A model generated the notes under the pieces. That model made no database searches, was not told the DNA's origin, and saw only the letters and a program-made list of their open reading frames with translations. From contig JADLCI010000001.1 of assembly GCA_020847275.1 (NCBI GenBank), positions 2,540 to 66,539 on the forward strand: a stretch of DNA of 64,000 nucleotides. Reading direction: 5' to 3'. A program made the position numbers and the translations under genes. This document shows, piece by piece, positions 1 to 64,000 of this stretch; within the stretch, counting starts at the first letter, position 1, and the number at the start of each line of letters is the position of its first letter. This stretch comes from Candidatus Nomurabacteria bacterium (GTDB lineage: Bacteria > Patescibacteriota > Minisyncoccia > Phycocordibacterales > JACOZG01).

Positions 1-975
1 CATGGCAACCTCCCTGTGGGCAACGAGTAATTCACGCAGAATTTCGGGCAAGCGCTCTGCCCTCTCGTGTGTGGCTAGACTTCTAATTGTTTTCACTTCA
101 TCTGTGCTCAAGTTCTTCAGCCACTCTTCCTGATTATTTTTATCCAAGCGCACCAGCAAGGCGAGCCTAATCTGGCGCAAGAGTAACCTGATCAGAGTTT
201 TAACATCTTGATTTTTCAGGCTACTCGCTCGGACTTTCTCGAGTGCTCGTTCTAAATTCTGATCCAGAATCGCGCCGGCCAGATCCCGCACCAGATGCGC
301 TGGCGGAGCGCCAGTTACCAGCTCGGCTTCGGCGAGAGTAATCTTGTTATCTGCGGAGGCACTCATTGCCTTCTGCAGGAGACCAACAGCGTCACGGAAG
401 GAACCATCGCCGAGAAGCGCAATTAATTCCGCCGCTTCGGTTTCTAATTTGAACTTTTCTGACTTTGCAATCTGAAGCAACAAGGTCTGGATTTCATTCT
501 GACTGGGCTTGCTGAAGGTGAAAGTCTGACAACGAGAAATAATCGTTTCCGGTACTTTATTCAACTCCGTGGTCGCAAAAATGAAGACAACATGCGCCGG
601 CGGCTCTTCCAATGTTTTCAGAAGCGCGTTCCAAGCATCGCGCGTGAGCATATGAACCTCGTCAATCAGGTAAACTTTCCGCGGAGAACGAAAGGGCATC
701 GTGCTTACGCCCTCTCGCAACATGCGAACCTCGTCAATGCCACGATTGGAGGCCCCATCGATTTCGTATAGATCCTCTGGCATCACCTCGAGCTCACTGG
801 CCAATATTCGAGCAACAGAAGTTTTCCCCGTACCCCGAGAGCCGGCGAATAAGTAAGCGTGGGAAACATTATTAATCCGTAATGCTCCCTCCAGCACCCT
901 GATCACCGACTCCTGGCCAATAACTTCGGAAAATTTGCTTGGTCGATATTTACGATAAAGGGCAAGTTCGGACAT
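1..975 (-). CDS. dnaX: DNA polymerase III subunit gamma/tau (runs off the window start)
   Basis: Manual translation from ATG 975: MSELALYRKYRP...GSRGTGKT...EIDGASNRGIDEVR...IDEVHML...NALLKTLEEPP...TIISRC; absent from the ORF track. Confidence 0.95.
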   Translation of the reverse strand, partial: MSELALYRKYRPSKFSEVIGQESVIRVLEGALRINNVSHAYLFAGSRGTGKTSVARILASELEVMPEDLYEIDGASNRGIDEVRMLREGVSTMPFRSPRKVYLIDEVHMLTRDAWNALLKTLEEPPAHVVFIFATTELNKVPETIISRCQTFTFSKPSQNEIQTLLLQIAKSEKFKLETEAAELIALLGDGSFRDAVGLLQKAMSASADNKITLAEAELVTGAPPAHLVRDLAGAILDQNLERALEKVRASSLKNQDVKTLIRLLLRQIRLALLVRLDKNNQEEWLKNLSTDEVKTIRSLATHERAERLPEILRELLVAHREVAM

Positions 976-1240
976 TTGCCCCCATTATATAGAAAAACGA
1001 GTATAAAAGAAGCCCGCCCCACATTACGTGGAACGGGCTTTCTTGCAGAAACGGCGTAAGTCGAACTAGGTCAAACCACACCCCTTTCTTTAGTTTGTGG
1101 CTACGAACCGTTCGTGGCCAGTGGTCGCCGTGGCTGATCAACCAGCGATCAGCTCGCCGTGCGCGCCGAGGTCAGCGATGATTGGTCTCAAAAAAAGAAT
1201 GAATCTCAGGCTCAAAACAACCACCATAATGAGTCTTCAT
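950..1240 (-). pseudogene. Orphan ORF interrupted by an in-frame TGA at 1172-1174 (or a 22-aa peptide gene)
   Basis: GGAAGGAG then ATG 1240; MKTHYGGCFEPEIHSFFETNHR*PRRARRADRW continues in frame into track ORF 950..1141. Confidence 0.4.
1005..1040 (-). terminator. Intrinsic terminator
   Basis: AAGCCCG...CGGGCTT hairpin followed by a T-run on the minus strand. Confidence 0.65.
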
Positions 1241-1333
1241 AAACGACTCCTTCCTGGTTCCCAAAGAACCAAGTGAAAAGAACTGCCCCCAGTGGCTCTG
1301 TCGAACCCTCGACAAACAAGCCAAACTGCGACC

Positions 1334-1361
1334 AGTATAGCAAGCCTCCAGAAATTGTCAA
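1334..1361 (-). promoter_or_regulatory. Sigma70 promoter of the orphan cassette
   Basis: TTGACA-16-TATACT with extended TG. Confidence 0.7.
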
Positions 1362-2311
1362 GCACCCCCCTCCTTCAGCCACGCCTCAATAATTGAGATC
1401 GCTTCCCCGGCAGTATTTGTATCCATCAGCCTTAGTCTAAGATCTTTATCTGAAACATAGGCCTTGAAATGCTTTTTCATCACCGCAAAGCTCTTAATCT
1501 GGCCAAGTAGTTCCCCGAAGAGTTCAATATGCCACGCTAGAATCTTCAGTTTTTCTGAAGAGCTCGGTAAATCTCTATTCTTTGCAAAAAGAAACGGATT
1601 GCCAAAAATTGCCCGACCCAACATTCCCCCATCAGCCCCACTGGCATTCACCCTTTCTCGCGCATCAGCTAAATCACGTAGATCTCCATTACCAATGATC
1701 AGGGTCTCGCTTTTTAGCTCATTCCTAATTTCTACTGCCCGACCCACTTCTTCCCAGCGCGCGTCCACCTTCGACATCTCCTCCCTCGTTCGAGCATGAA
1801 TTGTCACAACCGTGGGTTTCTCCGCCAAGAGCTCTGGCAACCATTCTTCCAGTTGACTATCCTCATAACCCAAGCGCGTTTTCACTGAAACGGGTAAATC
1901 GCCCGCACCACGCTTGGCGGCCCTAATTAGTTCTCTGGCCAATTTTGGATTCTTGATTAGGGCAGCCCCAGCACCCTGCTTCTCTACACTACGATCTGGA
2001 CAACCCATGTTGATATCGAGACCGTCGAAACCAAGTTCAGCCACCAGTCTAGCGGCCTGCTCCATTTTCTCCGGTTTACTGGTAAAAATTTGGGCCACGA
2101 TTGGTCTTTCTGGCTCGGTAAATTTCAAATCATTCAGCAACACCTCCCGACCGGGACTACACAAACCATCGGCCGAGACAAACTCTGTCCACAAAACATC
2201 CGGCTTCCCACACTTCGCGATCACTCGGCGAAAAGCCGCATCCGTCACATCGGCAAGCGGGGCGAGGACGAAAAAGGGTCGAGGTAAGCTAAACCAAAAG
2301 TTCTTGGACAT
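1358..2311 (-). CDS. dus: tRNA-dihydrouridine synthase (DusB/C family)
   Basis: LAPLADVTD, DINMGCP, SVKTRLG, HART, GNGD and GRAIFGNP motifs. Confidence 0.93.
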   Translation of the reverse strand: MSKNFWFSLPRPFFVLAPLADVTDAAFRRVIAKCGKPDVLWTEFVSADGLCSPGREVLLNDLKFTEPERPIVAQIFTSKPEKMEQAARLVAELGFDGLDINMGCPDRSVEKQGAGAALIKNPKLARELIRAAKRGAGDLPVSVKTRLGYEDSQLEEWLPELLAEKPTVVTIHARTREEMSKVDARWEEVGRAVEIRNELKSETLIIGNGDLRDLADARERVNASGADGGMLGRAIFGNPFLFAKNRDLPSSSEKLKILAWHIELFGELLGQIKSFAVMKKHFKAYVSDKDLRLRLMDTNTAGEAISIIEAWLKEGGA

Positions 2312-2312
2312 T

Positions 2313-3176
2313 CTAAGATTCTAGAAATTTATAAAAAACCTTGTCAGCAAATCGCGCATCTAGGTAGTCTAGCCGACGACCAGACTCGAGATTCTTTCGA
2401 TACTCTTTGACAAAGACCTCCGTACCGAGGGCCACTTTAAAATCGGCAAACAACTTTTCTGGATCAGAATTTAAGTTCAAGAAAACAACGGCATTGTTAG
2501 ACAGAAAGAATTTTAATTCCCCATCTAAACCCAGAGCAACCCGTTCTATTCCCAACCCCAAAACAGACTCAGCTAAAGCTTCCGCCAAGCCTGTTTTAAG
2601 ATCAATCAACTTTTTGAAATCCGTCTCAGCAAGTGGGCGACCACCAATCGGGGTTATCGGCAAAGCTCCCTCAATCACAAATAGTGGTCGACCCAAGAAT
2701 TCCGGTGCGGACGCAAAGGCAAGACCATGCTCATCTAAGAAAAAACAGTTGTCACCACCACCATCACACCAAAAATATTTAGCCTCCCGCTCACTGACAC
2801 TGATTGATAGGAGATTATCCTTCTGCGACACTTTTATCTCCTTAAGATCCGGCAGGGACTGCGACAGGGTGCTGATAATGGTCTCCCGCGGGTAAAAGAA
2901 AATGTTTTTTCGGGGGAGAAGACCAAAATAACTACCAGCCAGAATTTCAGCGGACAGATTTTCAATTTTCTCTGCCTTAGTTGGGCTTGCACCACTAATC
3001 CGAACCTCTTGCAACAGAAATTTGTCCCAATGAGCCAGCCAGAGTATCTCTCCGACAAAGACAAGGAGGAGTGTCAGACGAAAAATAAGTTTAAGTCGAT
3101 AGCGTCGTTTACGTTGAGCTTGCGCCTGCTTCAAAATCCCCGACCGACCAGTGATAATCTGTCGTGACATTGCCAT
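2313..3176 (-). CDS. FtsQ/DivIB-like protein (TM plus POTRA)
   Basis: Basic N-terminus, single TM, ISVSER, C-terminal YLDARFADKVFYK; start may be 3170. Confidence 0.7.
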   Translation of the reverse strand: MAMSRQIITGRSGILKQAQAQRKRRYRLKLIFRLTLLLVFVGEILWLAHWDKFLLQEVRISGASPTKAEKIENLSAEILAGSYFGLLPRKNIFFYPRETIISTLSQSLPDLKEIKVSQKDNLLSISVSEREAKYFWCDGGGDNCFFLDEHGLAFASAPEFLGRPLFVIEGALPITPIGGRPLAETDFKKLIDLKTGLAEALAESVLGLGIERVALGLDGELKFFLSNNAVVFLNLNSDPEKLFADFKVALGTEVFVKEYRKNLESGRRLDYLDARFADKVFYKFLES

Positions 3177-3177
3177 T

Positions 3178-5574
3178 CTATAAAATAATCAACTTGCCAC
3201 CCAAGAACTCGATCCGCGTCCCCGCTCCAACCTCACCACTAATTATTCTATCCGCAACAGCCTGCTCAACCTTATCCTGAATAAAGCGGGCCAATGGCCG
3301 AGCACCAAAAACTCGATTGGTTCCGGCGTCGGCCACACGATTAATCAGATCATCATTGAGTTGCAGCTCGATGCCCTGAGTCCTCAATCGGGCAACTAAG
3401 CGATTAAGAAGTAGACGAGCAACCTGAAATAGTTCCGCCCCGACCAGTGGATGGAAGATCACAATCTCATCGAAACGGTTGAGCAACTCCGGCCGGAAAA
3501 GTGACCGTTTGATAAGGTGGTTCACCAACTCATCCCGCGCGGTGCTTGGGTCACGCCCCGCCTCTACCATCTCCCAGATCATCTCGGCGGCGGCATTAGA
3601 GGTCGCGATAAAGATGATATTACGCGTATTGACTCGACGACCAAATGCATCAGAGAAAAACCCTTCGTCCAGAATCTGAAGAAACAAGTTAAGCACCTGC
3701 TGACTGGTCTTCTCAAACTCATCCAAAAGTAGAACCCCGTAAGGGTTCTGCCGTAGAAGATTAGCGAGTATCCCCTGTTTATTTTCGGCAAAAGAGCCAA
3801 TCAGACGATTCAAGGCATCATCTGATTGATATTCCGACATATCTAGCCGCAAAAGCGCCTCCTCGCGCCCGAAAAGTGTCCGCGCTAACGCCTTTGCTGT
3901 TTCCGTCTTACCGACGCCAGTTGGCCCCAAAAAAAGAAAACTGCCGATCGGGCGCCCGCGGTTCGCCGTACCCGCACGACTCCGACGAAGCGCCTGACTA
4001 ATTGCTCGTAAAGCCACCTCCTGGCCGATCACTTGATGTTGTAAATTTTGTTCCAAACTCAATAAAGATTCCCGTTCTAAAACAGAAACCGAACCAGCGG
4101 GGATCTTCGTTTTCTGACTGACAAAGGCCAAGACCTCTTCTCGCCCGATAATCTTCTCCCCACTACTCACCGCCCAAGGCACTAACTCCACCAATAAATC
4201 AAGGGCTCGGTCACTGATTGAATCTGTCTGGAAATATCGTCCAGCACTTTCAACCAAAGAAACAAGGGATTGGTAGGTAAAAAAGATTCCCAGCTTCTTT
4301 TCAAAATTTACCGCCACTTCCTCGAGAAAAATGATTAAACGCGACTGGTCGATTTCTGTCGCACGAATAACCTCGAAACGACGGGCTAATTCGGGCACAC
4401 CAGCAATTGACTGTTGATAGGAATCCGTGTCGACAAGAGCAATAATCGGTAAAATTGCCGCCCCAAGATACGGATCGAGAAGCGAGGTTAATTCGCTGCC
4501 AAGTCTCCGCGCGCCAGCAAGCAAAACAGCGAGATCATCAATTACCAAAATCGTATTACCCGACTTGGCGGCCTCATTCATGATCTGCAAAACTGTCTGC
4601 TCAAAAGTGCCGCGCTCTCGATGGTCAGCAATCAGCAGGGCGGCGTGGAGAAGAACCGGGCGGCGGTGTTCTAGGGCCGGCACTACGAAACCACTCTTAA
4701 TTTCATTCGCCAATTGCCAAATTATATCCATCTTTGACTCCCCTGCGGGCCCAACAATAAGCGCATTTGATTCTTGGCTACGCAGGAGGACATTCTCCAA
4801 CTGTCGAACCTCGTCGCGACGCACCGTGGCGGTCTGCCGAAAGCCACTTGATTGTGGTGCCAGCAATAAATCTTCACTGTAACGATCGAGGACAAAGGTC
4901 TGTCCGAAAGACCAATCCTTAGCCAAACCAGGAATTCTTCCCAAACTCTCACGACTCCACCAGCGCTCGGCAAGAGCCTTGCGCTCAATCTCACTCACCA
5001 CCCAAGCAACCGCGCCAACCAATTCCGGCTGATTGATCTCGTGGCGGAAAAGGAATTTGGCAAAATCTTCATTGTTGGAATAAATCCAGTCCGCCAACTT
5101 GGCCAAGGTTAGCGGTTCAGCGCCCGCGAGAGAGAGGGTGGGCAGATTCTTTTTCTGTGGTCGTGTCTGAAGAAAAGATCGGATCTCCGTATCCATCACC
5201 CCAAGACGTCTTAAAACCAAATTTCCCGTCTTGGATAACATAAAAGCCGTCAGAACATCCTCATCTTTATTTCTCAATCGATACAAAATACGCCCAACCG
5301 TAAAGGTGAAGAGATCCTCACGCCGATAACGATTAGTAATGATGCTAGAAAAATAATAAGAACGGAAAAAAACCTCAAGGAGGTGAAGCATCAGAATTGC
5401 CGTCGCGAGAATAAGCACCAATCCCAACCATCGAGAAGTCTGATCGAGAGACAAGAGCAATGCGAGTGTCATCACCTCCACTACCCAACGAAGAAATCGT
5501 CGGTCGCGACGGGAAATCAGGTTCTCCAAAACAAGAACTGGGTAAAGTCGACTAGATTTTATTCTTTCAAACAT
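3178..5574 (-). CDS. Membrane-anchored ClpA/B-family AAA+ ATPase
   Basis: N-terminal hydrophobic helices; NBD2 [22 protein letters not shown] and FRPELLNR intact; NBD1 degenerate. Confidence 0.85.
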   Translation of the reverse strand: MFERIKSSRLYPVLVLENLISRRDRRFLRWVVEVMTLALLLSLDQTSRWLGLVLILATAILMLHLLEVFFRSYYFSSIITNRYRREDLFTFTVGRILYRLRNKDEDVLTAFMLSKTGNLVLRRLGVMDTEIRSFLQTRPQKKNLPTLSLAGAEPLTLAKLADWIYSNNEDFAKFLFRHEINQPELVGAVAWVVSEIERKALAERWWSRESLGRIPGLAKDWSFGQTFVLDRYSEDLLLAPQSSGFRQTATVRRDEVRQLENVLLRSQESNALIVGPAGESKMDIIWQLANEIKSGFVVPALEHRRPVLLHAALLIADHRERGTFEQTVLQIMNEAAKSGNTILVIDDLAVLLAGARRLGSELTSLLDPYLGAAILPIIALVDTDSYQQSIAGVPELARRFEVIRATEIDQSRLIIFLEEVAVNFEKKLGIFFTYQSLVSLVESAGRYFQTDSISDRALDLLVELVPWAVSSGEKIIGREEVLAFVSQKTKIPAGSVSVLERESLLSLEQNLQHQVIGQEVALRAISQALRRSRAGTANRGRPIGSFLFLGPTGVGKTETAKALARTLFGREEALLRLDMSEYQSDDALNRLIGSFAENKQGILANLLRQNPYGVLLLDEFEKTSQQVLNLFLQILDEGFFSDAFGRRVNTRNIIFIATSNAAAEMIWEMVEAGRDPSTARDELVNHLIKRSLFRPELLNRFDEIVIFHPLVGAELFQVARLLLNRLVARLRTQGIELQLNDDLINRVADAGTNRVFGARPLARFIQDKVEQAVADRIISGEVGAGTRIEFLGGKLIIL

Positions 5575-5580
5575 GGTGCA

Positions 5581-5967
5581 TTATAATAAAAGCTTTATTC
5601 CCAAAAGAAGGCTCGCGACAACGATAAACGGCAAAGCAAACCAAACAATAAAAACAGCAAATCCTATCAACATTGAGATAAACAAAACAAATGTCCCGAA
5701 AACGACCAACAGAAAACGGATCAGGAAACCAATGAGACGCATAAATGTATTGATGAAGAAGCTTGCGAAAATTTCTGACAGATTAAAGCGACCAGGATAA
5801 GCCTCCCCCAGCCGTCTCCATGGAGAAAATAAAGTTTTCAGTAGTACGGGCAGAGAAAAGAAGTGGTAAATAAACCAGAGAAAGTCGCGGTAAATCCGGG
5901 AGAGGTCTCCCCAGGCAACCGTGTAATGCCAAACGAGATAATTAAATGGCAGAACCAAAATTGGCAT
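5581..5967 (-). CDS. Small membrane protein upstream of the Clp-like ATPase
   Basis: FFSLPVLLKTLFSPWRR followed by a long hydrophobic C-terminus; overlaps the serS end. Confidence 0.75.
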   Translation of the reverse strand: MPILVLPFNYLVWHYTVAWGDLSRIYRDFLWFIYHFFSLPVLLKTLFSPWRRLGEAYPGRFNLSEIFASFFINTFMRLIGFLIRFLLVVFGTFVLFISMLIGFAVFIVWFALPFIVVASLLLGIKLLL

Positions 5968-7201
5968 ATTGCTCTAGAACTGTTGGCAATTTAACCTTGC
6001 CATCAGCTTGCTGATAATTTTCCACCAAAGCGGCGATAATTCGTGGTGTTGCCATCGCCGTACAGTTGAGCGAGTGAGCAAAGTGAATCTTGCCATCGGT
6101 TCCACGATAGCGAATATTGAAACGTCTTGTCTGGAAATCGTGATAATAGGACGCACTAGACCCCTCGCGATAAGTTTTCTGACTTGGAAACCAGATCTCC
6201 GTGTCATACTGTTTTACCTTACTCAGTCCAAGATCACCGCCACAAATAAGAAGCCTTCGATAAGGCAACCCGAGTGACTCTAGAAATTCCTCATAATTAC
6301 GATTTAGCTCTTCGTGTATCCGGGCTGACTCAGTGTGATCAGCTTTGCATAAGATGAGTTGCTCTAGTTTAAAAAACTCATGGACCCGAATTAGACCCTT
6401 CACGTCCTTACCGTGACTCCCGGCCTCACGACGATAACACGGTGAGAAAGCAAGATAACGCTTCGGTAAATCTAACTCATCTAAAATTTCATCCCCATGA
6501 TAAGCCATCATGGGTACTTCGGCTGTCCCAGAGAGATAATCATCGTCCTGGGTCTTAAACAAATCTTCAGACTCTCTTGGAAGATGGCCCGTACCATAGA
6601 AATATTCTTTTTTTACAATTGCCGGAGCAATAAATGGCTGATAATCTTTCTGGCCAAAAAAAGCTCGCGCGGAGTTCCATAGCGCCCAAGAAAGTTCGGC
6701 CCCATCTCCACAAAGAAAGTAGCCCCGAAATCCGTGAACTTTTGTCCCCCTCTCGAAATCAACCCAGCCCAAATTCTGCATTAACTCAATGTGATCCTTA
6801 GGGGTGAAATCAAATTTAGGCTTCTCCCCCCAAGTGGCCACCTCCACATTCTCGCTTTCATCTTTCCCGTCTGGAACCGAAACATCTGGAACATTCGGCA
6901 CCTGAAGCATCAGTCTCTGCCAATCGATCACAATCTCCTTCAGATCCGCTTCGTCTGTTTTGAGCTTAGTCTTTAAATCACGTAACTTGGTTAGAATCTC
7001 TGCTTGACCAGAAATATCTGTCTTCGCCACCTCTTCTCCCAGTTTATTCTGTTCAGCCCGCTTAGACTCTACCTCCGCCAACAACTTCAAGCGTTTCTCG
7101 TCTAAGACCAACAATTCTTCCACATTAAAGTCCAGGTGCTTTTTCATCACCGCGCTTTTGACTAATTCCGCATTCTCTCGAATAAACTTGATGTCCAACA
7201 T
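5942..7201 (-). CDS. serS: Serine--tRNA ligase
   Basis: MLDIKFIREN, GTAEVP, CYRREAG, RVHEFFKLE, HSLNCTA. Confidence 0.97.
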   Translation of the reverse strand: MLDIKFIRENAELVKSAVMKKHLDFNVEELLVLDEKRLKLLAEVESKRAEQNKLGEEVAKTDISGQAEILTKLRDLKTKLKTDEADLKEIVIDWQRLMLQVPNVPDVSVPDGKDESENVEVATWGEKPKFDFTPKDHIELMQNLGWVDFERGTKVHGFRGYFLCGDGAELSWALWNSARAFFGQKDYQPFIAPAIVKKEYFYGTGHLPRESEDLFKTQDDDYLSGTAEVPMMAYHGDEILDELDLPKRYLAFSPCYRREAGSHGKDVKGLIRVHEFFKLEQLILCKADHTESARIHEELNRNYEEFLESLGLPYRRLLICGGDLGLSKVKQYDTEIWFPSQKTYREGSSASYYHDFQTRRFNIRYRGTDGKIHFAHSLNCTAMATPRIIAALVENYQQADGKVKLPTVLEQYANFGSAI

Positions 7202-7217
7202 ATGGCGGAATTATAAC

Positions 7218-7248
7218 AAAAAAAGCCCCGCGCGACAACGCGGGGCTT
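7218..7248 (-). terminator. Intrinsic terminator
   Basis: AAGCCCCGCG/CGCGGGGCTT stem followed by T7 on the minus strand. Confidence 0.8.
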
Positions 7249-7258
7249 GAGTCTCAAA

Positions 7259-7651
7259 TCAACCTTTTCTCTTCTTTCTTTTCTTTTTCTTGGGTCGGAC
7301 TTGATCACGGCGGAAATCCCGGAGAAACTGCTCAAGTCTTGCAAATTCTTCTTCCGAGAGAGCGTCGACAAAAACATCCTTGGTCCGCCTGGCACCAAGA
7401 ATCCGATCGTCAGGCCAACGCAAAATCGCAAACGTATCAACCCAACCATCCGGACAATTCCGGGCGAGACAACGGAGGTTCACGGCCAACAGACCCAAGG
7501 ATAACCCCATAGACTCCGCTCCATCGCCCGATTCCCCGTTCAGATTAAAACGATAGTATCTAACCCCATCACTTCCGACCCCAACGAACATAACGATTCT
7601 CGCCTGAACCCGCTCTGCCGTGTCCGATGAACCTCGAACGAATGAATCCAT
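7259..7651 (-). CDS. Orphan hypothetical protein with a polybasic C-terminus
   Basis: AAAGGAG SD before ATG 7651; has its own terminator. Confidence 0.65.
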   Translation of the reverse strand: MDSFVRGSSDTAERVQARIVMFVGVGSDGVRYYRFNLNGESGDGAESMGLSLGLLAVNLRCLARNCPDGWVDTFAILRWPDDRILGARRTKDVFVDALSEEEFARLEQFLRDFRRDQVRPKKKKRKKRKG

Positions 7652-7710
7652 ACCTATCTCCTTTGTAAAAGACAAGAAACTATCCAGGCTAATGATACAA
7701 TGTTGTTACC

Positions 7711-8577
7711 ATGTCTGCAATTAATCGTCTATCCCCAGACACTTTCCCGCCCCAACTCCGAGAAATACCCGAACCACCAAAAGAATTATACCTTGAGGGC
7801 GCTTGGCCAAGCCCAGAAAGCGTTCTTGTGACGATTGTCGGTTCACGCAAGTATTCCAATTATGGTCGAGAAGCCTGCGAAAAAATCATTAGCGAACTAT
7901 CTGGATATCCAATCGCCATTGTCTCTGGTCTGGCGATTGGCATTGATACAATTGCGCACAAGGCAGCGCTGGCGGCAAAACTCTATACACTCGCTGTTCC
8001 AGGTTCTGGCCTCGAACGCCGCGTGCTCCACCCGGCCTCCAACCGCCAGTTGGCTGACCAGATCCTAGAATCCGGTGGAGCACTCTTATCAGAATTTCCA
8101 CCGGAATACCCAGCCGGACTTCATACTTTTCCCCGACGCAATCGAATCATGGCTGGACTCGCCAATGCCGTTTTAATAATAGAGGCTGGTGAAAAGTCAG
8201 GCACACTTATCACCGCGCGACTGGCAACTGATTATAATCGTGATGTCTACGCTGTTCCTGGCTCTATTTTCTCTGCCGGTTCCGTTGGTACAAATAACCT
8301 AATCCGACAGGGCGCGACACCAATCATGAGCGGTGGTGACCTGCTTACAGCACTTGGATTTGAATTACCAAATGAGTCTGCGCAACAAAAACTAAACCTC
8401 GATGAACTCTCCGAACCGGAGAAGAAGATTTACGAAATCTTAAGCGTGGAATCAATGCACCGCGACGAGCTCATCCGTATTCTAGAATTACCAACCAGTG
8501 AAGCCAACTCTCTTCTCGGTATTATGGAAATTAAGGGAATTATCAAGGAAACGATGGGTGAGATTAGATTAAATTAA
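7711..8577 (+). CDS. dprA: DNA-processing protein DprA
   Basis: IVGSR, VSGLAIGIDTIAH, FPRRNRIMAGL, SGTLITA, C-terminal winged helix. Confidence 0.96.
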   Translation: MSAINRLSPDTFPPQLREIPEPPKELYLEGAWPSPESVLVTIVGSRKYSNYGREACEKIISELSGYPIAIVSGLAIGIDTIAHKAALAAKLYTLAVPGSGLERRVLHPASNRQLADQILESGGALLSEFPPEYPAGLHTFPRRNRIMAGLANAVLIIEAGEKSGTLITARLATDYNRDVYAVPGSIFSAGSVGTNNLIRQGATPIMSGGDLLTALGFELPNESAQQKLNLDELSEPEKKIYEILSVESMHRDELIRILELPTSEANSLLGIMEIKGIIKETMGEIRLN

Positions 8578-8717
8578 AAAACGGCTCAGGAAAGGAGGTC
8601 CTGAGCCGTGGTGCCGCGAACAAGTGCGTCAGCAATCGTGTCTTGGCCATCGCGGGGGTATCTAATCCCCGGAATCTACCTGTGACACGGCGCCACACAA
8701 ATTCAACGAACGACACC
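8576..8717 (-). ncRNA. Candidate structured sRNA carrying 16S-like motifs
   Basis: Promoter TTGCAA-17-TAGACT (8752-8724), nested helices, 11-bp terminator stem with T-run, no SD-led ORF. Confidence 0.55.
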
Positions 8718-8787
8718 AATACCAGTCTAACACAAGTAAGACAAATTTGCAAAATATGAGCATCCATAGTACTAATTAGCGAAACTT

Positions 8788-10968
8788 ATGAAATTGCTCA
8801 TTGTTGAATCGCCAGCAAAAGCGAAAACGATTTCAAAATACCTGGACGGTGAATATACCGTGCGGGCAAGTGTTGGGCATATTCGTGATTTACCAAAATC
8901 AAACAAGAATGCGATTAATATTGCAGATGGTTTCGTACCGCATTATGAAATCTCACCAGGAAAGGAGAAGGTGGTGAAAGAGTTAAAGAGTTTAGCAAAG
9001 CGGTCAGAGAAAACCTTGCTCGCAACAGACCCCGACCGCGAGGGTGAGGCAATTGCTTGGCACATTAAGGAAGCAATCGGGCTGAAGAAACCAGAACGCG
9101 TCGTTTTCCACGAAATCACAAAGGAGGCGGTACAAGAAGCCATGAAACATCCCCGCCAGATTGATGAAAATCTTCGCTCCGCCCAAGAAGCACGGCGAGT
9201 GCTGGACAGATTGTTTGGCTACGATCTTTCTGGATTGATTTGGCAGAAATTACGCTACGGCCTATCGGCCGGAAGAGTTCAATCTCCGGCCCTACGAATC
9301 CTTGTGGAACGTGAACGAGAGATTAAGGCCTTTGTTCCAGAAAAATTTTGGGTGATAGAAGCGCTCCTTACCACAAAGGATGAAACCGAAATCAAGTTCA
9401 CCTGTACGGTTGAGCCGAAAACGGGCGAAGAGGCGGCGAAAATCGTAGATCTGAGTCAGAAAAGTGATTGGCAAATAGATACCGTTAAACAAAGTGAGGC
9501 CAAGCGAACAGCCCGAGCACCATTTACCACCTCCACACTTCAACAAGCTGCTAGTTCGCGACTAGGCTATTCACCATCAATCACCATGCGGCTCGCCCAG
9601 AAACTTTACGAGGCGGGGCATATTACTTACATGAGAACGGACAGCACCAATCTGTCGCAACAGACGCTTGGTGAGATTGCCACGGTGGTGAAGGATCGGT
9701 TTGGTGATAAATATTACACTCGCCAGACCTATGCGACAAAAAGCAAGAACGCCCAGGAGGCCCACGAGGCCATCAGACCAACTCATCCCAATACCACAAA
9801 GGTTGGAAACTCCGCACAAGAAGAAAACCTATACCGTCTAATCTGGGCCCGAACAATTGCCAGCCAGATGAGCGCCGCTGAAATTCTAAAAACAGAAATT
9901 ATTGCCCGGCCACAAAATCCAGAAATTCCTGACTTCAAGACCACGGGTTCGGTAATCACTTTTGCCGGTTGGTTGGAAGCTGACCCAGATGCCCGTGGTG
10001 AAGATCTGGAATTACCAGAAATCGAGAGTGGAGAAAAACTAAGATTGAAAAATATCGAGTCGCTTGGCAAAGAGACCCAGCCACCAAGACGATATTCCGA
10101 AGCTGGTTTGGTAAAAGAATTGGAAAAGCGTGGCATTGGTCGACCGTCAACCTATGCCCCAACGATTAAAACAATCATCGATCGTGGCTATGTTGAGAAG
10201 GAAGCCCGAAGCTTAAAGCCGACAGAAACCGGAGAAGTTGTAAGCACTTTCCTGGAACAATATTTTGCGTCCTATATTAGTGATGACTTCACTCGCGAGA
10301 TGGAGGACAATCTCGACCAAATTGCCAGCGGCGAGCGTGAGTATGTAAAGACGTTAAAGGACTTCTATGGCCCCTTCAAGAAAGCGGTGGCTGAGAAAAA
10401 AGACATTCCCAAGATTACAAACCTTGGTGCTGCCCCAGAAGAGACGCGGTGTCCCCTTTGTGTCGGACCAATGATTATCAAACTGGGTCGCTCGGGCAAG
10501 TTTTATTCCTGTGCCAAATTTCCCGACTGTACTGGCGCCCGCAAACTTACTGGTGAAGAAATGTCGGGACCAAAGGAGACTGGTGAATCATGCCCGGAAT
10601 GTAAGGACGGGAAGCTGGTAGAACGAGACGGAAAATTTGGCAAATTCATCGCCTGTGCCAACTATCCGAAATGTAAGTTTATAAAAAAAGACCCCGAACA
10701 GGAGGCGAAAAACGACACCGGAATCCAGTGTCCGAAATGTAAAAAGGGAACAATGGGAGAACGGCGTGGGCGCTTCGGCATCTTCTATGGCTGTTCCAAT
10801 TATCCGGCCTGTAAAAATATCATCAAAACCAAACCAACTGGTAAACTCTGTGATATTTGTGGCGCCCTGATGATGACCGGGACCAAAACCATCCCTGATC
10901 GTTGTTCAGACAAAACCTGCGTTAATCACAATCCACACAAAGTTGAGAAGGCTAGCACGAAGAAGTAG
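8788..10968 (+). CDS. topA: DNA topoisomerase I
   Basis: IVESPAKAKTI, ATDPDREGE, SAGRVQS, ITYMRTDS, C-terminal Zn ribbons. Confidence 0.98.
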   Translation: MKLLIVESPAKAKTISKYLDGEYTVRASVGHIRDLPKSNKNAINIADGFVPHYEISPGKEKVVKELKSLAKRSEKTLLATDPDREGEAIAWHIKEAIGLKKPERVVFHEITKEAVQEAMKHPRQIDENLRSAQEARRVLDRLFGYDLSGLIWQKLRYGLSAGRVQSPALRILVEREREIKAFVPEKFWVIEALLTTKDETEIKFTCTVEPKTGEEAAKIVDLSQKSDWQIDTVKQSEAKRTARAPFTTSTLQQAASSRLGYSPSITMRLAQKLYEAGHITYMRTDSTNLSQQTLGEIATVVKDRFGDKYYTRQTYATKSKNAQEAHEAIRPTHPNTTKVGNSAQEENLYRLIWARTIASQMSAAEILKTEIIARPQNPEIPDFKTTGSVITFAGWLEADPDARGEDLELPEIESGEKLRLKNIESLGKETQPPRRYSEAGLVKELEKRGIGRPSTYAPTIKTIIDRGYVEKEARSLKPTETGEVVSTFLEQYFASYISDDFTREMEDNLDQIASGEREYVKTLKDFYGPFKKAVAEKKDIPKITNLGAAPEETRCPLCVGPMIIKLGRSGKFYSCAKFPDCTGARKLTGEEMSGPKETGESCPECKDGKLVERDGKFGKFIACANYPKCKFIKKDPEQEAKNDTGIQCPKCKKGTMGERRGRFGIFYGCSNYPACKNIIKTKPTGKLCDICGALMMTGTKTIPDRCSDKTCVNHNPHKVEKASTKK

Positions 10969-10974
10969 AATTTT

Positions 10975-11925
10975 CTACAGTGAAAAATTCTTGAGATTAT
11001 AAAGCTCGCTCTCCGGATCATCGGGAATGGTATCGTCAGCGGGTGCTTCGGCCATCTCACCCTCCGGGGCAACAAGATTCTCCTCTACCACTTTCTCCTT
11101 ATCGCCGTTCAATAGTTCCAAAATCTGCGCCAAGTCATTGTTATCAAAGAAGTCAATCGTAACCTTCCCGCCCACCTCCTTACGATCCACCCGTACTCGT
11201 GTGCCAAGCTTTTCTGTTAGCTTTTGCTCCAACTCAACAATCTCCGGATCAACGAGATATGTTTTGTTGCGCACTTTCTCAAAAGCGATGCGTCGAGCAA
11301 TTGATTCTGTCTCCCGTACAGTAAGTCGCTTCTGTATAATTTCCTGGAAAAGTGTCCTCTGTTCTTCTGGTCGATCAATTAACATTAGAATTGGTCGTGA
11401 GTGGCCCTCGGTAATCTTCCCGGCTGTCAGTGCCTCAATCATCTCCTCTGGCATCCCCAACAAACGAATTGAATTGGAGACATACTCTCGACTCTTCCCC
11501 ACCCTCTTGGCCACATCAGCGTGGGTGAGCGTGAAATCATTCACCAACTGATGGAAGGCTCGAGCCCGGTCAACCGGATTCAAATCCTCACGCTGGAGAT
11601 TCTCAATAATGGCCATCTCCAATTTCATCTTATCTGTCTCAATACCATCCTTAATTAGAGCGGGCACGGCACTAATACCCGCGATCTTTGACGCTCTCCA
11701 CCGGCGTTCGCCAGCAATTAGCTCGTACTCCACTGCCAATCCACCATCTTCACGTTCCACCTCCTTCCGAGTGACGACTAACGGCTGAAGCACTCCGTAC
11801 TGACGAATGGAATCCGCCAGAGCGCGTAGTTTATCCTCGTCAAACTCATGTCGTGGCTGAAACGGATTAGGTTTAATCTTGTCCACGCCAATCCAGAAAA
11901 TTGCACTGTTGTAGGTTTCACTCAT
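10975..11925 (-). CDS. parB: ParB/Spo0J partition protein
   Basis: PNPFQPR, LIAGERRWRA, ENLQREDL, HTH; start moved to MSETY because the track start lies in tRNA-Leu and TAAAAT sits 7 nt upstream of ATG 11925. Confidence 0.93.
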   Translation of the reverse strand: MSETYNSAIFWIGVDKIKPNPFQPRHEFDEDKLRALADSIRQYGVLQPLVVTRKEVEREDGGLAVEYELIAGERRWRASKIAGISAVPALIKDGIETDKMKLEMAIIENLQREDLNPVDRARAFHQLVNDFTLTHADVAKRVGKSREYVSNSIRLLGMPEEMIEALTAGKITEGHSRPILMLIDRPEEQRTLFQEIIQKRLTVRETESIARRIAFEKVRNKTYLVDPEIVELEQKLTEKLGTRVRVDRKEVGGKVTIDFFDNNDLAQILELLNGDKEKVVEENLVAPEGEMAEAPADDTIPDDPESELYNLKNFSL

Positions 11926-11975
11926 TTGCTTCATTTTAACACAAAGCAACTTTTGTGCTAAGCTCAATTCCGATA

Positions 11976-12058
11976 GCCGGAGTGGCGGAATGGCATACGC
12001 ATACGACTCAAAATCGTACGGCCGCAAGGCCTTGTGGGTTCAAGTCCCACCTCCGGCA
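11976..12058 (+). tRNA. tRNA-Leu(CAA)
   Basis: Cloverleaf; TACGA-CTCAAAA-TCGTA anticodon arm; long variable arm. Confidence 0.95.
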
Positions 12059-12065
12059 CATCGTT

Positions 12066-12137
12066 GTCCCCGTAGTCTAATGGATAGAACACGGGCCTCC
12101 GAAGCTCGAGATACAGGTTCGATTCCTGTCGGGGACA
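12066..12137 (+). tRNA. tRNA-Arg(CCG)
   Basis: Cloverleaf; CGGGC-CTCCGAA-GCTCG; GTTCGA T-loop. Confidence 0.95.
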
Positions 12138-12177
12138 CCGCGCTGAAACAAAAGAGATTCTCGATTCCGTTTTTGAC

Positions 12178-12262
12178 TTGACATAATAGACCAGATATGC
12201 TAGCCTCTGTTCATAATTTGGGGTGGTGAATTACCCTTCAAATTACGGTAGCTCTTTGATAA
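12178..12262 (+). promoter_or_regulatory. Promoter, hairpin and boxA-like site
   Basis: TTGACA-17-TAGCCT; GCTCTTTGATAA at 12251-12262. Confidence 0.65.
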
Positions 12263-12394
12263 GACGGGAGGAAAAATCGAGAATTCTCCATCTAAGCAGT
12301 GAGTAGCGCATTGGACACCTAAATTAGGTATCTAGTGCACTACTCATTGTGGGTAGGCGAAATCAAACAAACTCAAACCAAAAGGAGAATTATC

Positions 12395-13051
12395 ATGAAA
12401 GTCCTAGTTTTCGACGACAACGAGACCCATCGCGCCGCCGCTCATGCCCAACTCAAAGACCACGACCTCACGGTCGTCGGTACCTACGACGAGGCACAGA
12501 AGCTGCTCACGCCACAGTTCGACTACGAGAAGGCCTCGGCCACTCTCAAGGGTCAGTTCGGCGACTTCAACCCCTATCGTTCCGACGATGAGGCGAAGAA
12601 GGCCGAATACTTTGCGGCCGAGAAGGTGGCGAACGAGCAGGCGACGACCTACCCCAACTTCGATGTTGTTCTGTCCGACCTCCTCGTGCCCGCTTCGCGG
12701 CAGGCGCAGGGTTCGATGGAACTCGTCGGCAAGGAGATGCCCGTCGGCATCTTCATCGGGCTACTGGCCGCGGTCAAAGCTCGTGCGAAGTATGTCGCCG
12801 TCTTCACGGATAGCGACCATCACTCGCATCCTGCCTCCGCCTGCTTCGACACCTTCAACGATGGCGAGACTGCCCCCACGCCGTTCATGATCGAGGGCAG
12901 CAAGGTCCTCCTCTCCAACACGAGGAACTGGGTTAACAAGTACGATCCGCAGGACCTCTCGAGGGCGCTGGGGTACGAGGAGTACAGCAAGCGGTCCGAC
13001 ACGGTCCGCGCCAAGAACTGGTCTGCGCTCCTCTCATACCTCACCGCCTAA
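12395..13051 (+). CDS. Orphan receiver (REC)-like protein with an internal insertion
   Basis: AAGGAG then ATG 12395; MKVLVFDD...FDVVLSDLLVP; strongly C/G-ending codons. Confidence 0.7.
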   Translation: MKVLVFDDNETHRAAAHAQLKDHDLTVVGTYDEAQKLLTPQFDYEKASATLKGQFGDFNPYRSDDEAKKAEYFAAEKVANEQATTYPNFDVVLSDLLVPASRQAQGSMELVGKEMPVGIFIGLLAAVKARAKYVAVFTDSDHHSHPASACFDTFNDGETAPTPFMIEGSKVLLSNTRNWVNKYDPQDLSRALGYEEYSKRSDTVRAKNWSALLSYLTA

Positions 13052-13069
13052 CCCGCCTCCCACCAACCC

Positions 13070-13109
13070 AACGCGCCATGTCTTCGGACCTCTGGCGCGT
13101 TTTCTTTTT
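13070..13109 (+). terminator. Intrinsic terminator
   Basis: AACGCGCCA...TGGCGCGTT followed by a T-rich tail. Confidence 0.75.
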
Positions 13110-13205
13110 CATAATTCAAAGAACAAAGGATTTGCCGCTAAGACTGAAGTCCGTTAGAATCTCAGTAAATCCGAATTCTGCCAAAGAGAAAACTGAAATC
13201 GTCAC

Positions 13206-14121
13206 ATGAGCAAGCAAGTCTTAGTAATTGTCGGCCCCACAGCCAGTGGTAAAAGTGCCTTGGCGGTTCAGCTGGCCAAGAAGTTTGATGGTGAAATTAT
13301 TTCGGCAGATTCAAGACAGGTTTATCGTGGCTTAGATATCGGGAGCGGAAAGATTACCGAGAAAGAGAAGCGTGGTATTCCCCACCACCTCCTAGACATC
13401 GCTTCACCCAAACGCATCTTTACTGTGGCGCGATATCAAAAATTAGCAAAACAAAAGATCGCCGAGATCATTGGTCGAGGAAAGTTACCAATCATCTGTG
13501 GCGGCACAGGCTTCTATATCCAAGCGATTGTCGACGACCTGGCTTTACCGAAAGTGAAACCGGATTCTCGTCTCCGGAAAAGTCTCGCCCAGAAAACTGT
13601 GCCCGAATTATTTAAAATGCTTCAGAAACTAGACAGCAACCGGGCGAGAAAAATTGACAGAAATAATCCCCGGCGACTAATCCGCGCGATAGAGATTGCC
13701 AAACATGGGCCAAAAAAGTGACTACCAGTTTATTATAATCGGCCTCAATCCCGGGCCCGAAAAGTTGAAACGGCTAATCAGAGTCCGGCTAGAAAAACGC
13801 CTAAAAAATGGACTAATTGATGAGGTCAGAGACTTGAGAAGGGGCGGCTTGAGCTGGCGAAGATTGGAAAGTCTTGGTCTGGAATATAGGTTCGTCTCTC
13901 TTTACTTGCAGAAAAAACCAGACAGAAAAGAGCTGGTGGAGAAATTGAATATCGCCATCTGGCATTATGCTAAGCGACAAATGACTTGGTGGAAACGCGA
14001 CGAGCGAATACAGTGGCTAGAACAAAAATCAGCGTTGAAGTTAAAGCTGAAACCAAACAGTACTGACACCAAGAACCTATTACAAACCCCTGCAAATAGA
14101 CGAAGACAAGCGAGGCGATGA
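13206..14121 (+). pseudogene. miaA: tRNA dimethylallyltransferase split by a +1 frameshift near 13712-13720
   Basis: GPTASGKS, SADSRQVY, GGTGFY and RRLIRAIEI in ORF1; LGLEY and YAKRQMTW in ORF2 (+1 frame). Confidence 0.85.
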
Positions 14122-14410
14122 AAGCCAGGAGCGACAGAAACCAAAGCGTATTCACCACCCACTTTCTCTGCTCCTGTAAATAAAACAGAACCAAGACAAA
14201 GACAGCGAGATAAAACAGCGACCCAAGTAGCGCCACTGGAATACCGGCAACGGTGGAATAAATACTACTAGTGACAGTATCGCAACCATCAAGGAAAGAA
14301 CAAGGGATGGGAGCCCCGGTGTAATGTTTAATCGCCAGAAAAGTGGCGTCGGCAAAACCGAGAAAACTAAGCCCCAAGATTGTCAGTAATAAGTTTCTTG
14401 AATTCTTCAT
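13970..14410 (-). CDS. Vitamin K epoxide reductase (VKOR) family, DsbA reoxidant
   Basis: CSFLDGCDTVTSSIYS, GIPVALLG, WCQYC, 4 TM. Confidence 0.92.
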   Translation of the reverse strand: MKNSRNLLLTILGLSFLGFADATFLAIKHYTGAPIPCSFLDGCDTVTSSIYSTVAGIPVALLGSLFYLAVFVLVLFYLQEQRKWVVNTLWFLSLLAFIASLVFVYLQGFVIGSWCQYCLVSALTSTLIFVLATVFARRVSTKSFVA

Positions 14411-15122
14411 AACTCTGTGGGTTATTAATTCTTTTCCCATTCAGAAAAAAGCTTGGTGTTGAATCAACACCAGAACTTACGCCACTCTGGAGATCTTGTT
14501 CTACCGCCTTCTTCACCATTGCGCTATCAATATCCTGCTCCAGTTTAGAAAGATTGAGACCAAGCGGTTGAAGCAACTTTACCAGCGTTTGACGGGCTAA
14601 AATTTGCTCGGACCAGAGTTTCTGGTTGTCAAAAATGATATCCGCCGCCAGCCAGAACTTACCCTGCAAACCGGCCGCCTCAACGACCTGAGAAGAAATC
14701 TGGGCATTAGCATGAATGGTCCGAAGTGGGAAATGGCGATAGACCACTACTAATTGTTCGTCGGCAAATTCGTCACGCAATTGCTTGATCCACGGAGCAT
14801 AAAAAGCGCAAGCTGGACACTGGAAATCACTATATTCAACTAACTGAACCTTGGCATCAAGGTTACCGTCGAGCCAATCAGCCTCCGTTACCGGAATCGA
14901 AAGCGCCCCATCGCTAGGTACACCGCCGGGCGGAGTGACTGTCGCTAGTTTATATAGACCAAAAACGGTACCCCCAAGAATCAAAATAGCCAGAATCCAG
15001 GGCCAAATGCCCCGTCCTGACCCAGAAGCAACTGGCCGTACACCCGCACCACCGCGCTCGGCACGCTTCAATTTCTGCTCCTGTTCGTATTGCTCCTTAG
15101 GACTTAATTGATTTTCTGCCAT
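14367..15122 (-). CDS. DsbA-family thioredoxin-fold oxidase
   Basis: EYSDFQCPAC, YRHFPL, GVDSTPSFFLNG, N-terminal TM. Confidence 0.93.
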   Translation of the reverse strand: MAENQLSPKEQYEQEQKLKRAERGGAGVRPVASGSGRGIWPWILAILILGGTVFGLYKLATVTPPGGVPSDGALSIPVTEADWLDGNLDAKVQLVEYSDFQCPACAFYAPWIKQLRDEFADEQLVVVYRHFPLRTIHANAQISSQVVEAAGLQGKFWLAADIIFDNQKLWSEQILARQTLVKLLQPLGLNLSKLEQDIDSAMVKKAVEQDLQSGVSSGVDSTPSFFLNGKRINNPQSYEEFKKLITDNLGA

Positions 15123-15145
15123 ATTTTCTATATCCTAACAGATAC

Positions 15146-15217
15146 GGGCCTGTAGTTTCAATGGTAAAACATCGGTCTCCAAAACCGAGGTTCCGCGTTC
15201 GAGTCGCGGCGGGCCCG
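15146..15217 (+). tRNA. tRNA-Trp(CCA)
   Basis: TCGGT-CTCCAAA-ACCGA anticodon arm; cloverleaf. Confidence 0.95.
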
Positions 15218-15219
15218 CC

Positions 15220-15378
15220 CTATTTCTTCGCTTCCTTATGACCCGTGTGCTTGCGACACCAGCGGCAGTGCTTCTTAATCTCAATCTTGCGTTCCACCAG
15301 CTTGCGATTCTTCCGACTCCAGTAATTAACCCGTTTGCAGGTTTGGCAAGCCAGCTTGATTAGTTGATCCTGTGACAT
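15220..15378 (-). CDS. rpmG: 50S ribosomal protein L33 (Zn-binding type)
   Basis: Manual translation MSQDQLIKLACQTCKRVNYWSRKNRKLVERKIEIKKHCRWCRKHTGHKEAKK. Confidence 0.95.
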   Translation of the reverse strand: MSQDQLIKLACQTCKRVNYWSRKNRKLVERKIEIKKHCRWCRKHTGHKEAKK

Positions 15379-15518
15379 AGGTTAATAAGGCTAATATATT
15401 TAGGAGGAAAAGGCAAATTTAATTTTTTAGCAGAAATAAAGGTAAGACAACTTGGTACGCACCACGAAACGAGACGAAACTATTTTGAGCCTTGCTTTGG
15501 GGTGGTATATTGTAGCCT

Positions 15519-16250
15519 ATGTATTTTGCTGGTGATCTGACAAAATCAAGCAAATGGGAACTTCTTCACCTAAAAGAAGTGTCCTACTGGCATCGGGCCG
15601 GCAGTGGTATCCAAGAGGTATTTAACAGAATGCGGGCGTCCGGTAAGAAGCATCTAAGTGAGATGGACACTGAAACTATCGAGGTCTGGGTCACCACCAT
15701 GCTTGCTCTGGCAATGCAGCACAGAGAGAAAAAGATTTTTTGGCTTGGAAAACCAAAAAACGATCCACCTGACATGGCAGTTATGACCGTTACGGAAACG
15801 GGTTATTTTCATGCGCGAGAAATCGAGGTCACAAGATGTATGCACCCAAACGAGAACCTGATCAAAAATATTTTGAAAAAAGACCGAGAAAATAAATTAT
15901 CAGAAAAATATATTCTATGTGGTTTTATGGAGATTCATGGTCATTACAATTTAGTCTCTATCGGCAATTACCTTCAAACTAAATTGGAGAATATTAAAAA
16001 TGTGGTCTTGGTTTTTAATGGGGGGATGATTTTTAATACAGATGAAATTGCGACAAGAAATTTGTGGACTGTGGCTCAAATATCACCAGTCTTTGACGCT
16101 ATTACTGTGAACATATCGTCCGAATACAATAACTGGTTAAACGACCCAGACAAGCTCCGTTATACAAAAAATGGCCAAATATATTTTGGTAAGAAAACAC
16201 TAGACGAGACTTATCCTACAATTTTACCTAATACTCCAATCTCTTTTTGA
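15519..16250 (+). CDS. Hypothetical protein, possible PD-(D/E)xK-like fold
   Basis: AT-rich ORF with a DPPDMAVM...REIEVT pattern. Confidence 0.55.
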   Translation: MYFAGDLTKSSKWELLHLKEVSYWHRAGSGIQEVFNRMRASGKKHLSEMDTETIEVWVTTMLALAMQHREKKIFWLGKPKNDPPDMAVMTVTETGYFHAREIEVTRCMHPNENLIKNILKKDRENKLSEKYILCGFMEIHGHYNLVSIGNYLQTKLENIKNVVLVFNGGMIFNTDEIATRNLWTVAQISPVFDAITVNISSEYNNWLNDPDKLRYTKNGQIYFGKKTLDETYPTILPNTPISF

Positions 16251-16286
16251 AATAACCCGGGTGAGAGAGTCTCATCACTAATCGCC

Positions 16287-16529
16287 CTAGAAAGGCTTTA
16301 TAAGTTCTTTGCCACGACACAGTGCATGCAGTCTCGTGTGCGCACTGCGTGTCATAAGCCACAGGTTGTTCTTGCGGAAATTTCGCTTATTACCGTCTAC
16401 GTGATGCACAACGTATCCATGGAAAATAACACCCCCAACCTTATTGGCGGCCACAGTTCTGTGAACCAAGGTTTTGCTGTCTTTCCATCTAGGGTAGCCC
16501 TTTTTGTCTATGTAGAAATTTTGCACCAC
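16287..16529 (-). CDS. Small HNH endonuclease
   Basis: VHRTVA...VVHHVDGNKRNFRKNNLWLMTRSAHTRLH. Confidence 0.85.
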   Translation of the reverse strand: MVQNFYIDKKGYPRWKDSKTLVHRTVAANKVGGVIFHGYVVHHVDGNKRNFRKNNLWLMTRSAHTRLHALCRGKELIKPF

Positions 16530-16564
16530 AACAGACTACCATACTAAAATAGCATTGTCAAGTT

Positions 16565-16585
16565 TGTGCGCCGGGCAGGATTCGA
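16565..16585 (-). repeat. 21-bp duplication of the tRNA-Tyr 3' end (att-like)
   Basis: TGTGCGCCGGGCAGGATTCGA identical to 16737-16757. Confidence 0.9.
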
Positions 16586-16738
16586 CTACAACTCTCGGCT
16601 TGCCGTCGCTCGCCTCGGTCGCAGTCCCAGCTCGCGGCCTCGCGTACTCGCTCGGCATCGCTCCGCTCTTCGAATCCTTCAGCAGGGGCAGTATAGCGCA
16701 CAATAAAACCGAGCAAAAGCCCGGTTCTATTGGCGCTG

Positions 16739-16822
16739 TGCGCCGGGCAGGATTCGAACCTGCGTAGCCCAAAGGGCGACAGATTTACAGTCTGTTGTAA
16801 TTGACCACTCTACCACCGACGC
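16739..16822 (-). tRNA. tRNA-Tyr(GTA)
   Basis: ACAGA-CTGTAAA-TCTGT arm; long variable arm. Confidence 0.95.
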
Positions 16823-16842
16823 GCGACCTTACTATATATATT

Positions 16843-19521
16843 TTAGGCCGTAGACACAAGCCGTTTACCATTCGTTCGTAGTGTCCGTTTCTTCAATTCA
16901 ATTACCGGCTCACCATTCTTCATTTCTACCACGAGAACTCCCCCACTCTCGATTTTCCTCCCAATAATAAACTCCGCGACTTGATTAAGAATTTTATTTT
17001 GAATTAAACGCTTGAGCGGACGCACGCCATATTCAGAACTATAACCCTCGCGAGCGAGATAGGCCATTGTCTCCGTTGAGACTTCCAATTTGATCTGCTT
17101 GTGTGCTAAACGCCCCCTCACCAGCTGAAGCTGGATATCCACAATCTCCTTAATCGTCTCGGCCGGTAGCGGGTTGAAGATAATGATGTCATCCAGGCGG
17201 TTCAAGAATTCCGGGCGGAAGTGATTCTTAAGACTTTCCATGATGCGCTGTTTAGTTTCATTGTAATCAGTCTTCGCCGTGCCGTCACCACTAGAGAAAC
17301 CAATCTTTTGAAGTCGTTGGATATACTCACTGCCAATATTGGACGTGAGAATAATAATTGTGTTCTTGAAATTGACGACGCGACCCTTGCCGTCCGTAAG
17401 ACGGCCATTATCCAGGACCTGAAGTAAGATGTTGAAAACTTCCGGATTCGCTTTCTCAATTTCATCGAAAAGTAAAACGGCATAGGGCCGATGACGCACC
17501 GTTTCGGTCAATGACCCGCCCTCTTCGTAACCCACATAACCTGGTGGTGAACCGATAAGTTTGGAGATAGAATATTTCTCCATATATTCACTCATATCAA
17601 TCCGCACCAACGCCTTCTCATCGTCAAACATAAAGTGAGCAAGAGTACGAGCTAATTCGGTCTTACCAACACCGGTTGGGCCAAGCAAAATAAAGGAGCC
17701 AATTGGTCGATCTGGATCACCCACACCCGCGCGTGAACGCTTGACCGCCTCGGCGATTTTCTTAATTGCCTCATCTTGTCCACGAACCCGTTTGCGCAAC
17801 TCATCTTCAATCCGCGTCAGTCTCTGTGATTCTCCCTCCAACATTTTCGTCACCGGAATATGAGTCCAGCGCGCCACCACTTTGGCAATTTCTTCATCCG
17901 TTACTTCTTCCTTCAGAATCCGCCTGGAACTCTGCAGTTTCTTAAGCTTTAATTCCTTGACCTTCAAATCCTTCTCCAGCTGAGGGATTTTGCCATAACG
18001 AATCTCGGCCGCATGAGAGAGGTCGGCCCGCCATTCCGACTGTTCAGCCTCCAGGCGCGCCGTCTCTAAATCACGCTTCACCACTTTGATTTCGGAAATT
18101 ACCTCTTTCTCATTTTTCCACTTTAACTCCAATTCACGGACCTCTTCGCGGAGATCACTAACCTCTTTCTCAATCTTCTTAATCCTGGCCCTAGTTTGTT
18201 TATCATCCTTGAGAGATAGCTCTTTTTTCAATGCCTCCTTCTCAACCTCCAAACGCATAATCTTAGTATCCGTTTCCCCCAAGAGTTCTGGTTTGTTTTC
18301 TAGTTGTAAGCGAAGGGCTGAAGCCGCTTCATCAACCAGATCAATTGCCTTATCGGGCAGAAAGCGATCACTGATGTAGCGGGCAGAGAGCTGGGCCGCG
18401 GCAACAATTGCGCTATCGGTAATATGAACACCATGATGTGACTCGTAACGCTCCTTCAATCCGCGCAAGATCGTAATTGCGTCATCAACTGAAGGTTCTT
18501 CCACATGAACAGGCTGGAAACGACGAGTAAGTGCTTGATCCTTCTCAATATATTTCTGGTATTCCTTAATCGTTGTCGCCCCAATCGCCCGCAACTCACC
18601 TCGCGCCAATGCCGGCTTGAGCATGTTGGAAGCATCAATTGCCCCCTCAGCCGCACCAGCTCCCACAATCGTATGAATCTCGTCGATAAAGAGAATAAAC
18701 TTGTTACCAGAACGTTCTAGTTCTTTCAAAACCCCCTTCAATCGTTCCTCGAATTCACCACGATATTTTGTACCAGCGACAATCAAACCGAGGTCAAGTG
18801 AGACTAGCTCTTTATCTCGTAAAGATTCAGGTACATCATTTTTTGCAATCTTGATTGCTAAACCCTCCGCAATTGCCGTCTTTCCCGTTCCCGCTTCGCC
18901 AATCAGAATCGGGTTATTTTTTGTCCTTCGAGAAAGAATCTCCATCAAGCGTTGAATTTCCTCCTCTCTCCCAATGACCGGATCAAGCTTATCCGCCTTC
19001 GCTAATTCCGTTAGATTTTTTGTAAATTTTTCGATATTACGAAACTTCTTTGACTGGTCTACTTCATGTGTCTGGCTCATCCGCAACTCCTGCAAAACCT
19101 TCAACACCCTTTCCTTTGTCACACGGAAACGGGCCAGAATCTCGTGGGCTTGATTTGGTGTCTCGAGAAGACCAAGCAGAAGATGCTCCGTGGAAACAAA
19201 CTCGTCTTGCAAATTAGCGGCAATTTTTCCGGATGTATCAAAAACTTTCACCAATTCTGGTGTTAGATAAATCTGGTAAGCCGCCGAGAGTACCCCTGTC
19301 TGCTCACTACCCTCAAGACTTTCCACGACATAGTCTGTCAGCATTGCCGTGTCCACCTCAATTTTATCCAAAATGGAAACAAACATACTTTCCTCCTGCA
19401 GAAGAAGAGCGGCCAAGAGATGAACCGGGCCGACCTGATTCTGACCCCGCTCAATAGCGAGTTCATGCGTCTTCCGAATTACCTCTTTCGCTTTCGCTGT
19501 GAAGTTAGAAAATGGTGGCAT
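16843..19521 (-). CDS. clpB: Chaperone ClpB
   Basis: Clp-N repeats, GEAGTGKT, coiled-coil middle domain, [17 protein letters not shown]. Confidence 0.9.
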
Positions 19522-19529
19522 ATAAAATT

Positions 19530-20339
19530 TTATTTTAGAATACTATTGTTTGTCGCTCCAATCATTGCCGCTGTCACCGCTACCCCCGCATCACGTGAGA
19601 GACCAATCACCTTACCCTTGGTATTCAGAAGCGGTCCACCAATGTTATTTAAATTTGAGGCACTTGTATTGATGAAAGAGGTGCCGGAAACCGTATCCTT
19701 AAATAGTCCGGAAACAATACCGCCAGAAACATTGATTGGGCCATTATCTGGTACACCGAGCGCTACGACAGTTTGACCGGGCAAAACTTCCGTCTCAACT
19801 AAATCCAGTTTTACTAATGGTGCCTTAGAGGCATCTTTCCCATCACCATCTCTCAAACTAGCCAGAACGAGTTGAAGCAGAACCACACTTTTCTTTGCGT
19901 CGGTTCTAATTAATCTTGCGTCACCATGACGACCATCACCCAAGAAAATTTGATAGGAATCATTGATTGTCGGGCCAGTAAGAAAAACCTTATCGACTGT
20001 CGCAATCCGACCATCGTCCGAAATAATAAAACCCGTACCAAGAGCCACACCCGATCTATCTGTAATACGCACCGTTGCGGGCGAGGCAGAGTTAATCACA
20101 TCCACAATCAGCTGTTCTTCGGTCACAATTACCGGCACCTCTTTTATTACAGTTGTCGTCTTGGTTTCTCCAGGGACAGTTTTCTCAATCGTCCGCTCTA
20201 CCACTCGATTAATTGTTTGCGTCACGCCCGGTGGCGCCTGCTGAAGTAGTGTCACCGTTACGATACCTGTAGCGATAGAGGTGACGAAGCTAACGAGTAG
20301 AACCAACAAAACAACCTGATTTTTATTTAATTCCTCCAT
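19530..20339 (-). CDS. HtrA/trypsin-like membrane protein with degenerate catalytic residues
   Basis: GTGFIISDDG and GGPLLN..G.VIG present; His and Ser sites read TVDKV and NNIGG. Confidence 0.75.
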   Translation of the reverse strand: MEELNKNQVVLLVLLVSFVTSIATGIVTVTLLQQAPPGVTQTINRVVERTIEKTVPGETKTTTVIKEVPVIVTEEQLIVDVINSASPATVRITDRSGVALGTGFIISDDGRIATVDKVFLTGPTINDSYQIFLGDGRHGDARLIRTDAKKSVVLLQLVLASLRDGDGKDASKAPLVKLDLVETEVLPGQTVVALGVPDNGPINVSGGIVSGLFKDTVSGTSFINTSASNLNNIGGPLLNTKGKVIGLSRDAGVAVTAAMIGATNNSILK

Positions 20340-20895
20340 TTTGTGCAATATACCATACTTTTTCCCAATTCACAATATTCCAAAAAGCATCAACGTATTC
20401 GGCCCTGCGGTTTTGATACCTTAGATAGTAGGCGTGCTCCCACACATCTAATCCAAGTAACACTGTCCCCTCCGGCACATCCTGATTCGCCGTACTCGTT
20501 ATCTCCATTTTACCAGCGCTTCCTAATGTGAGCCAGACCCAACCAGAACCAAACCGCCCCAAAGCGGCCTCCTTAAATAACTTCTGAAAATTTCCAAAAT
20601 TTTCGAAACTCTCATCAATTTTTTCCTTGATTGATTTGCTCTCCTTTGATCCCAGAATCCCCCAGAAAAAAGTGTGATTCCAGTGTCCTCCGGCATTATT
20701 TTTCACCGCCGGTATTTCGCTTGCGCACAGATCGTCCAAACTTTTATTTTTCAAGTCTGGATTCTTTTCCAATTCGGCGTTTAGTTTATCAATATAGACT
20801 TGATGGTGCTTGGTGTGGTGGATACGCATTGTCTGTTCATCGATCCACGGTTCCAACGCATTGTATTCGTAATCTAATTTAGGAAGTGTGTACAT
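20323..20895 (-). CDS. sodA: Fe/Mn superoxide dismutase (Mn-type signature)
   Basis: HHTKHH, NNAGGHWNH, FGSGW, NQD, DVWEHAYY. Confidence 0.93.
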   Translation of the reverse strand: MYTLPKLDYEYNALEPWIDEQTMRIHHTKHHQVYIDKLNAELEKNPDLKNKSLDDLCASEIPAVKNNAGGHWNHTFFWGILGSKESKSIKEKIDESFENFGNFQKLFKEAALGRFGSGWVWLTLGSAGKMEITSTANQDVPEGTVLLGLDVWEHAYYLRYQNRRAEYVDAFWNIVNWEKVWYIAQNGGIK

Positions 20896-20898
20896 CGT

Positions 20899-21945
20899 TT
20901 ACAAAATTATTTTATTTAAAACCCTCACTCTTTCTAATTTTTCTAAAATTCTTGGCAGGACTTTCAAAACATAATCTAAATCCTTCTTTCTTGTCTCTGT
21001 TGCCAATGAGAATCGTACTGAATTTATTATAACATGGGAATTATTTCGTGCAGAAATAGAACAAGCAGAACCAGTAGAAACAGCCACCCCCTTCGCATCC
21101 AACTCCAGCGCAATTTGTTCACCAAGCAGGCCGTCAAAACTGACATTCACATTGTTTGCCAGTCTCCACTCTCCTTCCGGACCGTTCAATTTTACACCGG
21201 GCAATTTTAGTAGTTCAGAGATGAAATAATCCCGCAACTTGGCCACTCTTTTGCTTTCCCGATTCCTATTTTTGCTTGCCAGTTCTAACGCTCTTGCAAA
21301 CCTGGTAATCCCTTCCACATTTTCTGTCCCCGATCTTAAACCTTTCTCTTGTCCACCACCAAGAAAAACTGGGCTTAGACTAACGCCACGCCGCACAAAG
21401 AGGCAGCCAACTCCCGGCACACCCAGCTTACTGCCGTTTAGGGTCATTAAATCTACGCCTAATTTCTGAACATTCAGATCTAGATATCGTGGTGCTTGGC
21501 AGGCGTCGATATGCAAATATGGCTGGTGTGTTTTATTTTTCTGGCGAAACTTTCTAACAGACTTCGCCACCTCTCTAATTGGCAGGATCACGCCAGTTTC
21601 ATTGTGGGCATAGATAATTGAGACTAGATCTGTTTCACGGCGCAAAGACTCTTTTAAACTAGAAATATCCTTCAAAAAAGTGGCGTTAAGGGTCGCAGCA
21701 GGTTCCAGAACCGAAGCATGTTCTAACTCGGTGACAATAAGATGCCTGGGACGAAGGCCAAAAATTGCTAAATTATTGCCCTCTGTCCCGCCCGAAGTGA
21801 AAATAATCTCGTCTGGTTGAGAAAACAGGACACGCGCCACCTTGTCTCTGGCTTTTTCCAGTTTTATTTTGGCCACCACCCCGCTGGCATGTAAGCTAGA
21901 TGGATTCCGTGGTCCAGCCGCTGCGTCTAGAAAAATTTGCTTCAT
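20899..21945 (-). CDS. iscS: Cysteine desulfurase (IscS/NifS family)
   Basis: FTSGGTE, HIDACQ, GGGQEKGLRSGTEN, STGSAC. Confidence 0.88.
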   Translation of the reverse strand: MKQIFLDAAAGPRNPSSLHASGVVAKIKLEKARDKVARVLFSQPDEIIFTSGGTEGNNLAIFGLRPRHLIVTELEHASVLEPAATLNATFLKDISSLKESLRRETDLVSIIYAHNETGVILPIREVAKSVRKFRQKNKTHQPYLHIDACQAPRYLDLNVQKLGVDLMTLNGSKLGVPGVGCLFVRRGVSLSPVFLGGGQEKGLRSGTENVEGITRFARALELASKNRNRESKRVAKLRDYFISELLKLPGVKLNGPEGEWRLANNVNVSFDGLLGEQIALELDAKGVAVSTGSACSISARNNSHVIINSVRFSLATETRKKDLDYVLKVLPRILEKLERVRVLNKIIL

Positions 21946-21975
21946 TATCGCGATTCTAGTATAATTTCTCCCACG

Positions 21976-22422
21976 ATGCCAGACCTTAGCTTTTTTGACC
22001 CTTTCTATCTACTGGTTGGAGCCTGCGTCCTCCTGCTTGCTTGGTCTGTTTACCTAGAGTGGCGTCTACGCCGCTTTACGCTCGGCAAAAATGGTAACAG
22101 TCTAGAAGATTCATTCCACTCCCTTGCAGACAGTGTCAAACAAACGGATAAGGTCAATCAGGAAATAAAAGAACACCTAATCAAGATGGAAGAGCGCCTA
22201 CAGAAAAGCGTCCAACAAGTAAAGACGGTTCGTTTCAATCCCTTTGCTGTTCAGGGTGGAAATTACAGTTTCGCCACGAGCTTCTTGGACGAACACGGTG
22301 ATGGCGTTGTAATCTCTACTCTCTATTCGCGAGAGAAGACAAGTGTCTTCGCTAAGCCAATCAAGAACCGCGCTTCAGAATTCGAGCTCTCCGACGAGGA
22401 GCGCCGCGCCATCGCGCTTTAA
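21976..22422 (+). CDS. DUF4446-like membrane protein
   Basis: N-terminal TM, VRFNPF...GGNYSF...LDEHGDGVVIS...FAKPI. Confidence 0.8.
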   Translation: MPDLSFFDPFYLLVGACVLLLAWSVYLEWRLRRFTLGKNGNSLEDSFHSLADSVKQTDKVNQEIKEHLIKMEERLQKSVQQVKTVRFNPFAVQGGNYSFATSFLDEHGDGVVISTLYSREKTSVFAKPIKNRASEFELSDEERRAIAL

Positions 22423-22431
22423 CTCAAAATT

Positions 22432-23907
22432 ATGTCTAACCAAACAAGACCACCAATCGTTGTGGTGATGGGCCACATTGACCACGGTAAATCAACTCTT
22501 CTTGACTACATCCGCAAGACAAATGTCGTCGACGGAGAAACGGGTGGAATCACCCAAGCAATCAGCGCCTACCAAACTGAAAAAATCACTTTCTTAGACA
22601 CTCCGGGACACGCGGCCTTCACCGGAATGCGCGAGCGTGGTGTAAACATTGCTGACTTGGCGATCCTTGTCGTTTCCGCAGAAGAGGGCGTGAAGACACA
22701 AACACTGGAAGCACTAGACGATATCCTTGACGCCAAACTTCCCTTCATCGTCGCCATCAACAAAATTGACCGCCCAAACTCCAACCCAGAATTAATTAAG
22801 CAACAGTTGGCAGAAAAAAATGTCTTACTTGAAGGTTATGGCGGCACCATTCCTGTGATGGAACTTTCGGCAAAAACGGGTGCCAATGTTCCAGAACTTC
22901 TAGAACTACTATCGCTCCTCGCCGAAATTCAGGATCTCTCGGCTGATCCCACCGCCCCGGCCACTGGTTTTGTGCTGGAAGCCAACCTCGACCAACGAGT
23001 TGGTGTTTCTGCTACTCTAATTATCAAAAACGGGACTCTTAACACTGGGGATTTACTAGTTATCGCTGGCGTCGTAAGTAAGGTAAAGAGACTTAACAAT
23101 TTTGCCGGTGTCATGGTAAAAACCTTACCTCCATCATCCCCCGCCCAAGTAGTTAGTCTTACCGAATTACCACCAGTTGGTGCCACCTTTCAAGCATTCT
23201 CAGACAAAAGGGCGGCGGAACAATTCGCAACCGAAGAACGGGCCAACCGAGAAAAGATTAAACCAGAGGCCACCAAACCAACGAGCGCAACGCCAGAAAA
23301 CGCAATCGAAATTTCCCTCATATTGAAAGCTGACGTGGCCGGTAGCCTAGAGGCGCTGGAGAAGGAAATCAACAAACTGAGTAATGAGCAGACAAGAATC
23401 AAAATAGTTAGTACTGGGGTCGGTAGAATTGGCGATAACGATATTAAGCTGGCGGGGGCTACGAGAGGTGCAATTGTTCTCGGTTTCAAAACTAGCTTGG
23501 AAAAAAATACGACTGATTTGGTAGAAAAACTGAAAGTAGAAGTAGCCACATTTGATATCATTTATAAGTTGTCGGAATGGCTTGAGGAAAAAATCAAATC
23601 AAAACAACCTAAACGCGAAGAGATTACCGTTATTGGTCGAGCCAAACTGCTCAAGGTTTTCGGTAGCGACAAAGACCGCCAAGTCATCGGTGGTGTGGTC
23701 ACGAGCGGTAGAATGGTGTTAGGAAAAACTGTCAAAGTAATCCGCCGCGATAATGAAGTCGCTCGTGGTAAAATTTTAGAATTACAACAGCAGAAATTAC
23801 CGACCAAAGAAGTAGCCCAAGATCATCAGTTTGGTTCCCTAATCGAAACGAAGTTACCACTGGCTTCGGGGGACACGCTAGAAATTTTAGAAATTACCGA
23901 GCATTAA
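22432..23907 (+). CDS. infB: Translation initiation factor IF-2 (no N-terminal extension)
   Basis: RPPIVVVMGHIDHGKSTLLD, DTPGHAAF, NKID, LKADVAGSLEAL. Confidence 0.96.
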   Translation: MSNQTRPPIVVVMGHIDHGKSTLLDYIRKTNVVDGETGGITQAISAYQTEKITFLDTPGHAAFTGMRERGVNIADLAILVVSAEEGVKTQTLEALDDILDAKLPFIVAINKIDRPNSNPELIKQQLAEKNVLLEGYGGTIPVMELSAKTGANVPELLELLSLLAEIQDLSADPTAPATGFVLEANLDQRVGVSATLIIKNGTLNTGDLLVIAGVVSKVKRLNNFAGVMVKTLPPSSPAQVVSLTELPPVGATFQAFSDKRAAEQFATEERANREKIKPEATKPTSATPENAIEISLILKADVAGSLEALEKEINKLSNEQTRIKIVSTGVGRIGDNDIKLAGATRGAIVLGFKTSLEKNTTDLVEKLKVEVATFDIIYKLSEWLEEKIKSKQPKREEITVIGRAKLLKVFGSDKDRQVIGGVVTSGRMVLGKTVKVIRRDNEVARGKILELQQQKLPTKEVAQDHQFGSLIETKLPLASGDTLEILEITEH

Positions 23908-23908
23908 G

Positions 23909-24226
23909 ATGTCACGACGAGAAGATCGACTGGTAGCAGAACTCCAGCGGCTAGCCGCAGAGTTTCTCGGTCTTCACGCTGGACCACGATCACTGATAAC
24001 GGTTACCGACTGCATTCTCTCCAACAATAGCCAGCGCTTACAAATTCTAATCTCGGTTCTCCCCGAAACCGAAGAACGGGCGGCCCTCGCCTTTGTCCGC
24101 CGGCAGTTGAGCGAGTTCATCCTTTTCGTCCACAAACATTTACGCGCTGGGTACTTACCTCAAATCAGCTTCGCGTTGGACGCGGGCGAGAAACATCGCC
24201 AAAAGATTGATAAACTGTTACAGTAA
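23909..24226 (+). CDS. rbfA: Ribosome-binding factor A
   Basis: Directly after infB; ITVT and PQISFALD patterns. Confidence 0.85.
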   Translation: MSRREDRLVAELQRLAAEFLGLHAGPRSLITVTDCILSNNSQRLQILISVLPETEERAALAFVRRQLSEFILFVHKHLRAGYLPQISFALDAGEKHRQKIDKLLQ

Positions 24227-24235
24227 TCCAGAGCT

Positions 24236-24310
24236 GGCCTAGTCGCCAAGTGGTAAGGCAAGAGTCTGCAAAACTCTTACGCGGCGGTTCGATTCCGCCC
24301 TAGGCCTCCA
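24236..24310 (+). tRNA. tRNA-Cys(GCA)
   Basis: AGAGT-CTGCAAA-ACTCT; U73; encoded CCA. Confidence 0.95.
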
Positions 24311-24394
24311 GCCCGGGTGACGTAATTGGTAGCCGTAACAGACTTAAAATCTGTTGCTCGAAAGGGCGTGTGGGTTCGAGTCCCACCCCGGGCA
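24311..24394 (+). tRNA. tRNA-Leu(TAA)
   Basis: ACAGA-CTTAAAA-TCTGT; long variable arm. Confidence 0.95.
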
Positions 24395-24415
24395 CCTTGT
24401 TTCATTGAAATTCAG

Positions 24416-24488
24416 GCCCTGTTAGCTCAGTTGGTAGAGCAGTCGCCTCTTAAGCGAACGGTCGGGGGTTCGAATCCCTCACAGGGCA
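24416..24488 (+). tRNA. tRNA-Lys(CTT)
   Basis: TCGC-CTCTTAA-GCGA; cloverleaf. Confidence 0.95.
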
Positions 24489-24500
24489 CAGTTTTTACAA

Positions 24501-24584
24501 GCCGAGGTGGCGAAATTGGCAGACGCACCAGCCTTAGGAGCTGGCGGGGGCAACCCCATGGAGGTTCAAGTCCTCTCCTCGGCA
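24501..24584 (+). tRNA. tRNA-Leu(TAG)
   Basis: CCAGC-CTTAGGA-GCTGG; long variable arm. Confidence 0.95.
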
Positions 24585-24588
24585 CTAC

Positions 24589-24677
24589 TTGACAAGAATA
24601 GTTCTATGGGTGTATAATAAGGGTCGGATGATTATAGAGGTCGTGTGACCCCTTTCATCAAGTTTGATCCTTGAAAA
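24589..24677 (+). promoter_or_regulatory. Promoter, hairpin and boxA-like site
   Basis: TTGACA-18-TATAAT; AAGGGTC...GACCCTT hairpin; GATCCTTGAAAA. Confidence 0.65.
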
Positions 24678-24713
24678 CGGGCTTTCAAACCCCATATACA
24701 GAAGGAGAATGAC

Positions 24714-25823
24714 ATGTTTGAGGTAAACTGGGCAAATATCTGGTCAACAACCACTCCATTCCTTTGGTGGTTCGGAATTCCTCTCATCACGGTTTTCCTG
24801 ATACTTCTGGTTAATCTGATGGCAAGGAACGATTTCATCATTGGGTTCGTCCCAGAGGGTCAAATCAAGGCGGTCTTAGCTGGTGATTCGTTACACAAAC
24901 TACTGGTAAATATCGGTGGTTATGATTACGATCGCGAGCTCAGAGAAATTACACCCAGCAGTAAGAAAAAACCATGGAGACCCTTTGGAATTTACTGGAT
25001 TGGCCTACCGCCATTCAAAAGTGTCCTACGTTATCCTTTCTCATGGGTAAAGTGGGATAAGCCGGAAGACTCAGCCCACTTTGCGCTGATTCCGCGGAAT
25101 CGAGAGATTGTCAGTTCCCTTTTCTTCCGGTATCCGTATGGCGTACAGGTCAGGGGCATCAGACTAAAAGGAAACATTGAGGTTGAAATCACACTTGTAG
25201 TCACACTCGAAATAGTTAGACCAGAAACAACCCTATTTCGGATCCAACCAACTGGTAATTGGCTCGGACTCGTTATAGCCAAAGTCGAAGAGGCTACTCG
25301 TGGTTGGGCTGGTGAAAAGGGAAACGAAGGGGAGGAGTTTGATGTTGAAAAACTTCGTTCCTTGGCCGCGAGAGAAGAAGGTGCCGCAGATGACCTGCGA
25401 ACACGAATTATGGAAATGAACGGGCATCCACCCACAGAGGGGTTGCCAGAATCAGCAGACGGCACCAGAAGACTTTGCGGTGTAGACATCATCTCTGTTG
25501 ATTTCCAGGGTTGGAAATTCGTCGACCCGGACGCTGAAAAAGCTTACCAGAGTGAGGAGATTGAGAATCGAGTGGCCGATGGCGTAAGAGCCAAAGCAGA
25601 CGGTGAAGCGGCCCGAATCGGAAAAGTTGGTGACGCCGAAGCAAGGGTCATCGCCGCCAAACTTAACGCCGCAGGTGGTAACCACACCCTGGCCGCGAGC
25701 CTGGCACAAGCAACAGCTCTGCAAGAAACCAATGTCAGAGTCCTGTCTCTTGCTGGTGGGACACCACCAATCAACACCATTCCGGTTGATGGACCAACAG
25801 CAGATGACACAAGGGAAGACTGA
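24714..25823 (+). CDS. SPFH/band-7-like membrane protein
   Basis: N-terminal TM, FVPEGQIKAV, CGVDIISVDF, AxGEA coiled-coil repeats. Confidence 0.75.
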   Translation: MFEVNWANIWSTTTPFLWWFGIPLITVFLILLVNLMARNDFIIGFVPEGQIKAVLAGDSLHKLLVNIGGYDYDRELREITPSSKKKPWRPFGIYWIGLPPFKSVLRYPFSWVKWDKPEDSAHFALIPRNREIVSSLFFRYPYGVQVRGIRLKGNIEVEITLVVTLEIVRPETTLFRIQPTGNWLGLVIAKVEEATRGWAGEKGNEGEEFDVEKLRSLAAREEGAADDLRTRIMEMNGHPPTEGLPESADGTRRLCGVDIISVDFQGWKFVDPDAEKAYQSEEIENRVADGVRAKADGEAARIGKVGDAEARVIAAKLNAAGGNHTLAASLAQATALQETNVRVLSLAGGTPPINTIPVDGPTADDTRED

Positions 25824-25838
25824 ATTTCGTTACAGAAC

Positions 25839-25879
25839 AAGGCCGTTTGGGGTTAGCAACCCAAACGGCCTTTTTATTT
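25839..25879 (+). terminator. Intrinsic terminator
   Basis: GGCCGTTTGGG...CCCAAACGGCC followed by a T-run. Confidence 0.85.
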
Positions 25880-25882
25880 CGC

Positions 25883-25936
25883 TTGACAAAAAAGTTGCTT
25901 GTGATATAATAGAAACAGTTGATTGTTCCCTGACAA
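25883..25936 (+). promoter_or_regulatory. Promoter and boxA-like site
   Basis: TTGACA-16-TATAAT with extended TG; GTTCCCTGACAA. Confidence 0.65.
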
Positions 25937-25972
25937 AACGTGTTGTCTAGATACAGAAGGAGTAAGGTCGCC

Positions 25973-26146
25973 ATGTTTGAAAGTGTTGGGATTGTGTCCA
26001 TTGTGAGTGTTGTCTCAATACTCTATGGAGTATTGGGAATCCTCTGGTGTTTCCGGCGAGAAATCAAAACCACACTGCGTTTTCTACACAAATTATGGAA
26101 GGCTCGCAAAGAACTCTGGCAAAAAGCCAAGGAGGAAAACAAATGA
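25973..26146 (+). CDS. Small single-TM orphan protein (57 aa)
   Basis: AAGGAG SD; hydrophobic N-terminus and basic tail; ATGA-coupled to the next gene. Confidence 0.65.
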   Translation: MFESVGIVSIVSVVSILYGVLGILWCFRREIKTTLRFLHKLWKARKELWQKAKEENK

Positions 26147-26817
26147 CGAGAAAGATTCTTTTACTTTCGTCTGTCGTGGCGATAATGATGGGTAGTTTTT
26201 TTCTTTTCTCAAATGGCACAAGAAAAGCTGTTGTCCCGTCACCACCGGCCATAGAAACTAACAACCCCTTAAACCTGGCAGAGAAACTTGTCACCATATC
26301 TCTAATTGGGCTTCTAGTGGCAATCGGACTTCTGGCGATCTACAGAATGTGGAAAATAACCAGAGGTAACCATGACAAACAGGATAAAGACAAAAATGGG
26401 GAGGACAGAAAATCGACACCGATCAACTGGAAGTGGGTCGGGAAAACAGCGGGAAGTTTTGTCTTACTCATTCTGCTTGTTCTTGGTGGTTACTGGCTAT
26501 ACACCAGCGATCAATCAATCACCGGTCGGTGGGCACGGCCACAACAAACGAACCGAGGCCGTGTTGGCACCCTTGGCTGGGACGAACTGATCGCAACAAG
26601 CGATGCGTGGTCCAGACCAACGAAACCGATCCCCGGTGATTGTGACTTCCAGATCCACGAGGACGGAGACGGCTGGATCAAGTTTCCCAACGGGGAAATC
26701 CATGAGATTGGACCAATGGTTCTGGTTAATTGGCCAGATATCCCAAGGGGAAGTTTCCAGTTCAAAGCCAAGGAAGGGTCAATCAAGGTTAAGGTCGTCT
26801 GGCAACCGAGGCGCTAG
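26143..26817 (+). CDS. Orphan membrane protein (3 TM and a C-terminal beta domain)
   Basis: AGGAGG SD before ATG 26143. Confidence 0.7.
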   Translation: MTRKILLLSSVVAIMMGSFFLFSNGTRKAVVPSPPAIETNNPLNLAEKLVTISLIGLLVAIGLLAIYRMWKITRGNHDKQDKDKNGEDRKSTPINWKWVGKTAGSFVLLILLVLGGYWLYTSDQSITGRWARPQQTNRGRVGTLGWDELIATSDAWSRPTKPIPGDCDFQIHEDGDGWIKFPNGEIHEIGPMVLVNWPDIPRGSFQFKAKEGSIKVKVVWQPRR

Positions 26818-26822
26818 AGACC

Positions 26823-26878
26823 AAAACCCCCCAGTCATTGTTGCGCGATGCAACGATGACGGGGGGTTTTATTTTTTC
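26823..26878. terminator. Probably bidirectional terminator
   Basis: AAAACCCCCC...GGGGGGTTTT long hairpin between convergent genes. Confidence 0.8.
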
Positions 26879-26886
26879 CAGAATAT

Positions 26887-27159
26887 TTATCTCGTAACCG
26901 TAATATAAATTAGACTGAGAATACCTTTAACCGAGAAAATGATGAAGAGACCGATCACCCCGTAGAGAACATGCTGTTGACCCTTCTTCCGTTCTTCTTC
27001 ATTCGCCGCCCCCATCACCATCTCGTAAACCCCATAGAGGAACATCCCGAGAGAGGCGGCGGCCAGCAACAAGATTAGCGGATCGACAATTGCTTTATTA
27101 ATCCGATCCAGAATCGGCAAATTGGTAGCCGCAGAAGCAGTCTTAACCAACCAATTCAT
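26887..27159 (-). CDS. VirB2/TrbC-like pilin 5
   Basis: Two-TM hairpin with EEERKKGQQHVLYGVIGL. Confidence 0.75.
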   Translation of the reverse strand: MNWLVKTASAATNLPILDRINKAIVDPLILLLAAASLGMFLYGVYEMVMGAANEEERKKGQQHVLYGVIGLFIIFSVKGILSLIYITVTR

Positions 27160-27534
27160 TTAGAAGCCCTGAGGTGGAGGAACTGTAGGAATCTGGGTTG
27201 GACGATTGGCCCCGCCGAAGTTAAACGTCCCACCAAGCACATTGACCAAACCCCAGACCGAGACCATCACGAAGAGAGCGATAACACCGTAGATCATTGT
27301 GGAACGGCCAGCCGCCTTTTTCTCATCGTCACCACCAGCGGTAACATACTGAAGAACACCCCAAAGGAAATACACGACCCCCAGACCAATTATCAGCGGG
27401 ATGATGTAGTTATTGATTAAGCGAATAATCGTAGCAAAACCACCTTCAAGACTAGTCACACTCTGAGCCAGAGCAAACACCGGAAGAGCAAGGGTTAGAC
27501 CAGAAACAGAAACTTGCTTGAAAAACTTGTTCAT
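27160..27534 (-). CDS. VirB2/TrbC-like pilin 4 (signal peptide; candidate major pilin)
   Basis: ALAQ cleavage site; YVTAGGDDEKKAAGRSTMIYGVIALFV. Confidence 0.8.
   Translation of the reverse strand: MNKFFKQVSVSGLTLALPVFALAQSVTSLEGGFATIIRLINNYIIPLIIGLGVVYFLWGVLQYVTAGGDDEKKAAGRSTMIYGVIALFVMVSVWGLVNVLGGTFNFGGANRPTQIPTVPPPQGF
27221..27281. repeat. 61-bp exact direct repeat, copy 1
   Basis: Identical to 27604-27664. Confidence 0.95.
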
Positions 27535-27557
27535 TTATTTTTATTAAACTATTAATA

Positions 27558-27842
27558 CTATCTGTCGGAAAGCGACGGCACGGGGAGAGAATTATTGTCG
27601 AGATTAAACGTCCCACCAAGCACATTGACCAAACCCCAGACCGAGACCATCACGAAGAGAGCGACAATTCCATAGATCATCATCTTCCTCCCCTCTTCTC
27701 GGTCGTCATCACTACCCGATTGCCTAACATATTTTAGCACGCCCATCAAAAAGTACGCAACCGCAACCGCCAAGAACAAGTAGGAAAGCGGATTAAGGAC
27801 CTTCGTAATCAATGTATTCACCAAATAAGCGAAATCTTTCAT
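27558..27842 (-). CDS. VirB2/TrbC-like pilin 3
   Basis: YVRQSGSDDDREEGRKMMIYGIVALFV. Confidence 0.78.
   Translation of the reverse strand: MKDFAYLVNTLITKVLNPLSYLFLAVAVAYFLMGVLKYVRQSGSDDDREEGRKMMIYGIVALFVMVSVWGLVNVLGGTFNLDNNSLPVPSLSDR
27604..27664. repeat. 61-bp exact direct repeat, copy 2
   Basis: Identical to 27221-27281. Confidence 0.95.
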
Positions 27843-27850
27843 AAATTATT

Positions 27851-28186
27851 TTATCGTCCGACCTCTAAACTAGTAATCGTATTCTCAATAACACTGGAAA
27901 TCACGAACGCCCCAAGCACAATTGCTGCGCCAATCACAACCGTTAGAAGAGCGTTCTTGGCCTTCTTCAGACCATCCTCACTGCCACGAGCAGAGACAAA
28001 CAGGAAGCCGACGTAAACCACGGCTAGGACCAAAATTGGCATCCCCACCTGGATAATAATCTCCAGGATCTTATTCACCAAATCACTCAAACTGTTAACG
28101 TTAATCGGGTTGCTTATTAGACCGCCGGATCCAGTATTCCCTGTTTGCTGCTGTGCGTGAGCAACGAGTAATTTCCAAGTAGACAT
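27851..28186 (-). CDS. VirB2/TrbC-like pilin 2
   Basis: ISNPI; YVGFLFVSARGSEDGLKKAKNALL..VIG. Confidence 0.8.
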   Translation of the reverse strand: MSTWKLLVAHAQQQTGNTGSGGLISNPINVNSLSDLVNKILEIIIQVGMPILVLAVVYVGFLFVSARGSEDGLKKAKNALLTVVIGAAIVLGAFVISSVIENTITSLEVGR

Positions 28187-28204
28187 TAGTTTAATCCTAA
28201 CATT

Positions 28205-28609
28205 TTAATTACCAAGTGGCACCACTCGTTCGATACTACTACGAAATTCAGGCTTAATTAAAGATTTCACGATTGTGGTAACAATCAACCAGGCCCCAAT
28301 GACTAAAACGAGCCCAATGACCGCCGCTTCAATAATCTCCTTACCTTCAGTCCGTTTCCCTTCTTTACCTGGATTACTGGCCATAATAATACCAGCGTAA
28401 ACAATTGCGATGGTGGCCACCGGCACAGCCAATGTAAAAACGAAATACTTAATAATCTTGTCGAGAAGAATGAAGAAATCTGCCGCACCACAATCGTCAC
28501 CAGCACAAGTGGGAACCAGCGGCGCTTGAGCGTATGCAAGAGTCGCCACTCCCAAGAAGCCAACTAGACAAAGGGAAACGACAAGGACTTTAATTGCTGA
28601 TGTTCTCAT
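28205..28609 (-). CDS. VirB2/TrbC-like pilin 1
   Basis: Signal peptide AYAQ; CAGDDC; IVYAGI...GKEIIEAAVIGL. Confidence 0.78.
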   Translation of the reverse strand: MRTSAIKVLVVSLCLVGFLGVATLAYAQAPLVPTCAGDDCGAADFFILLDKIIKYFVFTLAVPVATIAIVYAGIIMASNPGKEGKRTEGKEIIEAAVIGLVLVIGAWLIVTTIVKSLIKPEFRSSIERVVPLGN

Positions 28610-29924
28610 CTCGGCGTGGTAACAAATTTTCTAATTCTATATCGGCATTACTAATTGCCCGATCGGCATCGACCTGGCCAAGTGCAATTGACTCTGCTAG
28701 ACGACGAAAAATTGCCTGCGTCTTGCTTGGATCTGGATCTAGCCAGTCACGAGCAAGAATTGCGGCCTGATAGAGCACGGCCAGATTGGGATCCGACGGT
28801 GCTTTGGTAAGCAAATCATTGCGCGCTGGTGGTAAGCCAACCGCACCCGCAATCATCGCGCCAAACTTACTGCCGGCGAGTATGGTGGAAACAAGATAGG
28901 CCGTCGTCGGATTCTTAGCGCCAAGGGGAATACCGAGAAAATAAAACCGCCCGAGCGTAACTTGCTTTGCGCCCACGTCACGCTGCGGCGGCAGTGTTAG
29001 ATAAAAATTGAGTTGCGGATTCTGTACCGCCAGGCGTGAAAGCTCGCTTCCGAAACCAAAGTAGAGAGCAAGGCGACCGCGAAGAAATGCCTCGAGTGCT
29101 TCCGGCTGGGAGCTATTCCAAGCATAAAGGGTATTAGTCGGATCAGTAAAACGAAGAAAAAAGGCAACCGCTTCGCCGGCCGGCGCCTTATTGAAACCAA
29201 GCGAATCTTTTAGCGTTACGGTCGGGAAACCATTGCTACGGGCGACGATTGGATTGCCGGCTTGGATGAAAAGTAGCGAGAGCAATTCCTTGGCATGTGT
29301 AATATTACTAAAAGAACCTATCGCCATCGCTGCCTGATTAATATTTCCCCGACCATCAGCTTGTGTGAGTAATTTAATCGCCGGTGCTAAATCCTTCCAT
29401 AAACGAGGGACCAGTGGCAGCTTAGCGTTAGTCAGCAAATCTTGATTATAATAGAGAACCAGTGGGTCAACATAAATCGGTAGACCGATCACGCCGTTTG
29501 ATCCAAACATGAGTTCCCAATCTTTCAAACTAGTCCCCAATACAAAAGTGTCTTTAAAAGATTGTCGAGAAATTGAGGCATAGGGAATCGGCTGAAGTTT
29601 TGCTTCCTGTCGTAAAAGTTGATCCGAGGCAAGGGTAACCAAGTCTGGTCCGCGACCGAGGGCTAGAGCCTCCACCAAATCGTTCTCAATAGTTTCGGGA
29701 TTTTTCTCAACATATTGTAGGGTGAAATCACCGTCATGTTCACGACTAATCTGATTCAACATCTCCCCCAAACTATCTTCAGGAATTGTCCCCCACCACA
29801 CAACTAACCCCCCTGTTCCTCCTTCCGGCGCACGAAAACCCGGCAAAACACCAGCAAAGACAAGCACGCCAACAATGAGCGCGACGATAAAAGCTCCGAC
29901 AATTGTCATCTGAAAGCCGTTCAT
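28590..29924 (-). CDS. Extracellular solute-binding protein (sugar SBP family 1-like)
   Basis: N-terminal TM; GRGPDL; GLPIYVDPLVLYYNQDLL; AFLRGRLALYFG. Confidence 0.85.
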   Translation of the reverse strand: MNGFQMTIVGAFIVALIVGVLVFAGVLPGFRAPEGGTGGLVVWWGTIPEDSLGEMLNQISREHDGDFTLQYVEKNPETIENDLVEALALGRGPDLVTLASDQLLRQEAKLQPIPYASISRQSFKDTFVLGTSLKDWELMFGSNGVIGLPIYVDPLVLYYNQDLLTNAKLPLVPRLWKDLAPAIKLLTQADGRGNINQAAMAIGSFSNITHAKELLSLLFIQAGNPIVARSNGFPTVTLKDSLGFNKAPAGEAVAFFLRFTDPTNTLYAWNSSQPEALEAFLRGRLALYFGFGSELSRLAVQNPQLNFYLTLPPQRDVGAKQVTLGRFYFLGIPLGAKNPTTAYLVSTILAGSKFGAMIAGAVGLPPARNDLLTKAPSDPNLAVLYQAAILARDWLDPDPSKTQAIFRRLAESIALGQVDADRAISNADIELENLLPRRDENISN

Positions 29925-30460
29925 GGTTGTCTAGAATTTTTCTGGAACATTAGACCATAATGATGCTCCCCGGCCGGAAAATCGTTTAGAAAAGTCATTT
30001 CTGCTTGTGCGCCAATCTCCTTAACCTCTTCTGGGTGAACTACTCTATCCTCCGCGGGACCGAGATTCCCAAAGGAGCCTGACCACTCTACCACAGCTAG
30101 ACGACCCCCAGCTCTCAAGACCCGTTTCGCCTCTAATATCATCGTATATTTTGCATCAGACTGAAAGAGGATGTTGGCCAGTAGAACAAGATCGGCAACG
30201 CCGTCGCGAAGACCCGTACCGCCAATCTTATCGACATCGCCATGAACAATCTTGAGGTTGTTGATTCGCTGAGTCTTGACCTCCCTAGCTAACCGTTCAA
30301 GCAAAACCTGCTGAACTTCCACAGCATAAACCAACCCCGTAACACCAACCTGACGAGCCATTGCCAAACTATAAGCCCCAGACCCAGACCCAAAGTCCAC
30401 GGCCCGATTACCCTCTACTAAACCAAGTCTCTTCACATTCTCAATTGGATCGGAGAACAT
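29921..30460 (-). CDS. Class I SAM-dependent methyltransferase
   Basis: DFGSGSG, VYAVEVQ, EAKRVLRAGG; start MFSDP. Confidence 0.88.
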   Translation of the reverse strand: MFSDPIENVKRLGLVEGNRAVDFGSGSGAYSLAMARQVGVTGLVYAVEVQQVLLERLAREVKTQRINNLKIVHGDVDKIGGTGLRDGVADLVLLANILFQSDAKYTMILEAKRVLRAGGRLAVVEWSGSFGNLGPAEDRVVHPEEVKEIGAQAEMTFLNDFPAGEHHYGLMFQKNSRQP

Positions 30461-30494
30461 GGAGAAATTATAACACAGACTAATCACGAAAACC

Positions 30495-32936
30495 CTACAA
30501 AAACGCCAGCGAAGCTAAATGATCCTTCTCTCGAAGTTTCATAATGCGCACTCCTTGTGTTTGACGGCCAAGTGTCGAGATCTCCCCGAGCGCTGTACGA
30601 ATTACTTGCCCTTGTTTACTCATTGCCACAATTTCGCTTTCTTCTGGATAGATTACTTTTCCCGCCACAAGTTTACCTGTTTTCGCTGTTAACTGGGCTG
30701 TTTTGATACCAGAACCTCCACGCCTTTGAGTTTTATATTCAGATAGTTTTGTTTTTTTGCCATAACCATTTTCGGTCATCACGAGAAAGGTGCTATCGCG
30801 ATGTGAAGACTTAATCACACTTGCGCCAACAACCTCATCATTCTTTTTCAGTTTAATCCCCCTCACACCGCCAGCCGCCCGGCCCATCTCGCGAATATCT
30901 TTCTCAGTAAAACGAATCGACTGCCCAGCGGAGGAAGCCACGATCACCTCATCACCAGTTTCCACCAACAGGACGGAGAGCAATGCGTCTCCTGGACTTA
31001 GCTTGATGGCCATAATACCACTGCGTCGCACATCCGAGAAACTCTCACCGGAAACCTTTTTTGCCACGCCATTCTTGGTCAGCATTATTAAACCCGCCTT
31101 CTTCCCCTTCTGTCCCTTGGGAATAGACAGAACGGAAGTAATCTTCTCGTCATCAGCGAGTGGCAAGAAATTCATCACCGACTTACCACGAGTCGCCCTT
31201 TTACCTTCTGGTAAATCATACATTTTCAATTGATAGGCCTTGCCACGATTGGTAAAGAAAAGCATGTCGCTATGGGTATTGGCAGAAAGTAAAATTGTCA
31301 CAAAATCCTCCTCCTTCACATTCAGATCTACAACTCCCACTCCACCACGTCGCTGGGCCCGGTATTCGGAAGGATCGGTTCTTTTAATATAGCCGCCGGC
31401 CGTAACCACCAAAACATTTTCTTTCTCTGGCACAAGATCCTCGGTGTTAATCTCCCCCGCCGCATGTTTAATTACTTTAGTTTTGCGAGGTTTACCATAT
31501 TTCTGGATAATCTCAGTAAACTCTTGTTTAATCACCCCACGAATCTTCTCGTCACTAGCAAGAAGGGCCTTCAGTTCTTTGATCAACGCTTGCTTCTCCT
31601 TCAATTCTTCCAAAATTTTCTTAATTTCTAAACCAGCCAATCGCTGCAACTTCATCTCCAAGATAGCCACAGCCTGCCTGTCAGAGAACTTAAACTTACT
31701 TATCAAGTTCGTCTTTGCCACATCAGCGTCAGTCGACTTCTTGATTGTTGCAATAATCTCGTCAATGATATCAATGGCTTTCTTCAGGCCGAGCAGGATG
31801 TGTTCGCGCTCTTCAGCACGAATGAGATCAAACTTCGTCCGACGAGTTATAATCTCCCGCCGATGTTTGATAAACTCTTCTGCCACATCACGAAGCGAGA
31901 GCAAGCGCGGGACACCATCTACTAACGCCAACTGATTGTAGTGAAAAACTGTTTCTAACTCCGTGTTTTTATATAAAGCATTTACAATTTTCTGTGGGAA
32001 AGCACCGTTCTTCAAATCGATTACGATGCGCATATTATCAAGAGTAGTGGATTCATCGCGCATATCTCTAATCCCCTCAAGCTTCTTCTCCCGCACCAGA
32101 TCAGCAATCTTTACAATAAGATCCGCCTTGTTGACCTGATAAGGAATAGAGGTGATTACAATCTGAAAAGAGCCTGATTTGTGCTCGACGATCTCTGTCT
32201 CACCGCGCACCAGAACACCGCCACGACCAGTGGCGCTCGCATGAGCAATATCTTTTTCGTTGAAAATAAGTCCGCCCGTTGGAAAATCCGGACCCTTCAC
32301 AAATTTTAACAAGTCGTCAGTGGTCGCCTCGGGGTCATCTACCAAATGGGTGAGCGCCGACATAACCTCAACCAAATTGTGTGGCAAAATTTTGGTTGCC
32401 ATACCAACAGCAATCCCGACGGTACCGTTGATTAATAAATTAGGAATGACTGAGGGCATTACTGTCGGCTCAGTTCTTGTGCCATCGTAATTAGGCGCAA
32501 AGGTAACGGTGTCCTTATCGATGTCACGCAGTATTTCTGCTGTAAGCGGTGCCATTTTGATCTCGGTATAACGCATCGCCGCCGGTGGGTCGCCATCAAT
32601 GGAGCCGAAGTTACCCTGACCAACGGCCAGAGGATGGAGCATTGAAAAATCTTGAGCTAAACGAACCAGCGCATCGTAACAAGCGGTATCGCCGTGAGGA
32701 TGGTATTTGCCGAGCACATCGCCGACAACCAAAGCCGACTTGCGAAATTTCGCCGCTGCACCTAGACCCAGCTCGTTCATCGAATGGAGAATCCGTCGGT
32801 GAACTGGTTTCAGTCCATCACGCACATCGGGAAGCGCGCGCGCGACAATTACACTCATCGCGTAATCAATGTACGAATCTTTCATCTCGCGGACAATGTC
32901 CACGCCGACTATTTTGTTAGTATCAGAGTTTTCCAT
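30495..32936 (-). CDS. gyrA: DNA gyrase subunit A
   Basis: [26 protein letters not shown], GyrA-box QRRGGVG. Confidence 0.98.
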
Positions 32937-33154
32937 CCCGTTATTATTTTCAATTTAGCATCTGCCAGCCAATTTGTCTCGCTCGCCGGTTCCAACACCG
33001 GTGAGAATACCGGCCGAGCAGACAGGCGCCAGGCAAGCAACCAGAGTAGGATGATGAGGATTGTGAGCAGACTGGTACTCCACCATAGAATCCTCTTCCG
33101 TTTTGCCTCTGGCTCACGCCTCAACCCTTCTAGTTTCTGCCACCAATTTGTCAT
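32909..33154 (-). CDS. Small single-TM protein
   Basis: Basic N-terminus and TM; packed between the MBL-fold gene and gyrA. Confidence 0.7.
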
Positions 33155-33156
33155 TT

Positions 33157-33765
33157 TCAGAAAGACTTAATGACAACGACTTCGCCTTCCTTATCCACCA
33201 AATCTTTCCTCTTCATCGTCCAACTATCAATCGGCTCGACCGTTTCACCCATATCCTTAAGGAAGGCCGCTAAACCTTTTGCGTCAAAGTTAACCGGAAC
33301 AACCACCCGTGGTTCAAGCAGGGTGGCAAGCTTGTTGGCTCCTTTTGGACCCAGCAGGTCATCACTAATGGGAAGAAAAATAACATCAATCTTGCCGAGT
33401 GTTTCCACAACCGAATCTGGAAGTTCGGGCTTCGCAAGCGCCCCAAGATGTGCGAGACGGACACCATCGAGAACAAGGAGATAGGCTACATTAATCTTCT
33501 CACTTGGACCAGAAGTGGAAAAACCTTGAACAAAGTCACCGGCAATCTCATATTCACCCGGACTATCGATGACAAACGGCACCCGGTCACCACGCGAAAC
33601 TTGCTCTACACCGTTATAAGCCGAGTCACGCAATGAGACAAGTGCTAAATCCGCACCAAATTTTGTAGGTTCAATGTCAGCTCCTTTACCAATGGGATTG
33701 AAAACAATCACCCGATCACCGAGCTGAACCTTCACCATCCCTAAGCCGAAATGACTAATAACCAT
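33157..33765 (-). CDS. MBL-fold protein with lost metal ligands
   Basis: IDSPGEYEI, LAHLGAL, IDVIFLPI, LEPRVVVP; HxHxDH absent. Confidence 0.8.
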   Translation of the reverse strand: MVISHFGLGMVKVQLGDRVIVFNPIGKGADIEPTKFGADLALVSLRDSAYNGVEQVSRGDRVPFVIDSPGEYEIAGDFVQGFSTSGPSEKINVAYLLVLDGVRLAHLGALAKPELPDSVVETLGKIDVIFLPISDDLLGPKGANKLATLLEPRVVVPVNFDAKGLAAFLKDMGETVEPIDSWTMKRKDLVDKEGEVVVIKSF

Positions 33766-33781
33766 GGCATTTAATTATAGC

Positions 33782-33809
33782 AAAAAACTGGCTTGAAAGC
33801 CAGTTTTTT
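33782..33809 (-). terminator. Intrinsic terminator
   Basis: AAAAAACTGGCT-TGAA-AGCCAGTTTTTT. Confidence 0.8.
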
Positions 33810-33830
33810 AGTCGAGTAAATCAGCTAAAC

Positions 33831-34283
33831 TTAAATGTGGATGCAAGTGCCAAAGAAGCCGAAGGAATGGGCCAAACCGATGGTCATGTAAGTATAACCA
33901 GCTGGACAATTTGGCAAACTTACACCCTGACAATCCATCACGCCAGATAAAGCACCGGAGAAACCACACCACTCACCGCGAAGATTAGTCTTACAGTTAC
34001 CAGCATCTTCACCCACACAGAGACGGCTCACGGCATGGAGCGTGCCATCAACACGAACATCTCCTCGAACAACCTGAGCATTTGCGCCCGAACCACCAGT
34101 GGTCAAACTAAGCGAAGGCGTTGTCGCGGGAGTGCCGACAGTGGCACCGTTAGGAGTGTTAATTTCATCAATAACATCCTTCGCGATACCGGACAAACTC
34201 TTAGGCACCAGAGCATCTGCGACCATAATACTCGAGAGAACAAGTGTTATAGCGGCCATGACTACTGCAAAATATTTAAACAT
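33831..34283 (-). CDS. Secreted Cys-containing protein
   Basis: Signal peptide; C-terminal WCG...CQG...CPAGY...TC. Confidence 0.7.
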   Translation of the reverse strand: MFKYFAVVMAAITLVLSSIMVADALVPKSLSGIAKDVIDEINTPNGATVGTPATTPSLSLTTGGSGANAQVVRGDVRVDGTLHAVSRLCVGEDAGNCKTNLRGEWCGFSGALSGVMDCQGVSLPNCPAGYTYMTIGLAHSFGFFGTCIHI

Positions 34284-34371
34284 AGAAAATTAGCTAATTG
34301 GTTAATAATCTTTTTCTGCTAACCATTATACAGCTAGGACTTGATAAATAAAAGTAAATCTATATAATGCT

Positions 34372-35472
34372 GTGGATATGTTAAAGGAAGAGAAAAAGGA
34401 AGCAGTCATCCTAACAGTGATGGATGAGATCTTGCGCGACACCATCGAGAAGCCTCGCGAGCAGTCTATTGTGACCGGAACGGTTATCGGTAAGGCAAAA
34501 ATGGCCGTCTATGTGGATATTCCACCCTTTGGAACAGGGCTAATCTTCGGACGGGAATACTTAAATGCTAGGGATCTGCTGAAAGAAATCAGTATCGGGG
34601 ACACGATCAGCGCCAAGGTTGTGACGTCAGAAGGTGAGGACGGCTACATGGAGCTGTCGCTGAAAGAAGCCAAGCAAGCATTGATCTGGGCCGAGGCCAA
34701 ACGGGCGATTGAAGAAAATACGCTCTTTGAGGTGCTCGTTAAGAATGCCAACAAAGGTGGTTTAACCCTAGCTTGGCAAGGATTGGATGGTTTCATCCCC
34801 GCCTCCCAACTAAAACCAGAACATTACCCGAAAGTGGTTGACGGAGATAAAAACAAAATAATGGAAGAACTGAAAAAGCTCGTCGGAGAGAAGCTCCCAG
34901 TCTATCTGATCGGAGCAGACCCGAAAGAGGGCAAGCTCATTTTTTCAGAAAAAGCTGTTTCTAGTAAGAGCCGTCGCGACATTGTCTCGAAATATAGCCT
35001 CGGCGATGTGGTTTCCGGTGAAGTAACCGGCGTAGTAGACTTCGGTATCTTCGTGAAGATTGAGGAAGGCTTCGAAGGTTTGGTACACATTTCAGAATTA
35101 GATTGGTCGCTAGTAGAAAATCCTCGTGACCACTTCAAGGTTGGCGATAAGCTGAAGGCAAAAATCATTGAGATAAAAGATGATAAAATTTCACTTTCCA
35201 TCAAAGCGCTGAAACCAAATCCCTGGCAAGCGGCAGAGAAAAAATACAACAAAGAGGAGCGGGTAACCGGGGTCGTAATCAAACACAATAAACACGGCGC
35301 GCTTGTTTCCATCGAGGAAGGTGTAGCTGGCCTGGTTCATATCTCCGAATTTGCGAATGAAGATGACCTAAAAAAGAAGCTGGAGCTTGGCAAGACCTAT
35401 CCTTTCACCATCAACGTTTTCGAACCCAAAAACCACAAGATGACACTCTCGTTCGGACACAAGGAAAAGTAA
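34372..35472 (+). CDS. rpsA: 30S ribosomal protein S1 (four S1 domains)
   Basis: ANKGGL, GFIPASQL, FGIFVKI..G.EGLVHISEL repeats. Confidence 0.93.
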   Translation: MDMLKEEKKEAVILTVMDEILRDTIEKPREQSIVTGTVIGKAKMAVYVDIPPFGTGLIFGREYLNARDLLKEISIGDTISAKVVTSEGEDGYMELSLKEAKQALIWAEAKRAIEENTLFEVLVKNANKGGLTLAWQGLDGFIPASQLKPEHYPKVVDGDKNKIMEELKKLVGEKLPVYLIGADPKEGKLIFSEKAVSSKSRRDIVSKYSLGDVVSGEVTGVVDFGIFVKIEEGFEGLVHISELDWSLVENPRDHFKVGDKLKAKIIEIKDDKISLSIKALKPNPWQAAEKKYNKEERVTGVVIKHNKHGALVSIEEGVAGLVHISEFANEDDLKKKLELGKTYPFTINVFEPKNHKMTLSFGHKEK

Positions 35473-35505
35473 GAGAAACTGGGGAGAAAAAAGTTGGTCA
35501 GAGAG

Positions 35506-35534
35506 AAACCCCCCAAGTAAAACTTGGGGGGTTT
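35506..35534. terminator. Bidirectional terminator
   Basis: AAACCCCCCAAGT-AAA-ACTTGGGGGGTTT. Confidence 0.8.
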
Positions 35535-35557
35535 AATGGCCGACCACTGCGACTAAT

Positions 35558-35782
35558 TCAACACGGGGGAAGGAAAAGTGGTCCCGAAGATTCGCCATCC
35601 ATGTGTTTAGAAACAGGACAGGCCAACAGGGAAATGGCCACTACCAAGAGATCCAGAACAAATAAGATCGCGTACCAGAGGGTCCAGGAACCCCCATTAA
35701 CATTCCTTAGTATCGCAAAAACACTCAGGAACCAACAAACTAGGCTGATAGCACACATCTGCTTACAGGTAGGCATCTTCAT
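35558..35782 (-). CDS. Orphan 2-TM small protein
   Basis: GAGGAG SD, boxA-like GTTCTTTTGAG, upstream TTGACA-18-CATAAT. Confidence 0.6.
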   Translation of the reverse strand: MKMPTCKQMCAISLVCWFLSVFAILRNVNGGSWTLWYAILFVLDLLVVAISLLACPVSKHMDGESSGPLFLPPC

Positions 35783-35885
35783 TTTCTCTCCTCAAAAGAA
35801 CTAGATCCAGTATCATTTCAGAAGCTACCACAATTATGACAAAGTCAACGCACAGATGTCAACATCAACGAAAAAACGGTTAGTT

Positions 35886-36431
35886 TTAGTTGAAAAGTGT
35901 CATTGCTTTTTCCTTCCCCTCTTCAACAATCAATTCAATTGCCGCCGCAACCTTTTTGCCTAAACCTTGGACTGTTTTGAGCTCCGCTGGTTTGAAGTTA
36001 CCAAGAATGTGCTTAAGAATTGGTTGTTTTTTACCAATTCCCAATCGAATTCTGACAAACTCCCTTGTCTTGATTTGTTTAATAATAGAATCTAAACCAC
36101 GATGACCCCCAGAACCACGATTCCAACTAATTCTAAGAATGCCCGTCGGCAAATCTAGATCGTCATGAACAACAATCAGTTTTGCCGCCGATTTTTTGTT
36201 TTTTATCAAACCCACCAAACTTTTTCCAGAATTATTCATCATTGTTTCTGGCAACAGAAAGAGTAAACTTTTATCGCCAGATTTAAGAGCCTTCCATTTT
36301 TTATCCGTCTTCCAATCAGCCAATTCTAATATCTGTCGAACTCTTTCTAGCACGATTCGACCGGCATTATGTCGCGTGTTTTTATACTCCTCTCCTGGAT
36401 TACCCAGACCAACAATTAAGTGGGGCATCAT
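35886..36431 (-). CDS. pth: Peptidyl-tRNA hydrolase
   Basis: LIVGLGNPG..Y..TRHNAG, HDDLDL, GGHRGL, RIRLGIG. Confidence 0.96.
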   Translation of the reverse strand: MMPHLIVGLGNPGEEYKNTRHNAGRIVLERVRQILELADWKTDKKWKALKSGDKSLLFLLPETMMNNSGKSLVGLIKNKKSAAKLIVVHDDLDLPTGILRISWNRGSGGHRGLDSIIKQIKTREFVRIRLGIGKKQPILKHILGNFKPAELKTVQGLGKKVAAAIELIVEEGKEKAMTLFN

Positions 36432-36483
36432 TGAATATTAACACAGTTGCAAGGACATTAAAAAGAGAGTAAAATAGCGCGAT

Positions 36484-37017
36484 ATGTGGCAGAAAATTCG
36501 GTCTGGAATCTGGGAAACAGTGAAGTTTATCTTCATCACCCTTGTTATTGTCATACCGATTCGTGCCTATGTGGCCCAACCATTCATTGTCAGTGGAGCC
36601 TCCATGGATCCAACCTTCCACAACAATGAATATCTGATTGTGGACGAACTATCTTACCATCTTCGCGAGCCAGTGCGTGGTGAAGTTGTTGTCTTCCAAT
36701 ATCCGAAAGCGCCACAGACTCATTTCATTAAAAGGATAATCGGTCTACCGGGAGAAACAATCGCCATTCATGGAAACGAAGTAACGATTAACGGCGTCAA
36801 GCTGAATGAAGATTATATTAAAAAGCCATTTGATTCGGAATTACCACCGACAAAACTTTTTGATAATGAATATTTTGTAATGGGCGACAACCGATCGGTA
36901 AGTCTCGATTCACGCGCCTGGGGAACAGTAGAAAAACACTTTATGACCGGAAGAGCTTTTCTACGTCTATTCCCGTTGACGAAAATTTCCCTCCTCCCCG
37001 GTCAACAGAATTTCTAA
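36484..37017 (+). CDS. lepB: Signal peptidase I
   Basis: SGASMDPT, FIKRIIGLPGE, MGDNRSVSLDSR. Confidence 0.96.
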   Translation: MWQKIRSGIWETVKFIFITLVIVIPIRAYVAQPFIVSGASMDPTFHNNEYLIVDELSYHLREPVRGEVVVFQYPKAPQTHFIKRIIGLPGETIAIHGNEVTINGVKLNEDYIKKPFDSELPPTKLFDNEYFVMGDNRSVSLDSRAWGTVEKHFMTGRAFLRLFPLTKISLLPGQQNF

Positions 37018-37025
37018 AAAGGAAA

Positions 37026-38363
37026 ATGAAAAAGACCAAAACCACCAAATCAGTAAAAGCTCCTAAGAAAAAGAACTTGGGTGAAGCTTCGATTCAAATA
37101 CCAAAAGGGATGCGCGACTTCTTCGACTCAGAATCTTATCACCTGCAGGGTTTTGCTGAGAAAGCGGCAGAAATTGCTACCTACTATGGCTTCCGCCCAA
37201 TTGAAACCCCAATTATGGAGCAGACCAACCTCTTCACTCGGGCGGTGGGAGAAGCCACCGACATTGTTGAAAAAGAAATATACACCCTGCGCACGAAAGG
37301 TGGTGACCAACTTGCCCTTCGACCAGAATTAACCGCACCAATCATGCGAGCCTATTTTGAGCTCGGTCTACAATCTGAACCACAACCAATCCTTCTCTAT
37401 TCTTATGGCCCCGTTTTCCGTCACGACAAACCTCAACGCGGACGTTATCGTGAATTCCGTCAATTCGACATGGAAGCAATCGGGACAAGCAAGGCGGTGG
37501 CCGATGCGATGATTATTAAGGTGACGATGCTCATATTAAACGAGGCGGGCTTCGAAAATTTACGCCTAGAACTCAACAGCCTCGGCGACAAAGATTGCCG
37601 TCAAAATTACCGCCGAGAACTAATTAATTACTACAAAAAACACCTACGCGATGTTTGTACCGACTGCCGAGAACGATTCAAAACTAACCCACTTCGTCTA
37701 CTCGATTGTAAAAACCCAGAATGTCAACCAATCAAGTCTGGCGCACCATCTTCCATCAGTTTTCTTTGCCACGACTGCCAAAAACATTTTCAAGAAGTTT
37801 TGGAATACCTAGAAATGATGGGCCTTGCTTACGAGATAAACAATAACCTAGTACGCGGATTAGACTATTACTCGCGGACTGTTTTTGAAATAACAGAAGC
37901 AGCGCCGCCCGACAATCCCGACAACTCCCCTATTCTCACGCTAGCCGCTGGTGGTCGCTATGATTATCTCGCGCGCGCGATTGGGAACAAGAAAGATGTG
38001 CCGGCCGTGGGCGTAGCAATCGGCGTAGATCGTTTATCGGTCTCCCCCAACTACAAGCCGCTTAACCCACGGATAATCAAGAAGCCAAAAATCTTTTTTA
38101 TTCAACTTTCTTTTGACGCCAAGTTAAAAAGTTTTGCGGTAATTGAGACCTTAAGAAAGGCAAAGATTCCGGTCGCGCAATCACTCTCTAAAGATTCCTT
38201 GGGCGCCCAATTGGCCATAGCTGAACGCCTCGCCGTTCCCCTCACCATCATCCTGGGGCAAAAGGAGGCAATGGAAGGTACCGTCATTGTTAGAAATATG
38301 CAAAATCGCTCCCAAGAAACAGTTAAAATTGCCGACCTTGCAGAACACATTAAGTCGTGTTAG
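37026..38363 (+). CDS. hisS: Histidine--tRNA ligase
   Basis: PKGMRD, LRPELTA, QRGRYREF, LVRGLDYY, GGRYD. Confidence 0.97.
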   Translation: MKKTKTTKSVKAPKKKNLGEASIQIPKGMRDFFDSESYHLQGFAEKAAEIATYYGFRPIETPIMEQTNLFTRAVGEATDIVEKEIYTLRTKGGDQLALRPELTAPIMRAYFELGLQSEPQPILLYSYGPVFRHDKPQRGRYREFRQFDMEAIGTSKAVADAMIIKVTMLILNEAGFENLRLELNSLGDKDCRQNYRRELINYYKKHLRDVCTDCRERFKTNPLRLLDCKNPECQPIKSGAPSSISFLCHDCQKHFQEVLEYLEMMGLAYEINNNLVRGLDYYSRTVFEITEAAPPDNPDNSPILTLAAGGRYDYLARAIGNKKDVPAVGVAIGVDRLSVSPNYKPLNPRIIKKPKIFFIQLSFDAKLKSFAVIETLRKAKIPVAQSLSKDSLGAQLAIAERLAVPLTIILGQKEAMEGTVIVRNMQNRSQETVKIADLAEHIKSC

Positions 38364-38375
38364 GTTTAAGTACCC

Positions 38376-38597
38376 ATGGTTACGGTAATTGAGGTAACAC
38401 GCGAGGGAAACGAGTCTAACTCAAGCGTTATGCGACGTTTTTCGAAGCGCGTCCAAACCTCCGGTGTTATTCGTCGAGTGAAAAGCTTGAAGGCCGCCGA
38501 GCGACCACAATCTCACTACAAACGCAAGAAATCAGCCCTCAAGCGTCTAAAGCGCCGTACAGAGTATGAACGGCTTAAGAAACTGGGAAAAAATTAA
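38376..38597 (+). CDS. rpsU: 30S ribosomal protein S21-like
   Basis: IEVTREGNES..SVMRRFSKRVQTSG; highly basic. Confidence 0.7.
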   Translation: MVTVIEVTREGNESNSSVMRRFSKRVQTSGVIRRVKSLKAAERPQSHYKRKKSALKRLKRRTEYERLKKLGKN

Positions 38598-38877
38598 ATG
38601 CGAAGTCCTGGGCGACGCTTACGACCTAAGCGTCGCTTTCGTAACCGACCGTAAGTCAACTCATAATGTTTTAAGCTATCCGCTTAGTTCTGAGTCGGGT
38701 GAAATTTTGATTAATAAAAAAAGGGCAAAAAAAGATGGTTACACTCCGCTAGAGCTTTTTATCCACGGACTTCTTCATTTGAAAGGCATGCGTCATGGTA
38801 GTAGAATGGAAAGTGAGGAAAAGAAATTAATTAAACTCTTCACTTCTAATGGCCCGTCACATCGTCGCCGGACTTGA
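38566..38877 (+). CDS. ybeY: Minimal rRNA maturation factor YbeY
   Basis: NVLSYP, GEILI, IHGLLHLKGMRH. Confidence 0.8.
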   Translation: MNGLRNWEKIKCEVLGDAYDLSVAFVTDRKSTHNVLSYPLSSESGEILINKKRAKKDGYTPLELFIHGLLHLKGMRHGSRMESEEKKLIKLFTSNGPSHRRRT

Positions 38878-40018
38878 TATCGGAACCGCGAGTATTCGTC
38901 TCGTTGTCAGTGAAGTGGTGCCCGAATCAAGTTCTCCGCGCGTACTCTGTCAGGTCAAAAAAGATTCACGCGGTTTGAGGCGCGGTTACATCATCAACCC
39001 CGACGAAACACTAGAAAATCTCAAAGACGCGGTGAAAGAAGCAGAACGTCAGACCAAAATTAAATTAAAGAGCGTTTTACTTTCCATCGGTGGCATAACC
39101 CTAGACGCTAAAGTTGCAAGTGGCCAGGTAACAATCTCCCGGGCGGATCAAGAAGTAAGCGACGCTGACCAGAAACGTGCCTTGGAGACCGCCCGTGCTT
39201 CTCTTGGAGATTTCCCCAACCGCCAGGTTATCCATCAAATTCCACTTAGCTTTAAGCTAGACGGGGAGAAGGTGCTCGGTCAGCCAGTGGGTCTTCGCGG
39301 CAATAAGCTGGAAGTAAAAGTACTTTTTATCCACTCGCTATCTCAACACCTAAATGATCTCATTCGTGTCGTTGGTCTAGCGGGGCTTAGCGTAGACGAT
39401 GTCGTCGCGGCGCCACTGGCGGGCAGTTTCTCTACCCTTTCAACCACCCAGAAAATGGCAGGTGTCGCCTTGGTGAATATCGGCTCGCAAACTACCTCAA
39501 TTATTACTTTTGAAGAAGGGATCCCCCTATCTCTCCAGGTTTTTCCCTTTGGTTCCAATGATGTCACCAATGACATTGCGCTCGGCCTGAAAGTTTCACT
39601 TGAGGAAGCCGAACAGTTAAAGCTTGGTGGTAACCAGAATCAGGCGGTGGGTCTGAAGAAAAAACTAGACGAGATAATAGAGGCCCGTCTTACTGACATT
39701 TTCGAGTCTGTGGAAGCACATTTGAAAAAGATCGGTCGCAACAGTCTTCTCCCGGCCGGCATTATTATTGTGGGTGATGGTGGTAATTTAGAAAACATTG
39801 AACGACTTGCCAAAACCTCACTACGCTTACCGGCCCGCTTATTCGACCCGCTTCAGGCACCACAGCTCAAAACCCAAATTAGAGATGCCTCATGGGTCGT
39901 GGCCTATGGCCTTTGTCTCTTCGGCTTTGGACTTGTTTCCGAGGAACCACTTGGAACAACGTTGGTTCAGACAACTAAATCATCTTTCGTTCGTTGGATC
40001 AAAGAATTTTGGCCGTAA
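38849..40018 (+). CDS. ftsA: Cell division protein FtsA
   Basis: GLDIGT, GLRRGYI, VNIGSQTT, VTNDIA..L..AEQLK, amphipathic C-terminus. Confidence 0.93.
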   Translation: MARHIVAGLDIGTASIRLVVSEVVPESSSPRVLCQVKKDSRGLRRGYIINPDETLENLKDAVKEAERQTKIKLKSVLLSIGGITLDAKVASGQVTISRADQEVSDADQKRALETARASLGDFPNRQVIHQIPLSFKLDGEKVLGQPVGLRGNKLEVKVLFIHSLSQHLNDLIRVVGLAGLSVDDVVAAPLAGSFSTLSTTQKMAGVALVNIGSQTTSIITFEEGIPLSLQVFPFGSNDVTNDIALGLKVSLEEAEQLKLGGNQNQAVGLKKKLDEIIEARLTDIFESVEAHLKKIGRNSLLPAGIIIVGDGGNLENIERLAKTSLRLPARLFDPLQAPQLKTQIRDASWVVAYGLCLFGFGLVSEEPLGTTLVQTTKSSFVRWIKEFWP

Positions 40019-40030
40019 AAGTTTTGAGAA

Positions 40031-41221
40031 TTAGGTGTTTTTGTAGTGTCGTAAAAAATCTAATTTATACTCCTCAAAGTTGTTGTCCAGAATTGACTGA
40101 CGAATTTTTTTAACTAAGTTGACCGAGAAATAAAGGTTGTGAATAGAGGCGAGTGTTGCCCCAAGCATTTCTCTAGCACGGAAGAGATGCGCAAGATAGG
40201 CCCTGGAATATTTTTTACAGGTATAACATAGACAGCCATCCTCAACGGGAGTAAGATCATCACGATATCTAGCATTGAGAATATTTAGACGGCCAACTCT
40301 CGTTTGTAATGTCCCGTTGCGCGCCATTCGTGTGGGTGCAACGCAGTCGAAAGTATCAGCGCCATTTTCGACACCGACAAAAAAATCTAGGGGCTCACCA
40401 ATGCCCAAGAGATGCCTCGGTTTCTCTTCGGGTAAAATATTATTGACCCAAACCAAAACCTCGTTGACCTCCTCTTTTGTATAAGAACCACCAATACCGA
40501 ACCCCTCGAACCCTAGTTCGCTGATTTTTCTGGCACTCTCCTCTCGCAAATCCTGGAAACGGCCGCCCTGTACAATTCCCCACAGACTTTGCTCGCCACT
40601 TTTGTCTAATTTCTGATGTTTTAGCAAACTACGTTCTGCCCAAGAGTGAGTCCGTGCTAGTGATTTGTCATGATATTCATGGTCGTGTAGAGGCGAGGTG
40701 CACTCATCGAAAGTAAAAATGATGTCTGCGCCCAACTGATATTGGATTTCCATCGAACTTTCTGGGGTAAATCGGTGTTCCGCACCATCTAGAGGTGAGC
40801 GGAAGTTTACTCCATCATCATCTACTCTTGCCGGTCGAGCAGAAGAATTCTCTATTTTCTTGTAATTTTCTACCTCATCACGATTTACAAATTTGGTGAG
40901 CGAGCTATCAAATCCAGCCCCAAGTGAGAATACCTGGAAACCACCAGAATCTGTAAAGGTCGGCCCGCTCCAATTCATAAATCTCCCTAGTCCGCCAGAT
41001 TTAGCAACTAAGTCTGGACCAGGCTCAAGAAAGAGATGGTAAGTATTGGCCAAAACCGCTTCCGCGCCAATGGAAGTAACCTGCTCTGGGGTCAAAGACT
41101 TTACCGTGGCCTTAGTGCCAACCACAATAAAAGCTGGGGTGTTAATCTCCCCATGCGGAGTAGAAATTGTCCCTGCGCGACCTAAACCTCGCGCTAATTT
41201 TTTCTCGATTTTAAATTTCAT
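40031..41221 (-). CDS. tgt: tRNA-guanine transglycosylase
   Basis: LANTYHL, TDSGGFQVFSL, GIVQGG, FDCVAPTR, CLCYTC. Confidence 0.96.
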   Translation of the reverse strand: MKFKIEKKLARGLGRAGTISTPHGEINTPAFIVVGTKATVKSLTPEQVTSIGAEAVLANTYHLFLEPGPDLVAKSGGLGRFMNWSGPTFTDSGGFQVFSLGAGFDSSLTKFVNRDEVENYKKIENSSARPARVDDDGVNFRSPLDGAEHRFTPESSMEIQYQLGADIIFTFDECTSPLHDHEYHDKSLARTHSWAERSLLKHQKLDKSGEQSLWGIVQGGRFQDLREESARKISELGFEGFGIGGSYTKEEVNEVLVWVNNILPEEKPRHLLGIGEPLDFFVGVENGADTFDCVAPTRMARNGTLQTRVGRLNILNARYRDDLTPVEDGCLCYTCKKYSRAYLAHLFRAREMLGATLASIHNLYFSVNLVKKIRQSILDNNFEEYKLDFLRHYKNT

Positions 41222-43206
41222 CAGTAAACTGGATTACAAGACTTACAGACACCAAGTTCTTCTAGCTTATCTAAGTAAAGGACGAGAGTATTCACAAATT
41301 CCGCATGACTCCAAACCAGCGGGGTTGCCGAGAGTGGTCCGCCAGTTTCCGGGTTTAATTGTTCAGACAGAATCCCCGCTTCACTTGCGTGTTTGGCAAC
41401 CCAGTCTAACGTGTCTTTCACGCTAGCCAAATCTTCTTCGTTCTTTGCCTGTCTAATCTCATACTGGGCCAACCAGAGTGTCGTGATAAACCAGGGATTA
41501 CCAGGCACCGCCGCACCGGTGTGTCCATAACCGTCATTCTGGTAACGAGCAAAGCCCCCAACCGAGGTATGCACCGCGAGCGTATCGCGGGCAACCACAC
41601 TAGCCCGTACCAGTCGCGGATCACTCGGCGGTAAAATACCGAAAAATGATATTCCATGAACACTTGAGAGATCAATGATTTCGTCACGAGCGGCACCACC
41701 AGCCGCGTCAATCAGCTGACCAAAAAAGAATCCGGTCTTTTCGTCATATAAATCCCGTAGAATTGCGTCCCTAACCTCAGAGGCGGCTTGTTGGTAGAGA
41801 ACTGAACCCTCTTCCTTCCCGAGCAATTTTGCAAAGCGTGACGCGGCCTCCAGTGCGCCAAAGACGGCGCTGGCGGTAAAGACACTCACACCAAACTTCT
41901 CCTCCCAAAGATTATAAGATGGTCGCGGTAATCCCGTCTTGAGATCGCGATAAATCACCATAAAATCCGCGGTGGCCTTAATCAATGAATTATAAATTTC
42001 TTCGATAAACTCGATATCCTTAGAAATCTGGTAATACTGCCAAAGAGAAGAAAGCACAAGGGCCGTTTCATCCTCCTGAATTGGCAACTCTGGCCGCCCA
42101 TCACGCATCCACGGATGCCAAGAACTACCGAGAGATTTGTCTGGACTATACTTATGCATCAAGTATTCGCCTCCATCCAGAATGTCGTTACAAAACATGA
42201 AAAACCGCCGGGCAACATTAAGATCGCCAGCGCGCGCCAGTGCCAGCGCAGCGAAAGCAGCGTCACGCGGCCAAACATAGTTGTAGGTGTCTCTCCCCCC
42301 CTGTTGGAAAATTTGAAAATCCGTCGAAGCGACAATGCCGCCAGCCGAATCGGCGTGAGCACGAATTATGAAAAGTGACTTTTGAAATAGAGAAATCACA
42401 TCCTTCGATAAACCGTGGAAACTCCAGTTTTGTCTGCTAACCCAGGCCCGCCAGAAGTCACGCGTTGTCTCAACCAAGTGACTAGGGCTGTTCTGAACTA
42501 CATAGTAGTTGAGACGCAGAACTTCGGTGATTGAGCGCCCCACAGTGAGCCAATAATAAAGGGTTTTTTCCTCCCCCGATTGATACTTCGCCGACAAACC
42601 AATGACCGAATCAGCTCGTCCATGTTCAATCGGATTCTGAGACAAGATCCCGTCAAAGGCATCAGTGTGCGTCCCCTCTTTACCTTCTGTCTCAAAAATG
42701 CCGGTGGAATAATCATCAAAATCTTTACCTTCTAACCTGGCATTGACCAAGAAAGCGCGCTGATTGCGATAATGAATAACGGCATGGTGATTGGGGTCAA
42801 AATAGGCCGTGTGAGCCGCATGTGACTCATATAATTCAAACTGTTGTGCAAAAAATATCTTTATATCTCGTTCATGTTGCGCCATGTTCTTAACGATAAG
42901 TTTCCTGACAAAAATATTCTTCTCATTGTAAACCAGATCATTAAACATAATCGAAACCTCAAACCTTTCATTAACGGCTGAAATATTGCTCGCAAAAGTG
43001 CCATCCTCATAATCAATCTTTATCTTCCAGGTATCATCACTGGTCCAGGATAATCTACCGTCAACAAAGACCCCAACACGGTGAACATAGTGACCACCGA
43101 GTTGATTCTCCAGACCAACGTGAGGAAAGTAAAAATCCCGAACCTGCCCAGCGGTATCTAGGTTGACAAGAATCTGGCCATTCCCCAAAACTAACGCTCT
43201 AGACAT
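41221..43206 (-). CDS. Glycoside hydrolase family 15 (glucoamylase-like)
   Basis: YNYVWPRD, QEDET, NLWEE, LSEQ, PLVWSHAEF. Confidence 0.9.
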   Translation of the reverse strand: MSRALVLGNGQILVNLDTAGQVRDFYFPHVGLENQLGGHYVHRVGVFVDGRLSWTSDDTWKIKIDYEDGTFASNISAVNERFEVSIMFNDLVYNEKNIFVRKLIVKNMAQHERDIKIFFAQQFELYESHAAHTAYFDPNHHAVIHYRNQRAFLVNARLEGKDFDDYSTGIFETEGKEGTHTDAFDGILSQNPIEHGRADSVIGLSAKYQSGEEKTLYYWLTVGRSITEVLRLNYYVVQNSPSHLVETTRDFWRAWVSRQNWSFHGLSKDVISLFQKSLFIIRAHADSAGGIVASTDFQIFQQGGRDTYNYVWPRDAAFAALALARAGDLNVARRFFMFCNDILDGGEYLMHKYSPDKSLGSSWHPWMRDGRPELPIQEDETALVLSSLWQYYQISKDIEFIEEIYNSLIKATADFMVIYRDLKTGLPRPSYNLWEEKFGVSVFTASAVFGALEAASRFAKLLGKEEGSVLYQQAASEVRDAILRDLYDEKTGFFFGQLIDAAGGAARDEIIDLSSVHGISFFGILPPSDPRLVRASVVARDTLAVHTSVGGFARYQNDGYGHTGAAVPGNPWFITTLWLAQYEIRQAKNEEDLASVKDTLDWVAKHASEAGILSEQLNPETGGPLSATPLVWSHAEFVNTLVLYLDKLEELGVCKSCNPVY

Positions 43207-44404
43207 TTACTTTTTCTCTGGTTCTTAATTCTAAATCGGTTACAACATTCATAAAGGAAATAAACGCGTCATATGGTGATTCATACGGTGAGAAATATTT
43301 ATGAACATCTCCATCGTTCCACCACTTAGTACACATGTAGTATAAATGATCGGATGTTAGCAATCTACGCCAACTTTCGATTAGGGCTTCATTTTTAGTG
43401 CGCAAAATCGGCTTCTCTAAAGCGTAAACCTTCCGTGCCGCATCTTGCTGCATCGGATTCCCAAGCCACGCAGAAAGATCGCGCTCAGTGTCGGCCCAAG
43501 AATAGAAATGGGGCGCATCAATTTCCCCCTTCGACTCAAATCGACGAAGCGCCTCAGAAACAGTAACAAAACTATTATCTCTATGTTGCAAAATTTCCGT
43601 CGGAAGTGAGCGCAAGAAATCAAAAATACCCGTATCCGCCCATTGGTGTTCACCAAAAGTTTCATAATCCATAAACAAATTTACTACTTCGCCGGAACCA
43701 TTTAAGGCTGAAACCCACGAAGCAAACTTAGGAGCGGACAGTGGCCACTCACTCCAATCACGAGAAGAAAAACGGAAAGCGATATCGTCGGATAGTTTGT
43801 AATTTTTTAATAGCAACTTCAAACCGCTAGTCCCCGACGGGGAATAGACGAAATTGGGGCTACGCCAACCAAGAATGTGGTCAGCGCCTTCGGCCAAAAT
43901 ACCACGAAAACCGAGTTCAGAAATTTCTCGCGCTAAATCGTTGTTATAAACTAGTTCCGTGTGACGAAAAACCTCTGGCTCGTAATTAAACAAATCAATA
44001 ATCTTCCGCCGATGTAGGCGTACTTGCTTGCGGAATTCTGTCGGCGAATAAAGATAGGCAAGCGAATGATGATAGGTTTCATTCAAAAGTTCCACCCTCC
44101 CTGTCTTCACCAGGTTCTGAAACGACACAAGAGCATCGGGCGCGTACTCTTCCATTTGCTCTAAGGCCACCCCAGAAATAGAAAAGGAAACTTTAAACTC
44201 TGGATGTCGTTCTAACAATTCTCCAATTACTTGATTGGTCGGTAAATAGCATTTCTCGGCGACCTTACGCATAATCTTCCGATTATTCGTATCGGCCTCA
44301 CTAGAGTCATTGAAATAATGTTCATCGTGCCCAATGTCAAACACCCGATACTTCTTGATTCGGCGTGGTTGGTGAACCTGAAAATAGAAACAAACTGCGG
44401 GCAT
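43199..44404 (-). CDS. Glycoside hydrolase family 57 (alpha-amylase-like)
   Basis: FQVHQP, ETYHHSL, FRHTEL, MDYETFGEH. Confidence 0.92.
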   Translation of the reverse strand: MPAVCFYFQVHQPRRIKKYRVFDIGHDEHYFNDSSEADTNNRKIMRKVAEKCYLPTNQVIGELLERHPEFKVSFSISGVALEQMEEYAPDALVSFQNLVKTGRVELLNETYHHSLAYLYSPTEFRKQVRLHRRKIIDLFNYEPEVFRHTELVYNNDLAREISELGFRGILAEGADHILGWRSPNFVYSPSGTSGLKLLLKNYKLSDDIAFRFSSRDWSEWPLSAPKFASWVSALNGSGEVVNLFMDYETFGEHQWADTGIFDFLRSLPTEILQHRDNSFVTVSEALRRFESKGEIDAPHFYSWADTERDLSAWLGNPMQQDAARKVYALEKPILRTKNEALIESWRRLLTSDHLYYMCTKWWNDGDVHKYFSPYESPYDAFISFMNVVTDLELRTREKVNV

Positions 44405-44415
44405 AGACCCTCATT

Positions 44416-45594
44416 TTAACATAACTCTCGGTAAATCCTGATACATTTTTCGGCGGCCGCATCCCAAGTCACCCGCCTGACTTCCTCTTGCCCACTCCTA
44501 GCTAATGTTTGCTGTAAACTACCATGCTCAAGGACAGACAGAATCTGATTGGTCATCTCATCAATATCCCAAAAATCAACCTTGAGTGCATGCCTAAGTA
44601 CCTCAGAGACACCAGATTGCCTAGAGACAAGCACCGGCGTCCCTGCGGCAAGAGATTCGAGGGGTGTAATTCCAAATGGTTCAGAAACTGAAGGTAAAAT
44701 ATATAAATCAGCCGCCTGATAGAGACGCGTCAACTCTTCACCCCGAAGGAAACCGGGGAAAAAGATGCGGTCCGAGAGACCAAGTTGGGCGGTTAAATCC
44801 ATCATCTTCGGCGCCATATCACCAGCTCCAGCCATTACAAAATAAGTATTGGGTGCAAACTTTAGTACTCTACGGGCAACAAGGATGAAGTAATCAGGGC
44901 CTTTTTGCAAAGTAATCCGACCGACGAAAAGTACAATTTTGTTCCCGCGAGCACGGAGTGCAGTAAGCGCCTCTGGTAAATTGATATTACTTTCAACACG
45001 AACACCGTTGTGAACCACCTCAATCTTCTCAGGAGCGATACCATAATGTCGCACGATCAACTGCTTCGTCCAATCAGATACGGCGATAACTTTTACCGCC
45101 TGCTCCATGCCCATTTTTTCAATCTGGTAAACATCCTGGTTGATACTATTACCACCACCGCGGTCAAACTCGGTAGCGTGCACGTGGACAACGAGCGGTT
45201 TACCGCTGACCTTTCTCGCCGCCAACCCAGCCGGGAAAGAAAGCCAATCGTGAGCATGAATGATGTCGAAATTTTCTCTCCTGGCAAGTCGCTCTGCCCG
45301 ACGAGCATAGAGTTTCACCTCGTCCATCAAGCTCAGACCACTCGCATCATGGCTTTCCTCATCGCCTTTTGCATAAGCGGAAAACATCACCCGCTCTAGT
45401 CCCCGCGCTGGAGTTGGTCCAGCAAAAATTAAACGAAATTTACTAGAATCAATCGGCAGTTTTTGGGGTAACACAAAAATTATCTCGACTGATTTTTCAG
45501 TAAGAGCGTCGACAAGACCTTCACAAGCAGTACCAAGACCACCACTATTGTGGGGCGGAAGCTCCCACCCGAACATCAAGACCCGGGGTGACAT
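44416..45594 (-). CDS. GT4 glycosyltransferase (alpha-glucan synthesis type)
   Basis: GWELPP..SGGLG, HAHDW, GRITLQKG, SEPFGITPLE. Confidence 0.92.
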   Translation of the reverse strand: MSPRVLMFGWELPPHNSGGLGTACEGLVDALTEKSVEIIFVLPQKLPIDSSKFRLIFAGPTPARGLERVMFSAYAKGDEESHDASGLSLMDEVKLYARRAERLARRENFDIIHAHDWLSFPAGLAARKVSGKPLVVHVHATEFDRGGGNSINQDVYQIEKMGMEQAVKVIAVSDWTKQLIVRHYGIAPEKIEVVHNGVRVESNINLPEALTALRARGNKIVLFVGRITLQKGPDYFILVARRVLKFAPNTYFVMAGAGDMAPKMMDLTAQLGLSDRIFFPGFLRGEELTRLYQAADLYILPSVSEPFGITPLESLAAGTPVLVSRQSGVSEVLRHALKVDFWDIDEMTNQILSVLEHGSLQQTLARSGQEEVRRVTWDAAAEKCIRIYRELC

Positions 45595-45617
45595 AAGCTA
45601 CCATATTATACAACAAA

Positions 45618-46544
45618 CTATTGCGAGAGCGGTGCTTCGATTTGTAGATAACTCGTTTGAAGTTTACTGACAAAGAATTCTTTGTTTACAAGAAGAACAC
45701 CAAAAAGTACGAGGATTAGAAGCAACCCGTTCACGATGATATGCGGGTGCTGAATTTTAATTCTGATAAAAAAGTTAAGAAGGAAGGCAACAATGGCCAG
45801 AGCAAGAAGGGAATAATAGACCTTACTGGAGACGGTATGTAGACGCGTGGCTAGAATCTGCCAATAACTTAGCTTCGTTGCCGCTACCGCCGCACCAAGC
45901 ACCTGATTAAGGCGTGGCGAATCATCAGGCGATTCACTAATGTTAATACTGGCGAGGGTCTGCGTGGTGGCAATAGCGGGTTTACCAAAAAACTGGACGA
46001 CAAAGAGAGTATTGCGACCTTGATAATTCCCAGCCGCCACGCCGATACCAATTTCGCTAAAAACTGGCCGAATCAGGTTAGCCTCGTGGGTCGGTGAACG
46101 CCGCCACGCTTCTGCAACATCACGAGAATCAAAGAAGTTGACGGCCAGGTTCTCACCAGCATAACTAAACTTGTATCCCACTTTATCCAGCCAAGTCCAC
46201 GGCTCCTCTCCCTCGGGACTTTGGTGTGAGAAGTAGCCACGGGTCGCCATGTCCTCAGCTTTCAATTGCGCCGCCCGCGTTAGCAAGGAGTTGGTTTCTA
46301 AGTCAGGTAAAGAAGTCGCCTGTCTTGTCTCGTTGGTGAGAGCCACCAGAGCTTCCGGTAGAACCGCAGCAAGGAAGCCATTACGTGGCAAAACAAAGAA
46401 AGAAGGAATCACTACGGCCGCCTCAATCAGCACCACCAACACCAGCAGGGCAACCACACTCCCCTCGCGCAAAAAATGCGGTTGGTGAGTATTGTCATCA
46501 TGTGGGATGAAATACTTCTTGAATCGTTCTAGCCAGCGATTCAT
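45618..46544 (-). CDS. CAP/SCP-domain membrane protein
   Basis: LTNETR, AQLKAEDM..GYFSH, AGENLA, SPTHEAN, VVQFFG. Confidence 0.9.
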   Translation of the reverse strand: MNRWLERFKKYFIPHDDNTHQPHFLREGSVVALLVLVVLIEAAVVIPSFFVLPRNGFLAAVLPEALVALTNETRQATSLPDLETNSLLTRAAQLKAEDMATRGYFSHQSPEGEEPWTWLDKVGYKFSYAGENLAVNFFDSRDVAEAWRRSPTHEANLIRPVFSEIGIGVAAGNYQGRNTLFVVQFFGKPAIATTQTLASINISESPDDSPRLNQVLGAAVAATKLSYWQILATRLHTVSSKVYYSLLALAIVAFLLNFFIRIKIQHPHIIVNGLLLILVLFGVLLVNKEFFVSKLQTSYLQIEAPLSQ

Positions 46545-46559
46545 TTACTTAACTAAGAA

Positions 46560-47813
46560 TTAACGAGAACGATTAAGGATTGTGGTAAGTTGCTGAAGAG
46601 TGTTGAGAAGTTGCAGGTTGGGTGTAAAAGCACCACGAACTTGAGCAATAGCGGGGCGAGACGAACGATTGCGCAGGGCAATCAAGAGTTTGGCAAACAA
46701 TTCACCAAGATCAACATCGCCAGTAAAGGCACCCAAGACTTGCCCCGTTACCGGAGGAACAGGTTGCCCAACGAAGCCACCACCGCCACGAGTACCACCC
46801 CCACCACCGCCACCGGAAGTAGAAGTTGGAGGAGTTACCACGGGAGGAATCTCCGGTTCTGGAGTGTCATCTACCGGTTCAGATAAAACTACCTCAATGC
46901 TATCGCTGACCGGTTCGGAAATATTGTTGTAAACATCCCTGCAACGATATTCTGCAGTGTAAGTTCCCTCCTCAAGCGGACCGAAAATGTACTCTGTGTC
47001 CATTGGATCCAACGTTCCATTGTCTCCCCAATCTTGGGTAGATAAACGAATTTCGCAGTACTGAATCTCCGTGTCATCCGTTCCGGACGAGAAGTTTGCC
47101 ATCACTAATCCTGTATTGTTTTGAGCTGCGCCACCATCCAACTCTAGACTTAGTCCAGTTGGTGGCATTGTATCAGTCGGTTCAACTGGAACTGATACTT
47201 CTATAGATTCTTCCGCGCTAGAGTAATTCCCGGCATTGTCGTAACAAATAAGAAATGTTGGGTACAAACCGTCTCCAGGAAATGAGTGAACAACTGGGCC
47301 ATCTGCAAGAATTTCCTCTTCAGGAGTTCCATCTGCCCAGTCCATCACACAGGTATTAAGTCCTGAACCATCGTCAGTCCCCCGAGTAAGTACCACAGAA
47401 ACATCGGTTGAATTTGAAATTGGGCCACCTACAAAATCAATATCTGTACCCGCTGGCGCAACAGTATCAACAGTGATTTCGGTTTCGATTGAATTGGCAA
47501 GCGATTCTCCGTTAAAGCAAACGAGGGATACGGTGTAGGTGCCATCGTTTGAATATCCGTGGTTGACTAAGCCTGGTGTGACCTCTTCAGCGCTTCCGTC
47601 GGCCCAGTCGATCTCACAAACGATTATCCCCGATTCTGGATCAGTTGCTTCAACAACCGCACTGACGGTTCCGGTATTGTTGTATTGGGCACCGCCGTCT
47701 AGTGTAAGCGAAACTTCAGGAGGGGTTGCGTCGGCCACTCCCGCTGAAGCTTGACCGGCAAGAAAGACTGATAAAATGAGAGCGGTAACCAAAAAAGCCT
47801 TATTTTTAAACAT
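46560..47813 (-). CDS. Secreted acidic Ig/PKD-repeat surface protein
   Basis: Signal peptide; three DT.PP...C..DW.DG...G.Y...C repeats; Pro/Gly linker. Confidence 0.8.
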   Translation of the reverse strand: MFKNKAFLVTALILSVFLAGQASAGVADATPPEVSLTLDGGAQYNNTGTVSAVVEATDPESGIIVCEIDWADGSAEEVTPGLVNHGYSNDGTYTVSLVCFNGESLANSIETEITVDTVAPAGTDIDFVGGPISNSTDVSVVLTRGTDDGSGLNTCVMDWADGTPEEEILADGPVVHSFPGDGLYPTFLICYDNAGNYSSAEESIEVSVPVEPTDTMPPTGLSLELDGGAAQNNTGLVMANFSSGTDDTEIQYCEIRLSTQDWGDNGTLDPMDTEYIFGPLEEGTYTAEYRCRDVYNNISEPVSDSIEVVLSEPVDDTPEPEIPPVVTPPTSTSGGGGGGGTRGGGGFVGQPVPPVTGQVLGAFTGDVDLGELFAKLLIALRNRSSRPAIAQVRGAFTPNLQLLNTLQQLTTILNRSR

Positions 47814-47927
47814 ATTTTTATTGCTAACTAATAATCCTGTTTGAACCCCGATTATATATCAAGCCGTATCAAATTGTCAAGCCCAAGATCTTTTGCGCTA
47901 CTATTCAACAGCATATCATCATTCCGG

Positions 47928-47999
47928 TGCCGCTGGCAGGAATTGAACCCACATTTATCCCTTAGGACGGGATTGTTCTATCCGTTGAACTACAGCGGC
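47928..47999 (-). tRNA. tRNA-Arg(CCT)
   Basis: ATCCC-GTCCTAA-GGGAT arm; cloverleaf. Confidence 0.9.
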
Positions 48000-48018
48000 A
48001 GGGAGAAAATGGGATAAA

Positions 48019-48267
48019 CTAGACGCCAAGTGCCGCTCCAAGCGAACGCTTGTCGAAACCTACAATCCTCTGCTCTTCGCCATTTTCGTCTGTGATTACA
48101 ATCACTGGCACACCCATCTGACCACTCTTATCAATCATCTCCTGACGCCTAGCGGCATCCGTGCCCACATTATACTCCTCATAAGCCACCCCCTTCTCCT
48201 GAAAAAATGCCTTCGCCATCCGGCAATAGGAGCAAGTCGCAGTTGTATAAATTTCTACTTTTTTCAT
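48019..48267 (-). CDS. Glutaredoxin/NrdH-like redoxin
   Basis: YTTATCSYC, SGQMGVPVI, VGFD. Confidence 0.92.
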   Translation of the reverse strand: MKKVEIYTTATCSYCRMAKAFFQEKGVAYEEYNVGTDAARRQEMIDKSGQMGVPVIVITDENGEEQRIVGFDKRSLGAALGV

Positions 48268-48276
48268 GAAAAATTA

Positions 48277-48561
48277 TTAAGCGATTAAGACATCCAGTTT
48301 ATCACCCCTATCCAATTTATTCCACTTCTCATGCCCACATTTCTCACAATGATGTAACACATCGTAACCACCGGAGACTGCCCGGTAATCCACGGGGGCC
48401 ATCATCCCGCCACACCGAGCCAACCGATCGCCAGGATGGTTATCCACATGGCGACTCCACAAACAATCTGGGCAATGGTTGGTATAACCATTGCCACGGA
48501 CAGCTAGTCCGCAATGACCACAGACAAAATCCTCAATTTTTTTCTGAAAAGTGGTTGTCAG
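48277..48561 (-). CDS. RNHCP-domain zinc-binding protein (non-canonical start)
   Basis: EDFVCGHCG...YTNHCPDCLWSRHVD..PGDR...CGGMM...CEKCG; frame open to CTG at 48561. Confidence 0.82.
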   Translation of the reverse strand: MTTTFQKKIEDFVCGHCGLAVRGNGYTNHCPDCLWSRHVDNHPGDRLARCGGMMAPVDYRAVSGGYDVLHHCEKCGHEKWNKLDRGDKLDVLIA

Positions 48562-48578
48562 AATTAATTCTCAAACCA

Positions 48579-48833
48579 CTATGAAAGGTGGTTGGAGACC
48601 AGCTTTGTCATCTCAAACATCGAGACAGTCTTCTTGCCGCCAAAAACGGCCAGGAGATTGTCGTCGGCGTTGATATTGCGCTTATTCTGGGGATCCTGCA
48701 AATCGTTCTTCTTGATATAAACCCAGAGTGCTTTGACCACCTCAGAGCGAGGCATTGGACCCTTTCCCACAACGAGAGCCAGTTCTGGACTGATCGTCAT
48801 CGGTTTCATGAATGCGGAATTCGATTTTGCCAT
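48579..48833 (-). CDS. Stand-alone SWIB/MDM2-domain protein
   Basis: SPELA.VVG..PMPRSEVVKALWVYIKKNDLQDP.NKR.I. Confidence 0.92.
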   Translation of the reverse strand: MAKSNSAFMKPMTISPELALVVGKGPMPRSEVVKALWVYIKKNDLQDPQNKRNINADDNLLAVFGGKKTVSMFEMTKLVSNHLS

Positions 48834-48973
48834 AATTGTTTAGCTATTTACTTAATAACATTTAATAACCAGACTATCATAGCATGAAAGTACCCCGCTA
48901 GCGACTACCACGGTAGAGACAAACAATGATTAAACCCTTTCGGTCTAATCATTGTCGTTATATAATATGCAAC

Positions 48974-50374
48974 ATGAAATCACTTCTACTTCTAACTGTT
49001 CTCGTTTTTGGATTTTTTATCCCCCTTGCAAATGCCTCCGTCGTTCCCACATTTTCCGTTTCCAGTAACGGTTACAATGCGCTAGCCACCGTCCACGGCG
49101 ACCCAAACACCGCCGTAGAACTTCACTACGGCAATTCTGCCGAAAACATAAACACTATCGGCACCACAGACTCAAACGGTAATTTTTCTACCCCACTAAG
49201 TGTCTCAAGCTACCAATTCGGTTGTGGAAAAACGGCCTATGTGAGAGTTGGCACTTATCAATCTGCCACTATCCCTTGGTCACTCAATAATAGCTCCTGC
49301 CAAAGCCTCGCCCTTAGTCAAACTAATGTTTCTCTCAATCCCGGACAAAGCACCATCATTACCGCCACGATTAGCGGTGGTCTGTATGTCTCCAGTAACT
49401 CCAACCCGAGTGTGGCCGGCGCTAGCGTGAGTGGCAACCAGATTACCATCACCGCCGCCAGCTACGGCACAAGCAATCTTACCGTCTGCACCACCAATGA
49501 AATGTGCGGAGTTATAAACATCACCACCAATGCTCCTGGCGCCAACGCCGGTAGCAACCTCTCCTTTAGCCAAACTAATGTTGAGGTCAATGTGGGACAG
49601 AGCAGTGTTGTCACCATTTATGGTTCGGGCAACAATTACACTATTCCAACCAACTCCAACCCCGCCACCGTCTCTACCTCTCTAAGTGGGAATGTCCTCA
49701 CTCTCACGGGCCTTGCTTTCGGAGGCTCTAATGTCACGATCTGTCAGAATAATAATCAGTGTGGGGTGGTCTATGTCATTGTGGTTAATAATCCAGCCTT
49801 GACCGGTACTTATACCAACAACGCCGAGCCCACAATTACCTCTCTCAATATTAGCTCCGACAATGTTGGCGGAGAATTCATTAAGGCTGGCAATCGCCTG
49901 ACCATTACCTTCAATACCAATAAACCAATAAGTAACCCGCTGATGCTCGTTGGTCTTACTCGAGTTAACCTAACAGGAAGCGGCTCTGGTCCTTACCTCG
50001 GCACATACTCCGTCACAAGCAATAATCCACTGCCTCTCATTATCACTTTCAGCGATTCCTCAGGTCGAAGCGGTCGAGCAACCCTCACTTTGGGAGATTG
50101 GTCAGCCCCATCAAATATCTCGAACAGCCCGATCACCACACCAACTCCCGGGCCCCGCTACACCTTCTCAACCTTCTTAGGCGTTGGTGATAACGGCAAA
50201 ACGGTGACTGAATTACAAAAACGCCTGACCGAACTAGGTTTCTACCACGGTCCCACCAACGGCAACTTTGGACCCCTAACTGAAGCGGGGGTAACGGCGT
50301 TACAGAGGGCCAACGGGATAAAATCCGTTGGGTATGTCGGCCCAGCCACACGGGCCATCTTGAACCAGTATTGA
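48974..50374 (+). CDS. Secreted Ser/Thr/Asn-rich Ig-like protein with a C-terminal peptidoglycan-binding domain
   Basis: Signal peptide; repeated LS.SQTNV; VTELQKRL..LGF...G.FGPLT...GYVGPATR. Confidence 0.87.
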   Translation: MKSLLLLTVLVFGFFIPLANASVVPTFSVSSNGYNALATVHGDPNTAVELHYGNSAENINTIGTTDSNGNFSTPLSVSSYQFGCGKTAYVRVGTYQSATIPWSLNNSSCQSLALSQTNVSLNPGQSTIITATISGGLYVSSNSNPSVAGASVSGNQITITAASYGTSNLTVCTTNEMCGVINITTNAPGANAGSNLSFSQTNVEVNVGQSSVVTIYGSGNNYTIPTNSNPATVSTSLSGNVLTLTGLAFGGSNVTICQNNNQCGVVYVIVVNNPALTGTYTNNAEPTITSLNISSDNVGGEFIKAGNRLTITFNTNKPISNPLMLVGLTRVNLTGSGSGPYLGTYSVTSNNPLPLIITFSDSSGRSGRATLTLGDWSAPSNISNSPITTPTPGPRYTFSTFLGVGDNGKTVTELQKRLTELGFYHGPTNGNFGPLTEAGVTALQRANGIKSVGYVGPATRAILNQY

Positions 50375-50423
50375 CCACTGGTGTATAATGAGAGCAGATT
50401 ATAAGCATTAATAATTTTTCTCT

Positions 50424-50549
50424 ATGAATCCAGAAGAATGTGGCTGTGGTGAACACAGTACCTGCAAAATGGGCGATGCTACTTGCACCGCCTGCAACAA
50501 GAAGTGCCCAGCAGCTCCATCTGCTCCAGAAGGTGGGATGGGAATGTAA
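50424..50549 (+). CDS. 41-aa Cys-rich, metallothionein-like small protein
   Basis: MNPEECGCGEHSTCKMGDATCTACNKKCPAAPSAPEGGMGM; upstream TATAAT, AT-rich leader, downstream terminator. Confidence 0.65.
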   Translation: MNPEECGCGEHSTCKMGDATCTACNKKCPAAPSAPEGGMGM

Positions 50550-50574
50550 GAAGACCCGGCAATCTTGTTCTCCC

Positions 50575-50608
50575 AAAACAAACCGCCCATTGGAGCGGTT
50601 TGTTTTTT
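50575..50608 (+). terminator. Intrinsic terminator
   Basis: AAAACAAACCGC...GCGGTTTGTTTT. Confidence 0.8.
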
Positions 50609-50689
50609 GTTGGCGAGACCATGGAATTGATTACATCCTTGCTTATGGAAATTGAATTATGGGTTGGAAGAGTATAAACTTTAAATAAC

Positions 50690-51718
50690 ATGAAAAAGAT
50701 AACGAAACTAGTATTAACTGGATTACTTGTCACACTAGTCATTCCTCAAATCGCACTAGCCGCTTGGTGGAACCCAATTAGTTGGTTAAATAACTGGAAC
50801 CTTTTTAAACCAGCAACTCCTGAGGAAACCAAAACCCAAGTCCTAGAAAATCGAATAAAGGAGCTTGAGAAGAAATTGGAAAAAAGTGTAGATATTTCAA
50901 ATAATCCTAGCACCACAACCCTAGGAACTAAAAAAGAAGCGCTTAAACAAACGGTGAGGACAAACGATGTTACGCCGATAGAGTCACCAACACTTACCAA
51001 GCCTAAGCCAATAGTTACCCAACCCACCATAGTGACACCGCCCCTGGTGAAATCAATCCAGCCAGCACAAGTAGTTGATATTTATCAAGCCAAAGATAAT
51101 CTGATGTCAAAGCTAAATAATTTAAAGTCTCAAGTAGAAAACATTATATCTGATCGAGGGTATACTCAACCCGATAAATTAAGCGGCCGCGACTATGTCG
51201 AGGCTACAAACTTAACTCAAATCGTGCAGAAGCTAGGATCTAGTTTATATGATTTGAAATCAACCAACCCATCTCAAAAAAGCATTGATTATCACACGAG
51301 CCAATACAGCAGTTTAGAAACTTCTTTCAATAGCCTAGGCTTCAACGAGTCTGACTGGTCTCCACGAAAAACAGAAAAACTAGACAAGGGAGAAAACCCC
51401 CTTCTAGTGCAAATGAGAATGGTGCAGTCTGAGATTGATAAATATAAAAGATTCCTTTTAGAAATTAACGCTGGCCATTACAGTTGTGTCCGCAACGACA
51501 CTAATACTTGTCCAGATGTTTACACACCACAAAACCCAATCCCGCAGGAAATCATCGATATAATATTTCGTGCGTCATTTTCAGCCACCGATGGTGGAGA
51601 TGCTAAGATTCTCACAAAAGGCACTTCTCTAGCTAGGTACGTCGAACAACAAATTGAGTTTATACTTTTCGACTTAGAAGCCAAACTTAGGCAATTAAGA
51701 TTAACCGTTCAATACTGA
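50690..51718 (+). CDS. Secreted hypothetical protein (AAWWNP..W N-terminus, coiled coils)
   Basis: Signal peptide ALA/AWWNP; AT-rich; next to the tmRNA 3' end. Confidence 0.8.
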   Translation: MKKITKLVLTGLLVTLVIPQIALAAWWNPISWLNNWNLFKPATPEETKTQVLENRIKELEKKLEKSVDISNNPSTTTLGTKKEALKQTVRTNDVTPIESPTLTKPKPIVTQPTIVTPPLVKSIQPAQVVDIYQAKDNLMSKLNNLKSQVENIISDRGYTQPDKLSGRDYVEATNLTQIVQKLGSSLYDLKSTNPSQKSIDYHTSQYSSLETSFNSLGFNESDWSPRKTEKLDKGENPLLVQMRMVQSEIDKYKRFLLEINAGHYSCVRNDTNTCPDVYTPQNPIPQEIIDIIFRASFSATDGGDAKILTKGTSLARYVEQQIEFILFDLEAKLRQLRLTVQY

Positions 51719-51748
51719 TCCTTACCAAAAAAACGCGAAGATACTAAC

Positions 51749-52131
51749 TGGTGGAGATGGCGGGAATCGAACCCGCGTGCAAAAGGTTGACCTAAATTGT
51801 TCTACATACTTATCTCACTTTAAATTTTCGCCAACGCGACTCGAAATGAGCCAAACATCGCGCCAGTTAGCATCTTAGTTTTGAATTCGTGCCGATGCGA
51901 TCATGAATTCTAGCTCGCGAGTATAACACCCCTAGCCAGTCAGCAAGCGAGACCGGTAGAGACGCCGAGTTAAGCTAAAGCGAAACTCGGAACAGCGAAG
52001 TACGGTGAAACCGTACCGCCCTGCTTAGCCGTAGTTTTGGCAAGTAGATTTTACCTTTTGATTAACGAGAGTAAGGCGCTCTCGGTATGCCCAAAATGAG
52101 GACCGTCCAATTGTCTAGGCCGATCATCCCC
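51749..52131 (-). ncRNA. ssrA: tmRNA
   Basis: GGGGATG 5' end; GGTTCGATTCCCGCCATCTCCACCA 3' end; tag frame 52041-51970 AKTTAKQGGTVSPYFAVPSFALA*; adjacent to smpB. Confidence 0.95.
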
Positions 52132-52134
52132 GTT

Positions 52135-52584
52135 TTAAAAGCGACTTTTCAAAGTCCGATCAAGGTCTCGTTTATTCTCCCGTTTTTTAATCTTCTCACG
52201 CTTATCATACTTTTTCTTCCCCCGTGCAAGCGCAAGACCAAGCTTCAAACGACCGCCTTTATTATATACTGATAATGGAATGATTGTCAATCCCCGCTCA
52301 CCAATTCTGGCCGCCAAATCGCTAATTTCTTTTTTCGTCAGCAGAAGTTTCAGGGCTCGCCCTTTCTCGTAGTCTGGTGGCAAATTCGCCGCCTGATAAG
52401 GACTAATTTCTGCACCCACCAGGAAGGCCTCCCCTCCGCGAACCAAGACTCGTCCACCCTCTAGCTTACCTCGTCCCAGTTTGAGTGCCTTTACCTCAAA
52501 TCCGGATAATTCTAAGCCAGCCTCTAGTTTTTCTAAGAGTTCGTAGTCGTAGTGCGCTTTCGGGTTATTCACAAGATTAGACAT
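52135..52584 (-). CDS. smpB: SsrA-binding protein
   Basis: NPKAHYDY..LEAGLELSGFEVKAL, KLLL, GKKKYDKRE; the track ORF is over-extended at its N-terminus. Confidence 0.96.
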   Translation of the reverse strand: MSNLVNNPKAHYDYELLEKLEAGLELSGFEVKALKLGRGKLEGGRVLVRGGEAFLVGAEISPYQAANLPPDYEKGRALKLLLTKKEISDLAARIGERGLTIIPLSVYNKGGRLKLGLALARGKKKYDKREKIKKRENKRDLDRTLKSRF

Positions 52585-52638
52585 TGTCCCCATTGTAGCA
52601 TTGCGCTTACAGCGTCTTCTAGTATATACTACTGTCCT

Positions 52639-52878
52639 ATGACTAAAAATAAAAAGAAAGGGTTTGGTCTTGGTAGTTTGATTGTTATCATCGCTTTGGT
52701 GCTCATTGTTGGCGCCTACATGTACTACCGCGGCGATAATGCCGTTCCAGTCAGCGAGACAACAGTCGAGACTACCTACCCGCCCACCGCTTCTGATATT
52801 CCTGCCGGTCAGATGGAGCAGGGAGATGAAGCTGTGGTAACCGAACCTACGGGCACCACCACGCCGGTTAAGAATTAA
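52639..52878 (+). CDS. Small membrane protein with a prepilin-like KKGF leader
   Basis: MTKNKKKGFGLGSLIVIIALVLIVGAYMYY and a Thr/Pro-rich tail. Confidence 0.7.
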   Translation: MTKNKKKGFGLGSLIVIIALVLIVGAYMYYRGDNAVPVSETTVETTYPPTASDIPAGQMEQGDEAVVTEPTGTTTPVKN

Positions 52879-52882
52879 GCCT

Positions 52883-53419
52883 TTGTTGACTTCTCGTCCC
52901 CAATCGGTTAGGATAAACCACCAGATTAGAGTTGCCGAGTTGCGTGTAATCGATGAACAAGGCGTTAATCTGGGTGTCCTAAGCCTAGCAGCAGCTCTTA
53001 GTGAGGCCGAGTCCCGTGGCGTAGATCTGATTGAAATCTCACCGCTTGCCGTTCCACCAGTTGCAAAATTGATGGATTTTGGCAAGTATCAGTACCTCGA
53101 GAATAAGAAGCAGAAGCTATCGCGCGGTAAGACTCAAGTAACGGAGACGAAATCAATTCAGGTAAAGATTGGTACTGGCGATCACGATCTGGCCATCAAG
53201 GCGGCTAAGGTATCAGAATTTCTTAATGAGGGTCACCGAGTGAAAATTGACCTCTTTCTCCCCGGACGCGCTAAGTACCTAGACAAGAATTTCCTACAAG
53301 AACGACTGGAGCGCCTACTCAAACTGGTCACTGTGGGATACCGTATCGCCGACAGTATTAAGAAAGGACCAAAAGGTTTGAACTTAGTTGTAGAACGAGA
53401 CAGACCCGCTGGCAAATAA
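52883..53419 (+). CDS. infC: Translation initiation factor IF-3 (TTG start)
   Basis: RINHQIR, DLIEISP.A.PPVAKLMDFGKY, HD..IK. Confidence 0.95.
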   Translation: MLTSRPQSVRINHQIRVAELRVIDEQGVNLGVLSLAAALSEAESRGVDLIEISPLAVPPVAKLMDFGKYQYLENKKQKLSRGKTQVTETKSIQVKIGTGDHDLAIKAAKVSEFLNEGHRVKIDLFLPGRAKYLDKNFLQERLERLLKLVTVGYRIADSIKKGPKGLNLVVERDRPAGK

Positions 53420-53423
53420 TCTA

Positions 53424-53621
53424 ATGGCAACTAAAACAAATAAATCTTTCACGAAACGTCTCCGCGTCACCCGACGGGGCAAGATTCTAGCGCGCCGTGG
53501 CGGTCGAAACCATTTCAATGCTAAAGAGGGCCGTGGCTCTCAACTCGCCTCACGTCGAAACTTTGATTTCCCAATGAGCAACAAGGATGCCGGACGCTTT
53601 TTACCAAATTTAGTTAAATAA
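53424..53621 (+). CDS. rpmI: 50S ribosomal protein L35
   Basis: KTNKS..KRLRVT..GKI; infC-rpmI-rplT order. Confidence 0.93.
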   Translation: MATKTNKSFTKRLRVTRRGKILARRGGRNHFNAKEGRGSQLASRRNFDFPMSNKDAGRFLPNLVK

Positions 53622-53627
53622 ACCCCC

Positions 53628-53969
53628 ATGCCACGAGTTAAGAAAGGAACAATCGCTCTCAAACGTCGCCGTAAGGTACTGAAAGCCGCTAAAGGTTTCC
53701 GTTTCGGTCGCAGCTCGAAGGAACGCGAAGCTCGCACCGCCCTCCTTCATGCCGGTGTCCACGCTTTTGCCCATCGACGCGACAAGAAGAACGACTTCCG
53801 CCGCCTGTGGAATATCCAGATCGGAGCCGCCTCGCGACCCCTCGGCCTCTCTTACAGTCAATTAATTGGCAAGCTAAAGAAGAGCAAGATTGAGCTAGAC
53901 CGCAAAGTACTGGCAACACTCGGCGCAGAACACCCTGAAGTCCTTGCCCGTCTCCTTAAGCAGTTATAG
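53628..53969 (+). CDS. rplT: 50S ribosomal protein L20
   Basis: MPRVKKG, AKGFR, FRRLWN, LDRKVLA. Confidence 0.96.
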   Translation: MPRVKKGTIALKRRRKVLKAAKGFRFGRSSKEREARTALLHAGVHAFAHRRDKKNDFRRLWNIQIGAASRPLGLSYSQLIGKLKKSKIELDRKVLATLGAEHPEVLARLLKQL

Positions 53970-54581
53970 AATCGGCTCCCCCGGATTCCGATAGGTTTTG
54001 TACTCCTTCACTTCCTTTTTCTCTTTTTGTAAAATATCGACAATGTGGGAAACCAGCTTCGCTGGTTCTTTTTCAAAAATAACACGGTCCGAGTGGCGAT
54101 TACCCTTGTCCATAATATCGCGAATAACTTGCCCTGTTGGCCAATCTCCGTCCAAGACACCAAGCAACTTCCCATCTTCGAAAGCAATGGAAAACTCATT
54201 GATTGTTCCGACCCGCCCACAACCCACCAAGACAGCATCGGAACAACGCGTCAGCATTAGGTTCCGCCCAGAATAGCCGAACCCGGTATAGATGATCAAA
54301 TCTAGGTAGTCGAGAGGTAGACCGTAAACTTCGACATGCTCTCGTTCACTGGTCGCCGGTGAGAGGCCGACAGAATAACCTCCCGCTTCCTTCGCACCAA
54401 TCGCCGCCCAGAGTGGGAAGCCAGTTGTCGCTCCCGTGACCAGAACGCCTCCTTGCTTCACAATTTGCCGACCAAGCTCCTTTCCCTCCTCCATCGCATT
54501 CGGACCACAATGCCCTGTCTCCGCCGCGCCAGAAACGCAAATCTTAAATTGCTGATGAGGATGTTTGAGTATGGTTTCCAT
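53964..54581 (-). CDS. LOG/SLOG-family protein
   Basis: LVTGATTG, GLSP, TGFGYSGRN, GTINEF. Confidence 0.85.
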   Translation of the reverse strand: METILKHPHQQFKICVSGAAETGHCGPNAMEEGKELGRQIVKQGGVLVTGATTGFPLWAAIGAKEAGGYSVGLSPATSEREHVEVYGLPLDYLDLIIYTGFGYSGRNLMLTRCSDAVLVGCGRVGTINEFSIAFEDGKLLGVLDGDWPTGQVIRDIMDKGNRHSDRVIFEKEPAKLVSHIVDILQKEKKEVKEYKTYRNPGEPIL

Positions 54582-54583
54582 AA

Positions 54584-55723
54584 TTATTCTTCCAGTTTCA
54601 CAAACTGACCGTTTTTGATTGTTTTAATAAAGATATCCTTAACCGCATCACCATTATCGTCAATACTAAATACTCCACTTGCTCCAGCAAAATTACTTGT
54701 ATTATATAGACATTTCTTCACCTCTTCTACGTCGTTACCATTTTTCTCAAGACAGTCACTTAATAGATAGACCGCATCATAAGAATTGGCAGCTAGCGTA
54801 TCTGGCTCGCCCATAAACCTTGCCACATACCTATTGTAAAAAGATCTTACACTTTCTTCTCCACCATGACTATCGTAAGAATAGGGGTATAGAAGTCCTT
54901 CAGCCAAAGAACCAGCAACATTAACTATGTCTGGTCCTTCGACACCAATGTTGTAAAACTGAGCCCTTATCCCTAGTTCGTGTGCTTGTTTAAGAATTAA
55001 CCCGACCATCTTAGGTGAAGCAATTAAGAAAACATCAGATGGATTTTGTGCCTTAATCTTGGTAAGTTCGGTTTTGAAGTCTATCGTCTTTTGATCAAAT
55101 CTTTCTATCAAACCAATTTTTCTGCCGGTAGACTCAAATACAGGTATAAAAGTCTTTAGATAAGGATCAGTAATTGCTGTATTTATAACAAGAAAATGTA
55201 ATGTGTCATTCTTTATTTTTTCCGCCACGAACCTAGCAAAAATCGGGGCCTCCTGTGCGCTATTATGAATAATCCTAAACACATAGTCCCCAAGTAGGGA
55301 TATCTCGTCTGACTGAGCGCCAGTTACAATCAGAATCGCTTTTGACTCTTCCGTTATGGGCCCAACAGCCATTACTTCTGATGAACCGTAAGGACCAATA
55401 AGGTAGCGCACCCCGTCCAGATTTAACAATTTACGTACCGCACTTACTGCTACCTGCGCTTCGTACCTGCTGTCCTCATAAAGAAGATCAATCTTGTGTT
55501 TCCTATTAGGATCAGTATTGATCTCTTCTACTGCCAAGTTCAGTCCGTTCTGACTAAATTCACCTGCGTCTGCCCTCACACCAGATAAAGGCAAAATCAC
55601 CCCAATCTTAACCACCTCATTACTCTCCGGAGTGACTGACTCTTTCTTGTTTAAACTAAACAAACCCCAAACCACGAGCGCAATTACCACTAGCCAAGCG
55701 AGTATCTTTGTCTGTTTATCCAT
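54584..55723 (-). CDS. Branched-chain amino-acid-type ABC substrate-binding protein
   Basis: VKIGVILPLSG, AVEEIN, DFKTELTKIK, YDAV, FAGASG.F.ID.NGD. Confidence 0.88.
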   Translation of the reverse strand: MDKQTKILAWLVVIALVVWGLFSLNKKESVTPESNEVVKIGVILPLSGVRADAGEFSQNGLNLAVEEINTDPNRKHKIDLLYEDSRYEAQVAVSAVRKLLNLDGVRYLIGPYGSSEVMAVGPITEESKAILIVTGAQSDEISLLGDYVFRIIHNSAQEAPIFARFVAEKIKNDTLHFLVINTAITDPYLKTFIPVFESTGRKIGLIERFDQKTIDFKTELTKIKAQNPSDVFLIASPKMVGLILKQAHELGIRAQFYNIGVEGPDIVNVAGSLAEGLLYPYSYDSHGGEESVRSFYNRYVARFMGEPDTLAANSYDAVYLLSDCLEKNGNDVEEVKKCLYNTSNFAGASGVFSIDDNGDAVKDIFIKTIKNGQFVKLEE

Positions 55724-55731
55724 TTTCTGTA

Positions 55732-57060
55732 TTATAACTCCAATTCCACCCTCTCGCCAGCATTCGGTGCTGTGGCCATAAGACCAAGATAATCACGAAT
55801 CTTCTGCACTAAATAAAGTGACGATTTCGGTTCCCCCATAACGACAAAAACCTGTTTAACAGTATCAGAGGTGTGTGCAACAAACTCTAATAAATCATCA
55901 GAACCCTTGTGCCCAGAATAGCCGCTGACAGAAACAATTTTCGCCCGTACCGACACCTCCTCGCCCAGAATTTTAACTTGCTTCATCCCATCTTCTAGTT
56001 GGCGACCCAATGATCCGGCGGCTTGATAGCCGGCAAGAAGTAGGGCACTAGCTGGGTCAGGCAGGTAACGTTTCTCGTGATGAATAATCCGCCCGCCATT
56101 ACTCATACCAGACCCCGCCAACAAAATTTTCCTTCTCGGCGCGGCAGTAATCGCTCTCGATTGCTCGGTTGTTAAGGTTCTCTCAAGTTGAGAAAAGTCA
56201 AAAAGTTTACCAACATACTTCTCGTAAACACCCGTCACCTTAATTGCCAGCGGTGAATCAAGAAAGACGGGCACTGGCGGAATCCGTCCAGCCTCCATCA
56301 TTTTTTTAATCTCAAAGATCATTTCCTGTGTTCGTTCAATCGAGAAAACTGGAACCATGAGCGTGCCACCGGCTTTCATTGTTTCCTCAATCACATCTTC
56401 CAGCTCCTCGCGACTACGCTCCCGATTATCATGATTACGATCACCATAAACTGATTCCATTATCAAGTAATCGGCGTCTGTGATAGATTCCGTATCGGCG
56501 AGGAGTAAACTTGGTGAATTTCCCAGATCACCGGTGAAAACGATTTTCCGACCATTCACCTTAATCTCAAACATTGCCGAACCAAGAATATGCCCAGCGT
56601 CTCGCATTGTCACCTCCAAATTTTCCCCCAATTTGAATGTTTGTTTATAATCATGCGTTTCCCACATCCGCAAGGCCTGTTCTACGTCTGCTTCATTATA
56701 GATCGGGGGTAAATTGGAACCACGGGCCTCTTTCTCCAGCACGCCCATGCTATCAATCAAACTTAACTCAGAAACTGCCCGTGTGGCCGGAGTGGAATAA
56801 ATCTTTCCCTTAAAGCCGTCCCGCACTAGCTTGGGGATCCGGCCGATGTGATCAAGATGCGCATGAGTCACCAGTAGAAAATTGATACTCGCTGGATTGT
56901 AAGCAAAGCTCTCCCGATTCTTGTCATCGGCAACTTTTGACCCCTGAAAAAAACCACAATCAACTAGAATCTTAGTATCTCCAGCCTCCAACAAAAAATT
57001 CGCGCCCGTAACGCTTCCCGCTCCGCCATAGAATGTAACCACTGCTTTATTATCCGCCAT
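55732..57060 (-). CDS. MBL/beta-CASP ribonuclease
   Basis: THAHLDHIG, AGHILGS, FTGDLG, MESVYG, SGMSNGGRI, YSGH. Confidence 0.92.
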   Translation of the reverse strand: MADNKAVVTFYGGAGSVTGANFLLEAGDTKILVDCGFFQGSKVADDKNRESFAYNPASINFLLVTHAHLDHIGRIPKLVRDGFKGKIYSTPATRAVSELSLIDSMGVLEKEARGSNLPPIYNEADVEQALRMWETHDYKQTFKLGENLEVTMRDAGHILGSAMFEIKVNGRKIVFTGDLGNSPSLLLADTESITDADYLIMESVYGDRNHDNRERSREELEDVIEETMKAGGTLMVPVFSIERTQEMIFEIKKMMEAGRIPPVPVFLDSPLAIKVTGVYEKYVGKLFDFSQLERTLTTEQSRAITAAPRRKILLAGSGMSNGGRIIHHEKRYLPDPASALLLAGYQAAGSLGRQLEDGMKQVKILGEEVSVRAKIVSVSGYSGHKGSDDLLEFVAHTSDTVKQVFVVMGEPKSSLYLVQKIRDYLGLMATAPNAGERVELEL

Positions 57061-57098
57061 CTAGTTCTCTTATTATAAGCGATTCATCCCTTCCAGAC

Positions 57099-57133
57099 AA
57101 CCAAAAAATCTCCGAAAATTGGAGATTTTTTGG
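57099..57133 (-). terminator. Terminator downstream of the 6S-like RNA
   Basis: CCAAAAAATCTCC...GGAGATTTTTTGG. Confidence 0.75.
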
Positions 57134-57254
57134 TGAGGCCTCTGGCTGTTGCCTAGATTGAATCTAGGTGGGTGTCCGCAAGACGCAACCAAGATCACGC
57201 CCGTATAAGACTCCCTGAAAATGTTATCTAGTCAAATTCACCAAAGACCTCACC
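57132..57254 (-). ncRNA. ssrS: Probable compact 6S RNA
   Basis: 14-bp closing stem GGTGAGGTCTTTGG/CCAGAGGCCTCACC, second stem, central bubble with GGGAG, promoter TTGACG-17-GAGAAT, terminator. Confidence 0.65.
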
Positions 57255-57266
57255 CCCATTCTCTTC

Positions 57267-57878
57267 TTATTCCAAAAGACCGTCAATATTTACATCATAC
57301 AGAATCTGTTCTTGAACAAGTCTGTAATCAATCAGCTCCTCTGGTTTAAACCAATGCTTAATCTCCAACTCCGCTTCGGGAACAGTGCCAGAAGCGTGAA
57401 TCAAATTACGGACCGAACGACCATCGCCATCGCTCATAACATAAGAATCCAAGACAAAATCGCCACGAATCGTGCCAATATCAGAAGTAAGCGGTTCGGT
57501 ACCACCAGTAATTTTCCGCACAATGGGGACGGCATGACCGCCCTGCCAAACCATCGCGATCACTGGGCCACTTGTCATATATTTCTTCAGATTCTCCAGA
57601 ATCCGCCCGGTAATCTCCAGTGGGTCCATTGACGGTGGTTTAAGTCCCTTTTTTTCATAGCTCGCAATAGTCTTCTCGCCAGTAATTCGCCGCCAATTTG
57701 GGTCAAGAGTGTAGTGCTTCTCCACCATATCAGCTGTTGGTACAAGCATTTTGACACCAACCAACTTCAAACCGGTACGCTCATAGCGCTTTATTATCTC
57801 ACCGATGAGAGTGCGCTGAATACCGTCCGGCTTAATCAACACCAGTGTTCGCTCAATTTTGGGGTGATTCTGATTCAT
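57267..57878 (-). CDS. ndk: Nucleoside diphosphate kinase
   Basis: ERTLVLIKPDG, SGPV, GTIRGDF, NLIHAS. Confidence 0.95.
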   Translation of the reverse strand: MNQNHPKIERTLVLIKPDGIQRTLIGEIIKRYERTGLKLVGVKMLVPTADMVEKHYTLDPNWRRITGEKTIASYEKKGLKPPSMDPLEITGRILENLKKYMTSGPVIAMVWQGGHAVPIVRKITGGTEPLTSDIGTIRGDFVLDSYVMSDGDGRSVRNLIHASGTVPEAELEIKHWFKPEELIDYRLVQEQILYDVNIDGLLE

Positions 57879-57898
57879 TGTTTGTTTAATCTAACACA

Positions 57899-57925
57899 AA
57901 AGACCCCTGTCTCCAAGGGTCTTTT
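57899..57925 (-). terminator. Intrinsic terminator
   Basis: AAAGACCC...GGGTCTTT. Confidence 0.6.
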
Positions 57926-57944
57926 GTTAAAAACAAAGACTGAA

Positions 57945-58169
57945 TTACATCGCTGCTCCAGAACCACCGTTGCCGCAGGACTTGCAACCCTTCTTGTGGG
58001 TAACAAGTTCGTAAATCGCCGACAAGCCCACCAAAACAAAGATGATATTGCTAAGGGTCATCCCGAGCATACCAACCACATTCCAGTCACTGCCAGCGAA
58101 ACCACCAATACCAACGAGGCCCCAATTGAGACCACCGATGATAAGCAGAATCCAAGAAAGCATGTGCAT
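57945..58169 (-). CDS. DUF378-family small membrane protein
   Basis: LLIIGGLNWGLVG...IIFVLVGLSAIY. Confidence 0.88.
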   Translation of the reverse strand: MHMLSWILLIIGGLNWGLVGIGGFAGSDWNVVGMLGMTLSNIIFVLVGLSAIYELVTHKKGCKSCGNGGSGAAM

Positions 58170-58220
58170 AAAGATTTTTCTTTATTAACTAATAATAAAA
58201 ACGCCTCTCTAATTATAGCA

Positions 58221-58982
58221 TTAACGGGTCAACACTTCAGCTCCATTTCTGTTGATAACGACTGTGTGTTCAAAATGGGCTGAAAGCGAACCGTCTGCCG
58301 TCTTAACGGTATAGCCGTCAGGTAAGAACTTGACTCCCCAACCACCAAGATTAAGCATCGGCTCAATCGCCAAAACAAGGCCCTCTTCAAGCACCAAACC
58401 GCTCCCGCCAGGGCCAAAATTGGCAATCATTGGCTCCTCATGAACCTTATACCCCACGCCATGGCCACCCAAATCGCGAACTAATCCAAGGCCATTCTTT
58501 TTAGAAACTTTCTCGATTGCCGCACCAATATCGCTCAGATGGGCACCGGGTACAGCCGCCTCTATTCCCCGATCTAGTGCCTCTCTCGTTGCGGTGATTA
58601 ATTTATCTACTTCTGGCAATGTGTCCCCAATAGCAATAGTAATAGCTGAGTCAGTGAAAAGACCACCGTGTTTCAAGCCAAGATCCAAACTAACCACGTC
58701 ACCATCTTGCAAAGCACGACTACCAGGAATACCGTGAACGACTTCATCGTTTATAGAAACACAAAGTGCGGCTGGGAATGGTGCTGGAGCGCCAGCAGGT
58801 TGATAGTTGAGGAAAGCCGGCTCGTCACCATTCTTGGCAATTAAATCACGCGCAAGTTGATCCAGTTCACCAGTTGTTACACCAACCTTCGAGATTTGGG
58901 CCAGCTCACGTAAGATTTCCCCCAATCTCTTGCCCCCGACACGCAAAATGGCAATCTCATCGTCACTCTTTTTTTTAATCAT
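58221..58982 (-). CDS. map: Methionine aminopeptidase type I
   Basis: CVSINDEVVHGIP, DSAIT, GHGVG..HEEP, AIEPM, SAHFEHT. Confidence 0.97.
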   Translation of the reverse strand: MIKKKSDDEIAILRVGGKRLGEILRELAQISKVGVTTGELDQLARDLIAKNGDEPAFLNYQPAGAPAPFPAALCVSINDEVVHGIPGSRALQDGDVVSLDLGLKHGGLFTDSAITIAIGDTLPEVDKLITATREALDRGIEAAVPGAHLSDIGAAIEKVSKKNGLGLVRDLGGHGVGYKVHEEPMIANFGPGGSGLVLEEGLVLAIEPMLNLGGWGVKFLPDGYTVKTADGSLSAHFEHTVVINRNGAEVLTR

Positions 58983-59593
58983 AAACCAATTTTCCCTATG
59001 ATTTCTTGGTGCACTTCCGGAATAGTCTGCAAACCATTAATATCGAGAAAGGTATGCCCCGAGTGGGTACGATAATAATCTACGACCGGAGCCACATCGG
59101 TCATAAACCAACTTAGGCGCTTCTTTATCCCAGCCTCTGTGTCATCTGCCCGACCAGTTTCTTGTGCCCGCTTTAATAATTTCTCTACCGACCAATCATC
59201 GTGAACATCCAGATGGATGATTGTCGACTTACTTGCACCATAAAAACGGAATGCGGTATCAAGGGCCTCCGCCTCAATCACCGTACGTGGGGTACCATCG
59301 ATTACAACCCGTTCCCCGCCCTTTAAATTGTTAATAAAAAAATTAGCCCAGTTGTAGATGGCCAGAAAAGCAAGGGTCAAACCACCGCCGCCATTATCTA
59401 TTACCTCCTGAGTCAAGCGAGAAGTATAATTGTCGCGCGACTTAAACTCACGGAGGAGAGCACCTGTCTCCATGTAGTAAACAGGCCGAGACGAGTCGCC
59501 CCGCTTCAGATAATCAATAAGAAGTGCTGCCTGCGTTCCCTTTCCTGCTCCTGGTCGACCCAAGAAAACATAAGGCTCAATCGGCTGATTCAT
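58979..59593 (-). CDS. adk: Adenylate kinase (short LID)
   Basis: GRPGAGKGTQA, TGALLR, IDGTPR, GRADD; lies between secY and map. Confidence 0.9.
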   Translation of the reverse strand: MNQPIEPYVFLGRPGAGKGTQAALLIDYLKRGDSSRPVYYMETGALLREFKSRDNYTSRLTQEVIDNGGGGLTLAFLAIYNWANFFINNLKGGERVVIDGTPRTVIEAEALDTAFRFYGASKSTIIHLDVHDDWSVEKLLKRAQETGRADDTEAGIKKRLSWFMTDVAPVVDYYRTHSGHTFLDINGLQTIPEVHQEIIGKIGL

Positions 59594-59626
59594 TCGGACA
59601 GTATAACAAAAAACTCGGTGATAGTT

Positions 59627-60898
59627 CTAGTACTCCCGCATTGAAAGCTGTGCCCCAACCTGCTTCATAAATTCAAGTGCCACCGATACAACGATAAGTA
59701 GTCCCGTGCCACCAATTGCGAGTGATGTTAGTCCAGTCAGTGACTGCATGGCGAGTGGCAAAATAGCGATTAGCGCAAGGAAAACTGCCCCAACAAAGGT
59801 CAAGCGGTAGAGCACGAAAGCAACATGTTCCGCCGTTGGTCGTCCGGGGCGAATTCCAGGAATGAAAGCACCGTTTTTCTGCAAATTAGTGGCCACTGAT
59901 TCCGGGTCAAACGTAATCGCTGAATAGAAATAGGTAAAAATAAAAATAAGGAAAAAGTAGGCCACGCCATAGAACCAAGCATTATTCAGCGCGGCGGTAA
60001 CCCAGCCAGACAGGTTCTTGATCCAGAAAATATCCACCCGTGTCAAAAAGCCGGCAATCATCTGTGGGAATAGAAGAACGGAGAGAGCAAAGATAATTGG
60101 CATCACTCCAGCCTGATTTAGACGGAGAGGTAGGTAGGTAGAGGCGCCGCCATAGACCTTGTTTCCGCGGACACGCTTGGCATAAGTCACGGGAATCGGT
60201 CTCTCCGCCTCGGTCACCACGACAACACCAGCTGTCACAATTAGGGCAACGGCAAGAAAAACGAGGTAAAGTGGAACCTGGCTAGCTTCAAAATTGACAG
60301 CCAATTGACTAACCGTAGAGGGAATGCCTGCCAAAATACCGGCAAAGATTATCAAAGATACACCGTTGCCAATTCCATATTCGCTAATCAGTTCACCAAT
60401 CCACATGAGAAGCACTGAACCGGCCACAATGGTGACCACGTTGATCAGTTTAGAACCCAAACTTAAGTGGAGAAGGACCCCCTGATTCTCGAGCAAGGCA
60501 AGAAGTGCATACCCTTGGATAATCGCAAGTGGCACCGTGAGCAAGCGAGAATACTGAGTAAACTTTCGCCTACCGGCCTCGCCCTCTTCGCTATAAAGAC
60601 GCTTAATGGCTGGAAACATAATCGTGAGGAGTTGCATGATAATCGAGCCAGTGATAAATGGACCGACCCCAAGCATGAAAATGGAGAGGTTAGAAAGTCC
60701 GCCACCAGAAAAGACGTTTAAAAGACCCAAGAATTGGTTCCCAGAGAAAAACCGTGCCAGTGCTTCACTATTCACACCCGGAACTGGTATGGTTGTACCT
60801 AGGCGAAAGAGGACCAAAGCACCGAGTACAAAGAGTAGGCGTCCGCGAAGGGTGCTGTCGGAGAGAATAAGTTTAATTTTGCTACCGAAACTATTCAT
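59627..60898 (-). CDS. secY: Preprotein translocase SecY
   Basis: LGVGPFITGSIIMQLL, GIGNGVSLIIFAGI, AGVMPIIFA, IPGIRPG. Confidence 0.98.
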   Translation of the reverse strand: MNSFGSKIKLILSDSTLRGRLLFVLGALVLFRLGTTIPVPGVNSEALARFFSGNQFLGLLNVFSGGGLSNLSIFMLGVGPFITGSIIMQLLTIMFPAIKRLYSEEGEAGRRKFTQYSRLLTVPLAIIQGYALLALLENQGVLLHLSLGSKLINVVTIVAGSVLLMWIGELISEYGIGNGVSLIIFAGILAGIPSTVSQLAVNFEASQVPLYLVFLAVALIVTAGVVVVTEAERPIPVTYAKRVRGNKVYGGASTYLPLRLNQAGVMPIIFALSVLLFPQMIAGFLTRVDIFWIKNLSGWVTAALNNAWFYGVAYFFLIFIFTYFYSAITFDPESVATNLQKNGAFIPGIRPGRPTAEHVAFVLYRLTFVGAVFLALIAILPLAMQSLTGLTSLAIGGTGLLIVVSVALEFMKQVGAQLSMREY

Positions 60899-60909
60899 AT
60901 TTTTATTTA

Positions 60910-61359
60910 CTAAGAAATCTTACCACCCGCTTTTTCAATCTGGACACGCGCCGAGGCGGAAACGAGACAATCAGTAAACTGGAAAGTCTTTGAAAGCGCC
61001 CCGCCAGCAAGAATCTTCACCTTTGGTAATTTGCCAGACTCCCTTCGAATCAATTTCTGTTCAAAAAGTGCCGCTGGATTAATCGTTGCGCCAGAAGCGA
61101 AGACTTTGTTAATTGAACCAAGTTGCACCACTTTTGCCTTCACAACCCCGTCATTCACGGTCAACCCACGATTACGACCGTACCCACGACGCTTGGGGAT
61201 CTTTTTGATTATGTCGCGCAATTCGGGACGAAGCTTACGGCCAGAGCGAGCGAGTTGTCCCTTGGTGCCACGTCCGGCTGTCTTACCACGCTTACCACCA
61301 CGACCAATTTGGCGAGATTTCTTTAGGGGATGTTCACGTTTTAATTGATGAATTTGCAT
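60910..61359 (-). CDS. rplO: 50S ribosomal protein L15
   Basis: GRGGKRGKTAGRGTKGQLAR, IEKAGG. Confidence 0.96.
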   Translation of the reverse strand: MQIHQLKREHPLKKSRQIGRGGKRGKTAGRGTKGQLARSGRKLRPELRDIIKKIPKRRGYGRNRGLTVNDGVVKAKVVQLGSINKVFASGATINPAALFEQKLIRRESGKLPKVKILAGGALSKTFQFTDCLVSASARVQIEKAGGKIS

Positions 61360-61370
61360 AAATTTTAAAT

Positions 61371-61877
61371 TTACTGGGCAAAAGCTTTTAGCGCTTCCAT
61401 TGTGACACGCGAATTATTCAGTTTATTCTTGCTCTTGGAGAGAATCTTCGCACTTACATCACGGACGCCAGCTAGGTTAAGAATCACCCGAACAGCGCTC
61501 CCCGCCACCAAACCACGTCCAGGCGCAGGCTTAAGTAGAAGACGCGAGCTGGAATATTTGACCAAAACTTCGTGTGGCACAGAGCCGGTCTTGGTTAGGC
61601 GAAGAGTCATCATCTCCTTCTTGGCTTGATGAAAAGCTTTCTCAATCGCACTTGAAATATCTGAGGACTTGCCAACACCAAGACCAATCTTACCCTTGCG
61701 ATTTCCCGCCGCAAGAACGAGTGAAAAAGAGAAGCGACGTCCGCCGCGAACCACGCGAACCACGCGACGAATATTGACAATCGCTTGATCGAATTCTGAC
61801 TTTGGCTTCTCGGGTCGTCCTCCGCGACCACCTCGGCCACCGCCACCTCGTCGATCATTGGTATTGTTGTTGTTCAT
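61371..61877 (-). CDS. rpsE: 30S ribosomal protein S5
   Basis: RVVRGGRRFSF, PAPGRGLVAG. Confidence 0.96.
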   Translation of the reverse strand: MNNNNTNDRRGGGGRGGRGGRPEKPKSEFDQAIVNIRRVVRVVRGGRRFSFSLVLAAGNRKGKIGLGVGKSSDISSAIEKAFHQAKKEMMTLRLTKTGSVPHEVLVKYSSSRLLLKPAPGRGLVAGSAVRVILNLAGVRDVSAKILSKSKNKLNNSRVTMEALKAFAQ

Positions 61878-61882
61878 AAAAT

Positions 61883-62224
61883 TTAGAAAATTAGGCCGCC
61901 AGAGCGAGCACCTTCGGCAACTTGTTTAACTCGACCAGCGTAGATGTAACCCCCACGGTCAAAGGCAACTGTCTTTATTTTTTTTGCCAAAGCCTCTTTA
62001 GCAATGAGCTCACCCACCCCCTTTGCGTCAGGTGTTGGCTTAACTTTCAAATCACTCGCGGCGGCAATAGTTCGTCCAGCCACATCGTCAATCAGCTGAG
62101 CATAGATGTGCTTCTCCGAACGAAACACTGCCAGTCGCGGACGCAAAGCCGTACCGCGCACTCGGGCACGGACACGCGCCCGCCGTCGAGCTCTCTGATT
62201 TTTTTTGATATTAGCTTTAATCAT
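61883..62224 (-). CDS. rplR: 50S ribosomal protein L18
   Basis: [26 protein letters not shown]. Confidence 0.96.
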
Positions 62225-62230
62225 AAATAT

Positions 62231-62767
62231 TTAGGCTGTTACTTTTTTACCAGCCTTACGCCGAACAGTTTCCGTTGAGTAACGAATTCCTTTTCCTTTG
62301 TATGGCTCCGGTGGCCGGTAATCACGAATCTTAGCGGCAAAGTGGCCGACCAATTCCTTATCAGTCCCGCTAATTGTCAAATTACCTTTATCGACCGCCA
62401 CCTTGATTCCTTCTGGAACCTTAAGCTCAATTGGGTGAGAGAAACCGAGAGCAAAAACCAACTTATCGCCAGTCAAAGTGGCACGATAACCAACCCCCTC
62501 AATCGTCAATTGTTTCTGGAAACCAGTCGTCACCCCAGTAACCATATTAATTAAGTGAGACGCATATGTACCCCACAAAGCATTTGTCTCCAAGTTAAGT
62601 TTAAGAGGCTTAACTTGCGCAACATTTCCTTCAACCGTCACGGCTAGGCGCGGATCAAATTGTCGTTCGCTCTTACCAAGTGGACCAGAAACGGTTACCA
62701 AACCATCCTTAACAACACAAGTTGTTTTTTCTGGAAGCGTAATCAATCTTTTGCCAATTCTAGACAT
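62231..62767 (-). CDS. rplF: 50S ribosomal protein L6
   Basis: MSRIGK, GVGYRA, LGFSHP, PEPYKGKGIRY. Confidence 0.97.
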   Translation of the reverse strand: MSRIGKRLITLPEKTTCVVKDGLVTVSGPLGKSERQFDPRLAVTVEGNVAQVKPLKLNLETNALWGTYASHLINMVTGVTTGFQKQLTIEGVGYRATLTGDKLVFALGFSHPIELKVPEGIKVAVDKGNLTISGTDKELVGHFAAKIRDYRPPEPYKGKGIRYSTETVRRKAGKKVTA

Positions 62768-62770
62768 AAA

Positions 62771-63163
62771 TTACCAGATTTTAAATAAAAGTTCGCCACC
62801 AACCTTAGCCATCCGTGCTTCCTTATCCGTGAGAAGTCCCTGTGGCGTGGAATAAATTCCGACACCATGTCCCTGGCGGACAGAGCGGATCTGGGTTGCA
62901 CGATGATAAAGACGCTGAGATGGTCGCGATACCCGCAACACATCTTCAATTTTCGGCTTTCCATTCTGATAAAACAACTCCACCTCAATCGTTTTCTGCA
63001 CTTTCTTGCCGCGTTTGCTAACGCTTTTCAAATAGCCAACCTGTTTCAATTTCTCGGCAATTGCGAGTTTAAGATTGGACGCTGGAAAAGATGCCGTTGG
63101 ACGCTTGGCCATACCAGCATTCTTCAAACGAATAATCATATCGGAAATTGAATCAGTGAGCAT
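62771..63163 (-). CDS. rpsH: 30S ribosomal protein S8
   Basis: DSISDMIIRLKNA, RVSRPSQR, STPQG, GGELL. Confidence 0.97.
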   Translation of the reverse strand: MLTDSISDMIIRLKNAGMAKRPTASFPASNLKLAIAEKLKQVGYLKSVSKRGKKVQKTIEVELFYQNGKPKIEDVLRVSRPSQRLYHRATQIRSVRQGHGVGIYSTPQGLLTDKEARMAKVGGELLFKIW

Positions 63164-63174
63164 AAAAATTTAGA

Positions 63175-63360
63175 TTACCAAGATGACTTTTTCACTCCAG
63201 GAATTTTGCCTTCATTCGCCAACTCGCGGAAACAAATCCGACAAAGAGAGAAATCGCGCATGAAGGCTCGCTTGCGACCACAACGAAAACAACGCCGCAC
63301 AATTCTGGTGCTAAATTTTGGGGTCTTTTCTGACCGAGCAATAACTGATGTTTTCGCCAT
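63175..63360 (-). CDS. rpsN: 30S ribosomal protein S14 (Zn-binding type Z)
   Basis: RCFRCGR...[19 protein letters not shown]. Confidence 0.97.
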
Positions 63361-63372
63361 AGCGAGTGTTTT

Positions 63373-63401
63373 ATCTTAGCAAATAGGCCGTCTGTCGTCA
63401 A
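63373..63401 (-). promoter_or_regulatory. Promoter directly upstream of rpsN
   Basis: TTGACG-17-TAAGAT with extended TG. Confidence 0.65.
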
Positions 63402-63407
63402 ATGACG

Positions 63408-63436
63408 AAAAAACCGGCTCACATTCTGTGAGCCGG
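63408..63436 (-). terminator. Intrinsic terminator of the orphan gene
   Basis: CCGGCTCACA-GAA-TGTGAGCCGG followed by T6. Confidence 0.85.
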
Positions 63437-63472
63437 GCCAGTCAAGCGCTTGTCTGGCAAGAGCGACCCGTC

Positions 63473-63988
63473 TCAGAACGGGCAAATAGACGAGAGGTAA
63501 TCACGAACCTCCGCTGTGTCCGGAGCCAAGTAAGACATCTCTTCCTCCCAACGAGAAAGATCAGAGATGCCAACGAAACGCAAGGTAATCAGATGGTCTT
63601 TCTTCAACTTCTGAAATTCGGTGAAGAAAGTGTGCAGGGCCGAAACTTCGAAAGCCCGTGATTCCAGCCCCGTAGCACTTGCCCCACCGCCACCAAGGGG
63701 CTTAAGGTGAATCAGAATCGTCCGTTTAAACGGCGATTGCTTCGGTGGCGTTTCGAGCACCCTCCATCTCTGTGGTTGCTCCTGCGACGCCCCCGTCATC
63801 AGAATCGCCCTGTCTCTGGCCTTCTGTCTCATGTCGACCGATACTGATTTCCCTTTTTCTTCTACAGGAGAATCCGGTGGGCGAATACCGATAACCACCG
63901 CTCCAGCAAAAGACAATACGACGAGCCAAACGAAGAACTCAAGAGCAGTCATACGACCCGATCGGTTCCAATTCCTTCTTCCAGCCAT
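63473..63988 (-). CDS. Orphan single-TM protein
   Basis: AAGGAG SD; MTALEFFVWLVVL hydrophobic helix; has its own terminator. Confidence 0.7.
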   Translation of the reverse strand: MAGRRNWNRSGRMTALEFFVWLVVLSFAGAVVIGIRPPDSPVEEKGKSVSVDMRQKARDRAILMTGASQEQPQRWRVLETPPKQSPFKRTILIHLKPLGGGGASATGLESRAFEVSALHTFFTEFQKLKKDHLITLRFVGISDLSRWEEEMSYLAPDTAEVRDYLSSICPF

Positions 63989-64000
63989 TTCAAACTCCTT

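Follow-up and report, generated by a model that had tools for sequence, protein, structure and literature searches.

A predicted small RNA with an exact copy of the 16S helix-24 loop between dprA and topA of a Candidatus Nomurabacteria bacterium, and the recurrence of this loop in non-coding RNAs of the order

The dprA-topA insert and its predicted transcript

The window analysed here is the whole 64,000-nucleotide stretch of contig JADLCI010000001.1 of Candidatus Nomurabacteria bacterium, whose 537-kb genome is 95.6% complete. The genome size, an SRP54 gene that was not found, and relatives' 16S without an anti-Shine-Dalgarno sequence suggest a Parcubacteria-type member of Patescibacteria. 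The dprA and topA genes of this window are separated by a gap with an insert of about 170 nt, for which a small RNA gene is predicted on the minus strand. The features of the locus, in window coordinates, are as follows.

7711-8577, plus strand: dprA, left flank of the insert (Pfam PF02481)
8575-8717, minus strand: predicted 143-nt small RNA, a 108-nt irregular rod followed by an intrinsic terminator (from folding; start inferred 7 nt past the -10)
8575-8580, minus strand: U-tract, overlapping the dprA stop codon (from sequence)
8581-8609, minus strand: intrinsic terminator with an 11-bp stem (from sequence and fold)
8592-8598, minus strand: 7-nt terminator loop CCUCCUU, the canonical anti-Shine-Dalgarno (anti-SD) word, read as AAGGAGG on the plus strand (from sequence and fold)
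8610-8617, minus strand: closing helix, 3' arm, just ahead of the terminator (MFE and centroid)
8637-8642, minus strand: inner helix, 3' arm, partner 8684-8689 (from fold)
8655-8669, minus strand: apical hairpin, 15 nt identical to the tip of 16S helix 24 (against relatives' 16S; 13-mer at 8656-8668, 9-nt 790 loop at 8658-8666)
8684-8689, minus strand: inner helix, 5' arm, partner 8637-8642 (from fold)
8702-8711, minus strand: boxA-like word, a generic leader feature of the genome (promoter-linked copies against control)
8710-8717, minus strand: closing helix, 5' arm (MFE and centroid)
8724-8732, minus strand: extended -10, TG-N-TAGACT, on the insert, the -10 itself at 8724-8729 (from sequence)
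8746-8776, plus strand: conserved topA promoter block (kept in relatives)
8747-8752, no strand assigned: palindromic TTGCAA, the -35 of the topA block and possibly common to a divergent small-RNA promoter (11 of 11 relatives, with an insert or none)
8788-10968, plus strand: topA, right flank of the insert (Pfam PF01131)

The gap was compared in 11 relatives and its content is different in each of them. In four it is empty (64-69 nt), and in the others it contains ORF cassettes, hairpins, or different non-coding promoter-to-terminator units. The gap is an insertion hotspot. In this comparison of homologous gaps, as proposed in the first-pass annotation, none of the 11 gaps holds the candidate RNA, leaving its own loops without homologs. 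The insert is not an assembly artefact, since contigs from three of four public DNA runs cover the gap mostly or fully with 0 differences.

Orphan structured non-coding promoter-to-terminator units are present in the gap of two relatives (L006:1290-1505 and L035:2935-3160, both on the plus strand), without an Rfam match or a conserved rRNA 11-mer. Two further ORF-poor structured intergenic units lie behind promoter-like sites of this genome (G000:C7:165937-166230 and C7:208129-208462), and no conserved rRNA 11-mer was found in six other non-coding stretches, two from relatives' gaps and four from this genome.

The promoter motifs, boxA-like word, 13-mer hairpin, and terminator described earlier for the minus strand are all present there by sequence. 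The extended -10 lies on the insert itself, and a 17-nt spacer separates TTGCAA from TAGACT on this strand; however, this TTGCAA is part of the promoter block conserved in front of topA, being found in 11 of 11 relatives, four of them with an empty gap, and is therefore not independent evidence for a minus-strand promoter. The topA promoter block itself (TTTGCAA, spacer, TACTAAT, in all 11 relatives) has a -10 unlike TANNNT at 17 nt. A similar -10 and boxA frame stands upstream of an ORF in one relative (G009, L004).

The word at 8702-8711, which we take to be boxA-like, was found by a looser scan behind six promoter-like sites of the genome against one for the reversed control (a stricter first scan gave 1 of 40 promoters). 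Only one of these six copies is the rrn leader, so the word does not mark rRNA likeness and the earlier use of boxA as such evidence is not supported.

The 145-nt fold is more stable than expected (z = -5.2, matched by 0 of 200 shuffles), and the 108-nt rod by itself gives z = -2.6, with 2 of 300 shuffles as good, while the antisense rod folds 10 kcal/mol weaker than the sense one. The 790 loop is apical in the predicted fold with a closing-pair probability of 0.97. The two nested helices of the first-pass annotation fared differently: the inner one is present, but the outer one is an alternative pairing that includes one mismatch (C-A) and overlaps the inner arm by 2 nt, and its place is taken by the closing helix 8710-8717/8610-8617, in which the first 8 nt of the full-length transcript pair with the stretch directly before the terminator. 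Chance alone would produce the 13-mer 2e-6 times in one strand of 143 nt and 0.017 times in a whole genome.

Relation to known RNA families and to the genomes of relatives

By BLASTN against 60 relatives no homolog of the RNA body was found, the matches being the topA promoter block, the -10/boxA frame, or the 16S 15-mer. A single-sequence covariance model detected the element in 0 of 30 family genomes and 0 of 150 order genomes; its best scores were 20 bits on unrelated hairpins (68 pattern loci) and 17 bits (31 sister and gap loci). Phage and plasmid searches for the candidate RNA gave no match, and when viral and metagenome contigs were scanned by pattern, the matches listed (at least 50 in the metagenome scan) were all attributable to chance. 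In four low-GC viral contigs (L040, L042, L054, and L055) the 13-mer occurs together with an anti-SD word, which is broken in L042; these were taken as chance.

The Rfam search that had been called for produced no family over its gathering cut-off, the best score being 19 bits against a cut-off of 50. The 16S similarity of the element is limited to the 15-mer, since 216-300 of 300 flank shuffles equal the real flanks against relatives' 16S. A decayed 16S fragment was accordingly rejected, no collinear 16S similarity being found past the 15-mer. By its sequence the candidate RNA is a member of none of the families tested.

A 108-nt rod with internal loops is reminiscent of 4.5S RNA, and neither SRP RNA nor 6S RNA was found in the genome, which would leave room for a diverged housekeeping RNA of one of these types. 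Like the bacterial small SRP RNA (RF00169), the candidate is an irregular rod of about 110 nt with a closing helix at its ends; in contrast to it, the candidate has a 9-nt apical loop instead of a tetraloop and is not conserved in kin. The RF00169 model gave no match in the genome at E <= 10, and a gene for Ffh/SRP54 was not found in this 95.6% complete assembly. The 6S RNA (RF00013) is about 180 nt long with a central bubble, as compared with the 108-nt rod, and its model also had no match in the genome. As no Rfam family came near its cut-off, SRP54 was not found, and the element is missing from the 30 family genomes, the housekeeping explanation is hardly probable.

The same very low probability is given to a small-peptide gene. 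Two small frames do overlap the element, one of 67 aa on the minus strand and one of 25 aa on the plus strand behind AAGGAGG, but neither has a Pfam match, and the 67-aa frame gave only partial matches (E >= 0.008) in 5 of 30 genomes and has its start codon upstream of the predicted transcript. On the plus strand of 8592-8685 AAGGAGG stands 9 nt upstream of the GTG that opens the 25-codon frame.

The helix-24 loop in other non-coding RNAs

When 400 other genomes of the order were searched with a pattern for the 790-loop hairpin that excludes the 16S context, 27 matches were obtained, as compared with 7 when the pattern was reversed (p = 8e-4). Twenty-one of the 27 lie outside stop-free frames of 150 aa and are non-coding by this cut, which was chosen after the data were viewed and separates frames of up to 139 aa from those of 333 aa or more. 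The loop is closed by at least 4 contiguous stem pairs, the first of them fixed by the search pattern, in 16 of the 21 non-coding matches and in 0 of the 6 coding ones (Fisher p = 0.0016). In 22 non-coding rows (21 distinct, the element included, unselected for pairing) 82.5% of cells are paired, compared with 57.8% after shuffling and 60% in the best slid control. Changes on both sides are seen in 36 cells of these rows and at 4 of the 6 pairs, and the covariation score is reached by 0 of 500 shuffles. The stems are unlike one another and unlike 16S, and the 16S-sense strand of the hairpins is fixed by G-U pairs.

The hairpin was found in 17 of 400 genomes of the order (16 strict and 1 with a mismatch), in 3 of 241 genomes from other orders of the class (p = 0.04), and in 1 of 284 from other classes (p = 0.001), enrichment tests that are inflated by kinship among the genomes. 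Independence is also incomplete in that L191 and L195 are near-identical and three matches come from a single genus. In 4 of the 16 stem-closed sister RNAs (L170, L179, L183, and L188) local folding favoured a different structure, with a closing-pair probability below 0.5. Since only about 4% of genomes carry the motif, it is dispensable.

The recurrence of the helix-24 loop in non-coding RNAs of the order is not chance. On sequence comparison the 790 loop is an exactly kept, recurrent module on freely covarying stems of order-level non-coding RNAs, the candidate's own scaffold being without homologs.

The loop could be an internal folding or stability module, T-loop-like or of the loop-receptor kind, and its identity with 16S would then be uninformative about a ribosomal partner. 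The motif can indeed be read as a variant of the tRNA T-arm (the label T-loop for the 790 loop being our assumption), two viral copies lie within tRNA-like elements, and in three sisters (L171, L191, and L195) the loop caps terminators. When loop positions 790, 793, and 794 were freed, however, the 23 matches in 301 genomes comprised 6 hairpins with the exact loop, 12 words from tRNA T-arms, 11 of which ARAGORN called as tRNAs, and 5 further variants, none of which is paired and each of which lies in a frame of at least 142 aa. Outside tRNA the exact 16S loop is therefore the sole loop seen on a stem. This result and the concentration of the hairpin in one order speak against a mere folding module, and in the consulted part of PMC2615604 the 790 loop is not named as a T-loop; this explanation is considered unlikely.

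The insert may also be a neutral orphan cassette, or a decayed rRNA fragment, with motifs that are chance or a functionless copy. The hotspot gap with different content in every relative, the failure to find homologs, and the expectation of about 0.017 chance 13-mers per genome with very many windows scanned are in agreement with this. The lack of 16S similarity past the 15-mer nevertheless leaves no decayed fragment, and the match is non-coding, apical, and stem-closed as in 16 sisters, whose non-16S stems still pair, which makes neutrality improbable.

The scaffolds of the sister RNAs are mostly unrelated to each other. One exception is the pair L192:1478-1640 (plus strand) and L194:1385-1540 (minus strand), two homologs that belong to separate families and lie at separate loci, both with the loop retained and with compensation in 8 of 34 pairs; these promoter-to-terminator RNAs are a candidate new RNA family. 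Unbiased searches revealed no homolog of L192 in the 28 further genomes from its family and none of L172 in 2.

Some sisters carry further rRNA-like sequence. In L174 (motif at 1505-1517), L176 (motif at 841-853), and L183:1505-1590, all on the minus strand, the 790-loop hairpin is accompanied by words that we take to resemble h23 (690 loop) of the non-CPR type. In L170:1490-1610 (minus strand), inside the rplE-rpsH region, an exact 24-nt stretch of 23S, presumably H69, lies 90 nt upstream of the hairpin. In L195 the 16S positions 107-310 are matched at 85 bits, over the cut-off of Rfam; L195:291-620 and L191:150-480 (both plus strand) are non-coding units of about 330 nt with the hairpin and a U-tract at the end, a miniature 16S mosaic. 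L179:1270-1700 (plus strand) is an insertion within a 23S rRNA gene with the hairpin and a complete tRNA gene, and L172:1690-1715 (minus strand) is a terminator-like hairpin with 17 of 18 bases matching helix 45 of the lineage's 16S. Overall, exact rRNA 11-mers are not enriched around the sisters (31 sense, 34 antisense, and 21 shuffled), and the claims on companion modules rest only on the long rRNA matches named for individual sisters.

The neighbours of the sisters are mixed: 4 sisters have a release-factor gene nearby, several have tRNA genes, 2 have genes for r-proteins, and none has infC. The four RNAs that adjoin a peptide release factor gene are L168, L173, L174, and L188, and this neighbourhood is a probable second insertion hotspot.

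In viral contigs one stem variant had 10 matches and the control 0, the control here being an imperfect look-alike pattern and not the exact reverse; a second stem variant had 12 loci, mostly coding. Three viral copies are noted separately: in L210 and L217 the hairpin lies between tRNA genes, and in L211 (motif at 401-417, minus strand) it lies inside a tmRNA match.

The anti-SD loop and candidate partners of the RNA

The probability that a given 7-nt loop reads CCTCCTT is 6e-5, and of 58 terminator-like hairpins found in this genome 1 has this loop. Among 19 sisters screened none has CCUCCUU as a terminator loop, so that it is unique to this copy. The paired-motif scan had at least 50 genome matches (47 of the 50 listed being 16S itself) and 2 viral matches, with no such RNA among the matches listed. 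Since the sisters are often modular, a second 16S-derived module is plausible, and the odds between it and chance are about even. From the original proposal of a 16S mimic, the exact 790 loop recurring on covarying non-16S stems in 17 of 400 genomes is retained; the boxA word and the -35 do not support rRNA likeness.

The anti-SD is absent from all 22 of the 16S tails read from the class, 11 from unselected family or order genomes and 11 from mimic-bearing genomes. The assembled part of this genome's 16S ends near position 707; tails and helix 24 were read in relatives. One mimic-bearing genome outside the class keeps the anti-SD. Anti-SD loss was tried as a mark of mimic-bearing genomes (11 of 12 tails) and rejected as non-discriminating, because the 11 unselected relatives lack it too. 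Such a loss is already known for a subgroup of Parcubacteria (Tsurumaki et al. 2022, PMC9297842), with which the present lineage agrees in its tails; the consulted part of that paper describes the rRNA trait alone, with no separate RNAs carrying 16S loops. In this genome an SD site (AAGGAG or AGGAGG) precedes 27 of 533 ORFs, AAGGAG alone occurring 24 times against 2 for its reverse complement, and the SD-led ORFs are GC-richer (49.5% versus 46.3%). The premise of limited SD use, on which the first reading of the locus was built, is thus borne out.

These data could be understood in such a way that the anti-SD loop is the working end of the RNA, pairing with the SD sites of about 27 SD-led accessory genes and either silencing them or handing them to anti-SD-less ribosomes. 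Besides the GC-richer SD-led set and the missing anti-SD tails, the best SD-led genes form bare duplexes of -16 to -23 kcal/mol with the loop region. However, these energies disregard the 11-bp terminator stem and are non-discriminating, as every SD can pair with every anti-SD; the element is lacking in L023, L035, and L036, which are relatives that have SD-led cassettes, and the loop occurs in none of the 19 sisters screened. Compared with base-pairing sRNAs, which have a conserved seed and specific targets, the seed is found in no sister and the pairing is generic. An SD-reading role is improbable. The broader suggestion of a general reader of SD-led cassettes fails, because kin with such cassettes are without the RNA, which none of the 30 family genomes searched contains.

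A highly improbable extension is that of a trans-acting stand-in for the lost 16S 3' tail. Its CCUCCUU loop would capture accessory SD sites and its h24 copy would engage IF3 or the subunit interface, thereby steering anti-SD-less ribosomes (or those of a host, if the RNA is exported) onto or away from these mRNAs, and the RNA would belong to a larger group of "ribosome-surface" RNAs assembled in modular fashion from rRNA loops.

The reading that we favour, with somewhat less than even confidence, is that the insert is a self-contained gene for the predicted 143-nt RNA, which may act as a 30S-platform decoy by titration of IF3 or another platform factor. A decoy for a sequence-reading partner is suggested because the loop is kept letter-exact on free stems in stand-alone RNAs. 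The rod of the predicted RNA would display the exact 790 loop, and the displayed loop would tie up a protein that binds it, most likely the C-terminal domain of IF3. With less IF3 free, joining to 70S might become easier, or the checking of start sites less strict, in a lineage with anti-SD-less ribosomes. In this scheme the fold is predicted, and we infer the transcription, the partner, and the effect.

IF3 is likely the best candidate partner. IF3, KsgA, RbfA, and HPF are encoded in the genome, and RsgA was not found over the cut-off. According to the consulted part of PMC3130014 the C-domain of IF3 touches the 790 loop, IF3 footprints appear at h23, h24, and h45, and the affinity for IF3 falls 10-fold when position 791 is mutated. 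KsgA, as described in the consulted part of PMC8216452, requires h27 and recognises the backbone of h24 at 769-771, not the 790 loop. Another platform factor is possible as a partner, since assembly-factor and initiation-factor sites overlap (PMC7145577, consulted in part). The binding of IF3 to an isolated hairpin may be weak, which is a point against the decoy.

The decoy may instead be directed against a ribosome attacker, such as a host, phage, or defence rRNA nuclease or a platform-binding antibiotic, and not against a housekeeping factor. The patchy distribution and hotspot insertion are consistent with this, as are the viral hairpins between tRNA genes (L210, L217) and in a tmRNA match (L211) and the further functional loops of sisters, for example H69. 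We know of no nuclease that cleaves the 790 loop, and defence genes are not consistently adjacent; moreover, the viral control was only a look-alike and the second viral scan gave mostly coding matches. A nuclease that cleaves eukaryotic H69 does exist (PMC13189344, consulted in part). An attacker as the partner is, on balance, somewhat unlikely.

Among known systems the candidate shares with 16S helix 24 (RF00177) the 15-nt identity, the 9-nt loop, and the G-C closing pairs, and differs in being a predicted free-standing 143-nt RNA with its own putative promoter and terminator and no likeness outside the 15-mer. The mRNA leaders of r-proteins (S15, S6:S18, and L20) mimic protein-binding sites of rRNA and act in cis on the downstream operon. 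The candidate is likewise a non-ribosomal RNA copying such a site, but it would act in trans, ends in a terminator facing dprA, with no downstream gene, and has no Rfam leader match. CsrB/RsmZ and 6S RNA are protein-titrating decoy sRNAs that copy the GGA loops of mRNA or an open promoter. As a predicted stand-alone sRNA whose hairpin loop displays a copied recognition motif, the candidate resembles them, whereas it copies rRNA, has patchy and orphan scaffolds, and has no Rfam match. Signals for its own putative promoter and terminator are present, the -35 being common to topA. As in such decoys, the motif is kept in a loop under selection, at class level only.

Free-standing RNAs that copy a functional rRNA loop are absent from Rfam, and no description of them was found in the mainly non-subscription literature, consulted in part. 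The loop represents a real, previously uncatalogued RNA module, whose function is speculative. If IF3 is titrated, this would be a new way of tuning translation initiation, and it bears on the choice of start sites by the anti-SD-less ribosomes of Parcubacteria, where an SD is still present at about 5% of genes. If the RNA is a nuclease decoy, it would point to a new kind of weapon that cuts rRNA in conflicts between host and episymbiont or with phages. One 9-nt loop on many natural stems provides a sharp and cheap test.

Elsewhere in the window two genes for Clp/Hsp100-type ATPases are located near each other (3178-5574 and 16843-19521), the first without a Clp_N domain.
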